Shown: piece by piece, positions 1-64,000 of the stretch
Layout of the letters: each line of letters starts with the position of its first letter
Numbering within the stretch: the first letter of the stretch is position 1
Source: Klebsiella phage KpCHEMY26
Length of the DNA stretch: 64,000 nucleotides
Sequence record: MN163281.1
Reading direction: 5' to 3' (one strand)
Translations under genes and position numbers: made by a program
The notes under the pieces: model-generated
Database searches by the model: none
Seen by the model: only the letters and a program-made list of their open reading frames with translations
What the model was told of the DNA's origin: nothing

Positions 1-195
1 ACTTTGGTTAAAATTTATTTGTGTGAAGTAATACTACTATCAGACAAAATTATAAAAAAATCATAAACCCTCTTAAAAATATTTTAGATAGATAGCTAAC
101 CCTATGAGAACTAAAGCTACTATCATTAAAACTATATCTAACTCTCTCATATATACCTCTATAACTGTATAAGATTACATATTGACAGTGGTTAC

Positions 196-480
196 TTATT
201 CTTTATTATTCTTTTTAGATGTTTTATTTAATAAGTTCTTCTTACTGCTTAAGTCCATTCTATGGGACTTACCTACTTTGTTCTTCCTGATGATATCTTG
301 CATATAGACCTTGATAGCTTCTATGCCTCTATGCATACCAGCAGTAAAGTGTTCGTTGTTAGAGGTTCCTGCATACTGTATGTCGGAGATGCACTTTAGT
401 AGTTGTCTCTTGTAGTTGGCTCTACCCACTAACCAACCAAAGATAAAACCAAGAGATGAGAGTAAAATGAGTTCGTTCAT
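196..480 (-). CDS. hypothetical small membrane protein (94 aa)
   Basis: ORF with hydrophobic N-terminal segment; same strand as neighbouring genes; AT-rich phage-like codon usage. Confidence 0.35.
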   Translation of the reverse strand: MNELILLSSLGFIFGWLVGRANYKRQLLKCISDIQYAGTSNNEHFTAGMHRGIEAIKVYMQDIIRKNKVGKSHRMDLSSKKNLLNKTSKKNNKE

Positions 481-594
481 TGGATTGGTTCCTGTGAGGA
501 TGAGTGGAGATGATGAGAGATGAAATGGTTTATTGTAGAGTTGATTACTATTGGTTTAATTCTGGTTTATGAAATGGGGTACAGATAGTACCCC

Positions 595-837
595 TTAGTT
601 TATTAGCTTGGCTCTGTATCCGCTTAGTATGAAAGTGTCTTTGCCCCGGAGGCCGGAAGCATCAGAACCCTGTTCAGTACGTTGGACTTTCCGTAAGCAG
701 TATTCCTTTCTGGATAAGACCCATTCCATCTCAGAGGTTGTGAGTTCTCTGGAAGTAAGTAGGTCAGTCCATCTGGTAGCTGCTCTTCTCCAAAGCTTTC
801 TCTTTTCAAGAGATAGTGCGATAGGGTCGTTAACCAT
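595..837 (-). CDS. hypothetical protein (80 aa)
   Basis: One of three overlapping frames here; minus strand chosen for co-orientation with flanking genes; weak support. Confidence 0.3.
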   Translation of the reverse strand: MVNDPIALSLEKRKLWRRAATRWTDLLTSRELTTSEMEWVLSRKEYCLRKVQRTEQGSDASGLRGKDTFILSGYRAKLIN

Positions 838-966
838 AAGTTACCTGACTATACGTTTATGACAGCGGGAGCAGTAGTATACATGCTTAATCCCATGCGT
901 ATCATATAGCCTGTTTGTTAACCAAAGTCTGTGACCAATTAAACAACAAATCAGTCTTTTCATTGG

Positions 967-1278
967 TTAGATTTTTATGGTGTTACCACAACGACTACAG
1001 AATGCGCTGTTCTCATGAGCATCGACTATCTGTACATAGTTATGGTTTCCTGGTTCACACAGTTCTTGGGGCTGCCTATCTGAAATTGGTTTGATTTCTT
1101 CGAAGTTAATAGCGTATCCCCAACCAGTTTCCATTTGTACACCTGAACCAATCACATAGATTGCTTTATGTTCATAGTGAGCAACAATGTTGACTGGAGT
1201 AAGTTCACCACGTTCTTTGAAATTAACAGTGGTTCCGATTGCTGGAAGTACATTCATTTCTTTTGGCTCCTGAAGCAA
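967..1278 (-). CDS. hypothetical protein carrying copy 3 of a repeated ~55-aa domain; Cys-rich C-terminus
   Basis: Motif V-x-I-V-A-H-Y-E-H-K-A-I-Y-V-I-G-S-G recurs in the upstream ORF and at the C-terminus of the 430-aa protein; likely true start near 1257. Confidence 0.45.
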   Translation of the reverse strand: MLQEPKEMNVLPAIGTTVNFKERGELTPVNIVAHYEHKAIYVIGSGVQMETGWGYAINFEEIKPISDRQPQELCEPGNHNYVQIVDAHENSAFCSRCGNTIKI

Positions 1279-1433
1279 TAAGCTGTAGCCATATCTACAC
1301 GTTCAAATCCACCTGAAGTGTGATAGATGAATACAGCTTTGTCTTTGTAGTGGGCAATGATAGTGACCTCAATTGGATTGAGGCCATCAATAACAAACAG
1401 GGGTTTTGTATTAACTTCTGGAAGTTTAATCAT
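1254..1433 (-). CDS. hypothetical small protein, copy 2 of the repeated domain
   Basis: ATG at 1433 directly after the stop of the upstream gene; contains VTIIAHYKDKAVFIYHTSGGF motif; the longer ORF-track start overlaps the upstream gene. Confidence 0.4.
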   Translation of the reverse strand: MIKLPEVNTKPLFVIDGLNPIEVTIIAHYKDKAVFIYHTSGGFERVDMATAYCFRSQKK

Positions 1434-2718
1434 CTGAAGGCACCAGCAGAGATTGTTTAGCAACAAAGGTTTGAATATCACCCCATCTGTCTTTATAAGC
1501 ACAGATAGGTTCGCCTTCGAAGTATCCAACTAAAGTTACTTCAATGGAATCCCCTTCAACAAAGTACATGTACTTAGAAGAAGTTTGTTTAAGTTCAGAA
1601 AGAGATTCAGATACAAAAACAAGTTCTGATTGAGGTTCAGCTTTAGGTACAGCTTCACCTTTAAAGAACGTAATACCTGCTTCACTAAATACTTTAGATA
1701 CTTCTTCCAGTGGTTTGGTAGTACTGATAGTTACAGGAACTCCATCACGTACCTGTTCATATGTCTGCTTAGATTCATATAAACCTAAATTAGACATATT
1801 ACGTATAGCTTTGATACAGGCTACAGGCTGTTCTTTATCAACACCGACAATAGCAATCTGAATCTTTTCAGCTGCTTCAATTGGTTCAATCAGACGATAG
1901 TCGATGTTTTGTTTACGAGGAAAGTTTTCAGATTTAAAGAATCCTCTTTCATCACTCCTTTCACCAATAAAGGTAACTACATCACCAATGGTAATGTTGT
2001 GTTCATCCTTGATTTGCTGACCACGAACGATACCTTTGTCACCTTCTTTCCATTGGTCAGCTGGCTTAGTAGTCCAAGTAACTTTGCACTTTAATCCAGT
2101 ATCATTTGAAGATGATGATTGGTCTTCATCTGCTGAATAGCCATATACAAGGCATGAATCTGGACGATGATAAAAGGTTTCTCCTTTGACCTCTATGTAG
2201 AGGTCGCCATCTGCATCAATGAATTTAATGATGCCTTCAGTTCCAGCTTCGAATCCACTAACATTATTATGGAGAATACGAACTTTACGACCTTCTTTAG
2301 GTTCAAGATAATTGAGTTGACCTAAGTAGAAGTAACCAGATGTTGATTCATCATCCCTATCTTCAAATTCAAAAGAAGGACAGATAGAGCCGTCATCATG
2401 GGCTAGAGTAAGGATTGTACCTTCATCTGCATCTTCACTGTCATCATCACGATTCAGAATGAAGATATCACCTGGTTTAAAGCCGCGAGCTTGAGCAGGT
2501 GTCTTACCTTTGATAACAGGAGCTACGTTCTTTAACCAAAGATTCTGTAGTTCAGTGTCATCTTCATCATAGTCTTCTGTGTTTCTGAATGTTGGGCAAT
2601 GACTATTGTCATCTTCATGAAGCCATACTATTTCACTACTATCGAAGTCATCAGTGTCATCACAAACGATAAACTTCATGCCTTCGGTATAACCTAAATT
2701 TTCACATGGGGTAGTCAT
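1426..2718 (-). CDS. acidic hypothetical protein (430 aa); C-terminus carries copy 1 of the repeated domain
   Basis: Long ORF; ATG at 2718 preceded by AGGAGA RBS; the ORF-track N-terminal extension 2719-2847 runs through a terminator hairpin and is rejected. Confidence 0.6.
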   Translation of the reverse strand: MTTPCENLGYTEGMKFIVCDDTDDFDSSEIVWLHEDDNSHCPTFRNTEDYDEDDTELQNLWLKNVAPVIKGKTPAQARGFKPGDIFILNRDDDSEDADEGTILTLAHDDGSICPSFEFEDRDDESTSGYFYLGQLNYLEPKEGRKVRILHNNVSGFEAGTEGIIKFIDADGDLYIEVKGETFYHRPDSCLVYGYSADEDQSSSSNDTGLKCKVTWTTKPADQWKEGDKGIVRGQQIKDEHNITIGDVVTFIGERSDERGFFKSENFPRKQNIDYRLIEPIEAAEKIQIAIVGVDKEQPVACIKAIRNMSNLGLYESKQTYEQVRDGVPVTISTTKPLEEVSKVFSEAGITFFKGEAVPKAEPQSELVFVSESLSELKQTSSKYMYFVEGDSIEVTLVGYFEGEPICAYKDRWGDIQTFVAKQSLLVPSDD

Positions 2719-2804
2719 TGAATGTCTCCTACTAGCCTGAAGCGAAGCGCTCCGAGCGAACGTAGTGAGCGAAGGAAGCGCGTAAGCGTAAGGCGGGAAT
2801 TGGG

Positions 2805-2833
2805 AATAAAAAAGCCCCCGTGGGAGAGGGGGC
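2805..2833 (-). terminator. rho-independent terminator (minus strand)
   Basis: Minus-strand read: GCCCCC-TCTCCCAC-GGGGGC hairpin followed by TTTTTTATT. Confidence 0.7.
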
Positions 2834-3090
2834 AAAGGGTTTAGCAATACATGGTCGAGATGCAGCGAACATCTCTATAAATATACTAAGAAATATACTT
2901 ATAGAGTTATTCAGATTGGTTCCCCGTTTCTAATACACGGACGGGGACACTCCATGGTCGTTTGGTAATCAGGACGACTCACTCCTGACTAATGGTTATG
3001 CAATTAAGCAGCCATCAGAACAACATCATCGTTTGCATTTATGTTTTTGGTTCGTTTCTAAAAAACCGCATAATCGCATACGAAAACTAT

Positions 3091-3666
3091 CAAAGAGTGC
3101 ACTCACCCTGGTTTAGGAGTTGAACCTAATTGGGAAGTAGTTTACGAACATTTTTCACTTCTTTCGCGGTAACCACGATAAGTGTACTCATTGATAGGAT
3201 GTTGAGCTGGTTAGGCCAGCAACTCCCTGAGTTCGGTAACAGAGTTCTAGTACTCTGGTATCTCTAACTGTTAAGTCTTCGATACGTAACAGGCGCTGCC
3301 TGTATAGATACTCTATTGAAACTATGGCAGTTTCGGCGTTGTCTGGCGTAGGCCCCCACAACGGAAAGAGCACTCATTGCATCGACCAAACAGAATCGTC
3401 TTTTCGATTATGACTCTACTTTGACGGTTGCTCTGCTGCGCTAACCCAATGCTCTTACCTGTTGTGTGTTGTGACTACTAACCTCGGAACTCATTACCGC
3501 TCTTTGGCTTGACCTTTTTACAGGTTAGTGAGTGTTTTTCATCCGCCTGCACTCATTTTATTTGTTTTCATCACAACGAAAAGAGCACTGCCGCATTCCT
3601 CGTCTGGTAGGGTGCGGAGCTTTGTTAATCCAGTCAGTGCTCTTATCTGTTGTGTGCTGGTTTGAG
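3091..3666. repeat. noncoding region with recurring inverted 10-bp boxes (AAAGAGCACT / its complement AGTGCTCTT within TGCTCTTAYCTGTTGTGTG)
   Basis: Box AAAGAGCACT at about 3366 and 3580 (variant AAAGAGTGCACT about 3093); box GCTCTTA(C/T)CTGTTGTGTG at about 3451 and 3639; each pair is an inverted repeat 60-85 bp apart. Confidence 0.6.
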
Positions 3667-3721
3667 CAGAGCCAGCTTGCTATCCCAATCGCCGTAGTAG
3701 GAGTACGACAATCTGAGTTTA

Positions 3722-4330
3722 TTACTTACCGGTGTTGAGGACAACACCCTGACGCTTAGAATCAGCTTCAGCGATAGCCAGACGAGTTTCACGTTCAGCT
3801 TTAATCTGACCACGAGCTTCTTCCAGCTGTTCCATCAGAAGAGCAATGCGGTCGTCTTTCGCATTTGATTTGGCGGTCAGTTCGGCAGTCTGAATGCGAT
3901 GTGCTGCTTCAGCATCTTTCAGTTTCTGTTGGAATTCAGCAGCGCCTTTACGGAAGCCATTAGCTTCAGCTTCGGCAACAGCTTGGCTGTTATCAGCCAG
4001 AGCAGTTTCCAGATTACTTTCCAGTTCGTTAAGAACGGAAACTTTAACGTGGGCTAAGCCACGGCTTTGAAGCAGGTCGATGAGAACACCGTCTTCATCT
4101 TCCAATACGCGCAGACGCAGTTGAGCAGCGCTTTCACGGAATTTGTTGTCGAATTCGACATTCAGGTTGTCCAGTTGGGACTGTTTGAATTCGATATCGT
4201 CAGCCAGTTTGACAGTGCTTTCAGAAAGAGCAGACAGGTCAGAAGCGATTTTAGCCAGACCAGTAGTTGCTACAACCAGTGCTTTAGTTGAACGGTCAGC
4301 GACGGTAATGACTTTTTTAGTTTCAGACAT
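3722..4330 (-). CDS. coiled-coil Ala/Glu/Leu-rich protein (202 aa); host-like GC content
   Basis: ORF with about 50 percent GC against about 38-42 percent in surrounding phage genes; heptad-like composition; no recognised motif. Confidence 0.55.
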   Translation of the reverse strand: MSETKKVITVADRSTKALVVATTGLAKIASDLSALSESTVKLADDIEFKQSQLDNLNVEFDNKFRESAAQLRLRVLEDEDGVLIDLLQSRGLAHVKVSVLNELESNLETALADNSQAVAEAEANGFRKGAAEFQQKLKDAEAAHRIQTAELTAKSNAKDDRIALLMEQLEEARGQIKAERETRLAIAEADSKRQGVVLNTGK

Positions 4331-4500
4331 TTTGGTTTCTCTCAGATGTTATTTTGGAAAAATAGAAATGAAAAAAGCTAGTTTTGGTAACCCTGACTAG
4401 CAAGAACAGGGAGGCTTGGTAGACTTCTGAACTATAGCGCGTGGAGTTGATAGCTCCGTTCAGTCGTTTACTCAGGCATACCAGCGGGCTGCGCAGGTAT

Positions 4501-4683
4501 TCAGAAGCCAGGGAAGAAGAAAGCCATCAGCTTGTTATAGCCGTTGTCGATAAGCTCTTGCTTATGTGGACGGTCCATACGTTTAGCTACTCTGGACTTT
4601 ACTTCTTTCCGGCGATTACGGGACATTGATGCACGAAACTCCTGACGGTTTGGAGCCATCGGATTAACTTTTAAATAGCGCAT
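4501..4683 (-). CDS. small basic protein (60 aa), host-like GC
   Basis: Arg/Lys-rich ORF co-oriented with 3722-4330; GC-rich; competing plus-strand ORF 4441-4629 rejected. Confidence 0.35.
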   Translation of the reverse strand: MRYLKVNPMAPNRQEFRASMSRNRRKEVKSRVAKRMDRPHKQELIDNGYNKLMAFFFPGF

Positions 4684-4704
4684 TGGGATTTCCTTTAAGT
4701 TGAA

Positions 4705-4790
4705 TGGTGCGGGTAACGAGACTCGAACTCGTATGCGATTAAGCGAGGGATTTTAAATCCCTTGTGTCTACCAATTTCACCATACCCGCA
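4705..4790 (-). tRNA. tRNA-Leu (anticodon UAA), type II with long variable arm, CCA encoded
   Basis: Manual fold: acceptor TGCGGGT/ACCCGCA, anticodon arm AGGGA-TTTAAAA-TCCCT, long variable arm, T-arm GTTCGAGTC. Confidence 0.8.
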
Positions 4791-4791
4791 T

Positions 4792-4867
4792 TGGTGCTCA
4801 CTCACGGAATCGAACCGCGTCCATCCTGCTTACAAGGCAGGCGTTCACCCATATGAACTTAGCGAGC
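4792..4867 (-). tRNA. tRNA-Thr (anticodon UGU)
   Basis: Manual fold: acceptor GCTCGCT/AGTGAGC, anticodon arm CCTGC-CTTGTAA-GCAGG, T-loop TTCGATT, CCA encoded. Confidence 0.8.
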
Positions 4868-4868
4868 T

Positions 4869-4954
4869 TGGCGGATAGTATAGGATTCGAACCTATGAAC
4901 CGTTTCCAGTCTACTGATTAGCACTCAGCTGCATTACCACTCTGCCAACTATCC
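4869..4954 (-). tRNA. tRNA-Ser (anticodon GCU), type II
   Basis: Acceptor GGATAGT/ACTATCC, anticodon loop GTGCTAA, long variable arm, T-arm GGTTCGAATCC, CCA encoded. Confidence 0.7.
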
Positions 4955-4955
4955 T

Positions 4956-5031
4956 TGGTACATCCTACTGGATTCGAACCAGTGACCAATAGCTTAGAAG
5001 GCTACTGCTCTATCCACTGAGCTAAGGATGC
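4956..5031 (-). tRNA. tRNA-Arg (anticodon UCU)
   Basis: Acceptor GCATCCT/AGGATGT, D-arm TAGCTCAGTGGATAGAGC, anticodon loop CTTCTAA, T-arm GGTTCGAATCC, CCA encoded. Confidence 0.8.
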
Positions 5032-5198
5032 ATAGTACCCTCGTTTCGTCCAATGGTAAGGGTCCCCATCTTCGTGCGCATTGGCTGGACTACCAGTTAT
5101 TCATTTAATGATGCTGGATATAGGTAAGAAGCTTCTAACCTCAAGGAACATCAATAAACATACCGACCGGCCACGGATTGCAGAGTTACCTGCAAATA

Positions 5199-5274
5199 TG
5201 GCGATGAGATAGGGATTTGAACCCTAATATCACAGATTAACAGTCTGCCGCTTTACCGAGTTAGCTATCTCATC
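5199..5274 (-). tRNA. tRNA-Asn (anticodon GUU)
   Basis: Acceptor GATGAGA/TCTCATC, anticodon arm GCAGA-CTGTTAA-TCTGT, T-arm TAGGGTTCAAATCCCTA, CCA encoded. Confidence 0.75.
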
Positions 5275-5278
5275 AAAT

Positions 5279-5363
5279 TGGCGGAAGATAAAGGAATCGA
5301 ACCCTCACCGTTTCCGGTGGCGACAGATTTCAAGTCTGCTTGCTCCCATGAGCACTATCTTCC
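5279..5363 (-). tRNA. tRNA-Ser (anticodon UGA), type II
   Basis: Acceptor GGAAGAT/ATCTTCC, anticodon loop CTTGAAA, long variable arm GCCACCGGAAACGGTGAG, T-arm GGTTCGATTCC, CCA encoded. Confidence 0.75.
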
Positions 5364-5368
5364 TAAAT

Positions 5369-5800
5369 TGGTCTCCATACGAGGATTTGAACCTCGGACT
5401 TCAACTACGCATGTACTTCTCTATGGCAATTAGCACAAAGAAGAACACATTTACTAGTTTCGTAAAGGTATTTATCCCAACTCCTATTCAATGCTGAAGC
5501 TGGGTCATGCTCTTTATCGCCATCTGCATGATGCCATTCTAATGCACCACCAAATTTGTTATACCCGCAAATACTACATCCTAATGAAACTTTATGAGTA
5601 TGAGCCATTTTAGTAAGTAAGCGACTGCGCTGTTTATTTCTATCAAACCTACTCAAGCCATCAGGTAAACAGGTGTAACAAAACCTACGATTAGAGCCGC
5701 CAGAACCTTTACTAATTACCGTAAACTCTGCTGCGCAGTAGTCACAAACTTTCATTATTGGTCCCAAACCAGATGCTCTGCCAAACTGAGCTATACGGAG
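5369..5800 (-). pseudogene. tRNA-Pro (UGG) gene split by an HNH endonuclease ORF: 5' half 5768-5800, 3' half 5369-5400
   Basis: 5' part CTCCGTA-TA-GCTCAGTTTGGCAGAGC-A-TCTGG-TTTGGGA is a perfect acceptor/D-arm/anticodon loop; 3' part has T-arm CGAGGTTCAAATCCTCG, acceptor TATGGAG pairing with CTCCGTA, and CCA; the 3' anticodon stem is replaced by the HNH ORF start. Confidence 0.6.
5405..5755 (-). CDS. HNH homing endonuclease (about 116 aa)
   Basis: Motifs EWHHADGDKEHD and CANCHREVHA, plus N-terminal CxxC...CxxC zinc-binding cysteines; lies between the two halves of a tRNA-Pro gene. Confidence 0.8.
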   Translation of the reverse strand: MKVCDYCAAEFTVISKGSGGSNRRFCYTCLPDGLSRFDRNKQRSRLLTKMAHTHKVSLGCSICGYNKFGGALEWHHADGDKEHDPASALNRSWDKYLYETSKCVLLCANCHREVHA

Positions 5801-5897
5801 AAATTCTTATTAGTGGATTACTTATCATAAGGTAACACTGCCACCCGGCGAGGTTAGGTATGTGTTTAAAACAATAAGTAATCCCTGATAAGAACTT

Positions 5898-5985
5898 AAG
5901 ATGAGAGGAGATTCGAACTCCTGTCTTGTCTCCGTACCTCCTCTAGAGGTACAGGTAGTGCATTAGGCCGCTATGCTACTCATCT
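5898..5985 (-). tRNA. aberrant tRNA-like gene (88 nt), anticodon uncertain
   Basis: Canonical acceptor AGATGAG/CTCATCT, D-arm and T-arm AGGAGTTCGAATCTCCT; the interior holds a CCTCTAGAGG palindrome; the only 5-bp/7-nt anticodon fold (TACCT-CTAGAGG-AGGTA) is displaced 7 nt and would give an unusual AGA anticodon. Confidence 0.35.
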
Positions 5986-6125
5986 CTAAGTCTCTGGCTA
6001 TTCTTCCCAGCGTCAGTTGTCTGTTTCAACTGTCAATGTTTACTCTTCATCTGAGGCAGATACCCGCTCGCTTCGGGACTCACCTATTACCGCTCCCATT
6101 GGGATTCTGGTTTTCGGTTATTGTT

Positions 6126-6202
6126 TGGTTGTCTCAATTGGAATCGAACCAATGACCTCACCCTTATCAGGGGTGCGCTCTGGCCTACTGAGCTATGAGA
6201 CA
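6126..6202 (-). tRNA. tRNA-Ile (anticodon GAU)
   Basis: Acceptor TGTCTCA/TGAGACA, anticodon arm CACCC-CTGATAA-GGGTG, T-arm ATTGGTTCGATTCCAAT, CCA encoded. Confidence 0.8.
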
Positions 6203-6205
6203 ATT

Positions 6206-6280
6206 TGGTGGTTATGGCTGGATTTGAACCAACGTCCTTCCGATTATGGGTCGGGTGCTCAACCACTGAGCTACATAACC
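6206..6280 (-). tRNA. tRNA-Met (anticodon CAU; elongator-type acceptor, could be a lysidine Ile2 tRNA)
   Basis: Acceptor GGTTATG/CATAACC fully paired, anticodon loop CCCATAA, T-arm GTTGGTTCAAATCCAGC, CCA encoded. Confidence 0.75.
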
Positions 6281-6281
6281 T

Positions 6282-6365
6282 TGGTGTGAGTGGATGGATT
6301 CGAACCACCGCGCCTTTCAGAAGGGATTTACAGTCCCCCGCATTCGGCCTCTCTGCCACACTCAC
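6282..6365 (-). tRNA. tRNA-Tyr (anticodon GUA), type II
   Basis: Acceptor GTGAGTG/CACTCAC, anticodon arm GGGGA-CTGTAAA-TCCCT, long variable arm, T-arm GGTTCGAATCC, CCA encoded. Confidence 0.75.
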
Positions 6366-6371
6366 ATTGTT

Positions 6372-6448
6372 TGGTGGATTGTGAAGGACTCGAACCTTCG
6401 ACCCTCTGATTAAAAGTCAGATACTCTAACCAACTGAGTTAACAATCC
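6372..6448 (-). tRNA. tRNA-Lys (anticodon UUU)
   Basis: Acceptor GGATTGT/ACAATCC, D-arm ACTCAGTTGGTTAGAGT, anticodon arm TCTGA-CTTTTAA-TCAGA, T-arm GAAGGTTCGAGTCCTTC, CCA encoded. Confidence 0.85.
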
Positions 6449-6659
6449 TAAATACTTAATCGACTGATATCTTTTGGAGGACCACCCTCATTTCCTCCCA
6501 TTTCATCCGTCCGGCTCGGCTTAGTGGTACGTCACTCGGCTACTACTTGGTATGGGCCAACCCCACTCGAATTACCTTTCTGGATGTATGCCTACATCTG
6601 ATTTCATAGTTGCTGACAAAGATATCATGCGATTAAGCATTTCAATTTTTCCAAAGAAA

Positions 6660-6672
6660 GCACCGAAGGTGC
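6660..6672. promoter_or_regulatory. GC hairpin with 5-bp stem and 3-nt purine loop (GCACC-GAA-GGTGC) upstream of the minus-strand tRNA array
   Basis: Perfect 5-bp stem and 3-nt GAA loop on the strand that templates the minus-strand tRNA operon; this geometry matches N4 virion-RNAP hairpin promoters; it could equally be an RNA structural element. Confidence 0.3.
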
Positions 6673-6845
6673 TTAGAAGAGAGACGTACCATCTTTAACA
6701 AATGTTCGCAGCATAAGTTTAAGTTGTAGATTGGATAATGAGTCCGTTACAACCTAGTACGCCTCTCATCTAAGTATCTTCATTTCTCTGTGGGATTTAC
6801 TATATATTACTTATATTCTAATTGTAAACCGTCTTGGAGATAGAT

Positions 6846-7544
6846 ATGTCTACTCAACTTAGTATTGAACAGTTTAAAGCTGTAATGCCTTCAAATCACA
6901 AGGGAAATATTAACCAAGAGTTAATGGATAAGATTAATCAGGTACTTTCAGACCCCATGATGGGTGAAGTACTGAGAGATAATCTTATGTCTTACACTCA
7001 TGTGATGAAGGAAGGCAGGTTTAAGATTGAAGATTATTTATCCGCAGTGAAGTATGTGAGTTTCAAGTTAATGGGCTGCACTAACTTCGAGTCTTACATC
7101 AAAACATTCCCTGACCGATACCAAAACTTCTTAAATAATAATGTCCCTACCAAAGATATTCACTGTTATGTATCTGCCTACAACAAGAACAAGTTAGTTA
7201 ATCTCATCTATGAACAGACTCTGGTTCCTACCCACGTTCTGAATGCTGATGTGTTCCAGAAAGCAATCAACGTACAGGCTGATTTGATGTTGAATGCTAA
7301 GAGTGAAAAGGTTAGAACGGATGCAGCTAACTCTCTGCTTAATCATTTGAAACGCCCTGAAGCCAGCAAGATTGAATTGAACGTAGGTCTTCAGGAAGGT
7401 GGAGTAATCAGTGAACTCAGAGAAATTACTTCTAAATTAGCTGCGAAGCAGCGCCAACTCATTGAGGGTGGTTCCTACAGTGCTCAAGAAATTGCTCATT
7501 CCAAGTTAACAATTGATGGAGAATCAGAACGTGTCGATGAATAA
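6846..7544 (+). CDS. hypothetical protein upstream of terminase (N4 gp69 position; possible small terminase subunit)
   Basis: ATG at 6846 with GGAGA RBS; placed immediately upstream of and overlapping the terminase large subunit gene. Confidence 0.45.
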   Translation: MSTQLSIEQFKAVMPSNHKGNINQELMDKINQVLSDPMMGEVLRDNLMSYTHVMKEGRFKIEDYLSAVKYVSFKLMGCTNFESYIKTFPDRYQNFLNNNVPTKDIHCYVSAYNKNKLVNLIYEQTLVPTHVLNADVFQKAINVQADLMLNAKSEKVRTDAANSLLNHLKRPEASKIELNVGLQEGGVISELREITSKLAAKQRQLIEGGSYSAQEIAHSKLTIDGESERVDE

Positions 7545-9138
7545 AGAAGACCCAATGGTTAAACAGTCTGTTGAGGAGTGGCTCAACTCAGTTGATTATG
7601 CCGCCCTCAATGGTAATAACTACGTTCCTTCTGTATTCGCTATTAACTATGTCAACTTTATCAAGTTGGTTAATGGTGAAGGTGGGGAATCTAACCTTAC
7701 TCCAGTAGTTCATCTTAAGATGCTTGATGAATTGGCAGGTAAACGTACTCGATTAGCTAATCTTTGCTCTCGTGGTATGGCTAAAACTACCCTGTTTGGT
7801 GAGTATCTCGTCCTGTATATCGCCCTATATGGGGAGATTGATGGATTTGGTGATATCGAAGGTATGATTTATATCTCTGACTCTATGGAGAACGGGGTAA
7901 AATCACTAAGAAAGAACATCGAATACCGCTATAACAACTCTGAATTCCTTCAGAAGTATATTCCAGAGGCTAAATTCACTGATGCTTACATGGAATTTAC
8001 TAATGCCGATGGGCATAAGTTAGGTGTTCGTATGTTCGGTGCTAAGACTGGCTTACGTGGTACCAAAATTTTTGGTAAACGTCCTGTTTTAGCTGTATTG
8101 GATGACCTTGTTAGTGATGATGATGCTAAATCTAAGTCAACTATGCAGGCCATCAAGGATACTGTATACAAAGGTGTCGATTATGCTTTGGACCCTACTC
8201 GTAGAAAGATTGTTTTCAGTGGCACACCCTTTAACAAAAACGATATTCTTTATGAAGCAGTGGAATCTGGTGGTTGGTACGTCAACGTATTCCCCATTTG
8301 TGAGAAATTCCCTTGTTCGAGAGAAGAATTCGTAGGTGCTTGGGAAGACCGCTTTTCATATGACTTCGTTAAGAGCCAATATGACCTTGCTGTAGCTACT
8401 GGGCAGGTGGCTGCATTCAATCAGGAACTGATGTTGAGGATTACCTCTGATGAAGAAAGGCTTGTACTGGAATCTGATATCCAGTGGTACAAGCGTAAGT
8501 CTCTTTTACTGAACAGAGGTATGTTCAATTTCTATATCACTACTGACTTTGCCACCAGCGAGAAACAATCAGCTGACTATTCGGTTATCTCTGTATGGGC
8601 AATCAATAGCAATGGTGATTGGTTCTGGGTTGATGGTATCTGTCGTCGTCAGCTGATGAACAAGAACTTTGATGACCTGTTCAGATTGGTAGTTGAGTAT
8701 CAGCCTCAGTCAGTTGGTATTGAAGTTACTGGCCAGCAGGGTGGATTCATCTCCTTGTTACGTGATGAGATGATGAACAGGAACATCTGGTTTAACTTTG
8801 CTTCCGATGGGAATAACAACAAGCCAGGTATCAGACCTAACACCAATAAAATGGTGAGATTCAACTCAGTATTGCCTTGGTTCAAGGCTGGTAAGTTCTT
8901 TTTCCCTGAAGAATTAAAAGACGAGAAGATTATGTTGGAAGCTATGGATGAGCTTCGATTAGCTACTGTAGAGGGCTTTAAATCAAAGCATGACGACTTT
9001 ATTGATACGATTAGTATGTTGTCATGCCTGAAGGTTTGGAAGCCTTCGCAGGCTTCTGGAGGCTCTATCCAAGAGGATAGTGTGTGGGATATGCCTACTC
9101 CTTCTCCAGACAATGGAATTGATAGTTATCTCGTCTAA
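7537..9138 (+). CDS. terminase large subunit
   Basis: Walker A-like GMAKTT; Walker B LAVLDDLVSDDD; C-terminal nuclease-like acidic motifs; N4 gp68 position upstream of the structural genes. Confidence 0.75.
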   Translation: MNKEDPMVKQSVEEWLNSVDYAALNGNNYVPSVFAINYVNFIKLVNGEGGESNLTPVVHLKMLDELAGKRTRLANLCSRGMAKTTLFGEYLVLYIALYGEIDGFGDIEGMIYISDSMENGVKSLRKNIEYRYNNSEFLQKYIPEAKFTDAYMEFTNADGHKLGVRMFGAKTGLRGTKIFGKRPVLAVLDDLVSDDDAKSKSTMQAIKDTVYKGVDYALDPTRRKIVFSGTPFNKNDILYEAVESGGWYVNVFPICEKFPCSREEFVGAWEDRFSYDFVKSQYDLAVATGQVAAFNQELMLRITSDEERLVLESDIQWYKRKSLLLNRGMFNFYITTDFATSEKQSADYSVISVWAINSNGDWFWVDGICRRQLMNKNFDDLFRLVVEYQPQSVGIEVTGQQGGFISLLRDEMMNRNIWFNFASDGNNNKPGIRPNTNKMVRFNSVLPWFKAGKFFFPEELKDEKIMLEAMDELRLATVEGFKSKHDDFIDTISMLSCLKVWKPSQASGGSIQEDSVWDMPTPSPDNGIDSYLV

Positions 9139-9187
9139 TTGTTGTTTATAATGTGGTGGATGTTTACCCTTTGACTGAGACCACATT

Positions 9188-9895
9188 ATGAAATTGAGTG
9201 ACCTTTTTCAGATGTTATCAACAGGGGAGTTAAACCAACTTAATGTGGGGAATACGGGTAATGGTATCAGAGCAAAAGATTACCCTAAAGTTATCACCCA
9301 GATTAATCTTGGTTTAACTGACCTGCATTCCCGCTTTCCTTTAAGAGAAGGACAAGTAACCATTCAAATGTATGAGCACATTTCTCATTACTATCTGAGG
9401 AGACAATTTGCTCAGACAAATCAAGACTCTCAAGAGAAATACAAGTATATTGAGGACAGTCGATTCTATCCATTCCAAGAGAATGTGATTAGAGTTGAAC
9501 GAGTAACTAATGAAGTAGGGTATGAATTACAATTAAACAATGATGCAATGTGTTGCGAACTCTTCACACCATCTTTTGATTGTATTCAAGTAATTAGACC
9601 TATTGATACCAATGCTTTGTTTGTAACGTATCGGGCTAATCACGATTGGATTCCTACTGACACTACAGACCCTAACACTGTTGAAGTTGTTCTTCCAGCA
9701 AGCCATGTAAAAGCATTATGCTATTTTGTAGCAGCCGCTTTTTACTCAATGATGCCTAGTGATGGAGCAACCCAGAAGGGTGTAGAGTGGAATGTTAAGT
9801 ATGAGGCTGAGTGTTCTAAGATTGAAGAACTTGACTTAGACAACGCTAGTCTGAATTCTACAAATGTGAAACCTTGTTTAAGAGGATGGGTATAA
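9188..9895 (+). CDS. hypothetical virion or tail-associated protein (235 aa)
   Basis: ORF between terminase and tailspike in N4-like order; no recognised motif. Confidence 0.45.
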   Translation: MKLSDLFQMLSTGELNQLNVGNTGNGIRAKDYPKVITQINLGLTDLHSRFPLREGQVTIQMYEHISHYYLRRQFAQTNQDSQEKYKYIEDSRFYPFQENVIRVERVTNEVGYELQLNNDAMCCELFTPSFDCIQVIRPIDTNALFVTYRANHDWIPTDTTDPNTVEVVLPASHVKALCYFVAAAFYSMMPSDGATQKGVEWNVKYEAECSKIEELDLDNASLNSTNVKPCLRGWV

Positions 9896-12800
9896 TGTCT
9901 ACACCTCCAGTTAACTCTTGCAATTCAAGTGCAGGATTGATTGAGAAGTATATCAACTCTGCCTATGACAATGTTAAGGCTGTTGCAGATAACTTGGATT
10001 ATCTGGACCAGATTTATCAATTCTTACTTCAGTATGGATTGATTACAAACATTGCTATTAAAGCTCCTGTCCAGGCAGTGGCTACATCTCCTATTACTTT
10101 GTCTGGTAATCAGGTACTGACCTGGTCTGCCCATTCAGGTGATTACTCAGTGTTTGCAACTACAGGCATGAGAGTTTTAGTTTTAGCTCAGACTAATCCT
10201 GTAGAGAATGGCATCTATGATGTTAAAAATAATGCCTGGACTCGTTCAGTAGACTTTGATGGTCCAAAAGATGTAGTTGATGGGACTCTTGTTTTTTCTT
10301 CTCAAGGCGATGTATGGCAAGTAGATGGTCCTCAGTATTCTTTAGTTCCTGGTACTGACCCAATTATTTTTAAAGATATTGATTTATTTGCTTATGAAGC
10401 TTTGAGAGAAGCTACAGAAAAAGCTCAAGAAGCTGCTGCCAGCGCTGCTGCTGCATTGGCTTCAGAGCAAGCAGCTAAAGTATCAGAGAATAGTGCAGCC
10501 AGTTCTGAAACCAATGCAAGTAATAGTGCTGCTGCTGCCGCTATCTCTGAGACCAATGCTAAGGTGTCTGAGAATGCAGCTAAGGTATCCGAGAATAATG
10601 CAAAAGCTTCTCAGGTAGCAGCTCAGAACTCAGCTTCATTAGCTGAGAGTGTTACCAACAATACTCTGACTTTTGCTACAACTGCTGCTGGTATTGCAGG
10701 CACAACTAATGGACAGTACTTCCGTGTTCCTCAAGGAAGTGGTGCTACTTTATCTTTTATCTACTATCTGAATAGTTCTGGTACTGCTCAGGTAGTAGCT
10801 GAGATGCCAGGTAAAGGAGCCATTACTAACAATATTAGAAGTTATAGTTCTTTAGCTGTAGCTCAAGCTGACGTAACAGCAGGGAACATCTTAAATAGTG
10901 GATATTGTTATGTCAGAAGTACAGAGGATTCGACTCTAGTAAATGAGTACCAAAACCAATCTGGTACATTGGTTGCTACTGGGAAATCAATACCATCTAA
11001 TGAGGCGTATGACCAGCTCACGGATGACGTGGCGGGAGCTCTGGAGGATATTGAGCAAATCAACAAAACAATGGTGTTGAAAGATATCGTTCAGACTATT
11101 TTCAACTATAGAGATAAGCTGGGCTATCGCCTCTTTTACGCCTTGACGGATGGCGAGTTTGGCACGAAGTTCACCACTATCAAACGTAACGGCGTCTACC
11201 TAAAAGACCTGACAGTAGCCGTTGATAGTGATGGCTCCGATGTTTATATACAGAACAAACTGGGTCAACGTGTATATATCATAAAAGATGGGGTAGTAGC
11301 ACCCGGGTCTCTTAAGGTTGATGAGGATGGGGCATTCGGTACTGATGCGGCCCACCTTAGCTCAAAAGGTATTAGCTTTCTCTCAGGTTCCGCCAAAGTC
11401 GAAGTCACTGATGGTCCCGAGTTCTTAAAGGTATCCGATAAGCTCGGTAGAGTTAAAACCATCATCGACCACAATGGCAAGTTGGCTAGCGATGTCATCC
11501 CCGAGGACACCGCCTCAACCCACCTAGACAATTTAAACTCGTACAACTTAAACTATTACAGTAAGGTGAGAAGCGAGTACAACGCGGATATAGAAAGAGC
11601 CGTATTCGCCCTGTCATGGATTTTGGTCTATGGGCAATCCCTGTCCACATCTCAAGAGGGCTTCCCTGCTCTTTCAAAAGAGGTCTACAGCAACCTCTCT
11701 AACCTGATGTTAGGGGACAGTTCTCGACCAAATTCTCGCACAGCCGCGAATTTCGTGCCTGTGGGTAGCCCTGTCCTCAACCCATTGAAAGCGGTCGTGC
11801 AGACGTCGTCTGGCAATGCAATCATGAGTGATTCCGCTGTGGCCGCTCTGGCTGCTGGGTCGCCCAATGAGGGTGAGGGGGCCGAAGGTTGCGTGAACAT
11901 GTTCCGCTCCATGTTCCTTCGTCAATTGGGTCTGCTAAAGGACGACACTCGTCGGCTGGTCTTGTCGAACTGTGGTGTTAACGGCAGAACAATTGAGGCA
12001 CTATCCAAGGGGGCCAGCCCGGAGCTATACAACAGGGTCAGGGAAGCATATACCCAAATCAAGGCCATCGCCGACTCAGGCAATATGAGCTTTGGGCTGG
12101 CCGCCATCTGCTTCTTGCAGGGCGAATGGAACTACACAACGGCTTATGGCGGGAACAATACCCGTGAAGGTTATAAGGTTCTTCAAAGACAGCTAAAAGA
12201 AGACTTGATTTCTGATTTTGCCCAGAACCAGTATCCACCAGCTATGTATACTTATCAGACCTCTGGTGCTTATACAAGTGACGCTAACGAGTTAGCAATT
12301 GGTATGGCTCAATTAGATTTAGCTCTTGAAAAAACAGGCACGTATGGTGTTACACCATCATATCCTTTTCCTGATAAAGGTGGTCATTTAACATCCAACG
12401 GATATCGCTGGATGTGGATGCACTTTGCTAAAGTAATGTTTCGGACGTTAGTTTTAGGTCAAGGTTGGGAGCCACTTCATTGTATTAGCGCTGAAACAAG
12501 TAAAAACATTTCTTATCTTAACTACGCTGTTCCTTACCCGCCGTTGAAGTGGGGCAAACCTTATGTCGGCAGAACTGCCACGGACTATACCAACAAGGGG
12601 TATCGTGCGACCGACGATGCCGGAACCCTGCCCATATCCTCGGTTGAAATCGTCCGGGACACTGTGGTTAAAATAACCTACAGTAGAAACGCTGTTGGTA
12701 CTGTGAAAATTTGGTATGCGGATAAAACAACGCATAATGGCAATGGCTGCTTAATGGATTCCGACCCTTTCATAGCTACTGAGAACTATGTCTATGTAGA

Positions 12801-12912
12801 AGGCTCGGGCCAATATGCGGATGAAAACATCGCCGAATTGGTTGATAAACCTTATCCTTTAAACAATTGGGCCTGGGCTCAAGTAATCTATTCTACTGTT
12901 AACGGAGAGTAA
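9895..12912 (+). CDS. tailspike / receptor-binding protein with a C-terminal SGNH (GDSL) esterase-like domain
   Basis: ATG at 9895 overlaps the upstream stop (TAATG); Ala-rich heptad repeats (KVSENxAK x3); C-terminal blocks GDSS, GVNGRT and DKGGHLTSNGY resemble SGNH hydrolase blocks I, II and V; GC rises to about 50 percent in the C-terminal half. Confidence 0.6.
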   Translation: MSTPPVNSCNSSAGLIEKYINSAYDNVKAVADNLDYLDQIYQFLLQYGLITNIAIKAPVQAVATSPITLSGNQVLTWSAHSGDYSVFATTGMRVLVLAQTNPVENGIYDVKNNAWTRSVDFDGPKDVVDGTLVFSSQGDVWQVDGPQYSLVPGTDPIIFKDIDLFAYEALREATEKAQEAAASAAAALASEQAAKVSENSAASSETNASNSAAAAAISETNAKVSENAAKVSENNAKASQVAAQNSASLAESVTNNTLTFATTAAGIAGTTNGQYFRVPQGSGATLSFIYYLNSSGTAQVVAEMPGKGAITNNIRSYSSLAVAQADVTAGNILNSGYCYVRSTEDSTLVNEYQNQSGTLVATGKSIPSNEAYDQLTDDVAGALEDIEQINKTMVLKDIVQTIFNYRDKLGYRLFYALTDGEFGTKFTTIKRNGVYLKDLTVAVDSDGSDVYIQNKLGQRVYIIKDGVVAPGSLKVDEDGAFGTDAAHLSSKGISFLSGSAKVEVTDGPEFLKVSDKLGRVKTIIDHNGKLASDVIPEDTASTHLDNLNSYNLNYYSKVRSEYNADIERAVFALSWILVYGQSLSTSQEGFPALSKEVYSNLSNLMLGDSSRPNSRTAANFVPVGSPVLNPLKAVVQTSSGNAIMSDSAVAALAAGSPNEGEGAEGCVNMFRSMFLRQLGLLKDDTRRLVLSNCGVNGRTIEALSKGASPELYNRVREAYTQIKAIADSGNMSFGLAAICFLQGEWNYTTAYGGNNTREGYKVLQRQLKEDLISDFAQNQYPPAMYTYQTSGAYTSDANELAIGMAQLDLALEKTGTYGVTPSYPFPDKGGHLTSNGYRWMWMHFAKVMFRTLVLGQGWEPLHCISAETSKNISYLNYAVPYPPLKWGKPYVGRTATDYTNKGYRATDDAGTLPISSVEIVRDTVVKITYSRNAVGTVKIWYADKTTHNGNGCLMDSDPFIATENYVYVEGSGQYADENIAELVDKPYPLNNWAWAQVIYSTVNGE

Positions 12913-12914
12913 TT

Positions 12915-13655
12915 ATGTCACTTGTATTTTATTCAGATAACGCTTTTTCTCAAATATCTGACCCGGACGAATATGTGCCTCCGTTTGATACTACGGGTTT
13001 AATGCGTGCGGAAATTTTCGCCCTTACGGGTATTGGGAGCAATCTGATGCCTGGCCAGCCAGACTCTGTTGTTATCGGTTCACCATCAATGGTTCCGGGC
13101 ACCCCCTATGCGTCTTTCGCAAATAACGCAAGTATTGCTAATCTTGATTTAAGGATGCCTGACTCGGACCAACAAACATGGCTTTTGGTGTGGAACCCGG
13201 CCGGCAGTTCACTCCAGCGTTTGATTATGTCGTCCTATGGTTCATCTGGAGGGAGCTCCCTTTTATTTGATGAATTCGGTAAATTAGCGGCCGCTATTGG
13301 TTATAAAACAATCAGCACCGGTGCAACTGCTGTCAAGTATGGAGTTCTATCACAAGCTCTGCCAGCAGGTGTTTCGTTTCTTTCACTGGTTATGAATGGA
13401 AAGACTTTTACAACCAAGAATCATACTTACAACAATGCCGCCACGGTTACATTGACTTCTGACCAGCAGCTTAACCCGGGTGTTTCCATTCACGTTGGTA
13501 AAGGTGCTACATCTTTATGGGGTCAGGCTGCGGCGACTAATCAAATTGCAGCCTATATGGTCTTTAACCGCGTATTGTCGGATTCTGAAATTGAAACAAT
13601 TCGTCAGTATCTTTTAAGTAATATCCAGGGTGTCTATCCTGATATTACATTTTAA
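12915..13655 (+). CDS. tail fibre / tailspike-associated protein (246 aa)
   Basis: Downstream of and coupled to the tailspike gene; Gly/Ser-rich, same host-like GC as the tailspike C-terminus; followed by a strong terminator. Confidence 0.4.
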   Translation: MSLVFYSDNAFSQISDPDEYVPPFDTTGLMRAEIFALTGIGSNLMPGQPDSVVIGSPSMVPGTPYASFANNASIANLDLRMPDSDQQTWLLVWNPAGSSLQRLIMSSYGSSGGSSLLFDEFGKLAAAIGYKTISTGATAVKYGVLSQALPAGVSFLSLVMNGKTFTTKNHTYNNAATVTLTSDQQLNPGVSIHVGKGATSLWGQAAATNQIAAYMVFNRVLSDSEIETIRQYLLSNIQGVYPDITF

Positions 13656-13740
13656 GAATAAACGTGGCGACACGTCGGGCGGGTACTTCTCCGGCCTTCC
13701 AAGAGGAGGGCCAAATTAAAGGTTTTGGATTTGAAAATAA

Positions 13741-13765
13741 CCCCTCCTAAGAGGGGTTTTTATTT
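13741..13765. terminator. bidirectional rho-independent terminator
   Basis: CCCCTC-CTAA-GAGGGG hairpin followed by TTTTTATTT on plus strand and preceded by an A-run (T-run on minus). Confidence 0.75.
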
Positions 13766-14064
13766 GATAACTCTTTAATCTCACCAAGGTCTTGTTCTAA
13801 TGCTGAGTAAAAGAAGTTCAACTTACCGATAGGTATTGGTGCTCTTTTAATAATAGTTAGTATGTGACGGACTCTTGGTGACTCAATTCTCTTAAGCATC
13901 TCATCGATACCTCGACGTAATGCTATATTTGAATTGTTAAATAGAACATTAAGATACAAGGTTAGTAGTGCATCTGGATACTCATATATACCTACATCAT
14001 CTCTGAATTCCTGTTTAGGTAATTCACCATTACGTTCTCTGCGAAGATATGTTTTAACTCTCAT
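13747..14064 (-). CDS. hypothetical protein (105 aa), second gene of a two-gene minus-strand cassette
   Basis: ORF overlaps the upstream 64-aa ORF by 11 nt; cassette bounded by terminators at 13741-13765 and 14261-14280. Confidence 0.45.
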   Translation of the reverse strand: MRVKTYLRRERNGELPKQEFRDDVGIYEYPDALLTLYLNVLFNNSNIALRRGIDEMLKRIESPRVRHILTIIKRAPIPIGKLNFFYSALEQDLGEIKELSNKNPS

Positions 14065-14248
14065 GACTAATCTCCACAGCTCGTTGAGCTAGTGCTTCCA
14101 TCTGAGAAGCCACATAGAAGAATGCCTCTTCATCATAGGCTTCTGAATAGTTATCTGAGAGTCGTCTTAGGTTAGCTATCTTCATGGCTTCTAATTCAGC
14201 CTGTAAGGCACCTAGACGGCATTGAATCTCTACTAGTTGAGCGTTCAT
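14054..14248 (-). CDS. hypothetical coiled-coil protein (64 aa), first gene of the cassette
   Basis: ORF immediately downstream of the minus-strand terminator; leucine-rich heptad pattern. Confidence 0.4.
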   Translation of the reverse strand: MNAQLVEIQCRLGALQAELEAMKIANLRRLSDNYSEAYDEEAFFYVASQMEALAQRAVEISHES

Positions 14249-14260
14249 ATTAACTCCAAT

Positions 14261-14280
14261 TAAAAAGGCCCCGTAGGGCC
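14261..14280 (-). terminator. rho-independent terminator after the lysis cassette (minus strand)
   Basis: Minus read: GGCCC-TACG-GGGCC followed by TTTTTAATT. Confidence 0.65.
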
Positions 14281-14344
14281 TTAGAGAACGTTATACGGAT
14301 ATAGCATTAATTAGGGGAATACCACTGCTCACTCCCGAAGGGAG

Positions 14345-14893
14345 TTATTTCTTTGTTTGGTCATTGATTCTAGTATTCTTAGATTCCTCCACCTTACGTA
14401 TGTAGTCCTGTAGATAATCTAATTTAGCTTGGTCTTCGATTATTCCTCTTCGGATACCGAGAATGTTTCGTCCAGCAGTTGCAGAGAGTTCGAGTGAGGT
14501 TCCATCGCCCATGCTGCTGGTCTTTGCTCCTGTACTTCTGGAGAGCTTACAGGTTGCAAGGTTGGCTTCTGCAAAGAGCACCCTGCGTTTACCAGAAGCA
14601 ACATCAGCAGTGAGCTTATCGTTAGCATCTTTTTCATGTTGAAGTTCCTGATATTTTTTAGCATCTAAATCAGCTAAGTCTTTTTGAAGTTTGTTATTAC
14701 GGTCTACTTCATTACCTAGTTTAAATGCTGCTTCATCTGATATAGATTTCAGTTTCCCATCATATGAAGACTTCTGTGTAGCAAGCGCAGTCTCATAATG
14801 GTTACTGGTGATATACCAAGATAAAAAAGCTCCCACCAAGATGAGAGCTAGAGCAATTAAACCAAGCTTAATTAACTTGACTTTATCAATCAT
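14345..14893 (-). CDS. i-spanin (Rz-like)
   Basis: N-terminal TM segment, coiled-coil periplasmic domain, directly downstream of endolysin; lipoprotein gene embedded in the +1 frame. Confidence 0.7.
   Translation of the reverse strand: MIDKVKLIKLGLIALALILVGAFLSWYITSNHYETALATQKSSYDGKLKSISDEAAFKLGNEVDRNNKLQKDLADLDAKKYQELQHEKDANDKLTADVASGKRRVLFAEANLATCKLSRSTGAKTSSMGDGTSLELSATAGRNILGIRRGIIEDQAKLDYLQDYIRKVEESKNTRINDQTKK
14440..14637 (-). CDS. o-spanin (Rz1-like outer-membrane lipoprotein) embedded within the i-spanin gene
   Basis: MKKMLTISSLLMLLLVNAGC signal peptide with lipobox LVNAG-C, Pro-rich mature part; entirely inside 14345-14893 in another frame. Confidence 0.7.
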   Translation of the reverse strand: MKKMLTISSLLMLLLVNAGCSLQKPTLQPVSSPEVQEQRPAAWAMEPHSNSLQLLDETFSVSEEE

Positions 14894-14901
14894 GTGTTAC
14901 C

Positions 14902-15393
14902 TCACAATGATTTAACTGCTCGACCAATGGACTCAGCTTCAGACCAAGTCTTGCCATCAAACAGAGCAAGACGTCCTACAGCTCTACGGTATACACCGAG
15001 AGTAGGTACTCCATCTTGATTTCTGAATTGAGGAAGTTTGGTTCTGAGGGTTGCTACGTCACCTTCTCTAACTGCTTTACCTGTTCCTGTACCTGCTGCC
15101 ACAGCTTTAGGTCCAACATTAAAGATAAGGTCACAGATAGCATCAAACTGAGACTGGTTAAATTTCTTACTGGCAATGGAATCAGCCAACTGAACAGCTT
15201 CATCCATATCTTTATTAAGTAAGGCTAAGGCACCATCAGCAGTGATGGTATCTCCTGGTTTAACATCTGAACCATAGTGGCCATAACCAATGGTTAGGTA
15301 CTTTTCCTTAGAGGTAGCTCTATAGGCTCTGGTTCTGAGTTGTTCCCAAGCTGCTGTGAACCTCAGCCCATTCTGTGACATGGTTCTACTCAT
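14902..15393 (-). CDS. endolysin, GH24 lysozyme family
   Basis: Catalytic-region motif WEQLRTRAYRATSKEKYLTIGYGH (E, then TIGYGH) typical of T4/lambda-type lysozymes. Confidence 0.75.
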   Translation of the reverse strand: MSRTMSQNGLRFTAAWEQLRTRAYRATSKEKYLTIGYGHYGSDVKPGDTITADGALALLNKDMDEAVQLADSIASKKFNQSQFDAICDLIFNVGPKAVAAGTGTGKAVREGDVATLRTKLPQFRNQDGVPTLGVYRRAVGRLALFDGKTWSEAESIGRAVKSL

Positions 15394-15692
15394 TTAAATT
15401 CCACCTTTACGAATCTAGCAATATTGCCTCTAGAGCCTACAACACCGATTAGTACAGTTCCATTGACAATCACTTCCCATATATCAACATGGGTGTAGTG
15501 TTTCATCAGGATTCTGATACCAATAGCTGCTGTAGCTACTATGAGGATGTAAGCCAAGAATGAGTAGATAACTTTGTGTTGTGCAGAACCTTGTCTGAAG
15601 CACATCAGACGGAATGAAATACCAAAGCAGATAACTGCATTGAGAATCTCAAGTGGCCCTAACGACCTTAAGTAATCAACGATGACCATCAC
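15390..15692 (-). CDS. small membrane protein, possible antiholin or second holin (100 aa)
   Basis: Multiple hydrophobic segments; between holin and endolysin, with overlapping starts and stops. Confidence 0.45.
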   Translation of the reverse strand: MMVIVDYLRSLGPLEILNAVICFGISFRLMCFRQGSAQHKVIYSFLAYILIVATAAIGIRILMKHYTHVDIWEVIVNGTVLIGVVGSRGNIARFVKVEFK

Positions 15693-16063
15693 TGAGTTCC
15701 TCCCGTTGGTGAATCGGGAATCTTTGCTTTTGCAATCAGACTTAGGATTAGTTTAATAGCTACCGCAGAAGCTACAAATGCTCCAACTGAAAGGTCCACA
15801 GTAATATCTGTTCTAGTGAGAGCTGAAGTAACAGCACTCATTATCTTAGATGCATACTCTGAACCAATTATTCCCACTACAAAAGAGATTAAGAAAAAAC
15901 TTAATCTTTTAAATAGGGGAATGTCTGAATTGGTCAATACATAGACCACTGCACCAGCAAATGAACCAATGATGACCCCAGGTGGGATACCTGCCCAATA
16001 AGACAGTAGAGTAGTAGCACCCAAACCTGTCGTGATAGCAGTTCCTGAAACTGGCTCATGCAT
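15689..16063 (-). CDS. holin (about 124 aa)
   Basis: ATG at 16063 preceded by GGAGG RBS; multiple TM segments and charged C-terminus; first gene of the lysis cassette; the ORF-track N-terminal extension is rejected. Confidence 0.6.
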   Translation of the reverse strand: MHEPVSGTAITTGLGATTLLSYWAGIPPGVIIGSFAGAVVYVLTNSDIPLFKRLSFFLISFVVGIIGSEYASKIMSAVTSALTRTDITVDLSVGAFVASAVAIKLILSLIAKAKIPDSPTGGTQ

Positions 16064-16217
16064 TTGAAAGCCTCCAATACTCTTCTTAAGAAGTGAGTAA
16101 AGAATACAATAGATACACTTAAAAAGATTAGATAAATATGGAGACACGCAGCAAACTAAGTTCAGAAATGCATCAAAACATATATACTGCTTGCAAAGTA
16201 ACTGAGGGATAACCGAA

Positions 16218-18338
16218 ATGGCTAAAGATGAATTACCAACAGTTGACCCAGCACAGTCTGCCAACTTAACTGATTGGAAAAATGAACCTAATGTAACTGA
16301 CCTGAAGTCAGATTACGATTCTGCATCTAGCGCTCATAGTGCTCAGATGAGCAAGATTACTGCTTGGCTAGATAACCTGAATGTTACTGGCCCTGCTAAA
16401 CCTAAAAAGTTACCAGGCAGGTCTTCAGTACAGCCGATGCTTATTCGTAAGCAAGCTGAATGGAGATACTCAGCTCTTACTGAACCATTCCTGAGTACAG
16501 ATGAATTATTCTCTGTATCTCCAGTTACATGGGAAGACAGACAAGCTGCTATTCAGAACCAGTTAGTACTTAATTATCAGTTCAATATTAAAATTGATAA
16601 GGTACGTTTCATTGATGATTATGTTCGTACTGCTGTTAATGAAGGTACTGTGATTGTTCGTGTTGGCTGGCGTGAACAAACTCAAAAGATTAAAGAGACT
16701 GTTCCTGTATACGCATACTACCCAGCACAGACTCCTGACCAAGTAGCTGCTATTCAGGAAGCTCTTCAGTTAAAGCTGGAGAACCCTAATGCATACCACA
16801 ACCTACCAGATGACATTATTGCCTCTGTAGATTATTCCTATGAAAACCGTGGTGCATATGTAGCTAAACAGGAAGGTACTCAAGAGGTTGAGTATGACAA
16901 GATTATTGTTAACCAGCCTACTGCTGAAGTAGTTAACTCACAGAACGTAGTAATTGACCCAACTTGTAATGGTGATATCAAACAAGCTCAGTTTGTTATT
17001 TATAGTTTTGAGACTTCTAAGTCGGATTTAGAGAAAGATGGTAGATATAAGAATCTGGATAAGATTTCTGCAAGTATGTCTAATCCTCTTAATACTCCTG
17101 ACCATATGACTGAAGACCAGTCTGGTTTCAACTTCAAAGATGAACCACGTAAGAAGTTTATTGCATATGAGTATTGGGGATATTGGGATATCAATGGTGA
17201 TGGTAAAACTGTGCCAATCGTAGCTACCTTTGTTGGTAATACGATGATTCGTCTTGAAGAGAATCCATTCCCGGATAAACAGATTCCATTTGTTATCGTT
17301 CCTTATCTGCCTGTTACTCGCTCTATCTACGGTGAGCCTGACGGTGCTTTACTGGAAGATAACCAGAAGATTATTGGAGCTACTACTCGTGCCATGATTG
17401 ATATTCTGGCTCGTAGTGCTAATGGTCAAACTGGTATTCGTAAAGACATGCTGGATGTGACTAACAGACGTAAGTTTGATAAGGGCGAAGACTATGAATT
17501 CAATGCAAACGTGGACCCAAGACAAGGTGTCTATATGCATACGTCTCCTGAGATTCCTCAGTCAGCGCCTCTGATGATTCAGTACCAGAACAATGAAGCT
17601 GAGTCTCTTACTGGTGTTAAATCATTCTCACAAGGTATTGCATCACAGGCTTTAGGTGATGTAGCTGCTGGCATTCGTGGAGCATTGGATGCTGCTTCTA
17701 AACGTGAATTAGGCATTCTTCGTAGATTGGCTCAGGGCATTGTAGATATTGGTTATAAGTTTGTATCTATGAATGCTGAGTTCTTATCTGAAGAAGAAGT
17801 TGTACGAATCACCAATGATGATTTCGTATCAGTTCGTAGAGATGAGTTGGCTGGAAACTTTGACCTTAAGTTAAGTATTTCTACTGCTGAGGCAGATAAT
17901 CAGAAGGCTCAAGAATTGGCATTCATGCTTCAGACTATGGGTAATAGCCTTCCATTTGAAATGTCTCAGATGGTACTGAGTGATATTGCTCGACTAAGAA
18001 ATATGCCTGACTTAGCTAAACGAATTGAGAAGTATCAGCCTCAACCAGACCCACTTGCACAACGCAAAGCTGAGCTGGAAATTGCATTATTAGAGGCTCA
18101 AATCGCAGAAACCCAATCTAAAGCGATTGAAAACAGAGCTTCAGCAGGGTATAAAGCTACACAAGCTGGAAACGTTCAGAGTGATACAGACCTTAAAAAT
18201 CTGGATTATGTTGAACAAGAGTCTGGTGTTAAACAGGCTCGTGATGTTGAACGTATTCAAGCTCAAGCTCAAAGCCAAACTCAAACCAAGATTGTGGACT
18301 ATATCCTCAAGACTGGTAAGCCACTTAGTGAAATCTAA
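16218..18338 (+). CDS. portal protein (706 aa)
   Basis: Size and position (N4 gp59-like) between the divergent lysis cassette and the scaffold/capsid genes; RBS GAGGGA upstream. Confidence 0.65.
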   Translation: MAKDELPTVDPAQSANLTDWKNEPNVTDLKSDYDSASSAHSAQMSKITAWLDNLNVTGPAKPKKLPGRSSVQPMLIRKQAEWRYSALTEPFLSTDELFSVSPVTWEDRQAAIQNQLVLNYQFNIKIDKVRFIDDYVRTAVNEGTVIVRVGWREQTQKIKETVPVYAYYPAQTPDQVAAIQEALQLKLENPNAYHNLPDDIIASVDYSYENRGAYVAKQEGTQEVEYDKIIVNQPTAEVVNSQNVVIDPTCNGDIKQAQFVIYSFETSKSDLEKDGRYKNLDKISASMSNPLNTPDHMTEDQSGFNFKDEPRKKFIAYEYWGYWDINGDGKTVPIVATFVGNTMIRLEENPFPDKQIPFVIVPYLPVTRSIYGEPDGALLEDNQKIIGATTRAMIDILARSANGQTGIRKDMLDVTNRRKFDKGEDYEFNANVDPRQGVYMHTSPEIPQSAPLMIQYQNNEAESLTGVKSFSQGIASQALGDVAAGIRGALDAASKRELGILRRLAQGIVDIGYKFVSMNAEFLSEEEVVRITNDDFVSVRRDELAGNFDLKLSISTAEADNQKAQELAFMLQTMGNSLPFEMSQMVLSDIARLRNMPDLAKRIEKYQPQPDPLAQRKAELEIALLEAQIAETQSKAIENRASAGYKATQAGNVQSDTDLKNLDYVEQESGVKQARDVERIQAQAQSQTQTKIVDYILKTGKPLSEI

Positions 18339-18347
18339 TATCTCATA

Positions 18348-18701
18348 ATGAGGACACACGACATGAGTCAAGTAGAACAAATTCGAATCACTATTGAACA
18401 GAAGAAAGAAATGATTGCTTTAGGTGATGCTCTTTCTCGCATCGTTAAGAATCGTGATTGGAAGAAACTGGTTGATACCGAGTTCTTCGAAAACGAACCT
18501 AAGCGACTTGTATCTCTTCTGGCTCACCCTGCAATGCAGGACGAGGCTTCCCAGACTGAAATTCGTAATCAGATGTTAGCCATTGCGTATTTCCGTCAGT
18601 TCTTGGCTCGCACGGAAATGTTTGCTGAACAGGCTCGTGGTTCTCTGCCTGCTGACCAAGCAACCGAAGTCGAGCTGTTAGAAGAAGACGTACAGGAGTA
18701 A
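18348..18701 (+). CDS. hypothetical head-assembly protein (117 aa)
   Basis: Tightly coupled between the portal and scaffold-like genes. Confidence 0.4.
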   Translation: MRTHDMSQVEQIRITIEQKKEMIALGDALSRIVKNRDWKKLVDTEFFENEPKRLVSLLAHPAMQDEASQTEIRNQMLAIAYFRQFLARTEMFAEQARGSLPADQATEVELLEEDVQE

Positions 18702-18707
18702 TAGCAT

Positions 18708-19820
18708 ATGGCTGGAAACAGTGTTGAACAATCTATTCTTAGTATGTCTGATGCTGATTTCCTAAATGCTCCGATGCCGACCTTTGAGTCGGCATCTTCA
18801 CATGAGCAAACGGAAACTCAGACTGAAAAGAAAGAAGAAGTAGAAGTTGAAACAACTACTACTCAAACTGAAAATACAGAAGATACTGAGACTGAAACTA
18901 CTGAAGAAGTTGATACTCCTACAGAGCAAGAAACTCAATCTACTGATACTCAGAAAGAAACAGAATCAACTGAACAAGAGAATAAATCTACTGAGGCTGA
19001 ACCTGAAGTAGCTGATGCTCAAGCTCAGTTGAATAAGTTGTTTGCTCCATTCAAAGCGAATGGTCGAGATATTAAAATCGACTCAGTTGATGAAGCTATT
19101 AAGCTAATGCAACAGGGAGCAAACTATAATAAAAAGATGGCAGCCTTGAAACCATCTTTAAAAGTTCTTAAGATGTTGGAAAATAATGGTCTGCTTGATG
19201 AGCAAAAGATTACTTATCTAATCGATTTAGATAAAAAGAATCCTGATGCTATCAGCAAACTCATTAAAGAGAGTGGTATTGACCCTCTCGATGTAAATAC
19301 ACAGGAAGAACCGAAGTACACACCTGGTAATTACTCAGTCTCGGATGCACAGGTTAATCTAGATACGGTGTTGGATAGCATTGAGCATACTCCAACATAC
19401 AATCGGACAATGACCGTCATTCTCGATGAATGGGATGATAACAGTAAACGTGCACTTGCAAATGAACCAAATCTTATTCCACTCATCAATGAGCATGTGG
19501 CAAATGGAATCTTTGACACAATCGCCTCTGAGATGATGAAGCAAAGAGCATTGGGGAATTTGAGTGGTCTTTCAGATTTACAGGCGTATGAAGCTATTGG
19601 TAAACAGCTCGCTGCTCAGGGCGCATTCAATAAGAAGCCAACCCAAGAGCCAGTAGAAGTTAAACCAAAAGTACCTACGCAAGATGATACTGAAAGGGCT
19701 GCAAAGCGTAAGGCTGCAAGTCCATCCAAACAGACTCAGGCAACTAAAGAGCCAGACTTAAATCCTCTGTCTATGTCTGATGAAGAGTTTGAGAAAGCGT
19801 TTAACTCTAAGTTTCGATAA
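18708..19820 (+). CDS. scaffolding-like protein with acidic Thr/Glu-rich low-complexity N-terminus (370 aa)
   Basis: TETE-type acidic repeats, helical C-terminus, immediately upstream of the major capsid gene. Confidence 0.5.
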   Translation: MAGNSVEQSILSMSDADFLNAPMPTFESASSHEQTETQTEKKEEVEVETTTTQTENTEDTETETTEEVDTPTEQETQSTDTQKETESTEQENKSTEAEPEVADAQAQLNKLFAPFKANGRDIKIDSVDEAIKLMQQGANYNKKMAALKPSLKVLKMLENNGLLDEQKITYLIDLDKKNPDAISKLIKESGIDPLDVNTQEEPKYTPGNYSVSDAQVNLDTVLDSIEHTPTYNRTMTVILDEWDDNSKRALANEPNLIPLINEHVANGIFDTIASEMMKQRALGNLSGLSDLQAYEAIGKQLAAQGAFNKKPTQEPVEVKPKVPTQDDTERAAKRKAASPSKQTQATKEPDLNPLSMSDEEFEKAFNSKFR

Positions 19821-19836
19821 TCGAGGGTGATTAACT

Positions 19837-21006
19837 ATGAAGTATGGTGCTCCTAATACTACGCCTTCTAGTGTTGGTCCACAGATTCGTCTGGACTACT
19901 ACTATAAGAAAGCGCTCGTTGATGCAGCTAAAGAAATGTACTTTGGTCAGTTGGCTGATGTAACCAACATGCCTAAGAATATGGGTAAAACCATTAAGCT
20001 GTATCACTACATCCCACTGCTGGATGACCGTAACGTCAACGACCAAGGTATTGATGCTGCTGGTGCCACTATTGCTAACGGTAACCTGTATGGTTCTAGC
20101 AAAGATATCGGTACCATCCCGGCTAAAATGCCAGCTCTGACTGAGAACGGTGGTCGTGTTAACCGTGTTGGTTTTACCCGTATTCAGCTGCAAGGCACTA
20201 TCAAGAAATTCGGTTTCTTCTATGAGTGGACTCAGGAAGCAATGGATTTCGATACTGATGAAGAGCTGGATATGCACCTGATTCAGGAAGCTGTTAAAAG
20301 TGCTAACGAAATCACTGAAGACCAGTTGCAGATTGACCTGCTAAATGGTGCTGGTGTTGTTCGTTATCCGGGTGCTGCTACCTCTAACGCAGATATGACT
20401 GGTGAAGGTACTGCTACTGTAGTTACCTATGACGGTCTGGTTAAGATGGGTATTACTCTGAATGACAACCTGTGTCCTATGCAGACCAAGCTGATTGCTG
20501 GTTCTCGCATGGTTGATACTCGTGTTATTCCTGGTGCTCGTGCTCTGTACATTGGTTCTGAACTGGAACTGATGCTGCGTAAGATGAAAGACCCGTTTGA
20601 CAATGCAGCTTTCATCCCGGTTCAGCAGTACGCTGATGCTGGTACTATCCTGCAAGGTGAGATTGGTTCTATCGCCTCTTTCCGCATCATCGTTGTTCCT
20701 AAGATGCTGAAATGGGCAGGTGCTGGTAAAGCAGTTACTACCAACCCAGGTTACTACGCTACTTCTGGCAAGTATGACGTATTCCCAATGCTGTGTGTTG
20801 GTTCTGGCTCCTTTACCACTATTGGTTTCCAGACAGATGGTAAAACTGTTAAGTTCGTTACCTACACCAAGAAACCAGGCATCGAGACTGCATCTTATGC
20901 AGACCCGTATGGCGAAATGGGCTTCACCTCAATCAAATGGTACTACGGTTCACTGATTCTGCGTCCTGAATGGATTGCATTGTTCAAGACTGTAGCTCAG
21001 ATGTAA
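19837..21006 (+). CDS. major capsid protein (389 aa)
   Basis: Size about 400 aa, strong RBS, optimal-codon-rich (CGT/CTG/GGT), followed by a strong terminator; N4 gp56 position. Confidence 0.7.
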
Positions 21007-21024
21007 TTGAGGTTTTGACTAAGA

Positions 21025-21050
21025 GAGTGGGGAAACCCACTCTTTTTTTA
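21025..21050 (+). terminator. rho-independent terminator after the capsid gene
   Basis: GAGTGGG-GAAA-CCCACTC followed by TTTTTTTA. Confidence 0.8.
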
Positions 21051-21119
21051 TCTAAAAAATACGATACACTTAGCTAGACCAAAACTGGTTCCACCCAGAG
21101 TCCTAAAAGGAAAACTTCT

Positions 21120-21674
21120 ATGTCTGAACTGAATGAATTAGATGTACTGAAACAGCGTGCTGACCAATTAGGTATTTCTTACCATCCTAATATCGGTGTG
21201 GATAAACTGCGTGAGAAAGTGAATGCAGTCTTAGAAGGTAAGAATGAAAATGTATCTGAGGAAGAAACTGTGACTGAAACCAAATCAACTACCAAGTCTG
21301 TTGCTCAACTCAGAGCTGAAGCTGCTGATGATGCTATGAAACTGGTTCGTATTCGTCTGACTTGTATGGACCCATCTAAGGCTGACTACCACGGTGAAAT
21401 TATTACTGTCGGTAATGATGTAGTTGGTAACGTTAAAGTGTTTGTTCCTTACCGTGAAGAATTCTATGAAAATGGTTATCACGTTCCGAACATCATTTAT
21501 AAGTTCTTACGTGACCGTGAATATGCTTCTGTCAAAACTATTAAAGGTCCTAAGGGAGATACCCAACAGACATTTCTGGCTAAAGCATACAGTATTGAAG
21601 TACTGCCTCAACTGACTGAAGCAGAGCTGGAAGCTCTTAAAGCTCAGCAGGCTGCCTCTAAATCTATTGATTAA
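21120..21674 (+). CDS. hypothetical virion protein (184 aa)
   Basis: ORF in structural block with capsid-like codon usage. Confidence 0.45.
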   Translation: MSELNELDVLKQRADQLGISYHPNIGVDKLREKVNAVLEGKNENVSEEETVTETKSTTKSVAQLRAEAADDAMKLVRIRLTCMDPSKADYHGEIITVGNDVVGNVKVFVPYREEFYENGYHVPNIIYKFLRDREYASVKTIKGPKGDTQQTFLAKAYSIEVLPQLTEAELEALKAQQAASKSID

Positions 21675-21685
21675 GGAGTAGAGCA

Positions 21686-22435
21686 ATGGCTGATTATGTT
21701 ATTCAACCCATTACCAACGAAGACCTAACTACTAAGGTCGTTGATGGTACAGGTATCTTTGATGAGTTAATGACAGCAGCCAATGCTCATCTTACCTATC
21801 AATGGGAACAAGACCGTATTACTGGCTCATCATATGCTGAAGTATATCTGGGCCAGTTAACGGCAGTATTAGGACAGGCTGTACTCTTCCTTACTGAAAG
21901 AGATAAGACGTACCTGAATAACCTTCTGGTACAGTCGCAAATTAAATTAGCAGATGCACAGGTAGCTTTGGCTGCTCAGGATTTACTGAACAAGCAGCAA
22001 GAATTACTGAATGCTCAGAAGCAGATGGAACTGATGGAACAGCAGATTCAATTAGCTGAGAAGCAAGTTGAACTGGCTGATAAAGAGCTTCTGGTTAAAG
22101 ACAAGGAAATGCAATTACTGGATAAACAGATTGCTGTTCAAGAAGCTACTGCTGATTTAACCAGACAGAAGATTAAAACTGAGATGGCTCAGATTGCTGA
22201 CTCTGTTGATGGTGTTGCTGTTACTGGTATTCTGGGTGCCCAGATTGCTCTGTATAAACAACAGAGAGATGGGTTCCTTCGAGATGCTGAGCAGAAAGCA
22301 CTTAAGATTGTGGCTGATACTTGGATTACTCGTAAGACAGTGGATGACGGAACTCCACTTCCAACAGGCTTTGATACAGCTGCTGTGGATGCCTTTACGA
22401 GAAAAGTCGCAGATGGGGTTCAGGTTAATTACTAA
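21686..22435 (+). CDS. coiled-coil virion protein (249 aa)
   Basis: Gln/Leu-rich heptads (LLNKQQELLNAQKQMELMEQQIQLAEKQVELADKELL); followed by a terminator. Confidence 0.45.
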   Translation: MADYVIQPITNEDLTTKVVDGTGIFDELMTAANAHLTYQWEQDRITGSSYAEVYLGQLTAVLGQAVLFLTERDKTYLNNLLVQSQIKLADAQVALAAQDLLNKQQELLNAQKQMELMEQQIQLAEKQVELADKELLVKDKEMQLLDKQIAVQEATADLTRQKIKTEMAQIADSVDGVAVTGILGAQIALYKQQRDGFLRDAEQKALKIVADTWITRKTVDDGTPLPTGFDTAAVDAFTRKVADGVQVNY

Positions 22436-22437
22436 GG

Positions 22438-22460
22438 AGAGGGGCTTCGGCCCCTTTTTA
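22438..22460 (+). terminator. rho-independent terminator
   Basis: GGGGC-TTCG-GCCCC followed by TTTTTA. Confidence 0.75.
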
Positions 22461-22464
22461 CTCT

Positions 22465-24795
22465 ATGGGATTATTTAGTCGTAAAAAGGTTATCTCGGTA
22501 GCTTCACAGACATTCAACTTATCTGGGGATAAAGAGCAAACCAACTTTCTTAGAAAGACTATTAACTCCGCTATCATGGCTGGGACAGATATTTCTGCCA
22601 CTATGCAAAATTCATATTTGAATGGCATGGGTATCAAGATTGACCAGACATATCGATACGCTAGAGATTACTCTCCTACAGGCTTACCTGAAGGACGTAT
22701 TGGCTATGGCACATTGAACCAAGAGGATTTGATGGATGTACTCTCATCCCTCAACTCCGGTAAACAAGTTGCCTTAGTCATGTCAGATTTCGGTACAGTA
22801 GACCTTGGTTATTGGACTGAGGATTACTTAACCAAAACCTATGATTGGGATGAAGACCACGGTGGATTTGGTAATCCTCCTCCAGGTGTTCCTACCAATG
22901 CTAATTATCAATACTCAATTGATAATAATGGTGTAGTCACTATTGAATATCTGGATGGAGAAACTGTAGTACATACAGAAACAGTTTCATTCCCGGATGT
23001 GAATCTAACTAGTGATTACTATCAGGTTATTTATCGTGTACGAGAAGCCGGTACCCCTACAACTACTGTAGATGAACGAGACTACCAGATTGGTGATGTG
23101 GATGATGAAGTAACTACCCATGATGTTAATAACAACTTTGGTGAGTATACCTACACGACTACTACAGTAAAAACTGAAGTAGATATACTGGCTCTCAAAA
23201 CCACTATCACAACTACTGTTACAGTGGATACCCTATCCCGTAAACAATACTTTATGTACGAAGCTGGCACAGGTACCTATCCTATTCTGGATGATATCCT
23301 CGATGATGATGTAGCTAGTAGCGACTACTATCCTATCGTTCCTCTGAGGGTATATAACAAGGATTGGTCCAATCCTGCCAATGTTCCGGCAGATGAATAC
23401 AAGGCCAATAAGAACATCCTGAGACGTATCGGGGTTAGTCTTACTGAACTTGGAGATAAGCTTAATGAAAACCCTGATGTAGGTGATATTGACCATGCAT
23501 TCTTTGTATTGGGTATCTCACTTAATTCGAAGTACCCATCGTCAATCTCATACCTGCATGAGTATTTTAAGTTTCTGGCTCAACATTCCCCTTCACAGAA
23601 GGAAGCCTATCTAACTTGGTACAACGATAACGTTGTTACTATTAATGGTGTTACAGGAAAGAATAGTCCTAAGCCTCCAGTAAATAAGCTAAAAATTACA
23701 CAAAAACCTTATGATGTAACCATCAGCTATCAGTATGCTTCATACATTGTGAAGACTGGTGTCATTGGTACAAAAGGAACTATTACCAGAGAGCTTGGTA
23801 CAGCAGCTGCTATCACTATCATTAATGAGTTTGACCAGTCTACTGAGTTAACTGCTGACGTATCTGTTATCTATTTCAGAAAACAGATTTCAGCTACTCA
23901 ATATGAAGAGATAGAGCTATGTGGTTTAGAACATATAAACAATGTTTATAAAGGTCACAATGTTTCTACCAGTGCTAAGAAGAGTTTAGAAAGTAGAGAT
24001 GGTAATGAAGCATTCCTCATTCCATTATGTCGTTCTGTTGTATTGGATATGAGTCTGGTAGACCGTACTCAAATGACATTCGACTGTTTGCACTTAGTAG
24101 CTAACTCCTATCAGGAGAAGAAACTTAAGTGGTATCAATCTGGATGGTTCAAAGTAATAGTTATTGTTATTGCCATCGTCGTATCTGTTATCTCATTAGG
24201 CTCATTAACGGCAGGTGCATCAGCAGCTGCTTCTGCTGCAACAGCAGCAGGTACATCCGCAGCAGCAGCAGTAGCTGTTTATTTAGGCACGCAAATTGCT
24301 ATTGGTGTAGTTGTGGCTGTAGCTGTGCAACAAGTCATTAAAAGAGTAGCACCAGAAATCGGTGTTATTATTGCTGTAGTTGCTTTGGCTTATGGTGTTT
24401 CATCTCAAGCAGGTGCTGGTGGTACTAAAGGATTACCTTACGCTTCAGAAGTATTACAATTAGTACCTGCGGTAACTAAAGGTGTTAACCAGAGGCTTCA
24501 AAGTGATTTGCAGGCGGTGATGAAAGAGATGAGAGTTCAACAGGAACTTTATGAAGATAGAATGGAACAGATTAAAGATGCAATGAATGCTCTTAATGGA
24601 AACCAAGATATCTCTATCGAGGATTTAACTCGTGGTGGATATCTGAATCTGTTTGAGACAGCTCAATCATTCTTTAATAGAACATTACTTCAGAATCCTG
24701 GTGCTCTTACTTTGAATACCATTCAGGATTTCGTTACCACACTGTTAGCATTACCTGATGACCTTACTAATGTTCCAGCTATGCCATTTAAATAA
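22465..24795 (+). CDS. large internal virion protein with a cluster of Ala/Gly-rich transmembrane helices (776 aa; N4 gp54 position)
   Basis: Long ORF; residues about 560-650 form several hydrophobic Ala/Gly/Val-rich segments (VIVIVIAIVVSVISLGSLTAGASAAASAATAAG...), consistent with an ejection or channel protein. Confidence 0.5.
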   Translation: MGLFSRKKVISVASQTFNLSGDKEQTNFLRKTINSAIMAGTDISATMQNSYLNGMGIKIDQTYRYARDYSPTGLPEGRIGYGTLNQEDLMDVLSSLNSGKQVALVMSDFGTVDLGYWTEDYLTKTYDWDEDHGGFGNPPPGVPTNANYQYSIDNNGVVTIEYLDGETVVHTETVSFPDVNLTSDYYQVIYRVREAGTPTTTVDERDYQIGDVDDEVTTHDVNNNFGEYTYTTTTVKTEVDILALKTTITTTVTVDTLSRKQYFMYEAGTGTYPILDDILDDDVASSDYYPIVPLRVYNKDWSNPANVPADEYKANKNILRRIGVSLTELGDKLNENPDVGDIDHAFFVLGISLNSKYPSSISYLHEYFKFLAQHSPSQKEAYLTWYNDNVVTINGVTGKNSPKPPVNKLKITQKPYDVTISYQYASYIVKTGVIGTKGTITRELGTAAAITIINEFDQSTELTADVSVIYFRKQISATQYEEIELCGLEHINNVYKGHNVSTSAKKSLESRDGNEAFLIPLCRSVVLDMSLVDRTQMTFDCLHLVANSYQEKKLKWYQSGWFKVIVIVIAIVVSVISLGSLTAGASAAASAATAAGTSAAAAVAVYLGTQIAIGVVVAVAVQQVIKRVAPEIGVIIAVVALAYGVSSQAGAGGTKGLPYASEVLQLVPAVTKGVNQRLQSDLQAVMKEMRVQQELYEDRMEQIKDAMNALNGNQDISIEDLTRGGYLNLFETAQSFFNRTLLQNPGALTLNTIQDFVTTLLALPDDLTNVPAMPFK

Positions 24796-24806
24796 TGAGG
24801 TGACAT

Positions 24807-25286
24807 ATGGCTTTTGATTTGAATTTTGGTGGTTATCAAACCAGCCAACTTCCATTATTTGACTCTGGGTATAATCCTACTCAGAGTTCAGTATTAGGTA
24901 CTAATCTATCCACCCCCATTACAGGTGGAACACCAGCAGCTAGTGGTTTAGGAAGTACATTTGCTTCTTGGCTTCCGTCTGAAGATACGATGCGTACTTT
25001 GTTTGGTGGTACTAATCCTGAGACAGGATTTCAATCAAGTGGAATTGTATCTCCATTGGCTCAAGGTTTAGGTGCATTGTTCCAAGGCTGGACAGGTATG
25101 CAGCAGTTAGATTTAGCTCGTGACCAGTTAAATTTCCAGAAGAATGCTTTTAACACTAACTTGCGAAATCAGACTCAAGCCTACAATACAGCACTTGAAG
25201 ACCGTATTAGAGGACGTACTTCTAACTATGATGGTAAAGAACAGGATGTTCAAAACTACCTGAACCAGAATCGTTTGAACTTCTAA
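24807..25286 (+). CDS. hypothetical virion protein (159 aa)
   Basis: ORF with RBS GAGGTGA, Gly/Thr/Ser-rich N-terminus. Confidence 0.4.
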   Translation: MAFDLNFGGYQTSQLPLFDSGYNPTQSSVLGTNLSTPITGGTPAASGLGSTFASWLPSEDTMRTLFGGTNPETGFQSSGIVSPLAQGLGALFQGWTGMQQLDLARDQLNFQKNAFNTNLRNQTQAYNTALEDRIRGRTSNYDGKEQDVQNYLNQNRLNF

Positions 25287-25295
25287 GAGGTAGAT

Positions 25296-26720
25296 ATGGC
25301 TCAGATTACTTGGAGAAATATTGATGCTCCTGACTTAACTGGAGTTGCAAGACTTCAGCAAGTTGGTGCTCAAGGTATCCGTGATGCCATCTCTGGCTTA
25401 CTTGGAACCTTTGACCAGCAGCGTCAATTAAGTAATTTAAATTTTGATACAGCACGTACTCAGAATACTGCTGCATTACAGAATGAGTTACTTAACTATC
25501 GTGACCCTAACCAGTTACAAGAGGCAATGCCTCAGTATGCTGCTGATGCCTTACGTCAAAGATTTGGTGCAGCATTAGACCAGAATGCTATTAACCAAAC
25601 TTTGGCTACTCGTCCGGGTCAGTTAAGACAGGATATGACTGGTCAAATCCAGTTAGACCAATTACAGAAAGAACAGGCTTCTCAACCTTATGAGAACCAA
25701 TTCTATTCTTTATTGGCTGCTAACCCTGCTCAGGCTGAAGCATTCCTTAAACAGAATGAAGCTAACTTTACAGACTCTCGTCAACTCTATGGTGACCTTA
25801 CTGCTCGTAGACAGCAGATTGAACAGCTTAGTTTACAGAGAGCGCAGCTTGCTGACGCTCGTGCTGCAAGGGCTGCTGCTAACTCTGAGAGAGCTGCTGC
25901 TGCAAAAGAGCGTGGTAACTTCCGTAGCTATGCTCAGGAATTAAACCAATGGGTTCTGGATAATCCAGATAAACCAATGGGCGCTAAAGCTGCTGAACTT
26001 CAGAAGAAATATGATATCAACCCGGTTACAGGTAATCAGGTTGCTACTGCTGTTGGTCAGAACATTCAGGCGTTAGGTGCTCCTACTCCTGAACAAGCTG
26101 CTGCATTAACTTCATTGACTAACCAGAATGCTCAGGCAGGTCAGCAGTTTAAACAGGATGCTACACAGGATGTACAAGCAGCATTCATTAGACAAGGTGT
26201 AGACCCTACTGTATTCGGTTTACAGGATGATACTAAGACTTCTGCCGATGATGTTATTAAGAGTCTCCAGTCACGTCTGAGTGACCCTAATGAAGTTATT
26301 GAAGCATATAGCCGAGTTAAAAAGGCATACCCTGGAGCTACTCCTAGTACCGTTGGTTACATTATTGAGAAGTCATTGTCTCCGGGTAGATGGGGTGGCT
26401 TTGCTGATGGGGTAACAGTATCGTTTGGAGATGTTGAAGACATTGCTAAACAAACAAGACAAACAGCTAACAATGCTGCTGCACGTCAAGCCTATATCGA
26501 TGCTCTACGTTTAGTTGAATCATCAGGAGATTCCTTAGTTAAGGAAGCAAACGCCCCTTTGATTCAGTATCAACGCTCACTGCCTAAAGCTAATATTACT
26601 GGTGAGGCTCTCCCTAAATTAACTCCAGTAGTGCCGGACTATACCGGTAAACGAAAAGAGTTAACTAAGTTCTTGGATGAACGATTAGGTGACCCGAAAT
26701 TCAATAGTAATACTCGTTAA
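25296..26720 (+). CDS. Gln/Ala-rich virion protein (474 aa)
   Basis: Long ORF with low-complexity Q/A-rich stretches; followed by a terminator and then the vRNAP gene. Confidence 0.45.
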   Translation: MAQITWRNIDAPDLTGVARLQQVGAQGIRDAISGLLGTFDQQRQLSNLNFDTARTQNTAALQNELLNYRDPNQLQEAMPQYAADALRQRFGAALDQNAINQTLATRPGQLRQDMTGQIQLDQLQKEQASQPYENQFYSLLAANPAQAEAFLKQNEANFTDSRQLYGDLTARRQQIEQLSLQRAQLADARAARAAANSERAAAAKERGNFRSYAQELNQWVLDNPDKPMGAKAAELQKKYDINPVTGNQVATAVGQNIQALGAPTPEQAAALTSLTNQNAQAGQQFKQDATQDVQAAFIRQGVDPTVFGLQDDTKTSADDVIKSLQSRLSDPNEVIEAYSRVKKAYPGATPSTVGYIIEKSLSPGRWGGFADGVTVSFGDVEDIAKQTRQTANNAAARQAYIDALRLVESSGDSLVKEANAPLIQYQRSLPKANITGEALPKLTPVVPDYTGKRKELTKFLDERLGDPKFNSNTR

Positions 26721-26728
26721 GTACAAAA

Positions 26729-26756
26729 ATCCCTCCTAGTGAGGGATTTCTTTTAG
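26729..26756 (+). terminator. rho-independent terminator
   Basis: ATCCCTC-CTAGT-GAGGGAT followed by TTCTTTTAG. Confidence 0.75.
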
Positions 26757-26794
26757 TACACTTCTATCAGTTAATTCCCTTCTGAGGATTCCTA

Positions 26795-29700
26795 ATGGCT
26801 ACCGGATTTGAAAAAGAACAACAGTTATCTGGTGTTGGGGCGCAAAAAGCACAAGAACTAAATCAAGCTACTCAGCAGAAACGTGTAGAGATGGGTGCTC
26901 CTGTTCCGGGAGTAGAGATTGATTTTCCTGTTGGTTCTCCGGGTTACCAGAGAGCACAGGAAGCTATTCGTTTAGCAGAAGCAGGCCCTAAATATACTCG
27001 TGAGCAGATGACTCAGATGCTTACTGCTGCTCCTACTGCTCCTGCTAATACTGGCAATATTAATGATTTTAGTATTCCAGAGGCACAGCCAATCACTCCT
27101 GAGATGCAGGCTAACTACGATGCTATTGCACGTACTAAACCTTTCTATCGCAAGATGATTAATCCTCAAGTGTCTCCAGAATTTGGTGGTACTGGTCCAT
27201 TTGACCCGAACCATCCAAATTATCAGGCACCTACACAACAGGCTCAAATCCCCGCTAATCAGCAGTATCTGGAAGATTTGCAGTATATGCCTATGGCTGC
27301 TTTACAGCAGAAGTATGGGCCTCAAGCTGCAAGAGATAAGTTATCTCTGAATATTGCTAAAGCAAATACTGATGAATTCTCTGGTCAGGGTATTGAAGCC
27401 AGTGACATTGGTAATGCAGCTCAAGTCTGGTTAGGTAACACAGCTCGCTTTGCTACTGGTTTAGGTAATCTGGCTTTACAGAATACTCAGGATTTAATTG
27501 CTGATGTAACTGGACGTGATGACCTAGCAGGTCAACCTACTCTGTTAGACCAAGCTGGTATTGATAAACCTCTGAAAGAATTTACAGAGGAACAAAGAGG
27601 TCAATACTCTCCGGGTATCCTGTATGAACAGTCTGTGATTGAAGCACAGAAAGAACAGTTCAAAAATCAGGGTGCTCAGCGTGAAGCTGCTGACATTGCT
27701 AAAGGTGATAATCCATTAGTCGCTGGTGCTAAGGAACAGTTACGTCAGTTTGTTAACACTGCTGAACAATATGGAGATAAGCCGGGTGCATTAACTACTC
27801 TGATTGCAGAATCTGCTCCTGATTTATTAACTGGTGGTTTAGTAGGTAAGTTAGCTACTCGTGGTGCATTCAAAGAACTGGTTAAAGAGTATGGTGAAGA
27901 TTTTGCTACCAAGTTAGCTGCTACCAAATATGGTAGAGAAAAACTTCAGGATGCTGCTGAGAATGCATTTGTTGGTTATGTTGGCTTCCAAGAAGCTGGC
28001 TCTAACATGCAGCAAACTCTCGACCAGATTGATGGTATGACTAATGCTCAGCTTGCTGAGAAGTCTCCTATGTACAGAGACCTCATCGCTGAAGGCATGT
28101 CTGAAGAACAAGCCAGAAGACAAGTACGTACTCAGGCCGGTAACGTCACAGCTGCTGTAGCAGGTACGCTGGGTGCGTTAACAGGTAAACTTGCTGCTCC
28201 ATTTGAATCTCGAATTTTCTCTCCTTCATTATTAGAAGGTACAGGATTCTCAAGTGCTGCATCACGCATCCTTGGTAATACGCTTAGAGAGACTGTTGAG
28301 GAAGCATCGCAAGGGGCTACTGGTCAATTTGGCTCTAATCTCGGGGTACGGACTTCTGCTGATGAATCTCAGTCCCTCTCTGAAGATATTGGTTCAAACG
28401 TTGCTGAGTCTGCTCTTGCTGGTGCGGGTATGGGTGCTTTCGGTTCGGCTGTTAGTGAAACACCTAGAGCAATTCAGGAAGGAATCCAGCAGGGTCGTAG
28501 TGCATTTAATGAGAGACAAGCTCAAAGAGAGCAGACCAGAGCACAGGACTTCAGAAACACTGTAAATACTGCTAACGAATCTGTTCAGCAGACTTCTCCA
28601 CAGCCTGACACTACTGCTACTACAGAAGCAGCCCCTGCTACTAAAGCTGTAGATGCTGTTACTGAACCAGCTGCAAAAGAAGTCTTTAAAGCTATCCCAG
28701 AAGAAGAAATCAGTTCTCCTGGCTCTATTCTGCGTATTGCTCGTGCAATTCGTAATCGTCAACTGGATGAAGCTTCAAGACGTGACCTTGCTACTGTTGG
28801 TAACAACGTTATCTCTGCTTATGAAGAAGCTCTGCCTAACATTCAGGCACAGATGCAATCTGCTCCAGAAGAACAGAAAGCTCAGTACCAGACTGCTATT
28901 GATAATATCAATGCAGTACTGAGTAATCCTGATGTACAAGCCATCAAGACTACTGCTGAGAGCTTTAAACTGACTCCTGATGAAATGACTAAAGTCATGG
29001 AATCACTTCCTTCTGAAATTACTCCAGAGACTTACCAGTCTCCAGAAGTACAGCAGGGAGTTAAATCTGTTCTGGCTCAAATGAATTTAGACGCTGCATC
29101 TATCACTCCTGAGACAGCAGATAAACTGATTAACTCAGCTGATGCTATTGGTTTAAGCCAACAAGACTTAAACAAGCTGAGAGTCATCTCTGCTACCGGT
29201 AAAGCCATGAGCCAGGTAGGTCAGGATGTACGTCAGGGTTCTGATGGATTTATTGGTATCCAGCAGTATCAGCAAGGTATCTTCCGTGCATTAGCTCTGA
29301 ATGATACTAAACGTGCTCAGGGTCTGTTAGACCATCTGAACCGTTTTGCTACGCACATGGAAACCAAAGCAGATGCCTTTGAACAAGCTGCTCAGAATTT
29401 CACTGGTAATCGGCCTGTAGAGGTAATCAACCCTACTACTGGTCAGCCATATATGTCACTGGATGGAAATCCTATGACCTATCATCCTGTACGTTCTAAG
29501 AACTTAGTACAGGAAATCCGTAATGATGCTGCTGCTGTAAGACAAGCGCACACCATTACTGGTCAACTGGTAGATGGTAAGCCTGTTGATGTGCCTGCTC
29601 AGTCTGAGCCTATGGCTTCTGAAGATGTGAATTCTCAGGAACAGACTCCTGCTCCAGAGGCCACTTCTGAAGAAGCACCTGTAGAAACTACTTCTGAGCA

Positions 29701-32700
29701 GACTTCTACAGAAGCTCCTACAGAGGCTTCTGAGAGCACGAATCAGGAAGAGGTACAAACACCTGCCGAGACTACAGAAACACAGCCAGAGGCTGTTACA
29801 GAAGCTCCAGCACAGGTTAATGAAGAACCTGTTCAGGGTGAGCTGTTTGATAAACCAGAGACTGTAGAATCTGATATTCAGATTCAGGAAGAGCCTACAT
29901 CTGTTGAAACAGATTTAATGGATGAGTCGCAGTTAGACCTTGGTTTAGAAAAAGGTGTTAACTATGACATTCTGAATGGATTGCAGACAGAGACTGTACG
30001 TTCTGATGCTAAATCTACTTCAGATGTTGATAAAGAATACCAGGCTACTAACCAAGTTAAAAAATGGTTTAAGCCTACTGGTAAACGCTCTGCATTCCTG
30101 AGAACTAGTAACTTCTCTGGAAGACTTAATAGCATCTTTACTAATGGTTCTAATCCTATTACTCAGATTCAGAATCTGTTTAAAGGGTTCATTAATCCTG
30201 AGCAAGTAACTGCTAAAGAAGTCAGTGTATTGCGTCAATTTGCTGGATTAGTTCCTGCTGTTGAACAATCACTGATTCAGTCTTGGGGTAAATTAACTCC
30301 TGAAGGTCAACGTATCTTCTGGGAAACCTATCCTGTCGAATACTTTGATGAAGTACGTAACATCAATGGTGAGAATGTTTATTTCTTACCTCAGCCAGTT
30401 ATTGAAGCAATGACTGCTGGAATGATGCAGTGGTTTGTTCGTAATGCATCTGAAACTCTGTTCAATGATGACAGAGCAGTTATGGATATTCTTGGTTTAG
30501 ATAACAAGACCAGACCTACTGTAGAACAGGTAGACCTTTTACGTGATGTAGGTACTGACCGTCAGAATATCATCGATGACTTAAGCAGAGAGATTTTTGG
30601 AATCTTAGGTATCACTGCTGACCCTAATACTCCTATCTCTGTTCGTGATACTGTGTCTAAAGCACTGGCAGCCGAAGTACTGAACGTCATGATTAATGCT
30701 GGTTTAGTTCAGGAAACTGTTGTTAAGAATAGTGAATTAGCTGCTGTTGGCTCAATTAAAGTTAATAGTTCAAACATCAAGAATTCTCGTGTGTTCATTA
30801 AAATGAATCCAGAGTCAGAAGCTTCCCTACAGTTAGTAAAACTGATGGAGGATTCTAATGACTTGTTGGGCCAGCTGACTAACCCATCTCGTGAAAGAGC
30901 TAATGCATTCTTTGATGTTCCGCCTAAAGGGCAGTCAACCAAAGTTAAGAATGGTGGTGGTCAGGATATTCCCGAGAAGATGCTTGCTGCTCGTAACAAA
31001 GCTAGTAAACAACCTCACTTCATTAACGTGGGTCTGCATGACCTTCTGTTAGATAAGTTAGGTATTGAATGGACTGGCAGAATGTTAGGCATTCAATCTG
31101 AAGAGAATGCTAACGGTGCTCACCTGAAATCTATTCAGGGTTCTAATCGTACCATCGAACGAGACATTAACACTTTAGTTAATGGTTTAACTCGTATGGT
31201 AGAAGCAGGTAAAGACCTTGCTACTACCCCAATCTACTTTGCTTATAACGTCATCAGTAACTACCGTATGATGCTGAACTCGGGTGACCTGAATCCACAG
31301 TCTGCTAAGTTACATCGTGAATTGGTTACTGTTGCACCTTCTACTATTGAGTTAAATAACCCTCTGCATGGTGCATTCCTTGATTACGCTATTGCTCAGG
31401 GCTTGGATATTTCTATTGATAAGCTGTCTTCTAATACAGCCAGAGAACGCTTAAATAAAGCTATTGATACTGGTCTATTTAGGGATGCCATCAACATCTT
31501 GAAAGCTGCTGAGATTCAGGACTCTATTAGTGATGCTGATGCAGAGACTCTGTTACAGGCTGTTAATGCAGGCAAGGAGAAGACTAAAACTCTTCATGCA
31601 CTGTATGCACAGGCTCAATACGAACTGGCTGTAGAGCAAGGTAAAGAGTCATTCCAGACTCACATCATGTTAGAACTTGATGGTGTTACTAACGGCCCAT
31701 TTAACTCTATTATCCATCTTGGATTAAAAGATATTAACCAAGACCTTCTGGATAAACTGGAGAAGGGTGGTTTGTTCTATGGTCAGTCTGACCGTCTGTA
31801 TAACGATGCTGCTGAAGAACCAGGATTCTTAGACCTGTATAAGACTGCTGCTGCTGGTACGCAGGAGTATGTTAACAATATGATGGACTCTGTACGGAAT
31901 ATTCCAAACCGTATTGCAGCTCTCAGCAGCAAATCTAAGCGTCAGCAGCAGAAAGAGTTGCGTGAGATTGAACGTCTGAAGAATCAGATGAGAGTTACTC
32001 TTGCTGCATCTAAATTAATTGGTGATGTGAACATCGTTGAAGGTGAAGATGTTGAACACCCAATTCAGATTGGTCGTGGATTACTTAAGAATCCTGTAAC
32101 CGTAACAGTCTATTCTGGCGGTGCTAATGCCATTAATAGAAAGATTGCTATGGGTATTGTTAATGGTTACTACGAGGCAATTACTGAAGCATTAAGAGCA
32201 GTAGATTCAGCAACCACTGTTGAAGAAAGGGATGCTGCAATTGCTCATATCCAAGACCTGACTCAGACTACAAATGAGTTAACTTCTGCTCGTGTATTCC
32301 GCAATGGTGATTGGGTTAATATCGGAGAACCTATTAATTTAGGGTCTGATGTAACCCAATTTAAATTCTCTGGAGAACAAATTGATGCTATCACTCAAAA
32401 TATTAAAATCGGGATTGGCGCTGCTGTTAATCAGTCTATTGCTACTGAATTTGGTACTGTAGTTAAACGTGGCAAGATGATGGTTTATGCTGCTGCCGTT
32501 ATGCATGAAGTATTCATGTCACGTTGGAACAAAGAGGTATCTCGTTTAGAGGAAGAGCTTCGTAAAGCAGGTAAACTCTCTAAATTTGAGTCTCTGTCCC
32601 AGCAGCAATACAACGACATTAAGCAGTATCTGATTGGCTCTATGCCTATCTTCAATTCATGGTTCACTGCTAATAACTTAGATGTAGACCAGTTAAATAC

Positions 32701-35700
32701 CGGTATTCTTCTGAGTGAAGAAGCACGTCAACCTGTTGATAATTACAGAATGGAATCAAGAGGTCGCAGAGAACTGGATGGTAAAATGCGTAGGTCTACC
32801 TTTGGTGTAGACATGCCTACCTATACCGAACCGGGTACTCGTGTAATGCCTTTACTGGTTCAGTCTGTAGAAGCAGCCATGCAAGCCATTGCTCGTGATA
32901 TTAACCCGAATAACGCACTTAACGTATTTGATGGTTATATTAATGCTGTCGAGCATCTTGAGTCTGGCTCACAAGCCATTAACCAAGGTGTATTCCAGAG
33001 CTGGAATGAATTCGATTTACTGCAAGACTTTACTAATCGCTTTGAACAAGCGATGGAAGGAGTTGATGTTGATGCTGAGCTAGATGTGGTTGCTGCCAAT
33101 AGTCTGCAACAGTCATTTGACTCTATTGCTGAAGACCTTGGCTTAGAGCCGGGTATTTACCCAATTTCCCCGGAAATACTGAATGACTTCTTAAAAGAGT
33201 TAAAGAAAGAAGCTGCTACTCAGACTGCTATCAAACAAGGTTTGTTAGGTGGTGAGGCTATCACTTCTATTAACCAGATGACTGGCGCTAACATTCCATT
33301 CAATGTACAGAATGGTAAGCAGGTTACTGAGCAGACTGATGAGCTGATTGATACCAGAACTCCTTTGGAACAGTTAGTAGCTAATACTGAACTGCCTACT
33401 GTCGAATCTATTTCTCTGCCTTTAGGTAGAGTTACCATTCCTCCTAGCCGTCAAATGGCTGAGGCTTTAGATAGAAATGGTAGAACTCTGCGTGGACATG
33501 AAGGTGTTAAAGTTCTGGCTAAAGGTGATGTGGTTGCTGCGGTAAGAGAAGCAGCTAAATCCCTGCCATCTCGTCAGAATAAAATCACTGGATTTATTCT
33601 TGATAAGATTGAGAAAGCCATCCCTAATGACATTAATGTGTATGTAGGCTCCCCAGAGGCTCTGTCAGATGTTCAATGGAAACTGAATCCTGGTAGAAGA
33701 GTTAAGTTTACTTCTAACTTCTTAGGGCTTACAGAAGGCCAGAATATCTATATTGGTTCTCAGTCTATTGAGACAGTGATGCATGAATTAATCCATGCTG
33801 CTACTGCCAATACTGTTCAGGCTTATTACACTGACCCAGCTAGTCTGACTCCAAATCAGAGAACTGAGGTTGCTTCTATTGAAGCTCTCATGACTAAGTT
33901 TGTTAACGAGTACACATACGTTAACCCAGAAACAAATTCTGTAGTTAGTCTGATTAATGACCATATTGAGAGTGGTGATATGGCTCAGGCTACTGCTGAA
34001 TTCATTGCATGGGGTTTAGTTAACCCAAGAATGATTGATGCAATGACTCAGAAAACTGTTGCTGGTAAGGTCACTAATGTACTGAAACAGATGGCTGATG
34101 CTATCAAGCGCCTGTTTGCAATTGGTTCTAATCCAGAAATTAACTCTTACTGGTCAAGACTGCTTGGGCATACTGTTGCATTGACTGACACTACAACCTC
34201 TGTGAGCACAGCTGATGAAACCAGTTTTGCACAGCGTAATGCTAACAACATTAACAGACTGGATGCTGAAACCTTATTCAATAAACTGAACCCAGGTAAA
34301 GCAACTCAAGACCACATCAATCATCTGACTGACACTCTGGATTATCTCCAGTCAAATATCGTTAGAGTGATTAAACAATCTGGTCAACAGATTTCTGGTC
34401 TGGACCATTTCCAAGAGAAACTCTTGGTAGATAGCATTGACCCTGAGATTGATAAGTCTCCTGATGCTCTGATTGCTCATGGTTTTGACATGAGTGAGAA
34501 AGAGGCGTTTGTCTTCAAGATGCTTCAGGTATCTATGAAGTATGGTCTGGAGAATTTCTCTCCAAGTGTTCTGGTAGCTCGTAGCCTGTATGCTCAGGCA
34601 AGAGACCAGTTGAAGGTTAGTGATTTCCTCACTGACCCTAACAACACGTCTGCTACTGAGATGGCTCTGGCTAAACAGAGATATGATGCTGTATTTGGTA
34701 ATACTGCTATCACCACTGATGCTACCGGTCGTACTAATAGACTGGCTAACTTCATTGCACTGGCAGAAACTCATGAGCCTCTGAGAAATAAACTGGCTCA
34801 GATGAGTGTTAAACGTACTCGTTCAGCACCGGCCTCTACTATCAGAGAACACATTGGTGATTTAGTTAATTCCATTCTGACTTGGCTGTCAGGATTGGCT
34901 ACTAAATCTCTGTCCAATGCTACTGTTGCTACTCGCTTAACTAAACTGGCTAAAAACATTAGTCATGTTGATAGTGAAGCCAGAGATAATCTGTTAGGTA
35001 GAGTTGAACGTGGTAGTGAAGAAATCTCACAGACTGTTCAGGATAAACTGAATGCCTTTGGTCACATGGTTAGAAACCAGTTACTCAAGGTACAGAAGAT
35101 TGTTCCTAAGTCTGTAGCCTTTGGTATCAATGCTGGTTCTGCTGTATTCAATGACCAAGATGCTCAGGATGTGCGTACAGCAATTACCACTATCATGATG
35201 AACATTCATCAGAATGGTAAGTTGGGTACTCTGGCTGAACTGGTTAATGAATTCATTGGTTCCAATGAAACTAACCAGACTATTCATACTCTGTTAACTC
35301 AGAAGAATATGGCTGCTGATAGAGCACGTCAGATTATTCGTGAAATGGTTCCGGGTATGATTGAGCAGACTTTCGTTTCATTAAACCAGACTGAGAAAGA
35401 AGCTATTCAGAAGGTGGTTGCTAACACTGATATGGCTTACTTGTTTGCTAATGGATACAGCTTAGCTCGCCTGAATGAGTTACTGACTAATCCAAATGAA
35501 CTGGCTAAAGAGATTGCTTCTATGGAATCTCAGCTCAATTCAATTGGTGCTCAGAATGCACCATTCTACATCAAGTCTGCTAAAGGCTTGGCTAAACAAA
35601 TGGTGCATGGAGTTAGTCCACTGGTTTATCAGTTACCGAATGCTGCATCTATTGCTCGCTTAATCGGTACTGGCAAAGTCAGACCTAACGATACTGTCGT

Positions 35701-37684
35701 TAATTCAGCTACTCAGCTGATTGATACTCTAGCTTCACTGTCAGCTCTGACTGAATTGTCACAAGCTGATAAAGAAACTGTGAGTAACGTCATTAGCAGA
35801 GAGATGACTAAAGGCGAACCAAATAACAATGGGATGACTTTTACGCTGAAATACTACAGCAGTTTACAGGGTGCTGAGTTAGCCAAGTCTGGTAAAAATC
35901 AATCTCTGGCAGCTGTAAAAGGTTATACGCCTACTCTGACAGACCCAAATAAAAAGGTCATTGTGGCATCCGTTTTAGATGAGCCAAGTCTGGTTCGCAG
36001 AGGCTATGTCAGAGGTGCTCAGTTTGCTCGTGACCCGAATGACCTGAGTAAAGAACCAATGTACTACTACCACTCAAATAATGGTGGTGAGCCTCGTTGG
36101 ATTGCTGGGGTAATGAGCACCCTTCAAACCACCGTAGGTGGTGTAAACCCAATCTCAGGTAGAAGTGTTAATGGTTCAATGACTCCGGGTATCTGGGGCA
36201 GCAAAGAGAAGACTACATTAGCTACCCTGAAACGTGGTCAAATTGATGACCTGTTTGATGCTAATAAGCCTATGCCTACTGGATTCAGTAGCTACATGCA
36301 GCCTACTCTGAACAGGGCTGGTTCAATCATGGGATACTCTTATCAGATTCCTCGTGCTAACAAAGAAGCACATCTGGATATTGATAATGATTTCACTAAA
36401 GTAATGGCGGCTTGGGAAGGTCGTATTGCTGAGGAGATTCAGGCTGAGAAATACAATGAGATGCTTCTTCAGAGATTGCGTGAGATGTATGTGAAGGATG
36501 CTCGCCAAGGCAATGCATACCAGTACATCACTATTAATAAGAACTCAACTGACCCACAGCTCAAAGAGATTTATGAACTGATGCCAATTGAGATGAAAGA
36601 AGCTGCCAAAGAGATTTGGCCTAATGGTGATATCAAGGTACGTAAAGACTTACTGAATAATGCATTTGGTTATCGTGAGCCTTCAGTACTGAATATGTGG
36701 ACTGGTCAGACTGGTTACTCTAAAGAGTTCCAGAAAGCCTTTGTGAGTATCGCAGAGACATTCTTAGGTAAGAATGCTGCTAAGTATCTCCGCTTAGGTG
36801 AGCGTGGGATTATGGAATTTGTGAAGGAAATGAAAGATTGGATTGTTGTACGTTCAGTAGTCGTATCAGCAGCCAACATTGTTTCCAACATGGTTCACTT
36901 AGCGACTGTAGGTGTCAGTCCAGTTACTATGGCTAAAGACATGTCTGTAGCTGTACTGGCTGCTGAAGAATACAGAAGAAACGAGAAACTCATTAACGAG
37001 TATTCTCACTATCTGGCTGTAGGACATAATCCTAAGATGGCTGATGAGTATCAGAGAAAAATTTCTGAACTCAAAGATTCACAGGCTCGTAACCCTGTTG
37101 CTGATTTAATCAAAGCTGGTTTACTGCCTACCATCGCAGAGGATTTAGGTCAGCAGGATGATTACTCTCTGAAAGATAAACTGTTAACTAAGATGGATGA
37201 ATACACTTCTGCTGTTCCAGACAGTGTTAAAAGGGTTGCCAAGGAAGTTGCACTTTCAAGAGATAGTCACATCTACTTCTTACTGAACCGTTCAATTCAG
37301 TATGGTGACTTCGTTGCTAAGTATTCTCTGTATAAACAGCTGACTACTCGCAAGAATAATCCAATGGATAAAGATAGTGCTATTGCACGAGTAATGGATG
37401 AATTCGTTAACTATGACATTCTTCCTAGCCGTACCAGATTCTATCTGGATGCAATGGGATTAACTTGGTTCCTGAACTATAAGATTAGAATTCAGAAAGT
37501 TATTCTCAGAACGATTCGTGAGAATCCACTGAGAGCACTGTTCCTGATGTTCAGTAATAGTTGGGAATCAAACCTGCCGAACATCACTGATGCTAACTTA
37601 GTGACTGGCAGCCTGAATTATAACATTGGGTTTGGTACTGCATTGAATGGATTCACAGTACACCCGCTGGTTGAACTGTACTAA
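26795..37684 (+). CDS. virion-encapsidated giant RNA polymerase (N4 gp50-like vRNAP, 3629 aa)
   Basis: Single uninterrupted 10.9-kb ORF at the end of the structural block; among podovirus-type genomes only N4-like vRNAPs reach this size; central acidic Pro/Thr/Glu linker; all antisense ORFs are short. Confidence 0.8.
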   Translation: MATGFEKEQQLSGVGAQKAQELNQATQQKRVEMGAPVPGVEIDFPVGSPGYQRAQEAIRLAEAGPKYTREQMTQMLTAAPTAPANTGNINDFSIPEAQPITPEMQANYDAIARTKPFYRKMINPQVSPEFGGTGPFDPNHPNYQAPTQQAQIPANQQYLEDLQYMPMAALQQKYGPQAARDKLSLNIAKANTDEFSGQGIEASDIGNAAQVWLGNTARFATGLGNLALQNTQDLIADVTGRDDLAGQPTLLDQAGIDKPLKEFTEEQRGQYSPGILYEQSVIEAQKEQFKNQGAQREAADIAKGDNPLVAGAKEQLRQFVNTAEQYGDKPGALTTLIAESAPDLLTGGLVGKLATRGAFKELVKEYGEDFATKLAATKYGREKLQDAAENAFVGYVGFQEAGSNMQQTLDQIDGMTNAQLAEKSPMYRDLIAEGMSEEQARRQVRTQAGNVTAAVAGTLGALTGKLAAPFESRIFSPSLLEGTGFSSAASRILGNTLRETVEEASQGATGQFGSNLGVRTSADESQSLSEDIGSNVAESALAGAGMGAFGSAVSETPRAIQEGIQQGRSAFNERQAQREQTRAQDFRNTVNTANESVQQTSPQPDTTATTEAAPATKAVDAVTEPAAKEVFKAIPEEEISSPGSILRIARAIRNRQLDEASRRDLATVGNNVISAYEEALPNIQAQMQSAPEEQKAQYQTAIDNINAVLSNPDVQAIKTTAESFKLTPDEMTKVMESLPSEITPETYQSPEVQQGVKSVLAQMNLDAASITPETADKLINSADAIGLSQQDLNKLRVISATGKAMSQVGQDVRQGSDGFIGIQQYQQGIFRALALNDTKRAQGLLDHLNRFATHMETKADAFEQAAQNFTGNRPVEVINPTTGQPYMSLDGNPMTYHPVRSKNLVQEIRNDAAAVRQAHTITGQLVDGKPVDVPAQSEPMASEDVNSQEQTPAPEATSEEAPVETTSEQTSTEAPTEASESTNQEEVQTPAETTETQPEAVTEAPAQVNEEPVQGELFDKPETVESDIQIQEEPTSVETDLMDESQLDLGLEKGVNYDILNGLQTETVRSDAKSTSDVDKEYQATNQVKKWFKPTGKRSAFLRTSNFSGRLNSIFTNGSNPITQIQNLFKGFINPEQVTAKEVSVLRQFAGLVPAVEQSLIQSWGKLTPEGQRIFWETYPVEYFDEVRNINGENVYFLPQPVIEAMTAGMMQWFVRNASETLFNDDRAVMDILGLDNKTRPTVEQVDLLRDVGTDRQNIIDDLSREIFGILGITADPNTPISVRDTVSKALAAEVLNVMINAGLVQETVVKNSELAAVGSIKVNSSNIKNSRVFIKMNPESEASLQLVKLMEDSNDLLGQLTNPSRERANAFFDVPPKGQSTKVKNGGGQDIPEKMLAARNKASKQPHFINVGLHDLLLDKLGIEWTGRMLGIQSEENANGAHLKSIQGSNRTIERDINTLVNGLTRMVEAGKDLATTPIYFAYNVISNYRMMLNSGDLNPQSAKLHRELVTVAPSTIELNNPLHGAFLDYAIAQGLDISIDKLSSNTARERLNKAIDTGLFRDAINILKAAEIQDSISDADAETLLQAVNAGKEKTKTLHALYAQAQYELAVEQGKESFQTHIMLELDGVTNGPFNSIIHLGLKDINQDLLDKLEKGGLFYGQSDRLYNDAAEEPGFLDLYKTAAAGTQEYVNNMMDSVRNIPNRIAALSSKSKRQQQKELREIERLKNQMRVTLAASKLIGDVNIVEGEDVEHPIQIGRGLLKNPVTVTVYSGGANAINRKIAMGIVNGYYEAITEALRAVDSATTVEERDAAIAHIQDLTQTTNELTSARVFRNGDWVNIGEPINLGSDVTQFKFSGEQIDAITQNIKIGIGAAVNQSIATEFGTVVKRGKMMVYAAAVMHEVFMSRWNKEVSRLEEELRKAGKLSKFESLSQQQYNDIKQYLIGSMPIFNSWFTANNLDVDQLNTGILLSEEARQPVDNYRMESRGRRELDGKMRRSTFGVDMPTYTEPGTRVMPLLVQSVEAAMQAIARDINPNNALNVFDGYINAVEHLESGSQAINQGVFQSWNEFDLLQDFTNRFEQAMEGVDVDAELDVVAANSLQQSFDSIAEDLGLEPGIYPISPEILNDFLKELKKEAATQTAIKQGLLGGEAITSINQMTGANIPFNVQNGKQVTEQTDELIDTRTPLEQLVANTELPTVESISLPLGRVTIPPSRQMAEALDRNGRTLRGHEGVKVLAKGDVVAAVREAAKSLPSRQNKITGFILDKIEKAIPNDINVYVGSPEALSDVQWKLNPGRRVKFTSNFLGLTEGQNIYIGSQSIETVMHELIHAATANTVQAYYTDPASLTPNQRTEVASIEALMTKFVNEYTYVNPETNSVVSLINDHIESGDMAQATAEFIAWGLVNPRMIDAMTQKTVAGKVTNVLKQMADAIKRLFAIGSNPEINSYWSRLLGHTVALTDTTTSVSTADETSFAQRNANNINRLDAETLFNKLNPGKATQDHINHLTDTLDYLQSNIVRVIKQSGQQISGLDHFQEKLLVDSIDPEIDKSPDALIAHGFDMSEKEAFVFKMLQVSMKYGLENFSPSVLVARSLYAQARDQLKVSDFLTDPNNTSATEMALAKQRYDAVFGNTAITTDATGRTNRLANFIALAETHEPLRNKLAQMSVKRTRSAPASTIREHIGDLVNSILTWLSGLATKSLSNATVATRLTKLAKNISHVDSEARDNLLGRVERGSEEISQTVQDKLNAFGHMVRNQLLKVQKIVPKSVAFGINAGSAVFNDQDAQDVRTAITTIMMNIHQNGKLGTLAELVNEFIGSNETNQTIHTLLTQKNMAADRARQIIREMVPGMIEQTFVSLNQTEKEAIQKVVANTDMAYLFANGYSLARLNELLTNPNELAKEIASMESQLNSIGAQNAPFYIKSAKGLAKQMVHGVSPLVYQLPNAASIARLIGTGKVRPNDTVVNSATQLIDTLASLSALTELSQADKETVSNVISREMTKGEPNNNGMTFTLKYYSSLQGAELAKSGKNQSLAAVKGYTPTLTDPNKKVIVASVLDEPSLVRRGYVRGAQFARDPNDLSKEPMYYYHSNNGGEPRWIAGVMSTLQTTVGGVNPISGRSVNGSMTPGIWGSKEKTTLATLKRGQIDDLFDANKPMPTGFSSYMQPTLNRAGSIMGYSYQIPRANKEAHLDIDNDFTKVMAAWEGRIAEEIQAEKYNEMLLQRLREMYVKDARQGNAYQYITINKNSTDPQLKEIYELMPIEMKEAAKEIWPNGDIKVRKDLLNNAFGYREPSVLNMWTGQTGYSKEFQKAFVSIAETFLGKNAAKYLRLGERGIMEFVKEMKDWIVVRSVVVSAANIVSNMVHLATVGVSPVTMAKDMSVAVLAAEEYRRNEKLINEYSHYLAVGHNPKMADEYQRKISELKDSQARNPVADLIKAGLLPTIAEDLGQQDDYSLKDKLLTKMDEYTSAVPDSVKRVAKEVALSRDSHIYFLLNRSIQYGDFVAKYSLYKQLTTRKNNPMDKDSAIARVMDEFVNYDILPSRTRFYLDAMGLTWFLNYKIRIQKVILRTIRENPLRALFLMFSNSWESNLPNITDANLVTGSLNYNIGFGTALNGFTVHPLVELY

Positions 37685-37708
37685 AAGAAAAGCCTCAAGG
37701 AAGAGGCT
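37682..37708 (-). terminator. terminator at the convergent junction between the vRNAP gene and the minus-strand gene block
   Basis: AGCCTC-AAGGAA-GAGGCT hairpin; minus-strand read is followed by CTTTTCTTTTAG; overlaps the stop of 37695-37898. Confidence 0.55.
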
Positions 37709-37898
37709 TCTCTGCATAGAAAACGTCAAATCCTGCAAAGTCTTCAGGGCAATGGATTTTCTCTTGATAAGAATCTCCGAATTTATATCTTGTATATTCG
37801 AAGTACTTACCGTCCCATACAGCTTCAGTAGCATTACGACAGTGTCCTTGGTACTTCTGACCAACAACTAATTCATCCTTTGGGATGTGTTTACGCAT
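37695..37898 (-). CDS. hypothetical protein (67 aa)
   Basis: ORF at the 3' end of the minus-strand block. Confidence 0.35.
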   Translation of the reverse strand: MRKHIPKDELVVGQKYQGHCRNATEAVWDGKYFEYTRYKFGDSYQEKIHCPEDFAGFDVFYAEKPLP

Positions 37899-37926
37899 AC
37901 ATATGTACCTATAAGAAAAGCCCCGA

Positions 37927-38166
37927 TTAAGGGGCTTTATAACTATCTTCAGTAAATTCTATGAAATAACCAATCTTCTGCTTCTCTGAATCAGAAAAGT
38001 CCTGTGTTGCCATTAATTCTAAACCTTTCAATAGTTCAGCATATAGCTTCTGAACATTAATAGTTTGAATGTCTACTCCATCAGGAGGTGTGATTCCATA
38101 GAATAATTCGGATAATACACCGTTTTCTACATAAGCTTTTAAAGAAGCAAATCCAGATTTAGCCAT
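37927..38166 (-). CDS. hypothetical protein (about 79 aa)
   Basis: Start moved to the internal ATG at 38166 to avoid overlap with the DUF1653-like gene. Confidence 0.35.
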   Translation of the reverse strand: MAKSGFASLKAYVENGVLSELFYGITPPDGVDIQTINVQKLYAELLKGLELMATQDFSDSEKQKIGYFIEFTEDSYKAP

Positions 38167-38173
38167 AACTTGC

Positions 38174-38377
38174 CTACACTTTTTTGTGAAATGACTCATG
38201 CCATGTATGCAGAGGTCTAGACCAAACAGCATTGGTAAACCCAATGGTTTGATAGACTACTGTCACAGGGTACTTATGAGCATTTTCTAATCTGGCTTGA
38301 GTATTGGTTAACATCAGAATGCGGTAATGACCTCCATTCTTATGAATCCATACTTCACCAGCTACAGGTGTATCCAT
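38174..38377 (-). CDS. DUF1653-like small protein (67 aa)
   Basis: Motif GEVWIHKNGGHYRIL...VVYQTIGFTNAVWSRPLHTW resembles the conserved DUF1653 core (YRHYKGGxYxV...WVRPL). Confidence 0.5.
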   Translation of the reverse strand: MDTPVAGEVWIHKNGGHYRILMLTNTQARLENAHKYPVTVVYQTIGFTNAVWSRPLHTWHESFHKKV

Positions 38378-38604
38378 TATTTCTTACCTTCGTAGAAGTA
38401 CACTGCGTATACAACTAAAGGCCAGAATACTGCAAAGATGCATAACCAAGTTAAGTATGCTGGGATTAGGATGGCGTAGTAAACTCCATCATCATCAAAG
38501 CATTCTCTTAACTTGCTTCTCTTTTCATTGACCTTATTTCCATTTCGGATATGAAGGGTGTAAAGAGTTACACATAGACCGATTAAAAACCAGAGGGTAA
38601 ACAT
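38377..38604 (-). CDS. small membrane protein (about 75 aa)
   Basis: Two hydrophobic helices; probable start MFTLWFL at 38604. Confidence 0.4.
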   Translation of the reverse strand: MFTLWFLIGLCVTLYTLHIRNGNKVNEKRSKLRECFDDDGVYYAILIPAYLTWLCIFAVFWPLVVYAVYFYEGKK

Positions 38605-38617
38605 ATTATCTCCAACC

Positions 38618-38770
38618 TCATCCTTGAGGTTTGTCGTCATCCTGTTGATTAAGTGCCATATAGATGAACCAGAATATGCCTGCTATCACAGCAACTGTCA
38701 GAACTAGAGGCCATGCAAAGAAGACCCCTACTATGAGAGCAGTAATGAAAGCAGCTTTAAGTGCTTTCAT
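38618..38770 (-). CDS. small membrane protein (50 aa), absent from the ORF track
   Basis: ATG at 38770 with AGGAG RBS; single TM helix then acidic tail (MKALKAAFITALIVGVFFAWPLVLTVAVIAGIFWFIYMALNQQDDDKPQG). Confidence 0.45.
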   Translation of the reverse strand: MKALKAAFITALIVGVFFAWPLVLTVAVIAGIFWFIYMALNQQDDDKPQG

Positions 38771-38783
38771 CTTGGCTCCTTAA

Positions 38784-39221
38784 TTAGTTGCGAGCAAAGA
38801 GAGAACGAGTTTTCTGGCCTTCTAAGTATGCATCTACATCTGGGTCAGCATCGTCTGGGGTCTGAGGTTCTTCTTCTGGTTTGGTGTCAATTACATCTTC
38901 ACCGACCACTGGAAGCTCCGCAGGAGCTTCTACAGCTTCTGCCCTCATGATTCCATGCCGAGGTTCAACGGTACGCTCTATGACCTCTGTACGAAGCCCT
39001 ACACTGCCTTCAGATTTCTCTGTGCGGTTAATTGCTTGGGTTGGTACATGAGATTCAGTCAGCTTCTGTGGGACGATATCCAGAGTGGCTGAGTAACCAT
39101 TTTCACCACGACCTGCTTTCAGGTCGATAGTGATATCGTTACCTGGAGCTACATTGATGACACGGAAAGCATAGTCTTTCAGAGCTTCCAGGATTTCATC
39201 TTGGTTTAAAGTTATCTGCAT
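38784..39221 (-). CDS. hypothetical protein with acidic Pro/Glu-rich C-terminal half (145 aa)
   Basis: ORF with RBS; no recognised motif. Confidence 0.45.
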   Translation of the reverse strand: MQITLNQDEILEALKDYAFRVINVAPGNDITIDLKAGRGENGYSATLDIVPQKLTESHVPTQAINRTEKSEGSVGLRTEVIERTVEPRHGIMRAEAVEAPAELPVVGEDVIDTKPEEEPQTPDDADPDVDAYLEGQKTRSLFARN

Positions 39222-39241
39222 GATAATTCCTTATTAATCAA

Positions 39242-39748
39242 TTAGTTACCATGATTTTCATGGAAATTAAATTTAGCTTTTGCATCGTCCCTAGCCTTAA
39301 TGGCATCTTGAATAGATGCAAAAGTACCTAAATTATGATGCTTACCCTGGGAATAAATCCTTACAATCCAATTACCAACCCTAGTTGGATAAACTCCAGT
39401 ATGTCCTGAAGTATTGTTTTTGAATTTAGATTTATTCTTTTGGTTCACATCTTGAGGTACTTCCCTGTAATTACTAAAACGGTTATCAGTTCTTATGTGA
39501 TTGATATGGTCAATTTGCCCTTTGGGCCATTTACCTGTTTTAAGTAACCAAGCAACTCTATGCAGTTGATATACTTTTTTATCAATACCAATAACTAGAT
39601 ATCCGTGTTTAGATAAACTTCCGGCTACCATTCCAGCTCTAACTTGTGAATTACGGTTAACTTTCCATCGCATTTCACCTGTGTCTGGATTATACGAAAG
39701 GAGTTCACTAGCTCTCTGGAATGAAAGCATATTAATCAATTTCCTCAA
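39242..39748 (-). CDS. HNH homing endonuclease with AP2-type DNA-binding domain
   Basis: HNH motif IDHINHIRTDNRFSN; C-terminal GVY...GNWIVRI...HHNLGTFASIQDAIKARD matches the AP2 domain pattern of phage HNH-AP2 endonucleases. Confidence 0.75.
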   Translation of the reverse strand: MRKLINMLSFQRASELLSYNPDTGEMRWKVNRNSQVRAGMVAGSLSKHGYLVIGIDKKVYQLHRVAWLLKTGKWPKGQIDHINHIRTDNRFSNYREVPQDVNQKNKSKFKNNTSGHTGVYPTRVGNWIVRIYSQGKHHNLGTFASIQDAIKARDDAKAKFNFHENHGN

Positions 39749-40115
39749 TAAAAATTTCTACTCTTGGCTTCTCTCGGTCTATAGACCCAAACCGAAAAGC
39801 CAATTCAGGAACATAAAGATAATTGTCATCTGGGAGTTTCCCTAGTTCTACTAGAGCATCTGCAAAAAACTTATCGACAATGGAACATGCATTACCAACA
39901 TCACTTAAGTGACGTGTACCTGGATAAAAGACATATGTAATACGAACCTTCTGAAAGGTCGGCAGCTGTAAAATCTGCTCTTCCATAATCTTTTTGAAGT
40001 TAACTTTGGCAGTATCCAATGCAAATCTATTCTCATTCCTGTATGTGTTCAGGTTGAGGGTGAATAGTTTGTTCTTGGATTTGTGTACCCGGAGAGGTGC
40101 GATAAGTTTATGCAT
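39732..40115 (-). CDS. rusA: RusA-like Holliday junction resolvase
   Basis: Size 127 aa; DVGNACSIVDKFFADAL matches the RusA catalytic acidic motif (DLDNLxKAxxDAL). Confidence 0.5.
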   Translation of the reverse strand: MHKLIAPLRVHKSKNKLFTLNLNTYRNENRFALDTAKVNFKKIMEEQILQLPTFQKVRITYVFYPGTRHLSDVGNACSIVDKFFADALVELGKLPDDNYLYVPELAFRFGSIDREKPRVEIFIEEID

Positions 40116-40118
40116 GAA

Positions 40119-40364
40119 TTAAAGTCTCTTGTCATTAAAAATGACAGTGTAACCCTGAGACTTAAACCATTCGAGTTGCTTTAGTACGTGCGTTCTCATA
40201 AGTGACTTGGCGGAAGCATGTTCCCAACCAGTCAGGAGAACATCAATCTCTTTATCATCTGGGTTATCAATAATCCCTTGGATGATTTTATGAGATAACT
40301 TCTGGTATGCTGTACCAGAGACATTTTGGAACATCCTTACTTTAATAGTCATAAGAGCGCCCAT
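40119..40364 (-). CDS. hypothetical protein (81 aa)
   Basis: ORF tightly packed between the RusA and SSB-like genes. Confidence 0.35.
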   Translation of the reverse strand: MGALMTIKVRMFQNVSGTAYQKLSHKIIQGIIDNPDDKEIDVLLTGWEHASAKSLMRTHVLKQLEWFKSQGYTVIFNDKRL

Positions 40365-40396
40365 TTAAAAGCCCACCGGAGTGGGCTTATTTTTTA

Positions 40397-41137
40397 TTAC
40401 TTAGAGAACAGAGATTTGGTTGGTTGTTTAGCAGCTGACGGAGCACCTGTTTTCACACCATCTAAACCTTTGGCTCTGTTGATGGTTTTACCAGCAAACT
40501 TGCTCTCCCAATCATTCTTGAATTTAGCTTCAGTTACCTGAGCTTCAATTTCAGGAACGGTGAGACCATCGTCTGCACGGAAGAATTTGTTGATTTCATT
40601 AATGTCACGAGTCTCACCAGATGGCACATAAATTTTCTTACCATTGGAATCAACTTCACCTGAATCGACATTCTTGTCTACAGTGATACGTTGCAGACCA
40701 GTGAGAATCTGTTGACCAGTCAGCTCAACAAATACTTCAACTTCTGTCGGGACTTCACCTTTGGCATCGAAGTCATACAGCTTGATGACTTTCTTCTCCA
40801 ATTCACATTCACCAATTTCTTTACCTACTGTCAGCAGAGCTAAGCTATTGGCTGTGATAAAACCTGGCAAATAATGTTCTTTATTAGTACGAGTATCGAT
40901 GTAAGTATTCTTGTTACCTTTGGCATCACCAGAAGTCATCCAGAGTTGCTGGCGTACTTCTTTGCCATTGATATCGAGAATGACGTTCAGTGCTAAGGCA
41001 CCACCACCTGATTTAGACAGGTAGCCTACTTTGACTGTACTTGGATAAATGGCAGAGTCTAATGCACCGCCTCCACCAAGCACGTCCTTCTCACCTTCAA
41101 CGCCAGCTTTGGTAGTCAGATTATTTAACAGAGACAT
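40397..41137 (-). CDS. single-stranded DNA-binding protein candidate (N4 gp45 position)
   Basis: 246-aa Gly/Lys-rich protein at the position N4 synteny predicts for the SSB (after helicase, polymerase, primase and recombination ATPase); no motif check possible. Confidence 0.4.
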   Translation of the reverse strand: MSLLNNLTTKAGVEGEKDVLGGGGALDSAIYPSTVKVGYLSKSGGGALALNVILDINGKEVRQQLWMTSGDAKGNKNTYIDTRTNKEHYLPGFITANSLALLTVGKEIGECELEKKVIKLYDFDAKGEVPTEVEVFVELTGQQILTGLQRITVDKNVDSGEVDSNGKKIYVPSGETRDINEINKFFRADDGLTVPEIEAQVTEAKFKNDWESKFAGKTINRAKGLDGVKTGAPSAAKQPTKSLFSK

Positions 41138-41146
41138 ATTTTATCC

Positions 41147-41878
41147 TTAATCTTCTTCGTAGAATTCTTTGATTCGATTTAATACTTTCATTGCATCGTT
41201 ATCGATGAATGTTTCAGACGTCTTCCACATAAAACGTGGAGAACGAATACGTTCATGGACCGTATCTTTAGTGATACAGGTCTGGAACACATGCTTGAAG
41301 CCAAGCATTTCTTCCTCTGGAGTCACCACCAATAAATCATTTTCATAATTCTTGAGGTGCTTCAGTTGCATCTTTTTGGCATAGACAATACAAGTAAAGT
41401 ACGCCTCAATACCTTGGTTCTTGAGAGCACCCTTAACAGGGATTTTGGTCTCAATGACCATCTCATTCTCATTGAGCTGAGATAAGGTATGAGCAGTAAA
41501 GATTACTCGTTTAGTAGACTTAGCTACCTTGTCCTGCATCAGATTCTTGAAGAACTGGTTATAGTCCGCCCATCCTTTCATGGTATTGGTTGAGTTCACT
41601 ACATAGAGTGACTCAAACATATCCATCAGGAATGTAATGGAATCCACAACAATGGTATGAATATGTGGCATATTCTCTGCTGCATCGAATGCCTCATACA
41701 CTTGAAGTGGGTCTGTGATTACATACCTGTCAAACTTGTTTGGAAATGGCAGACGCTTACCTGATTCACAGTTCAGGTACATTACACCCGGATGGTCTGG
41801 CAACGTCATTAACGATGCAGATTTACCAGACGAAGATGCACCCGCAATGAGTAGCAGGTCTTTGATTGGTTCTGACAT
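41147..41878 (-). CDS. AAA_24-type RecA-like ATPase (Sak4-like)
   Basis: Walker A GASSSGKS near the N-terminus, Walker B IVVDSITF; size and placement typical of phage Sak4-like annealing ATPases. Confidence 0.55.
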   Translation of the reverse strand: MSEPIKDLLLIAGASSSGKSASLMTLPDHPGVMYLNCESGKRLPFPNKFDRYVITDPLQVYEAFDAAENMPHIHTIVVDSITFLMDMFESLYVVNSTNTMKGWADYNQFFKNLMQDKVAKSTKRVIFTAHTLSQLNENEMVIETKIPVKGALKNQGIEAYFTCIVYAKKMQLKHLKNYENDLLVVTPEEEMLGFKHVFQTCITKDTVHERIRSPRFMWKTSETFIDNDAMKVLNRIKEFYEED

Positions 41879-41928
41879 TATTTCTCCTGATGGATTGGAG
41901 TAAAGACTATAAAGCCTCTTAACAGAGG

Positions 41929-44103
41929 CTATTTCTCAGAGATTTTCTTACTTACGCTGCGCATGATAGTACTATGAATTTCAATCTCTGGGAGTCCGTT
42001 ATCCAGCTTGGCATTGAAGCCAAGTACCTTATCCAGAATAGACTGATAGTTCATGCCTGTATCAGCTAACATCATAGCAAATTTCAGCAGTTGATTGTTG
42101 CGATTTCCTGCCCCCATACGTTGGGCAAACCAACGTTCAAGGTTGTCGAGATTGCTCAAATCAACCATAGTCTTCTTCAACTCATCGTTCTTACTTGTCT
42201 TTGGAATGAACGCCAGTGCATCAAGAATTTCACCCTCATTGAAGAAAGTCTTGCCCGGATGGGTAGACCACTTTCTGCAACGTTGACTGGTTTGTTCATC
42301 TACAGAGAACGGTAACCATTCGAAGATGTTGTTCATGAATTCTCTGAATTCATTTTCATCGAGTTTCAGATGATAGTTGATTGGCATAATGAGTCTGAAC
42401 CGGTCACCATATCCTTCGGTCTGGTGCCGCTTGGTTGTATGGATGAAGTACATATAGTCTTTCATCAATACCTTAACCTCTTCCAATGAAGTTCCTTCAT
42501 CAACATCGATAACTACAACGTTGAATCCCGGAATCATATTGGCTCCATCCCTGTGACCATTACCAACATTACCTTTGAGTATTGCATGGTTAACCCAATG
42601 CATATCTTCCATCTGACATAGCTGCATCAGATTCTCAAAGGAGATTTGTTCAGACAGGTAGTCATATGCTACATGACCGCTGTAACTTACTGTTAGCTTA
42701 TCAAGTGATGTTGGCTTAAGAGCCTCACCCTTGAAGAACTCAATACCATCAATGAATGTCTTCTTGATGATAATGTGATGCTTATAGCCGTAAGCAATGG
42801 CTAAGTTCATTAGCTCTTGCTTCTGAGAGTTACTGCCTTTGTAGAATGGTAAGTCCTCTACCAAATCTACATGAGTTACTTCCTTGCCTACTTCTGCAAT
42901 GTAGTTGGCTAACTTCACATAGTTCTTCTCACGACTAAGAATTCTGTTAAAAGCTTCACCAGACTCTTCGACTAACTTAATCGCAGACATAAGCTGTGAT
43001 TCTGTTACTTCTGGGGTCTCGTCAACAAATGCATACACCCCAGATAACTTGAGTGCTTTAAAGTATCTGTGACGTAGTTCTGCTTTACGAATCTCTTCGT
43101 GGTCAGGGAGCTTATCAGCTAACTGTTCACAGTGAAGTTTGTAGGCAATGAGCTTAATGCTCACATCTCTGTTAACCATGATATGTTGGTTAAACTTAAC
43201 TGCATCTGCCAACATACCAAAGTGTTGAGATAGTCTCACTACAGTGGCATTAGAGGTAGAGTCAGTAAGCATGTCGAAGATTTGTTCTGGAGTCATCTCT
43301 GCTTCGAAATCCTCTTTACGAGAATATCCAAACAGACAACGTCTTGCATAACCTGCTTCCAGCAGAGCATAGAACTCATCTTCTTCTTTACCACCATTCA
43401 GCAAACTACTTGGTGTACCAAACATGAGCATGTTAGATGGAGTTTTACCATCCAACTCTTCTGCTCGCTGTGAGTCTGCTGTGTTTTTGATTAACTTCTG
43501 TTTAATCTGCCCTTGGTCATATAACTCAAGGAATGCAGTTAACAGGTCGGTGTTAGCAATCAGGTTCTTACCTAATTCATCACACTCGAAAGATGCTGCA
43601 CCAGCATTAGCTAACAACAGTTTATGACGTAACTGCTTGAGAGCAGGTACAGTACCACTATCAAATGAATAGGCTAATGCACCAGTTGAGGCGAATTCCT
43701 TCTCAACTTTAACCAATTCATCTGCTGGGTCTGTACCATTTTTAGAAGCTCTTTGAGCAGCTATATCAACAAGGTTCTGTTGAGCTACAAATGGGAATGT
43801 ATCATTGAGAAATGCCCGTTTAAACTGGCTTAAGAACTGTCCTTCAATGATGTTGGTTGAGTGTCCTTTACCTGAGCCAGATGGGGCTAAGTTCAGGACA
43901 TAGACGTTTACAGGAAGTTTACCTCTATCCAGTGTATCCAACGTGCAACGCATGTTAGATGCCATCTTAGCTAAGAAGTAACTTACCTGTACCCTAAAGA
44001 ACAGACGGTTATTGTTAAGTGTCTTTTTACAGAGCACATCAACAATCTGTTCAGTAATGGGATGATAAGTCGCAGATGATAAATCAAACATTGGATTCCT
44101 CAA
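41929..44103 (-). CDS. primase-like replication protein (724 aa)
   Basis: DxD motif VVVIDVDEG and downstream H-containing motif FIHTTKRHQTEGYGDRF suggest an archaeo-eukaryotic-primase-type domain; P-loop-like APSGSGKG; N4 gp42/43 position. Confidence 0.45.
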   Translation of the reverse strand: MRNPMFDLSSATYHPITEQIVDVLCKKTLNNNRLFFRVQVSYFLAKMASNMRCTLDTLDRGKLPVNVYVLNLAPSGSGKGHSTNIIEGQFLSQFKRAFLNDTFPFVAQQNLVDIAAQRASKNGTDPADELVKVEKEFASTGALAYSFDSGTVPALKQLRHKLLLANAGAASFECDELGKNLIANTDLLTAFLELYDQGQIKQKLIKNTADSQRAEELDGKTPSNMLMFGTPSSLLNGGKEEDEFYALLEAGYARRCLFGYSRKEDFEAEMTPEQIFDMLTDSTSNATVVRLSQHFGMLADAVKFNQHIMVNRDVSIKLIAYKLHCEQLADKLPDHEEIRKAELRHRYFKALKLSGVYAFVDETPEVTESQLMSAIKLVEESGEAFNRILSREKNYVKLANYIAEVGKEVTHVDLVEDLPFYKGSNSQKQELMNLAIAYGYKHHIIIKKTFIDGIEFFKGEALKPTSLDKLTVSYSGHVAYDYLSEQISFENLMQLCQMEDMHWVNHAILKGNVGNGHRDGANMIPGFNVVVIDVDEGTSLEEVKVLMKDYMYFIHTTKRHQTEGYGDRFRLIMPINYHLKLDENEFREFMNNIFEWLPFSVDEQTSQRCRKWSTHPGKTFFNEGEILDALAFIPKTSKNDELKKTMVDLSNLDNLERWFAQRMGAGNRNNQLLKFAMMLADTGMNYQSILDKVLGFNAKLDNGLPEIEIHSTIMRSVSKKISEK

Positions 44104-45086
44104 TCTGAAATATTAAGTTCACCTGATGCCAGATACTTATCTTTCTGAGTACAACTTGCGTAGACACTACAGAATCTACACGCTTTCACTTCACCCGGTA
44201 CTGTAACTACAATCCCTACTCCACCATCCTTCGCTAAAGCTAGGTTGGCATCATGGAGATTGTCATGGTTACTGGTACTACGCCCCATCTTCTGGGGATT
44301 TTTGTAGTACTTATACTTAGGTTCTGTACGCCATAACTCTTCATCTGTACATTCAGGAAGCTCTGGTTCAGGAGTGTCTTTGTATCGTTCTAACGCAGAC
44401 AACTTGGAGGCGATATACTGCTCCGTTTCCTGTACAGATTTCAACTGCAATGGATATTCTAAAATCTTCTGTTGAGGATAATCCTTATTACTTCTGGCTT
44501 GGTTTGCAGACCAATCAACGAAGAGATAATCAATGTACATGTGGTCATGCTTGATTTTCTCTGGGTTGAGCCAGCGGTAAATACTACCCTGCATTCTAAA
44601 CTTCTCGTCATTGGACTTATTCGTATAAGTGAATACGCTGGTGGACTTAACGTCCCTCAGTCGATATTCCATCACCATGTCGAACTTCCCGCCAATGGTC
44701 CAACCTTTGAATTCCTTTTCAACACGAGTTTCTAACCAGATTGGAATGATATCGTCATTCAGTTCTTCTTCACTTGGATTGATACGAATCGCATCAATGA
44801 CTCTCTTGGGATAACCAAGAGCTTTCAGCGATTCTCGATAATTACCTTTCCAGGCTCTCTCAATCGCATCGTGGAAGGCTGAACCCATCCGGTTAGGGAT
44901 TTGTGAGGATATGTCTACAGCAACGTCTGTAGTGCCTGTGAGACGCTTCATTAACGTTAGCTGACGAACACTCTTCAATAAGCTAGTTGCAGAGATGTAG
45001 TTTGGCTTCTCAACATAATCGTAATCATCTTGAGCCAACCAAACTGCCATCGATAAAGCGATGTTAGTATTGTTGGTCAGTTTCAT
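44100..45086 (-). CDS. PD-(D/E)XK nuclease with Cas4/RecB-like Fe-S cysteine cluster
   Basis: D-MVME-YRLRDVK core; four Cys (one upstream, then C-x2-C-x5-C at the C-terminus: CRFCSVYASC) as in Cas4/AddB nucleases. Confidence 0.55.
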   Translation of the reverse strand: MKLTNNTNIALSMAVWLAQDDYDYVEKPNYISATSLLKSVRQLTLMKRLTGTTDVAVDISSQIPNRMGSAFHDAIERAWKGNYRESLKALGYPKRVIDAIRINPSEEELNDDIIPIWLETRVEKEFKGWTIGGKFDMVMEYRLRDVKSTSVFTYTNKSNDEKFRMQGSIYRWLNPEKIKHDHMYIDYLFVDWSANQARSNKDYPQQKILEYPLQLKSVQETEQYIASKLSALERYKDTPEPELPECTDEELWRTEPKYKYYKNPQKMGRSTSNHDNLHDANLALAKDGGVGIVVTVPGEVKACRFCSVYASCTQKDKYLASGELNISD

Positions 45087-45088
45087 GA

Positions 45089-45736
45089 TTACGCCTTCTT
45101 ATCAGAAGGGATGCCAATAGAGGCATTCAGATTGGCGAAGTCGATTGCAGGTAATCCAGCGCGGACTACTTCGATATCAGTTGGAATCAGCTCTGCTGCT
45201 TCAGGCCATACTTCAACTAGACGTTTGGTAGTAGATACAGAGTAAACTACTGCTTTAACGTTTTCTTTGATGCTTCTAGCAGAAGAATCTAATTCTTCTA
45301 CGACTTTCTCTGCATCAAGGAACTTCTGAACCAGTGGGTTATCAGCAGTTAAGGTTGGTTTATTGCCAGCGTCTAGACGGATAAACTTAAGCCCTTTAAA
45401 CTCTTCTAAGGATAAAACAGTTTGAGATGGATACTGTACGTTCATCCCTGCAATATTAATCTTGTCAGCATTCCATGTGCTGTAGTCTCTTGGGTCTCTA
45501 ACCAAGATACCTTCATCCTTTAAGGATTGAACCTTTTCTTGAATAGTATTGAATCTGTCGCAGAGACGACGATAAGCCTTCAGACCACCAAATGCAGCGA
45601 TTAAACATTCCATTTTAATCTTTTCTACATTTTGTCTGGCTTCTTTTAAACGCTTAGGAAATCCAGATTTTTCCATTGCAGCAGCAACGATTTTGTCACG
45701 AGCATCATTAGTTAAACGAGTAGACATATACATCAC
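45089..45736 (-). CDS. hypothetical protein (215 aa)
   Basis: ORF in the replication block; no motif recognised. Confidence 0.4.
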   Translation of the reverse strand: MMYMSTRLTNDARDKIVAAAMEKSGFPKRLKEARQNVEKIKMECLIAAFGGLKAYRRLCDRFNTIQEKVQSLKDEGILVRDPRDYSTWNADKINIAGMNVQYPSQTVLSLEEFKGLKFIRLDAGNKPTLTADNPLVQKFLDAEKVVEELDSSARSIKENVKAVVYSVSTTKRLVEVWPEAAELIPTDIEVVRAGLPAIDFANLNASIGIPSDKKA

Positions 45737-46480
45737 CTATTTAGTGAGAGCAGCCCAAGAGATTGGGAATAGAGGTTTAATGACTTCACGAACCATCTCT
45801 GCTAATTGTTGGATTTCAACTTGCGCATGAGAGTCACTACGCTTGTTGTAGAAGTTTGCGAAGGCAAGTAAGTTACCAGTCCAAGTCCAGTTAACCTCTA
45901 CACCCTGTGGAAGGATGAAGCGAGCTTGCTCAGGAGCAACATCATCTTCAATCATCTTCTCGTAGAGATGGATAGCTGCATTAACATGGGAAGCATACAC
46001 TTCTTTCCATGTATCATTTTCTGGATGGATACCTGCGCTACCCTGCTTAATACTTCCTTCTGGCTTGTTTCGAAACTCAGGTATGAAGATTTCAGGGGTG
46101 GTACTGATATACCGACGAGACTCTTCATTTTCTACCAGTCCCTGTTTATGCTTAAAGCATTGGGTTCTGATAGGAATTGGTGCCTGCATTTGTAAAGTAA
46201 TTGCTGTATGAGCAAATGGAGTCCAGTGGGTAGCTTGATGACGAATGGAGTGATATAACTCTTCTTCAGCATTTTCAGGATATGCTGCGGTCATTCCTTG
46301 GCGAATTAACTGAAGTATCCCTGCTTTATCCTTGCTACTAATCCCTTCTGCAAGGTAACGAATCAAAGAAGCATTCTGAGCTTCTGTTCGTACACTTGCA
46401 TCAGTTTGAGCAAATGATTGACGAGCTACATCTACAATGCGCTTGTCTGACCCCATATGGTCAACATAGATAACTTTCAT
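45737..46480 (-). CDS. thyX: flavin-dependent thymidylate synthase ThyX
   Basis: Motifs HWTPFAH and RSDSHAQVEIQQLA match ThyX; the substrate-binding signature reads KHK-x8-SRRY where ThyX normally has RHR-x7-S-x-RY. Confidence 0.7.
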   Translation of the reverse strand: MKVIYVDHMGSDKRIVDVARQSFAQTDASVRTEAQNASLIRYLAEGISSKDKAGILQLIRQGMTAAYPENAEEELYHSIRHQATHWTPFAHTAITLQMQAPIPIRTQCFKHKQGLVENEESRRYISTTPEIFIPEFRNKPEGSIKQGSAGIHPENDTWKEVYASHVNAAIHLYEKMIEDDVAPEQARFILPQGVEVNWTWTGNLLAFANFYNKRSDSHAQVEIQQLAEMVREVIKPLFPISWAALTK

Positions 46481-46481
46481 G

Positions 46482-46844
46482 TTAGCGCCTTCTGAAATGT
46501 TCTTTAAACTTCTGAGTCATTTGTTCCTCATCTAACTCAAGAGATAGTTGTTCTGGGACAGGCATTGCAGCTTCACCAGCTAAAGCAAAGTAAGCAGCCC
46601 CATCGACATAATCGTCTAGCTTAAAGCTCCCACCAGATGCTCTAGCTGCTTTCAAGAAAACCATGAACATCCAACCCTGCTCCTCTGTAAGGTTCAGGTT
46701 ATACATGGCATTGAATGAAGCTACAGTTCGAGCCATAGAACGCTCTGACTCTTGGTCACGCTCACTTGCTCTATCACCAATACAACGAGATGCTTCCTGC
46801 AAAATGGCAGGAGCACTATCAATAGGGAACTGTAAAATTGTCAT
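46482..46844 (-). CDS. hypothetical protein (120 aa)
   Basis: ORF coupled to the polymerase gene. Confidence 0.35.
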   Translation of the reverse strand: MTILQFPIDSAPAILQEASRCIGDRASERDQESERSMARTVASFNAMYNLNLTEEQGWMFMVFLKAARASGGSFKLDDYVDGAAYFALAGEAAMPVPEQLSLELDEEQMTQKFKEHFRRR

Positions 46845-49432
46845 TTTTTATATTTCTCCGGGTGCAGATACTTATCCAATCCAACTTCACATGTATTCAG
46901 AATATCCTCTACAGAAGCTCCGTTCTTAAGAGAGATATCATTAGCCCATGATGGATAGAAAACACTGAGTTCTCCGCCAAGTTTCACTTCATCGTGATAA
47001 ATGTCGGGATGGTCTTGCCACTGAACACACTCAACCAAGTTGTCATTTACCCATTTCACAATTTCGATATCATCTGGAACCAGATAATACTGAGCATCAT
47101 GAATCTGAGCGCATGGCTTGATTACATCTGCATATGGAGAATTCCAGACTCGTTCCATGAACTCGTTAGCTGCTCGGTTATTCAGTAAGCACCATGATTG
47201 ACCTAAAGCATTACCGGCAGTTCTACCTTCAGCTTTAGCTTCATATGGAGTCTTACTGGTTCCCCAGACAACTTTCTTAATTAATGGAGTACGAATCCTT
47301 AATCCGAATGCACCAGTGATATAACCATCTCTGCTGGCTTGAGCTAACTTATCGTTAACCCATTCATCAGAGACCCAATAAAGTTCATGGTATCTTTGTT
47401 CAACTGTCTTGGCCTTCTCTTCAGAGAAGCCACAGTTAGCCATTAGTGTGTGATAAGTACCTTGATAGGTAAGTGCAAAAGTAGGTGCTTTAGAATCTTG
47501 TCTAAAGTCTGGATACACGTCAGCAATGCTATTGATACTTAAAACTGTATCAACAATATCTGGCATGTGTTCGCCGAAATAAGCGAATGCTCTGAGAGAA
47601 TGACCATCATACCCATCAGTATAAACTTTAAGTTTATTAGGGTCTTTGGTTGTCAGAGCTGAAATGCGGTCTTCTAAACTAGCGAAATCCAGTCCAATAA
47701 GTAACTTACCTTTTGCTGCCTTAAAGCATCGCTTGATTGGCTTAGCATAGGGACTCTTAGAGGATGGAATCTGCTGCATGTTTGGTTTTGATGAACTCAA
47801 ACGACCGGATACAGTACCGCCTAAGTTATAACTACCGAAGAGATAGTGCATCCCATCTTCGGCTAAAGGTGCTTCTTCAAATGCTGGAATAAATGCAGAT
47901 AGGATTTTCTCTACCTTTGAATACTTAATAAGGCATTCGAGAATCTTTTTATGTCTTTCATTTGTTGTATGGTTAATTAATTTATCCAATGTATCAGCAC
48001 CTGTAGCGGGCTGTTTGGAATCAGTTAAATCGATTACAGGTAAACCCATAATGCTATACAACAGTTCCTGCATCTGAAGGTTTGAATTTGGATTAAATTC
48101 TATCGCTAATGTTTCATCATCAGACAGAGTGATTCTCTTTGTCTTCAGACTGGCATTACGTGTTTCTACATGGTTAACCCTTAACCTATGAACCAGAACA
48201 TCAACGACACTGAAAGCATTGATTGCTCTCAGATAGCCATCTCGTTCTTTTTCCATGTCTGCTTTAACCTTTTTAACCTCTGCCATATCAATAGGCATAC
48301 CGGTTAACTGCATCTGAATAATATTTTTCAGAGAAGGTAGCATCAGTTCATTGTAGATATTCCATTGGTCATCCAGGACCATTGTGTCTGCATGTTTATC
48401 AGCCACATACCAAGTGCTTAAGCAGTCAACAAGGTTGTACTCCAGAAGCTCTTTGACAGGAATTTTAGTAATGTCATCAATATCTTCTTGTGCATAGTTT
48501 CCAGCAAACTCATGAGATTGGGCTTTTAGCCCTAACTCATTCCCTGCACAAGAATTGGTAGCCAGATACGTAACAATCTTAGTATCGTGAAAATCACGAC
48601 ACATAGTATGTAAGCCCTTAAGCAGTCCTTTCTGGTCTAGCAGTCCTTTCATCCAAAGCTGATGGATAAGTACTGTTAAGTCATAACCAGCGTTATGCCA
48701 AATCAGTTTGCCTTTATAAGTTTCAAAGAACTTCTTAAGAGCCAACCTTATCCTATTAGCTTTTTCTGGTTCATTCGTGTAATCAACAGCGAATGCTCCA
48801 CCGTTATGTTGGTCCCATGCAAAACCAATGGTACCGACACCTGCTGTATAGAACTTGAGGCTAAATGCCTCTATATCTGAAGCCAGTATTGGATACTGAT
48901 GGAGAGAATCTAACCAAGATTCAATATCTTCAACAGTCTCAGGATAGTAAGCAGAATGGATAATACCTTGTCCAAGTTCCTGATAAGACTTTTGTACCTT
49001 ACCCACCAGTGCCTGTAAGCCTAAATCAATCTTGCCTTGGATATTGGGGTCATAAAACAGACCACCATAGTTAGGGCAAAGAATGATGTTCAGGTGCTCA
49101 AAACCTTTAAGCGCACATGGCAAAGAATAGCCATAATAAGGCTCTGCTTTTGTTTGCTTGGTTAGAGTCTTGAAATAGGCTGTATCACAGCACAGGACAT
49201 ACTCTGTGCGTAGATTACATAGCTCTGGGAGAAGTTGGGCTAGATAGTCTTTCTGCAACTTTACAGGTGCTTTCTTCCCATTATATTCAAGGTCGAATGC
49301 AATAAATTGACTTGGCTTTAAACCAGTAGGGTCAATGTAATGTTCCTGTAACTCTTTCTTCCTAAGTTGTTGAGGCTTAATGAGAATAGCAATTGGATAT
49401 CTTGAAGCTTGTTCAAAGATTATGTGTCTCAT
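46841..49432 (-). CDS. DNA polymerase, family A, with N-terminal 3'-5' exonuclease region (863 aa)
   Basis: Motif A DFASLEDR, motif B KAPTFALTYQG, motif C QIHDA; N4 gp39 position and size. Confidence 0.8.
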   Translation of the reverse strand: MRHIIFEQASRYPIAILIKPQQLRKKELQEHYIDPTGLKPSQFIAFDLEYNGKKAPVKLQKDYLAQLLPELCNLRTEYVLCCDTAYFKTLTKQTKAEPYYGYSLPCALKGFEHLNIILCPNYGGLFYDPNIQGKIDLGLQALVGKVQKSYQELGQGIIHSAYYPETVEDIESWLDSLHQYPILASDIEAFSLKFYTAGVGTIGFAWDQHNGGAFAVDYTNEPEKANRIRLALKKFFETYKGKLIWHNAGYDLTVLIHQLWMKGLLDQKGLLKGLHTMCRDFHDTKIVTYLATNSCAGNELGLKAQSHEFAGNYAQEDIDDITKIPVKELLEYNLVDCLSTWYVADKHADTMVLDDQWNIYNELMLPSLKNIIQMQLTGMPIDMAEVKKVKADMEKERDGYLRAINAFSVVDVLVHRLRVNHVETRNASLKTKRITLSDDETLAIEFNPNSNLQMQELLYSIMGLPVIDLTDSKQPATGADTLDKLINHTTNERHKKILECLIKYSKVEKILSAFIPAFEEAPLAEDGMHYLFGSYNLGGTVSGRLSSSKPNMQQIPSSKSPYAKPIKRCFKAAKGKLLIGLDFASLEDRISALTTKDPNKLKVYTDGYDGHSLRAFAYFGEHMPDIVDTVLSINSIADVYPDFRQDSKAPTFALTYQGTYHTLMANCGFSEEKAKTVEQRYHELYWVSDEWVNDKLAQASRDGYITGAFGLRIRTPLIKKVVWGTSKTPYEAKAEGRTAGNALGQSWCLLNNRAANEFMERVWNSPYADVIKPCAQIHDAQYYLVPDDIEIVKWVNDNLVECVQWQDHPDIYHDEVKLGGELSVFYPSWANDISLKNGASVEDILNTCEVGLDKYLHPEKYKK

Positions 49433-49685
49433 TATCTAAGTTAACCTCTGGTAAATCTGGTGGAGAATCGAGTAGGTCCATAAGTCTATACTCTCTGCCT
49501 TCACTTTTCAGCTCAGCCATGAAGTCAAACAGCTCATCTGTGATAGCTGGTACTTCAAGAAAGTAGGTTCTGGACATACCCACATCTGTATACCTTGACT
49601 CATGTAGCTGTGTAGGGAGTCCATTCCTCAAGAGGGTGTACTCAACAGCTATGAGTTTTGATATGACAAATGCGTATCTCATCAA
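49413..49685 (-). CDS. hypothetical protein (90 aa)
   Basis: ORF between helicase and polymerase. Confidence 0.35.
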   Translation of the reverse strand: MMRYAFVISKLIAVEYTLLRNGLPTQLHESRYTDVGMSRTYFLEVPAITDELFDFMAELKSEGREYRLMDLLDSPPDLPEVNLDNETHNL

Positions 49686-50161
49686 ATCACCAATCGAGAC
49701 ATTACATAGAATGAAATGAGTTTGTAGATTTCTGGGTCAGGGTGAATCCCCGGTATGGGAGATTTATTTCTTACATCAATGAATGCTTCATCAAGAGCTT
49801 TATGCATGAATTGTGGGACATAACAATACAACTGTCCTACCTCATCCATACGAGCAATAATCCTTCTGAAGTATCCCTCAATCCTGTTCCAGTCTTCCTT
49901 CACCTTAATCTTGAGTAACCAAACTTCTTTGGCTCTCTCAAGTAACTCTGGTTTACAACCAAAAGCTAAGTTATCTGAACCCTCTTTAAAAATCATGTTA
50001 TCAACCATGAATCCTTGAGGGGTATCATTAGCCATACATAGCTTATGCTCCTCTTCTAGTACAAATGAACAGAAGGGGTCGGTGATTTTATTACAAATCC
50101 AATCCAGTAATTCTATTTTGAATTTGGTTTTAGTGTAGGCACTTTTATCTATCATAATCAC
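49682..50161 (-). CDS. hypothetical protein (159 aa)
   Basis: ORF overlapping its neighbours by 4 nt. Confidence 0.4.
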   Translation of the reverse strand: MIMIDKSAYTKTKFKIELLDWICNKITDPFCSFVLEEEHKLCMANDTPQGFMVDNMIFKEGSDNLAFGCKPELLERAKEVWLLKIKVKEDWNRIEGYFRRIIARMDEVGQLYCYVPQFMHKALDEAFIDVRNKSPIPGIHPDPEIYKLISFYVMSRLVI

Positions 50162-51402
50162 CTCATGAATCGAGGAGGATTACCATAAAAGACTACTCTC
50201 GTAGTAGCCCTACTAACTGCAACATACAGTAAACGTGCTAATTGGCTTATGTCCTTACAGACACATAAATCACCAATGTCTATGTAGACAGTATGGTAGG
50301 TAGAACCCTGAGATTTATGGACAGTTGAAGCATATGAAAATCGCAAGTCTGCGAATCCATTCTTCAATCTGAAGTACTCAACCCAATCTTTTCTGTCAGC
50401 AGCTAACTTAATGAACTTCTGAAGTTCACTGTAATCTACTGGCTGACGTACATAAGTACCAAGACCAATATCAACGAAATAGTAAGGTACTACATCGTCA
50501 TAATTTATTTCACTTACGTAATAAACAGCATAGTTCTTTTCAATAACAGTGCGTTTAGAACCACACTCGATACTGTTGTTAGAGACAACATTGTCACCAA
50601 CTTGAACTATAGGTGGTAAGTTCTTCTTGGTTCTTATGTATTGGTTGTAGCCTTGAACGGTATTATTGGTAAATACGAGGATTTTATGACCGGGAGATTC
50701 CTGTTGGATGAAATGAGTTTGCATTGCGCCTCTCATTGCATCGTCCCCTAAGAAGTCTATGACTCCGGGAACTGGAATTATTGGTCTGAAGACACCCGTT
50801 TCTACTGTCTCACGTAACTGAGCATTGAGTAGAGTTAACTCTGGACTATTATTAGTCCTCATTTGGGTATTAAGATATGAAGTGAGATAGCCTGAATTGA
50901 ATACAGGGCTTATCTGCTCTGACACTGGCGCTAACTGACAATGGTCACCGATAAAAACTATCTTACAGTTTTTACGAGTGCCTTCTTCAATTAGGTTCAG
51001 TAATGGAGTATCTGCCATTGATGCTTCGTCCAGCAGGACTAGAGTATCTGACAGTGGTTGAAAATTCTTACCTTTAGTGGTGATGGTTTCACCAGTCCTA
51101 TAGTCATCTCTGACCATTAAACCTAAAGCAGAATGTATGGTTTTTACTGTGGTTTTAAATCTTTCCTGAAGTACTTCAGCAGCTTTATTAGTTGTAGCTG
51201 ATACAACAACATTGTTGAGAGGCTCAGCACCTAATATGGTTGCAATACGATGACTGCTTGGAAGCATCTCAATCATATGATTGAGCATATATGTCTTGCC
51301 TACTCCGGGTGGACCAGAGATAACCATATGCTTTGCTGGAGTACACAGAAAAGACATAAACTGCTTTGCAGCAGAGTCCTGACAACTAGTCAGATTTGCC
51401 AT
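50158..51402 (-). CDS. SF1B DNA helicase (Dda/RecD-like)
   Basis: Walker A GPPGVGKT, Walker B LVLLDEASM, motif III GDHCQLAPV. Confidence 0.75.
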   Translation of the reverse strand: MANLTSCQDSAAKQFMSFLCTPAKHMVISGPPGVGKTYMLNHMIEMLPSSHRIATILGAEPLNNVVVSATTNKAAEVLQERFKTTVKTIHSALGLMVRDDYRTGETITTKGKNFQPLSDTLVLLDEASMADTPLLNLIEEGTRKNCKIVFIGDHCQLAPVSEQISPVFNSGYLTSYLNTQMRTNNSPELTLLNAQLRETVETGVFRPIIPVPGVIDFLGDDAMRGAMQTHFIQQESPGHKILVFTNNTVQGYNQYIRTKKNLPPIVQVGDNVVSNNSIECGSKRTVIEKNYAVYYVSEINYDDVVPYYFVDIGLGTYVRQPVDYSELQKFIKLAADRKDWVEYFRLKNGFADLRFSYASTVHKSQGSTYHTVYIDIGDLCVCKDISQLARLLYVAVSRATTRVVFYGNPPRFMR

Positions 51403-51652
51403 CTTCGTGCCTCATGAAAGCTAACTTAAGTAATTCATACTTGGTTCTAGCAATGAACTTAACCTGGATATCTTTATCCATTGGTTCAATTCGTTCAGGC
51501 CCCCTATATTCACTGACATACAGTTCAGCCCTACTCAATAACTCAAGCAGGGCTTTACCGTCTTCAATGGGGAGAATGATTTTAAAATCATAACTGAACT
51601 GAACACACATCATGTTTCCACGATATGATTTGTTTGGAGATTCTTCTGACAT
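51386..51652 (-). CDS. hypothetical protein (88 aa)
   Basis: ORF coupled to the helicase gene. Confidence 0.35.
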   Translation of the reverse strand: MSEESPNKSYRGNMMCVQFSYDFKIILPIEDGKALLELLSRAELYVSEYRGPERIEPMDKDIQVKFIARTKYELLKLAFMRHEDGKSD

Positions 51653-51720
51653 ATTCCCCCTAGTATTTTAAGTAGAGGTCCAGTATCCAAAGAATGCCCA
51701 AGATGAAAGTCATGATGATG

Positions 51721-52068
51721 TTATTCATGCTTCGTAGAGGCACGTAGAAGTGATTCTACGACGATTTGTTCAGGAGACTTATCGTATCCCTTGCCCGGCT
51801 GAGTAAACGCTTTAGAATCGTTCTCAACGAGTCTATCAACGATACTCGCGCAGTTCATTGATTCAATGTTCATGTGCTTAGAAATAGCTGCCATTAACAT
51901 TGAAATGAAGTATCTGCGGTCTGTTTCGTACAGTTTCTGTTCCTCAGCTGATTCAAAGTCTACCTGAAAGTGTTCAGGTATAGGTTTACCAGCAGGACTA
52001 AAATTAATAACACCAAATTTCACTATTTTCATTTGAGCACCTATGCAGATGTGAAGTAACCAAAGCAA
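51721..52068 (-). CDS. hypothetical protein (115 aa)
   Basis: ORF with hydrophobic N-terminus. Confidence 0.35.
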   Translation of the reverse strand: MLWLLHICIGAQMKIVKFGVINFSPAGKPIPEHFQVDFESAEEQKLYETDRRYFISMLMAAISKHMNIESMNCASIVDRLVENDSKAFTQPGKGYDKSPEQIVVESLLRASTKHE

Positions 52069-52081
52069 CTGCCGGAGGCAG

Positions 52082-52762
52082 TTACTTGATTTGCACCATT
52101 GTTAACCGTCCCTTCTCGAACACTGCACCAGTGTCGATATAGTTTTGGTTATGGTATTGCACAGGGTCTTTGGCAGGTGTGTGTCCGAAATAGAATTCGT
52201 CAGCACCTTTAATGACAGTACCTCTTGAGTTTTGGTTTTTAACCATACGTTCACGATTCCAAAGCAAAGCTTCTACGTCAACGTCTTTACCAAACTCGTA
52301 CTGATTTGAAGGGTAGTCTGCATGGCAGATAACAATAGTTTTGTCATCTACTGAGACTTCAATGATACCCGGCAGGTCTGCTGCCTGAGTAAAGAGTTCG
52401 AGCACCTCTGGTTTCTGTTCTTCTGGAACTTCCAAAATCCATGTGCCTCCATTATGAAACCAGTTCATATAGGCTACATCTCCATCATGGGTATTTGGTT
52501 CAGAAGCTAATGCATTGAGTGCCATAACTTCATGGTTACCCAATACAGTTTTAAACCAAGGTTCCTTGATTAGGCGTAAACAGCCTAAACTATCAAAACC
52601 TCGGTCAATTAAATCACCAACAGAAATGAGTAAATCAGTTTGAGTATCAAACTGGTTAGCCCATAACTGCTGTTGTAATTCTGTGAGGCAGCCATGCAAA
52701 TCTCCGACAACGAAGATTCGTTTATATTGGCTACCATCAATCTTCATATAGAGATTTTTCAT
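52082..52762 (-). CDS. Ser/Thr protein phosphatase (lambda-phosphatase / PrpA-like metallophosphoesterase)
   Basis: Motifs GDLHG, GDLIDRG, GNHE, plus a downstream His motif. Confidence 0.75.
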   Translation of the reverse strand: MKNLYMKIDGSQYKRIFVVGDLHGCLTELQQQLWANQFDTQTDLLISVGDLIDRGFDSLGCLRLIKEPWFKTVLGNHEVMALNALASEPNTHDGDVAYMNWFHNGGTWILEVPEEQKPEVLELFTQAADLPGIIEVSVDDKTIVICHADYPSNQYEFGKDVDVEALLWNRERMVKNQNSRGTVIKGADEFYFGHTPAKDPVQYHNQNYIDTGAVFEKGRLTMVQIK

Positions 52763-52830
52763 ACGACCTCCAGTAGTAGCTAGAATACGCCCCCATAGGA
52801 GGCGTATCCGAGCGCTACTGCATCGATAGA

Positions 52831-54273
52831 TTAATCTACGATGCGTTCGTGCATTTCTGCTACCTGACCGGTAACTTTGCTGACCGCCGCTTCAATTGCC
52901 GGAGCAACTGCGTTAGCGATAACTTCGTTAAAGGTCGGCTCTTTCACTTTCGGCTTGCTCTGCTCTTCGAGCAGCTTACGCTGGGCCTGAATGGTCAGAG
53001 CGGAATCCAGCAGTGCTTTACCGCTGATTTGCTCGATAACAGTACCCGGCTCCTGATACTGGAGCTGGTGCAGCTTGGCACGTTTAACCACTTCAGCGAT
53101 AACCGCCGGAATGGTACCTGCCAGCGCTTCGCCAACCAGAGTCAGGTCTTCAGATGCGTCGATGGTGTCACGACCGTACAGGCGAACCAGTTTTTCAACT
53201 GCTTTCGCATCCGGCGGAGTCACATCGATGATGGCATCCAGACGGCCCGGACGCAGCATCGCTGGGTTGATGTTTTCGAGGTGGTTGGTAGTCAGAACGG
53301 TGATGATGCGAGAAGATTTAGTGTCGATACCATCCAGAATGTTCAGGATATCGTCCATCTTCACGCTACGTTCACCGGATACAGCACGGTCGATATCTTC
53401 ACAGAAGATAACGCACGCTTTGTCGCTGTACTGCTTAGCGAACTGAATCGCATCAGACAGCTCATCAGAGCGCGGCACGTAAACGTAGGTAACGCCAGTT
53501 TTAACCGCGATAGACGCAGCAACTGTCGCAGCCATAGTTTTACCAGTACCGTATGGCCCACCCAGCAGTACGCCGCGTTTAACCGGCATGTGGTTGGCGA
53601 TGCAGTCTTCAACGCGCTCAATCGGCGTGAACAGGTTGGTTTCAATCAGCTGGTTAACATCATCGGAATAAACCAGAGAATCGCGCGAGATACCTTGCAG
53701 ATTCATGAATTCCGGTTCCGGCATTTCCAGCAGGTCGCCATCGTTATCGCGGAAGCGAATCTTAATCGCCTGACCCATATAGATGGATTCAGTGCGCAGT
53801 TTGTCTTCCACGGTATCGAACAGCAGCTCGATGGTACGCTCATCGGCGCGCAGTACTTTGGCTACCAGCTCAAAGCTGATACGGCCATCTTTCTTGGCGA
53901 CAGAGGTCTGAACAAAGCCTTCAACCTGCGGCAGAGAGAAGCGGCCCCACGGCACTTTTTTGGTACGGCCATAGCCGACTTGTACGTCCAGCATCTGCGG
54001 AGGATTAGAGCCAAAGAAGCCCGGAGTCGCTTCAGCAGCAGCCCAGCCGTAACGTTCGGTCAGCGCGTTCATCAGCGCATGGGCACCATCCCACGGGAAT
54101 ACGTTGTAGGTACGGCGCACAACAACTTCTTCTTCGTCGTACTTCTGACGACGCTTCAGCAGGTCGATAGCATCACCCAGCTTCATCTGCTCGGGCAGAA
54201 TGATTTTTTCGCCGTGACGCACGACTTCTGCTACGTGAACTTCTTTTTCGTCTTGTTGAAGAGTTTTAGCCAT
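52831..54273 (-). CDS. classic-clade AAA+ ATPase (FtsH/Cdc48/ARC-type ATPase module with a unique 225-aa N-domain), host-like high GC
   Basis: Walker A GGPYGTGKT, Walker B VIFCEDID, second region of homology TTNHLENINPAMLRPGRLDAIIDV; about 52 percent GC against about 38-42 percent in flanking phage genes; a long antisense ORF appears only because of the high GC. Confidence 0.75.
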   Translation of the reverse strand: MAKTLQQDEKEVHVAEVVRHGEKIILPEQMKLGDAIDLLKRRQKYDEEEVVVRRTYNVFPWDGAHALMNALTERYGWAAAEATPGFFGSNPPQMLDVQVGYGRTKKVPWGRFSLPQVEGFVQTSVAKKDGRISFELVAKVLRADERTIELLFDTVEDKLRTESIYMGQAIKIRFRDNDGDLLEMPEPEFMNLQGISRDSLVYSDDVNQLIETNLFTPIERVEDCIANHMPVKRGVLLGGPYGTGKTMAATVAASIAVKTGVTYVYVPRSDELSDAIQFAKQYSDKACVIFCEDIDRAVSGERSVKMDDILNILDGIDTKSSRIITVLTTNHLENINPAMLRPGRLDAIIDVTPPDAKAVEKLVRLYGRDTIDASEDLTLVGEALAGTIPAVIAEVVKRAKLHQLQYQEPGTVIEQISGKALLDSALTIQAQRKLLEEQSKPKVKEPTFNEVIANAVAPAIEAAVSKVTGQVAEMHERIVD

Positions 54274-54352
54274 TTCGATTTACCTTTTCAGATTGGGATA
54301 AAATTACATTGTTTGAATGAAGAGAGTTAATTTCTCTTTCTTTTTCCGAGGC

Positions 54353-54369
54353 AAGCGCCGGAGGCGCTT
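54353..54369. promoter_or_regulatory. perfect 7-bp stem / 3-nt loop GC hairpin (AAGCGCC-GGA-GGCGCTT) upstream of the high-GC AAA gene
   Basis: Loop GGA on the strand that templates minus-strand genes; same geometry as N4 vRNAP hairpin promoters; no T-run, so not a classic terminator. Confidence 0.3.
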
Positions 54370-54504
54370 TACCCTTTACCGAACACAGGAATCACTCTGT
54401 AACCTTGATTGCGAGCAATCCGGGCTACATGTGTTTTCTTGGTTCGAATAATAAGAGTGCTGGGAATGCGAAATACATCCCAAGCAATAGGAGATTTGGA
54501 CACG

Positions 54505-55317
54505 TTACTCACCAAACTTAAGTTTGTTTTGGAAAGTACTGGATTTGACTTCATCTCGGGAAAGCTTGCCGTCCTGAATGAAATACTGAGTAATTAACGT
54601 ATTAACCATACGAATACCCAACGTATTCATCTCATAGTTATCTTTGATAAATGCTGAGATATCAGAGACAGCTTTATCTCTCTTAACTTCTGGAAATAAA
54701 TCCAGATACATTGAGAGAGTAGATGAGCCTTTAAGTATATTAATTAAAGACTCCAGACTGACTTTGACAGTGTTGTATACCAAACCAACACGACCTAAGA
54801 ACTCAGTCTTCACACCAAAGCTACGGAGCTTATCCAGAGTAATATCTGGTTCTCCGTTGAATGCTCCGGCGAAGACAAACAGGACGTTACTTACAGGCAC
54901 GTCCACATACTTGCCATAGTCGCCAAACACTGAGGTACACTCAGCTTCTAGAACCTTCAGGAATTCATTCTGAACTCCATTAGTAGATTCATGGGCCAAC
55001 TCACTATTGTTATTGCCTGCGATAAATAACTTGTCGAATTCATCTACAAAGCAAATAACAGGATTACCGTTGGCTTGGCGTAAAGGAGCTAAAGCTTTGC
55101 TTAAGCTATTACCCGATAAGCCTTCTTTGGTTAGCTGAGCAGCATTAATTTCGATGTAGTCCATCTTATGCTGGTCAGCCAGAGACTTAATTAAAAAGGT
55201 TTTTCCAGTACCACTTTCGCCAGTCAGAATGAAGTGAGGTCTCAACTGACATTCACTGGCTTTAAAGATAGAAAAGATACGGGAAATATCTTTCCTGAGT
55301 TGTTCTTGCTCTTTCAT
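54505..55317 (-). CDS. ClpX-family AAA+ ATPase lacking the N-terminal zinc-binding domain and the IGF (ClpP-docking) loop
   Basis: Alignable by eye to E. coli ClpX: GESGTGKT; AAQLTKEGLSGNS matching ATTLTEAGYVGED; DEFDK; STNGVQNEFLKVLEA matching SGEGVQQALLKLIEG; VLFVFAGAF; FGVKTEFLGRVGLV matching FGLIPEFIGRLPVV; LGIRMVNTLI matching ARGLRSIVE. Only about 12 aa lie where ClpX carries the about 60-aa IGF region. Confidence 0.65.
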   Translation of the reverse strand: MKEQEQLRKDISRIFSIFKASECQLRPHFILTGESGTGKTFLIKSLADQHKMDYIEINAAQLTKEGLSGNSLSKALAPLRQANGNPVICFVDEFDKLFIAGNNNSELAHESTNGVQNEFLKVLEAECTSVFGDYGKYVDVPVSNVLFVFAGAFNGEPDITLDKLRSFGVKTEFLGRVGLVYNTVKVSLESLINILKGSSTLSMYLDLFPEVKRDKAVSDISAFIKDNYEMNTLGIRMVNTLITQYFIQDGKLSRDEVKSSTFQNKLKFGE

Positions 55318-55727
55318 TAGCAGATTTTCCTAAGACTTTTGTCATTAACTTGGATATACCAAGGCAGGTTTCTGCACAGATGTTTTTTAAGATTCCAGAG
55401 AGTATCATTCATGTTGTTATATTCATCGGGATGAACATAACGAACCAGACGTACATCACAGTCCAGAATCTCAATACCCAAAGTGAAATCCACAATGGTT
55501 CCATCAGCCATGAGACTCACGTAGTGAGCTATACACATATCTGAGTAGATAATAACTACTTCAACAACGCCTACAGCTAATCCAGTCTTTACAGCCTGAG
55601 CAGCATTGATATGGCATTTGTAGTTATACTGAGGAACAGATTTATCAGGGATTCCTACTACAAGCTTATGCTTGTAATCTTTGAGAGCTTGCTCTCTTGC
55701 CAGTAACATCGCCTTCTTTAGAAACAT
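55317..55727 (-). CDS. hypothetical protein (136 aa)
   Basis: ORF between the zinc-ribbon and ClpX-like genes; stop/start overlap ATGA. Confidence 0.4.
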   Translation of the reverse strand: MFLKKAMLLAREQALKDYKHKLVVGIPDKSVPQYNYKCHINAAQAVKTGLAVGVVEVVIIYSDMCIAHYVSLMADGTIVDFTLGIEILDCDVRLVRYVHPDEYNNMNDTLWNLKKHLCRNLPWYIQVNDKSLRKIC

Positions 55728-55730
55728 GGT

Positions 55731-55988
55731 TTACTCCAAGTATTTTCTGAATACGCCTGCGAAGCAGGAGTCTCCCTCTTGAAGTCCATGCTCCTGACAT
55801 AAGCCATGATGGTCTAATCGACAGTCATGACCGACATAATCTAAAGCATCTTGGATAGCCTGCTTTAAATCCTCTGGCAATTCGAATTCTGGTTCAGGTG
55901 GTGGTTGTTTCCATCCACATAACTGACAGTCCATACCGTCAACATAAGAACCGCATTCGGTATTTTGGCAATACAGGTAAAGACCCAT
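55731..55988 (-). CDS. small zinc-ribbon protein (85 aa)
   Basis: Cys pairs C-x4-C ... C-x2-C near the N-terminus and a C-rich, H-rich central part; first gene of the operon that ends with the ClpX-like ATPase. Confidence 0.45.
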   Translation of the reverse strand: MGLYLYCQNTECGSYVDGMDCQLCGWKQPPPEPEFELPEDLKQAIQDALDYVGHDCRLDHHGLCQEHGLQEGDSCFAGVFRKYLE

Positions 55989-56068
55989 ATGACCTCCAAA
56001 AAAATGCCCTCACAAGGAGGGCAAAAACATCTGAAAGGTAAACTTAAAAAGATTACCCGCCACGTATA

Positions 56069-57166
56069 TTAACTGTTTACGTGAATCAGTTGTCCGAACT
56101 TAACTTCTGCTCTTGGGTTATCAAGGCAAACCCAAATAACATTAGGTACAGGTGCTTTCTCCATTTGACGACAGTCTAAATCAGAGAAGACAACTATCAG
56201 TTCGGGTTTCTCTTTAGCTGCGTGGTCATACACGCAACCTAATGAGGTACCTCCTCTACCAGTGAATTCACATTGACTGATATCATCTCCTTCCTCTAAC
56301 TCATACACATTATGAATCTTCGTATCGAAGGTGCAGACAGTAATCCTTTTTGGATTAAGCTGTTTTTTAATGGCATGAATTTCACTGATGTATACAGTGA
56401 ACTGTGCATCAGTAACTGAACCAGAGATATCAGTATAAAAAATGATATGCTCTAGTCCTTCAGAGTTTAATGAAGGAAGATAGATATCTGGAAGAAAACG
56501 TCTATTGACCTTCTTCCACGAATAATCATTTCGAGTCATCTCATTAACAAAGTTTCTGAGAATGTCATTCCACGGCAGTTTTGGATTTAGTAAATCCTCT
56601 AGATAGGCTCGTATGTCTCCGGGAATATCGCCGTATTGACCACGTTGAGACGCAGCAATACTGCTTCGGATAAGCATAGAGTCAATCTGAGTATTGACCT
56701 GTTCATCCGATAGACCTTGGTTTTTTTTAATATCTAAACCAAATCCACCAGAAGGTATTGGAGGGGGATTACTGAACAGCAAATCGTAGATTTGTGGAGC
56801 ACTCATACCATCGTACTTGTGGTCCATCAATCCAGACTCCATCGCATAGCCAGCGTCATCCAACATATTATTTATGTAGTAGTCGCAGGCATAGTTCCAG
56901 ATGGTTGGATTTCTTCCCGATAGTCTCGACATGTGTTTTAACACAACATGCCAGGTTTCATGGGCGAGAAGTGTCACCCTCATCGGCCTGGATAAATCCA
57001 TAAAGAACTTTGGATTTATTTCTATACTCAACCCATCAGTACAAGCTGTGGGTACATCATCATTCCAGTTCAACTGAAGTGAGCAGAACATAGAACAGAT
57101 GAAAGTATTCTTTCTTATCGAGAACAAATCTACTTTTGCTAAATCTAACGCTTTATCTTTATCCAT
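56069..57166 (-). CDS. vWA-domain protein with N-terminal HExxH putative metallopeptidase domain (DUF2201-like; N4 gp25 position)
   Basis: HETWH motif (LLAHETWHVVLKH) in the N-terminal half; MIDAS motif DISGS (IIFYTDISGSV) in the C-terminal vWA domain; partner MoxR ATPase encoded immediately upstream. Confidence 0.65.
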   Translation of the reverse strand: MDKDKALDLAKVDLFSIRKNTFICSMFCSLQLNWNDDVPTACTDGLSIEINPKFFMDLSRPMRVTLLAHETWHVVLKHMSRLSGRNPTIWNYACDYYINNMLDDAGYAMESGLMDHKYDGMSAPQIYDLLFSNPPPIPSGGFGLDIKKNQGLSDEQVNTQIDSMLIRSSIAASQRGQYGDIPGDIRAYLEDLLNPKLPWNDILRNFVNEMTRNDYSWKKVNRRFLPDIYLPSLNSEGLEHIIFYTDISGSVTDAQFTVYISEIHAIKKQLNPKRITVCTFDTKIHNVYELEEGDDISQCEFTGRGGTSLGCVYDHAAKEKPELIVVFSDLDCRQMEKAPVPNVIWVCLDNPRAEVKFGQLIHVNS

Positions 57167-57177
57167 GCAGGGTCTCC

Positions 57178-58194
57178 TTAGAGCATACCTGCACCAGACT
57201 CGTTAGCGTATTTCATCACCCAATCCTGAACTTCAGGAACTTGAACAATGGCAGGCCGTGCTTTAACAGCACTACTTAAAGTTACGATTTGGAATTCAAC
57301 CGGCAGTTTATTGATAAACTTCATCAACTGAGCACCGTTATTGGGGTCAATCTTAGAAGCAACATAACCAGCATATGCGTATTTAATGTCTGGTCTGTTC
57401 TCAATTTCAATGCCTTCTGGGTCTTTGAGAATTTCTTCGATAGTCTTAATCTTTCCATAGATTGAAGTATATTCGATGAACTCTCTCGCAGCCCCCGGAC
57501 CAATTATCCCAGAGATAATGCCAAAGTCATTATCAATGGTGAGTTCTAAGCCATGAGAAACACGGCTGGTAAAATCCCAAGTACGAGGACATGGGAATGG
57601 GTTTTTAAGGTCCTGTGGGTTGAATTTATGGAACAGGTCTTCCTTAAACATTAAGAAAGATAGGATGCGATGGTCGATGGCATTATCCAATGCCCAGATT
57701 TTCCAATCATCGAAGTTCGCTTCCAGTTCCAAATTGACGATACGTGACAGAGTTGCACTACTCATTGTAGTGGTGATAGCTCCATCAGTATCTTTGTTAC
57801 CTGCCGCTGCAATATATACGTCAGGATGAAGTTTGGTTTGACCAACCATCCCATCCAATAACTTATACGCAGCAGCTTGAACAGCTTTTGGCGCTGTATT
57901 CATCTCATCGAGGAACAGCAGCCAGCCGTTATAACCTTCAGGTATTTTATCCCCTAAGATGGGGATATCTTTTGGTGGGTGATAAACCGAACGCCCGTTT
58001 TCAATATTAGGAAATCCGAGCAAGTCAGTTGGGTCACACTGACCTAAGCGTAGGTCAATAACCAGCAACTTAAACTCTTTGGCTATCTGACGAATAATCG
58101 CAGATTTACCAATGCCCGGACTACCTTTGATAAACGGGACCAATTTAGCGCCGAAAGCACGCTCTATGGCACGCTTAATAGCTATTGGTCTCAT
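57178..58194 (-). CDS. MoxR-like AAA+ ATPase (N4 gp24 position)
   Basis: Walker A GSPGIGKS, Walker B LLFLDEMN, 338 aa; operon partner of the vWA protein. Confidence 0.65.
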   Translation of the reverse strand: MRPIAIKRAIERAFGAKLVPFIKGSPGIGKSAIIRQIAKEFKLLVIDLRLGQCDPTDLLGFPNIENGRSVYHPPKDIPILGDKIPEGYNGWLLFLDEMNTAPKAVQAAAYKLLDGMVGQTKLHPDVYIAAAGNKDTDGAITTTMSSATLSRIVNLELEANFDDWKIWALDNAIDHRILSFLMFKEDLFHKFNPQDLKNPFPCPRTWDFTSRVSHGLELTIDNDFGIISGIIGPGAAREFIEYTSIYGKIKTIEEILKDPEGIEIENRPDIKYAYAGYVASKIDPNNGAQLMKFINKLPVEFQIVTLSSAVKARPAIVQVPEVQDWVMKYANESGAGML

Positions 58195-58209
58195 ACATCA
58201 CCTACCCGA

Positions 58210-58536
58210 TTAAACTTTGAGAAGGCGGCGAGAATCCATCAGGAATGGAATTACGTCACCATCTTCATCGACGATGTGGACAATGCAATCAAAAATCATT
58301 GCTGAGTTTGGGGTATTGCTGGCACCACCTTCGAGGTCCCAACCTCTTTTAGGGTTGGCAAGAATTTCGGTGACAATACCCGGACGGTCAACTGTCGGAA
58401 AACGGAAGAACCCTTCATTAGCAGGGTTGATGATGACGATATCACCTACTGACACCGGCTGGTGAGATACCACCATTGCATTGAATGCATTACGCAGTGC
58501 ATCAATCTTTTCTAAACTGATTTCTGGCTTAGACAT
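58210..58536 (-). CDS. hypothetical protein (108 aa)
   Basis: ORF with RBS. Confidence 0.35.
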   Translation of the reverse strand: MSKPEISLEKIDALRNAFNAMVVSHQPVSVGDIVIINPANEGFFRFPTVDRPGIVTEILANPKRGWDLEGGASNTPNSAMIFDCIVHIVDEDGDVIPFLMDSRRLLKV

Positions 58537-58602
58537 TTTTGTTTACCTCTTTCAGATGAAAAATAAGGAGCCAAATGACTCCTATACAACGCACGGAGTG
58601 CG

Positions 58603-59013
58603 TTAGGCTTCCGGGTTTAAGAAATAGATGCCCGGTAAACCAACATCGATGGTGTATTGAGATTCTTGCCGGACAATCTGGGGAGTAGTGCCAAATTGCA
58701 TGTAGAAATGCGCCAAAATCACTGAAGCTTTTGAGGTTTCCATCATGACAATATGTTCCGGCAGACCATCTTCCAGCATGTACTTTTGAATTTGTTCGAT
58801 TACAGCAGCACGTTCAGCAGCTTCAGGAGACATGGTTTTTTTAGCCATTTCAGCTATAAAGTTCATGCCACCTTCCATACCCAGCTTAGAACCGTATACA
58901 GCAGTCAGAGTACGAGCACAGTTAATAAATGGCTCTTCTTTTTCACTGTGCAGCCATGACAGTACAGTCATGATGGTTTCTTTGCTTGGCAGTACTACTT
59001 CAGTCTTTTCCAT
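58603..59013 (-). CDS. hypothetical protein (136 aa)
   Basis: ORF. Confidence 0.35.
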   Translation of the reverse strand: MEKTEVVLPSKETIMTVLSWLHSEKEEPFINCARTLTAVYGSKLGMEGGMNFIAEMAKKTMSPEAAERAAVIEQIQKYMLEDGLPEHIVMMETSKASVILAHFYMQFGTTPQIVRQESQYTIDVGLPGIYFLNPEA

Positions 59014-59323
59014 CTGTTTTACCTTCAGATTGATTGAGAATTTGAGTTAACAGCTTACTGATACCTTCTCCGAGTTCATCTACTCGCTCAGCTATCTGCT
59101 GTAATGAAGTGAGTTCGCTTTCACGAATCTCTTTGTTGATTAAGAATTTGGCTAAGCTATTAAAGTTCTGGAAGTAACCACAGTTAGTTAACTGGTCCTG
59201 ACCTGCTTTAACGCCACTCTTAATCTTTTTACGTTCAACCAAAACAAACGTGTAGTTGTTGGACGAAACAATATATTTATCACCCAACTCTACGTTAAGT
59301 TTTGAACCTGATTCTTTAGCCAT
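59000..59323 (-). CDS. hypothetical protein (107 aa)
   Basis: ORF with AGGAGA RBS. Confidence 0.35.
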   Translation of the reverse strand: MAKESGSKLNVELGDKYIVSSNNYTFVLVERKKIKSGVKAGQDQLTNCGYFQNFNSLAKFLINKEIRESELTSLQQIAERVDELGEGISKLLTQILNQSEGKTDGKD

Positions 59324-59332
59324 CTGGTTCTC

Positions 59333-59360
59333 CTAAAAACAAAGCCACCCGGAGGTGGCT
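59333..59360 (-). terminator. rho-independent terminator closing the dUTPase module (minus strand)
   Basis: Minus read: AGCCACC-TCCG-GGTGGCT followed by TTTGTTTTTAG; a second 3-nt-loop hairpin AGCGCC-GTA-GGCGCT lies at 59371-59385. Confidence 0.65.
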
Positions 59361-59386
59361 CTAACCAAGGATAGCGCCGTAGGCGC

Positions 59387-59560
59387 TTAGACAGGATAAG
59401 TTTTATCGAGACACTTGTTTAAGTTATGGCGATTGATGTACTCACGACGCTCTTCTTGTAGACGAGCTATTTCAGCTTCGTGCCCAACAATCGCTTTATC
59501 TATCTCAGCGATATTATGCTTATGTCTGTCCCAATCGAATTTGTTCATTGGCTCAGTCAT
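59387..59560 (-). CDS. micro-ORF (57 aa) translationally coupled to the dUTPase gene, absent from the ORF track
   Basis: ATG overlaps the dUTPase stop (TAATG); encodes [57 protein letters not shown]. Confidence 0.4.
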   Translation of the reverse strand: MTEPMNKFDWDRHKHNIAEIDKAIVGHEAEIARLQEERREYINRHNLNKCLDKTYPV

Positions 59561-60009
59561 TATTTAGTTCCTGTTGAATTAAAGCCGCCTTCACCACGTT
59601 CAGTAGCTTCAAAAGAATCTACTACAACGAATTCAGGACGCTCTACAGGGACGATTACCATTTGGGCAATACGGTCACCAGGGTTAACTGTGAAAGGCTC
59701 TGTAGAGCGATTCCACAAGCTCACCATAAGCTCTCCCTGATAGTCACTATCAATGAGGCCAGTGAGGTTACCTAACACGATACCGTGTTTGTGACCTAAG
59801 CCAGAACGAGGAAGAATCATTGCTGCTTTTGATACATCTTCCAGATGAATAGCAATACCAGTTTCAACCAGCTTGGTTTCACCCGGAGCAAGAGTAAATG
59901 GCATAGCTACGTTAGCTCTTAAATCTACACCAGCAGAGCCATCAGTAGCTGGAGCTGGGATACACATTGAAGGGTTTTTAAAAACGAGAGTTCTTAGCTT
60001 AACTTTCAT
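59560..60009 (-). CDS. dut: dUTPase (deoxyuridine triphosphatase), E. coli Dut-like
   Basis: Near-collinear with E. coli Dut: [62 protein letters not shown]; intermediate GC; a sigma70-like TATAAAT lies upstream. Confidence 0.9.
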
Positions 60010-60061
60010 AAGAGTTCCTGTTTAACTTTGTAGAAATGCCATAGCATCCTATAGCATTTAT

Positions 60062-60090
60062 AAAAAATTAAAATGCCCTCCGAAGAGGGC
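60062..60090 (-). terminator. rho-independent terminator after the SPFH gene (minus strand)
   Basis: Minus read: GCCCTC-TTCG-GAGGGC followed by ATTTTAATTTTTTA. Confidence 0.7.
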
Positions 60091-60096
60091 ATAGAA

Positions 60097-60957
60097 TTAC
60101 TTAAATGATACGAACGGGGTAACACTACCCTGCGTCATGTAAGTTGGCAGAGCACCGTTCCATTTCTCAATAGACCGAAGGTCTTTCATCTGAGGATAGC
60201 GGTTCAGGGCTTCACCTACTTTAGCGATAGCTTCTGCTTCAGCATTTGCCTTCATGATAACGGCATCAGCTTCTGCCTGTGCTTCTTTACGCTTAACGTC
60301 AGCCGCACCGTCAGCCTGAGCACGAGCCATGTTCGCTTCAGCTTCACGCTGCAATACTTCCTGAGTACGTTGCAGAGTGGTCTGGTTCGCAGTCACTTTC
60401 GCGTTGATAGAGGCGATAACGGTTTCCGGGTATTCCGGCTTCCCAACGTAGGACAGGCTGATGACGTCGATACCAATCGGAGCCATCTCTTCCTGCATTT
60501 CTTTCAGCGCAGCATCCAGAAGGTCAGCTTTACCGCCATCAATGAACTTGTCGGTAGTCATACGACTAGCCAGACGGTTCAGGCTATCAGCGATTTTCTG
60601 CTTCATGTCTGTATCGGTAATGTCATCGATACCCTTACGATATGTTTGGAAGACAGTAGTCACTTTGGTCGGATTGACCTTGTAAGCCATACCGATGTGA
60701 TAGCCGATGGTTGTACCATCCGACATTTGGAAGTTAAACGTATCGTCATACGTCTTCATCTGTTTGAAGGTCGGGAACGTATAGACGGTTGTGTTCCAAC
60801 CAGTCCAATAACGACCGACACCGACGACTTCGCCTACGCCTTTATCATCGCCCAGCTTGTTCACTTTAATACCGACGTGACCAGGTTCTACACGGTCACA
60901 GCCAGTTAAAGTTAATGCACCTAATACCAGTGCAACTGTCAAAAATACTTTTTTCAT
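60097..60957 (-). CDS. SPFH / band-7 (stomatin-prohibitin-HflK/C family) domain lipoprotein, host-like GC
   Basis: Signal peptide with lipobox LTLTG-C; core GHVGIKV... followed by Ala/Glu-rich coiled coil typical of SPFH proteins; about 50 percent GC; the antisense 179-aa ORF is a GC artefact. Confidence 0.65.
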   Translation of the reverse strand: MKKVFLTVALVLGALTLTGCDRVEPGHVGIKVNKLGDDKGVGEVVGVGRYWTGWNTTVYTFPTFKQMKTYDDTFNFQMSDGTTIGYHIGMAYKVNPTKVTTVFQTYRKGIDDITDTDMKQKIADSLNRLASRMTTDKFIDGGKADLLDAALKEMQEEMAPIGIDVISLSYVGKPEYPETVIASINAKVTANQTTLQRTQEVLQREAEANMARAQADGAADVKRKEAQAEADAVIMKANAEAEAIAKVGEALNRYPQMKDLRSIEKWNGALPTYMTQGSVTPFVSFK

Positions 60958-61139
60958 GGGAAATATTTCCTAATCAGAGGTTTAAAAATACGGTACAGAC
61001 ATACCGGATAAAGGACTGTAATAGCGATACCGCTTAACACTGACATGGTATCTTTTGCAGAAATCATGGCTGGTAGTACCCCAACATATAAAATAAGAGT
61101 AACGATTAGGGTGGCTACTAAATAGAAGGCAAGCTTCAT
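60954..61139 (-). CDS. small two-helix membrane protein (61 aa)
   Basis: Hydrophobic throughout; overlaps both neighbours by 4 nt in one operon with the SPFH gene. Confidence 0.45.
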   Translation of the reverse strand: MKLAFYLVATLIVTLILYVGVLPAMISAKDTMSVLSGIAITVLYPVCLYRIFKPLIRKYFP

Positions 61140-61459
61140 TTATCGGTTCCTTTTGGATTGATAGCCGAATTTGGAAGACAGCTGATACTGTAGCTATCAC
61201 TGGTATAACTAATAATTTTTCGAGTTCCGGGTACATAAAGTACCCAGCAAGTTACTTCAGCATCATCATCATGAATCCGTTGAATATCGACTTTCTCGAA
61301 CGTTGGATTGATACCAGAATCGCTGCCGTAGGCAGCCGATAAGAAACCAACCATAATTGCAGATAGAATTACGGTAAGCAGTGCTACATCGAGCACTACT
61401 CGTCTATAACTACGCATATGTAATCCTCTGGATGCAGAAGGACAGAGATATATCTCCAT
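61136..61459 (-). CDS. membrane-anchored small protein with beta-rich C-terminal domain (107 aa), possible NfeD-like partner of the SPFH protein
   Basis: Single TM helix (VVLDVALLTVILSAIMVGFL) then a soluble domain; SPFH genes are commonly paired with short NfeD-type membrane proteins. Confidence 0.4.
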   Translation of the reverse strand: MEIYLCPSASRGLHMRSYRRVVLDVALLTVILSAIMVGFLSAAYGSDSGINPTFEKVDIQRIHDDDAEVTCWVLYVPGTRKIISYTSDSYSISCLPNSAINPKGTDK

Positions 61460-61539
61460 CCATCCCAGACATAAATCTTGATAGATTCATCAATGAAGAC
61501 GTTATGAATGGGGTAGATATTTCCATCCCAGGCATACAT
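61396..61539 (-). CDS. hypothetical small protein (47 aa; the C-terminal part of ORF 61396-61740 is judged real)
   Basis: The N-terminal part of the long ORF overlaps 61541-61888 in another frame; ATG at 61539 follows that gene's stop. Confidence 0.3.
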   Translation of the reverse strand: MYAWDGNIYPIHNVFIDESIKIYVWDGWRYISVLLHPEDYICVVIDE

Positions 61540-61540
61540 C

Positions 61541-61888
61541 TTAGTGAAGGGTTTTAGGTTCTTCGCCCGAATAGGCTTCAACCTCACCTTGGTATTCGGC
61601 TGTGGTTGGGATTGTTGGGTCTGAGCATTCATACCAGTATCCATCTTCAGCTTTCCAGAAGAGCCATTTACCTCTAAGGTCTCTGGCAATAAGGTCGTGG
61701 TTAGGGGCATCACCCGGAATTGGGCTACGGAATGTAACATCAGCGATATCGACTAACTCATCGACACCTGATTGTTCATGCTGTACCCAAACCTTGTCGT
61801 AATAGAATGCTTTGATAATTACGTTAGACCCATGACCTTCAGGGTCTTTGATAAATTGCATTCTCATCATTAAACCGATAGTAATCAT
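61541..61888 (-). CDS. hypothetical protein (115 aa)
   Basis: ORF with Trp/Tyr-rich composition. Confidence 0.4.
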   Translation of the reverse strand: MITIGLMMRMQFIKDPEGHGSNVIIKAFYYDKVWVQHEQSGVDELVDIADVTFRSPIPGDAPNHDLIARDLRGKWLFWKAEDGYWYECSDPTIPTTAEYQGEVEAYSGEEPKTLH

Positions 61889-62268
61889 TAATCCATTCTC
61901 CCAATTAATCTCGCTTCGCCATTGACCGTATACACGGTCATGGCTCGCTCGTATTGCCAGAACTTGATATCAAGCCCTTTAGTGTTATTCAGATAATAAA
62001 CAGCAATTGGATATTGCGGTTCATCCCCCGGATAGGTTAGTAAACCATTATTGAATTTGGATTCAGTTTCTGAAGGGAGCATAGGCTCCCCGTATGAGTA
62101 GATTTCCCAAATCCTGTGACCTACATCATCTTCATTTTCAGAAGACAAGACAGCACGATTAACAATCTCTGGTATGTACCCGAGAGAGTCACGTATACGG
62201 TCACGGTTAATACCTACGTAATGACCTGTTGGGTCAATATCGATAGTTACAGCCGTGAAAATAGACAT
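61888..62268 (-). CDS. hypothetical protein (126 aa) downstream of RNAP II (N4 gp17 position)
   Basis: ORF immediately after the RNAP II large subunit gene. Confidence 0.4.
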   Translation of the reverse strand: MSIFTAVTIDIDPTGHYVGINRDRIRDSLGYIPEIVNRAVLSSENEDDVGHRIWEIYSYGEPMLPSETESKFNNGLLTYPGDEPQYPIAVYYLNNTKGLDIKFWQYERAMTVYTVNGEARLIGRMD

Positions 62269-62276
62269 AGTTTCTC

Positions 62277-63515
62277 CTACGAAAGCATATAATTACTTTG
62301 ACGGATATATTTAGACAGGTTGTTAGACAGCTTAGCGACAGGGATACGCTTACCAGATATCTGAGATGCAATAGCAGACAGCATGTTGCTATCAGCAATC
62401 TGTGCAAAGATATCGATGTAGTTCTGACGTACATGGTTCATGTACAGAGGATGACACTTAAAGCAATCATGGATTGCAATCAGTGCAAATGGCTTATGAG
62501 CCAACATCTTCTCGATGATTTCAATGAGTTCTCTTCGAACCCAATGAGGAATCATGTGAACATTGAGGTGGTCAATAAACTCAATCAGAACAGCAGATAC
62601 AAATTTATGGGATTCAGTTAATTTAAGAGCCTGTGCAAGCCTTGTATCATCTACTGAATAGTTGACGATACCTTTCGTATTAGAAGCCGTCAGAAGCTCA
62701 TACACACGCTGTACTTTGAGCAAATCGTAGTTAGCACGACGATTCATCTCACGAACAATCATCCCATCTACAGAGTGAATGACATTCGCTGCAAGTGACA
62801 GACCAGCTTTCTGACCTTGGTTAACCCAATAGCGGTGAGTGAACGAGCTATTCAGCTCATTAACTTCAAAGCTATCTTCCATTGGAACCATGACTTTAAC
62901 TACAGCATTGAATCCATCTGGAAGAGTCCAGTGATGTTGTAGAGCATTTGCCTGCCATAAGGCAATCAAGTCATCACGGAGCATGTTTGCACCTGGAGCA
63001 ATGATTTGAACCATCTCATAGAACTTCTGAAGCTCTATGGTGTTCTCACCAAACAGGTTTACAGGATTAGCTCTGGACCCATAGAAATGGGTCATAGTCG
63101 CATCCTTGGTATGAGAACGTTCAATCTTGTCCAGTTTGCCATCCAGTAAGTCACCCATGACTTTATAGCCATCGGTGTATGCATCATGACGTACATCAGG
63201 ATTAACCATGTTCACAGTCTCTGCTGTGACTTTACAGCCTGTCAGTGCTGCCATGCACTGTAGACCAGATGCAGTAGCATCCATACCTACCAGATATCCT
63301 GTAGGCAGTCCTGCCTTGGTATCTTCATAGCACAACTTACCTGCGTAGAATTGTGCAGGTTCATCTGCATCATCCACCAAACCAGATAAGTTATCTTTAT
63401 TTGCTTCGAACCAGTTTAACCGGTCTTCAAACAACTCCTTGTCTAAACCAAAGGAGTTAGCAATATCTAATTTGATATACTGGAACGGAGTGAACGTCTG
63501 CATTTTGAGTCTCAC
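62277..63515 (-). CDS. phage RNA polymerase II large subunit (T7-like single-subunit RNAP catalytic half; N4 gp16-like)
   Basis: Motif A-like DATASGLQCMAAL (T7 DGSCSGIQHF), motif B-like KDATMTHFYGS (T7 RSVTKRSVMTLAYGS), motif C-like IHDCF (T7 HDSF); 412 aa. Confidence 0.7.
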   Translation of the reverse strand: MRLKMQTFTPFQYIKLDIANSFGLDKELFEDRLNWFEANKDNLSGLVDDADEPAQFYAGKLCYEDTKAGLPTGYLVGMDATASGLQCMAALTGCKVTAETVNMVNPDVRHDAYTDGYKVMGDLLDGKLDKIERSHTKDATMTHFYGSRANPVNLFGENTIELQKFYEMVQIIAPGANMLRDDLIALWQANALQHHWTLPDGFNAVVKVMVPMEDSFEVNELNSSFTHRYWVNQGQKAGLSLAANVIHSVDGMIVREMNRRANYDLLKVQRVYELLTASNTKGIVNYSVDDTRLAQALKLTESHKFVSAVLIEFIDHLNVHMIPHWVRRELIEIIEKMLAHKPFALIAIHDCFKCHPLYMNHVRQNYIDIFAQIADSNMLSAIASQISGKRIPVAKLSNNLSKYIRQSNYMLS

Positions 63516-63721
63516 TTATTAAGTTGAGAGAAAGTTTGGATAATTTTATCTGCGTAATACTTTTTAGTTTGAGGCTGTAAAAGCCAGCAGCCCATACAAT
63601 GGAACTCACACTTACCCCAATCAGCTATATTGAGATAATTACCTTTGCAAGCTGCTGCTGTATTATTTGATACAGCCCAATATCTTAATTCTGACAAAAT
63701 AATTAAAAGTTCCTTATTCAT
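63512..63721 (-). CDS. hypothetical Cys-rich small protein (about 69 aa)
   Basis: Start moved to an internal ATG to reduce overlap with 63714-63950; CEFHCMGC motif. Confidence 0.3.
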   Translation of the reverse strand: MNKELLIILSELRYWAVSNNTAAACKGNYLNIADWGKCEFHCMGCWLLQPQTKKYYADKIIQTFSQLNK

Positions 63722-63950
63722 CAGGAATGATTCCCAGCAGCCTCCCTGCTGAGTCCAGACCAAAGATGGTCTGTTTAATTTCATCCTCTGACATATAGAA
63801 CAATGCACATTTAGTTTTGTCGTGATTCTCACCACAGAACTTTTCACATGCAGGATGGGTACTACAGAAGTGAGTTTCCAACTCATCCGGGATATCACGT
63901 AACAACAGAGTGATTTTGATGAGTTGTTCTGGTTTAGATAATTCAGCCAT
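63714..63950 (-). CDS. hypothetical Cys/His-rich small protein (78 aa)
   Basis: HFCSTHPACEKFCGENH suggests a zinc-binding motif; upstream of the RNAP II gene. Confidence 0.35.
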   Translation of the reverse strand: MAELSKPEQLIKITLLLRDIPDELETHFCSTHPACEKFCGENHDKTKCALFYMSEDEIKQTIFGLDSAGRLLGIIPDE

Positions 63951-64000
63951 TATTCCTCCACTGGAACGAGTTCTTTATCAGCCAACTGAAGTATGGCTTT

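Follow-up and report, generated by a model that had tools for sequence, protein, structure and literature searches.

A two-gene cassette of a small membrane protein and an SPFH lipoprotein in an N4-like Klebsiella phage

What does an SPFH (prohibitin-type) lipoprotein do for a phage, and which of its neighboring genes belong with it? We addressed this question at a locus of Klebsiella phage KpCHEMY26 (MN163281.1), an N4-like podophage whose DNA is ~95% identical to that of phage Pylas. Throughout, the window refers to the whole stretch of 64,000 nucleotides that was analysed. A reading made from the letters of this window had described three overlapping minus-strand genes ending in a 286-aa protein, and their positions were as claimed: the ORFs run from 61459 to 61136 (107 aa), 61139 to 60954 (61 aa) and 60957 to 60097 (286 aa), with a 4-nt ATGA overlap at both junctions. 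All features of this locus that are given with coordinates below lie on the minus strand.

The last of these genes (60097..60957) encodes an orthologue of N4 gp20 and Pylas gp29 (56% and 99.7% amino acid identity, respectively) and matches the full-length profile of PHROG 200 over aa 1-283 (E = 4e-99). The SPFH fold proposed for this protein was borne out by Pfam, by profile searches of the PDB and by structure prediction. Pfam Band_7 (PF01145) matched at 102.8 bits against a cut-off of 23.6 bits (E = 2.8e-29), placing the alpha/beta domain at aa 22-213 (60319..60894), and the AF2 model and Foldseek also supported this domain. When the family profile was compared with the PDB, the matches were prohibitin (2e-20), PHB2 (1.5e-16), HflC (2e-13) and HflK (1.5e-9). 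A Foldseek search with the AF2 monomer model (pLDDT 75) returned HflC as the top match (1.7e-13) followed by PHB1/2, HflK and erlin in full-length alignments, all of which, along with stomatin and flotillin, were matched at a probability of 1.00.

The AF2 secondary structure also contains an Ala/Glu/Lys-rich helix of ~76 residues (aa 178-253; 60199..60426), which corresponds in the full-length Foldseek alignments to the wall helix of the HflC, PHB and erlin cage subunits. An alignment of homologues revealed a conserved C-terminal segment, EKW266-N-G268-x-L-P271 ... PFVxxK (60100..60174). All of the 14 diverse phage homologues compared share W266, G268 and P271, and 118 of 144 cluster representatives contain W[ND]GxxP. 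In the monomer model, pLDDT is low over the C-terminal 21 residues; by analogy with the HflK/C and prohibitin cages, this segment is a candidate inter-subunit cap. The protein failed the equivalog cut-offs of both HflC (TIGR01932; 29.8 bits vs 134.4) and HflK (TIGR01933; 27.6 vs 159.4). Its gene is the single SPFH gene in the window, with a lipobox but no transmembrane anchor and no HflK/HflC-type paralogue pair. Relative to Pylas, the gene carries 49 synonymous differences and 1 non-synonymous difference (dN/dS 0.005, dS 0.31), and it is under extreme purifying selection. Several records label the protein a 'serine protease', a label we reject as no protease domain was found in any profile scan; most likely it survives from the time when HflK/C-type proteins were called 'membrane protease subunit'.

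The lipoprotein signal that had been noted in the sequence is canonical. The predicted signal peptide (60898..60957), MKK-VFLTVALVLGALT-LTG-C20, matches the pattern [LVI][ASTVI][GAS]C after a basic n-region and a hydrophobic h-region, with the lipobox L-T-G-C20 lying in the stretch MKKVFLTVALVLGALTLTG-C20-DRV (Cys codon TGT, 60900..60898) and Asp21 at the +2 position. Of 14 diverse phage homologues, 13 keep the lipobox Cys. Among 138 close relatives, 131 have a lipobox, followed at +2 by D in 108, Y in 18 and E in 5; outside the enteric clade this residue varies (T, S, G). In E. coli, Asp at +2 leads to inner-membrane retention by avoidance of the Lol system. Under this rule, Asp21 predicts that the SPFH lipoprotein is retained in the inner membrane. 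Outer-membrane targeting is possible by analogy, given that a P. multocida prophage protein described as HflK/C-like was reported in outer-membrane vesicles (PMC9872710).

Directly upstream lies the gene for a 61-aa protein (60954..61139), the equivalent of N4 gp19, whose stop overlaps the SPFH start (ATGA). The protein matches phrog_1130 (E = 2.8e-15), as do 7 of 10 diverse partners, and the description of it as a two-helix membrane protein proved accurate: it has two hydrophobic segments and a basic C-tail, and the loop between the two helices has a conserved motif, LPxM(I/V)Sxx(D/S). In 83 of 86 retrieved loci, tblastn placed this partner directly upstream of the SPFH gene, which together with the ATGA overlap upholds the claim that the SPFH gene is coupled to that of a short membrane protein. 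Of 13 more distant phages, 10 have a small membrane ORF of one or two helices at this place, with at least two helices in N4, P88, Pae_U2, Meara, Burkholderia PR1, crAss cr126_1 and phiCbK and one helix in Piffle, U47 and Staph A3R. In the other three lineages (Vequintavirinae EC152, an Erwinia Ounavirinae phage and GAP32), no membrane partner was found directly upstream. The conserved unit is a pair of genes, the 61-aa partner and the SPFH lipoprotein. In many genomes the partner ORF was missed and carries no annotation.

The first of the three ORFs does not share this pattern. While an ORF of 107 aa extends to 61459, translation most likely starts at its second Met (Met15, 61417) to give a 93-aa secreted or signal-anchored small protein (61136..61417); this start is preferred because an AGAGGA ribosome-binding site precedes Met15, because 93 aa is the length annotated in Pylas and KpCHEMY26, and because all 24 database homologues are 65-93 aa long (mostly 86-93). 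Two Cys residues, C57 and C80, are invariant among these homologues. The 93-aa gene occurs alone in Pollock and with other cargo in FSL SP-058, both of which have no SPFH gene, so it is a backbone gene of the Humphriesvirinae that stands outside the SPFH cassette. The sequence-only reading had pointed to NfeD-type proteins as common SPFH partners, and such a partner found no support here. Neither the 93/107-aa protein nor the 61-aa protein matched any Pfam family, NfeD included, at E ≤ 0.1; the partner family was rescanned at E ≤ 1 without an NfeD match; and neither protein had a meaningful sequence match in the PDB. A PDB profile search with the 93/107-aa protein yielded no OB-fold or other match, the AF2 model of the 93-aa protein was of low confidence (pLDDT 64) and gave no Foldseek match at E < 1, and 61 aa is too short for an OB-fold. 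Mainly on its SPFH-independent distribution, the 93/107-aa protein was excluded from the module.

Comparison with Pollock and FSL SP-058 also bears on the boundaries of the locus. In both phages the SPFH cassette is absent from the same slot, so it is accessory cargo, and the slot, which is flanked by the RNAPII-associated genes and dUTPase, is variable. The locus had been taken for a terminator-bounded module in which the SPFH gene carries its own strong terminator. An intrinsic terminator is indeed present on the downstream side, upstream of dUTPase (60073..60092; hairpin ATGCCCTC-TTCG-GAGGGCAT, then the T-run TTTTAATTTTTT). However, Pollock and FSL SP-058 retain this terminator and the sequence beyond it although their upstream cargo differs, which makes it a shared backbone element and not the cassette's own. 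On the upstream side, between orf115 and the first gene (61418-61540), neither a terminator nor a promoter was found, and the fold z-score of -2 in this interval is unremarkable.

The GC content of the SPFH gene is 48.0% (GC3 0.49) compared to 41.9% for the window and is accompanied by a CTG/CGT/GGT codon bias, consistent with an abundant structural protein. The gene had been credited with a host-like GC of ~50%, and while its GC is raised relative to the phage, the likeness to the host was not borne out: homologues in temperate enteric phages and Erwinia phages have the same GC. Descent from phage lineages of ~47-52% GC, or codon selection, would account for the elevation just as well. We rejected a recent capture from a host chromosome, the nearest relatives being phage and prophage copies and not cellular HflK/C.

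A phage-borne SPFH lipoprotein had been called unusual, but a tblastn search identified SPFH homologues in 520 of 50,697 phage records. The phages concerned include N4-like, P2-like, lambdoid/Stx, P1-like, Vequintavirinae and Ounavirinae phages as well as Pseudomonas, Burkholderia, crAss-like, Kayvirus and phiCbK phages, and the cassette is present in 536 of 5426 complete E. coli genomes (~10%). SPFH proteins of 72-75% identity are found in P2-like, lambdoid/Stx and P1-like phages. A second homologue search, made with a diverse alignment, brought up largely the close relatives already identified and few others. The gene pair is a widespread phage cassette of the N4 gp19-gp20 type, already annotated, with its SPFH protein placed in PHROG 200; the Pylas annotation already reads 'lipoprotein; SPFH-like, prohibitin family' and 'membrane protein, 2 TMDs'. 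Membership in a known anti-phage defence system was rejected, as PADLOC-DB 2.0 gave no match for the SPFH or 61-aa protein and only a chance-level match (E = 0.05) for the 107-aa ORF. The searchable full-text literature yielded no functional study or experiment on any family member, and authors have called the role of the SPFH family unclear (PMC8540360, PMC13239085).

We also examined the 480-aa AAA protein with which the SPFH protein had speculatively been proposed to act in a coordinated FtsH-directed strategy. This protein has one AAA domain with weak NTPase-type Pfam matches and no Pfam protease domain, and its best PDB relatives are Cdc48, p97 and VAT. It thus appears to be Cdc48-like and not an FtsH-type protease, the M41 domain being unmatched. 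It is 88-89% conserved in Pollock and SP-058, both without SPFH, while no N4 record was found among its tblastn matches though N4 has an SPFH gene. The proposed link between the two genes fails because the AAA gene is Cdc48-like and is kept in relatives without SPFH.

Among known systems, N4 gp19-gp20 and Pylas gp28-gp29 (PHROG 1130 + PHROG 200) represent the same pair in the same order, with the same overlap and in a broadly similar position downstream of RNAPII. Between the window copy and Pylas gp29 there are many synonymous changes but only one residue change, with no difference in kind. Prohibitin PHB1/PHB2 (PDB 8rrh, 9urz) is the best profile match and shares the full-length arrangement of SPFH domain, wall helix and C-terminal segment, as well as an assembly that faces away from the cytoplasmic or matrix side of an energy-transducing membrane (predicted here). 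The phage has one gene rather than a heteropair, a lipid anchor in place of the N-terminal transmembrane helix, and a dedicated two-helix partner, and its ring is a prediction from the fold. E. coli HflK/HflC-FtsH (PDB 7vhp, 7wi3, 9cz2) likewise shares the SPFH fold and the predicted periplasmic orientation, with HflC as the top Foldseek match, but the phage protein fails the equivalogs and is without a K/C pair or a transmembrane anchor. QmcA, which is matched by the phage SPFH protein in both profile and fold, forms with YbbJ the complex of an SPFH-NfeD operon (PDB 8z5g); in both cases an SPFH gene is linked in an operon to a small membrane protein that could sit inside the cage. In contrast to YbbJ, the phage partner is only 61 aa long, too short to accommodate an OB-fold, and did not match NfeD, and QmcA faces the cytoplasm whereas the phage SPFH protein is predicted to be periplasmic. 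Finally, MbpV-MbpS of the Staphylococcus Kayvirus is a distant homologue (26% identity) in which the stop of an upstream small membrane gene also overlaps the SPFH start, although this pair is transmembrane-anchored, belongs to a Gram-positive host, has a one-helix partner and is located inside the lysis region.

How might such a pair work? We put at about even chances a cassette in which the partner is translationally coupled to the SPFH lipoprotein and the two form a periplasmic-side assembly on the inner membrane. The SPFH protein would be exported and lipidated at Cys20, as its lipobox pattern suggests, and would probably come to lie on the same side of the membrane as HflK/C, at the periplasmic face. 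From the fold, oligomerization through the 76-residue helix and the C-terminal W-x-G-x-x-P into a prohibitin- or HflKC-like ring or cage seems somewhat likely. Synteny and coupling lead us to lean towards the two-helix protein as a membrane-embedded subunit of the cage with its loop predicted in the periplasm, a role that could be like that of NfeD/YbbJ for QmcA without homology. In early or middle infection, the cage may set apart an area of the inner membrane together with the proteins in it. FtsH, as with HflK/C, is the leading candidate for its client, although an unlikely one. The 72-75% identity across P2-like, lambdoid/Stx and P1-like phages with different receptors argues for a generic, non-receptor target. 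More speculatively, and on balance improbably, the pair may be a dedicated prohibitin-like cage that the phage builds on the periplasmic face of the inner membrane to capture one specific host machine conserved in all hosts, for instance FtsH, Sec/YidC or a respiratory complex. The cage would thereby redirect proteostasis in the envelope, or protect the infected cell against membrane-targeting abortive-infection effectors.

This proposal has to be weighed against narrower ones. If the cage were an HflK/C mimic aimed at FtsH, it would enclose or displace FtsH hexamers from the periplasmic side and alter the turnover of its membrane or regulatory substrates. Its predicted topology, with the SPFH domain in the periplasm, is that of HflK/C, and HflC and HflK rank high among the matches in both structure and profile searches. 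FtsH-type proteases are partners of prohibitins as well as of HflK/C, and HflK Arg191 contacts FtsH (PMC12048511). Yet the equivalog scores of 28-30 bits are far from the cut-offs of 134-159, prohibitin and not HflK/C is the best profile match, there is one SPFH gene with a lipid anchor instead of a transmembrane helix, and the AAA gene cited earlier is unrelated. The family is also common in strictly virulent phages, where control of lysogeny by FtsH is irrelevant (PMC8540360), and we regard an FtsH mimic as possible but unlikely. Superinfection exclusion or envelope protection, in which an early periplasmic assembly blocks DNA entry or envelope damage by secondary phages, strikes us as unlikely too. 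Other phages use early lipoproteins or membrane proteins in exclusion (T5 Llp, T4 Imm/Sp), and a periplasmic-side lipoprotein is predicted here. The cassette is found in early or middle regions of both virulent and temperate phages, the SPFH gene adjoins an annotated 'superinfection exclusion protein' in the Vi01-like phage PhiSH19, and N4 gp18, encoded immediately upstream, carries the annotation 'similar to P22 gp17'. However, receptor-specific exclusion lipoproteins would not be expected to keep such high identity across unrelated receptors and entry routes, and in P2-like and lambdoid prophages the gene lies in operons that are presumably repressed in the lysogen. The PADLOC defence models gave no match and no experimental report of exclusion was found in the searchable literature.

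A part in lysis timing, with the 61-aa protein as a holin-like protein (N-in/C-in) and the SPFH protein corralling or timing the holin or organizing the secretion of lytic enzymes, is improbable. The size, topology and charged tail of the partner do resemble class II holins, Kayvirus mbpV-mbpS is positioned between the endolysin gene lysK and tgl with MbpV noted as holin-like, and the crAss cr126_1 pair is two genes from a peptidoglycan hydrolase. But the pair lies in the early or middle region, far from the lysis genes, both in this phage and in phages of the N4-, P2-, lambdoid and P1-like types, the conserved periplasmic loop motif of the partner is not a known holin feature, and a marginal holin Pfam match was obtained for only 1 of 10 partners (E = 0.038). 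We give least credence to a three-gene NfeD-SPFH module of recent host origin working with the nearby AAA ATPase, which is very improbable and is contradicted by the distribution of the genes: the ORF overlaps and the raised GC of both the SPFH and AAA genes are set against a 93-aa gene that is independent of SPFH, no NfeD signal by Pfam, PDB profile or fold search, a Cdc48-like AAA gene conserved in SPFH-less relatives, and an SPFH protein that clusters with other phage copies and not with cellular HflK/C.

The SPFH gene of this phage is in itself ordinary, being 99.7% identical to an annotated Pylas gene and belonging to one of the 200 lowest-numbered PHROG families. Its occurrence in more than 500 phages, the purifying selection, the conserved partner and the predicted topology on the HflK/C side suggest that it is important to the phage. 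If the reading of the pair as a captured-machine cage were true, a cage shared by virulent as well as temperate phages of Proteobacteria, Bacteroidota and Firmicutes would constitute an unrecognised general module of host takeover or counter-defence. A defined role would also explain a common accessory gene of therapeutic phages (N4-like, Kayvirus, Bruynoghevirus). In such phage genomes, the SPFH gene has wrongly been taken for a 'serine protease', for a 'transposase' or for a marker of lysogeny.

The 286-aa protein encoded at 60957..60097 on the minus strand belongs to a large phage family and had been annotated before. It matches Pfam Band_7 (E=2.8e-29), and phrog_200, annotated as 'lipoprotein', covers its whole length (E=4e-99). 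When a profile built from 14 diverse phage homologues was searched against the PDB, prohibitin ranked top (E=2e-20), followed by PHB2 and PHB1, HflC (2e-13), HflK (1.5e-9), erlin and QmcA. The AF2 model (pLDDT 75) shows the SPFH alpha/beta domain and, at aa 178-253, a helix of 76 residues, with low confidence at the C-terminus; Foldseek aligned it over its full length to HflC, PHB2, PHB1, HflK and erlin, all of them cage subunits. The protein scored far under the cut-offs of the HflK and HflC equivalog models, which rules out an HflK/C orthologue and leaves a protein of the prohibitin type. Residues G29 and G48 and the C-terminal W266, G268 and P271 are invariant in phage copies, be they Gram-negative, crAss-like or Gram-positive. 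By pattern match, the N-terminus (MKKVFLTVALVLGALTLTG-C20-DRV) is a canonical lipobox whose Cys is nearly invariant in the aligned phage copies; the residue that follows it in the enterobacterial clade is D in 108/131, Y in 18/131 and E in 5/131. Four close Klebsiella prophage homologues (P0088, P0089, P0093 and P0094) have W, Y or F at the Cys position (..LVG[W/Y/F]DRV..). Judging from these sequences they could not be lipidated, and they may represent decaying genes or a variant without lipidation.

The sequence-only reading had considered a phage-borne SPFH lipoprotein unusual. However, tblastn against 50,697 phage records found homologues in 520, near full length in 506 of those, and the SPFH gene together with its upstream partner occurs at the DNA level in 536 of 5426 complete E. 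coli genomes, both chromosomal and plasmid-borne (the listed plasmid carriers are ~95-98 kb, like the P1-like phage record), so the premise of rarity is wrong. Copies in P1-like, Stx-converting and P2-like phages are 72-75% identical and N4 gp20 is 56% identical. Further carriers identified by tblastn are Vequintavirinae and Taipei-like myoviruses, Erwinia Ounavirinae, Pseudomonas Bruynoghevirus, and phages of Burkholderia and Stenotrophomonas, along with the distant crAss-like phages, Staphylococcus Kayvirus (MbpS) and phiCbK. Clustered at 50% identity, the hits of an exhaustive search form 182 groups with a cut-off of E<=1e-30 and 760 with E<=1e-10. Printed mentions of phage SPFH genes go back to 2006 (PMC1524935), with authors calling their role unclear (PMC8540360, PMC13239085), and we found no functional study of the family in the literature searched.

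The GC of the SPFH gene had been called host-like; it is raised, at 48.0% (GC3 0.49) vs 41.9% for the window, with CTG, CGT and GGT favoured. In a neighbour-joining tree this copy groups with those of MY01, Erwinia phage Pastis and phiEaP8, adjoining a temperate-phage clade, with N4 and other N4-like phages as a second clade. The GC matches that of these phage relatives (0.48-0.52), unlike N4 gp20 (GC3 0.35); higher-GC phage ancestry and codon selection are both possible explanations. The nearest relatives outside Klebsiella phage Pylas are 275-aa 'SPFH domain-containing proteins' of Enterobacteriaceae, and these sit in prophages in the cases we opened, for instance a P2-like prophage of UTI89 (cox/replication gene interval), P88 and an Stx2d phage.

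Across 59500-62300, DNA identity is 94.9% with Pylas (Schitoviridae, Humphriesvirinae) and 86.7% with phage MY01. As in the Pylas annotation, the order is RNAPII large subunit, orf126, orf115, three ORFs, dUTPase, and then replication and AAA genes. The three minus-strand ORFs, a first ORF of 107 aa (61459..61136), a 61-aa partner (61139..60954) and the SPFH gene, overlap by ATGA at both junctions, and the partner and SPFH genes are translationally coupled. A strong terminator-like hairpin with a T-run follows at 60092..60073 (-), and our terminator and fold scan detected none 5' of the first gene. This terminator had been assigned to the SPFH gene, but it and the sequence running into dUTPase are kept in all three lineages (window/Pylas, Pollock and FSL SP-058), so it is part of the phage backbone and the locus is a cargo slot. 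In Humphriesvirinae the orf115-dUTPase interval (window 60000-61540; fetched loci L098 2465-4140 and L099 2342-2800) is a hot spot for cargo. In Pollock the first gene stands there alone between two terminators, without an SPFH gene; in FSL SP-058 genes for a SecF-like membrane protein and a 'tail protein' resembling adhesins come after it; in the window and Pylas the SPFH pair does. On gene content, the pair is one among several alternative cargos.

The first ORF more likely begins at Met15 (61136-61417, minus strand), for a length of 93 aa, given an AGAGGA ribosome-binding site before that codon, the 93-aa length in Pylas and the lengths of its database homologues (24/24 at 65-93 aa, mostly 86-93). 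The protein is confined to Humphriesvirinae (17 phage records). It begins with a signal peptide or anchor, carries two invariant cysteines and resembles a small periplasmic protein with a disulfide bond. Its mature part is strikingly conserved across the family, both cysteines included (FEKVDIQRVHDDDAxVTCW...SDSYSISCLPNS), unlike the variable signal peptide or anchor. The protein had been suggested as an NfeD partner, but no match was found in Pfam, PDB or fold searches and that membership is unsupported.

The conserved partner is instead the 61-aa protein, which consists of two hydrophobic helices joined by a short polar loop, plus a basic tail, and matches phrog_1130. By tblastn, 83 of the 86 loci fetched have a partner of this type immediately 5' of SPFH. 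The ORF is conserved yet unannotated in Stx-converting phages, phiP27, a P1-like phage and Erwinia phage phiEaP8; the loci are L005 2416-2600, L006 2820-3002, L002 4675-4860 and phiP27 3328-3492. Distant phages have a small membrane ORF in the same place, usually overlapping the SPFH start, with at least two predicted helices in N4 (gp19), P88, Pae_U2, Meara, Burkholderia PR1, crAss cr126_1 and phiCbK, and one in Piffle, U47 and Staph A3R (MbpV); EC152, an Erwinia Ounavirinae phage and GAP32 have no membrane ORF at this position. Ten distant-phage partners, seven of which match phrog_1130, align as helix 1, L-P-x-M-(I/V)-S-x-x-(D/S), helix 2 and basic tail. From the basic C-tail and the positive-inside rule, the conserved loop is predicted to be periplasmic, on the same side as the lipoprotein; the Pylas annotation gives 'N in, C in'.

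The SPFH gene differs from that of Pylas by 49 synonymous and 1 non-synonymous changes (dS 0.31, dN/dS 0.005), which indicates very strong constraint at the sequence level. Across the cassette (window 60097-61139 vs Pylas 4598-5640 in L001), dS jumps between overlapping genes with a single amino-acid change in SPFH. The adjoining partner gene has a dS of 0.02 and orf115 of 0.06, and this difference suggests a recombination breakpoint inside the cassette, near the gene junction.

We hypothesize that the SPFH protein would be lipidated at Cys20 and, from its +2 residue, probably kept in the inner membrane; in E. coli, D after the lipobox Cys is a Lol-avoidance signal. It could then assemble a prohibitin/HflKC-like ring via the long helix and the invariant C-terminal motif, dock on the partner through the latter's periplasmic loop, and fence off an inner-membrane patch in early or middle infection. 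The two-helix partner would be analogous in role, not in ancestry, to NfeD/YbbJ within the cage of QmcA. The client may be FtsH, the most evident candidate. Superinfection exclusion is a rival reading to which the neighbouring genes in PhiSH19 and N4 point, and high identity among phages with different receptors favours a generic envelope target over receptor-specific blocking. Lysis timing, another rival reading, would fit where the Kayvirus and crAss copies lie, and outer-membrane or vesicle targeting (PMC9872710) competes with the proposed retention in the inner membrane.

Coordination with an FtsH-type AAA gene had also been suggested. The 480-aa protein at 52831..54273 (-) has one AAA domain and no protease-domain match in Pfam, and in the PDB it is closest to Cdc48, p97 and VAT (5e-25). 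Pollock and FSL SP-058, both without SPFH, have it at 88-89% identity, and Pseudomonas and Erwinia N4-like phages at 62-70%; no N4 record is among its matches, though N4 carries an SPFH gene. This pattern speaks against the link. The sequence-only observation was thus real in its SPFH domain, lipoprotein signal and small membrane partner, while rarity, NfeD, own terminator, host origin and AAA link fell away; its useful residue is a defined, conserved two-gene unit with a testable topology model.

Relatives of the 480-aa protein are often mis-annotated as FtsH or metalloprotease. Its gene shows extreme enteric-type codon bias in a 42% GC phage (Leu CTG 37/41; AGA, AGG and GGA absent; GC3 0.57). 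A MoxR-type AAA gene at 57178-58194 (-) adjoins a DUF2201 metallopeptidase/VWA gene (56069-57166, -), and the two are the counterpart of N4 gp24-gp25 by position and annotation ('similar to S. coelicolor proteins'). The MoxR-type gene is uninterrupted in the window (junction near 57866-57868), whereas its Pylas orthologue is split by an ~850-bp intron with an HNH homing endonuclease (L001 1516-2365), so these otherwise ~95% identical phages differ in intron presence.
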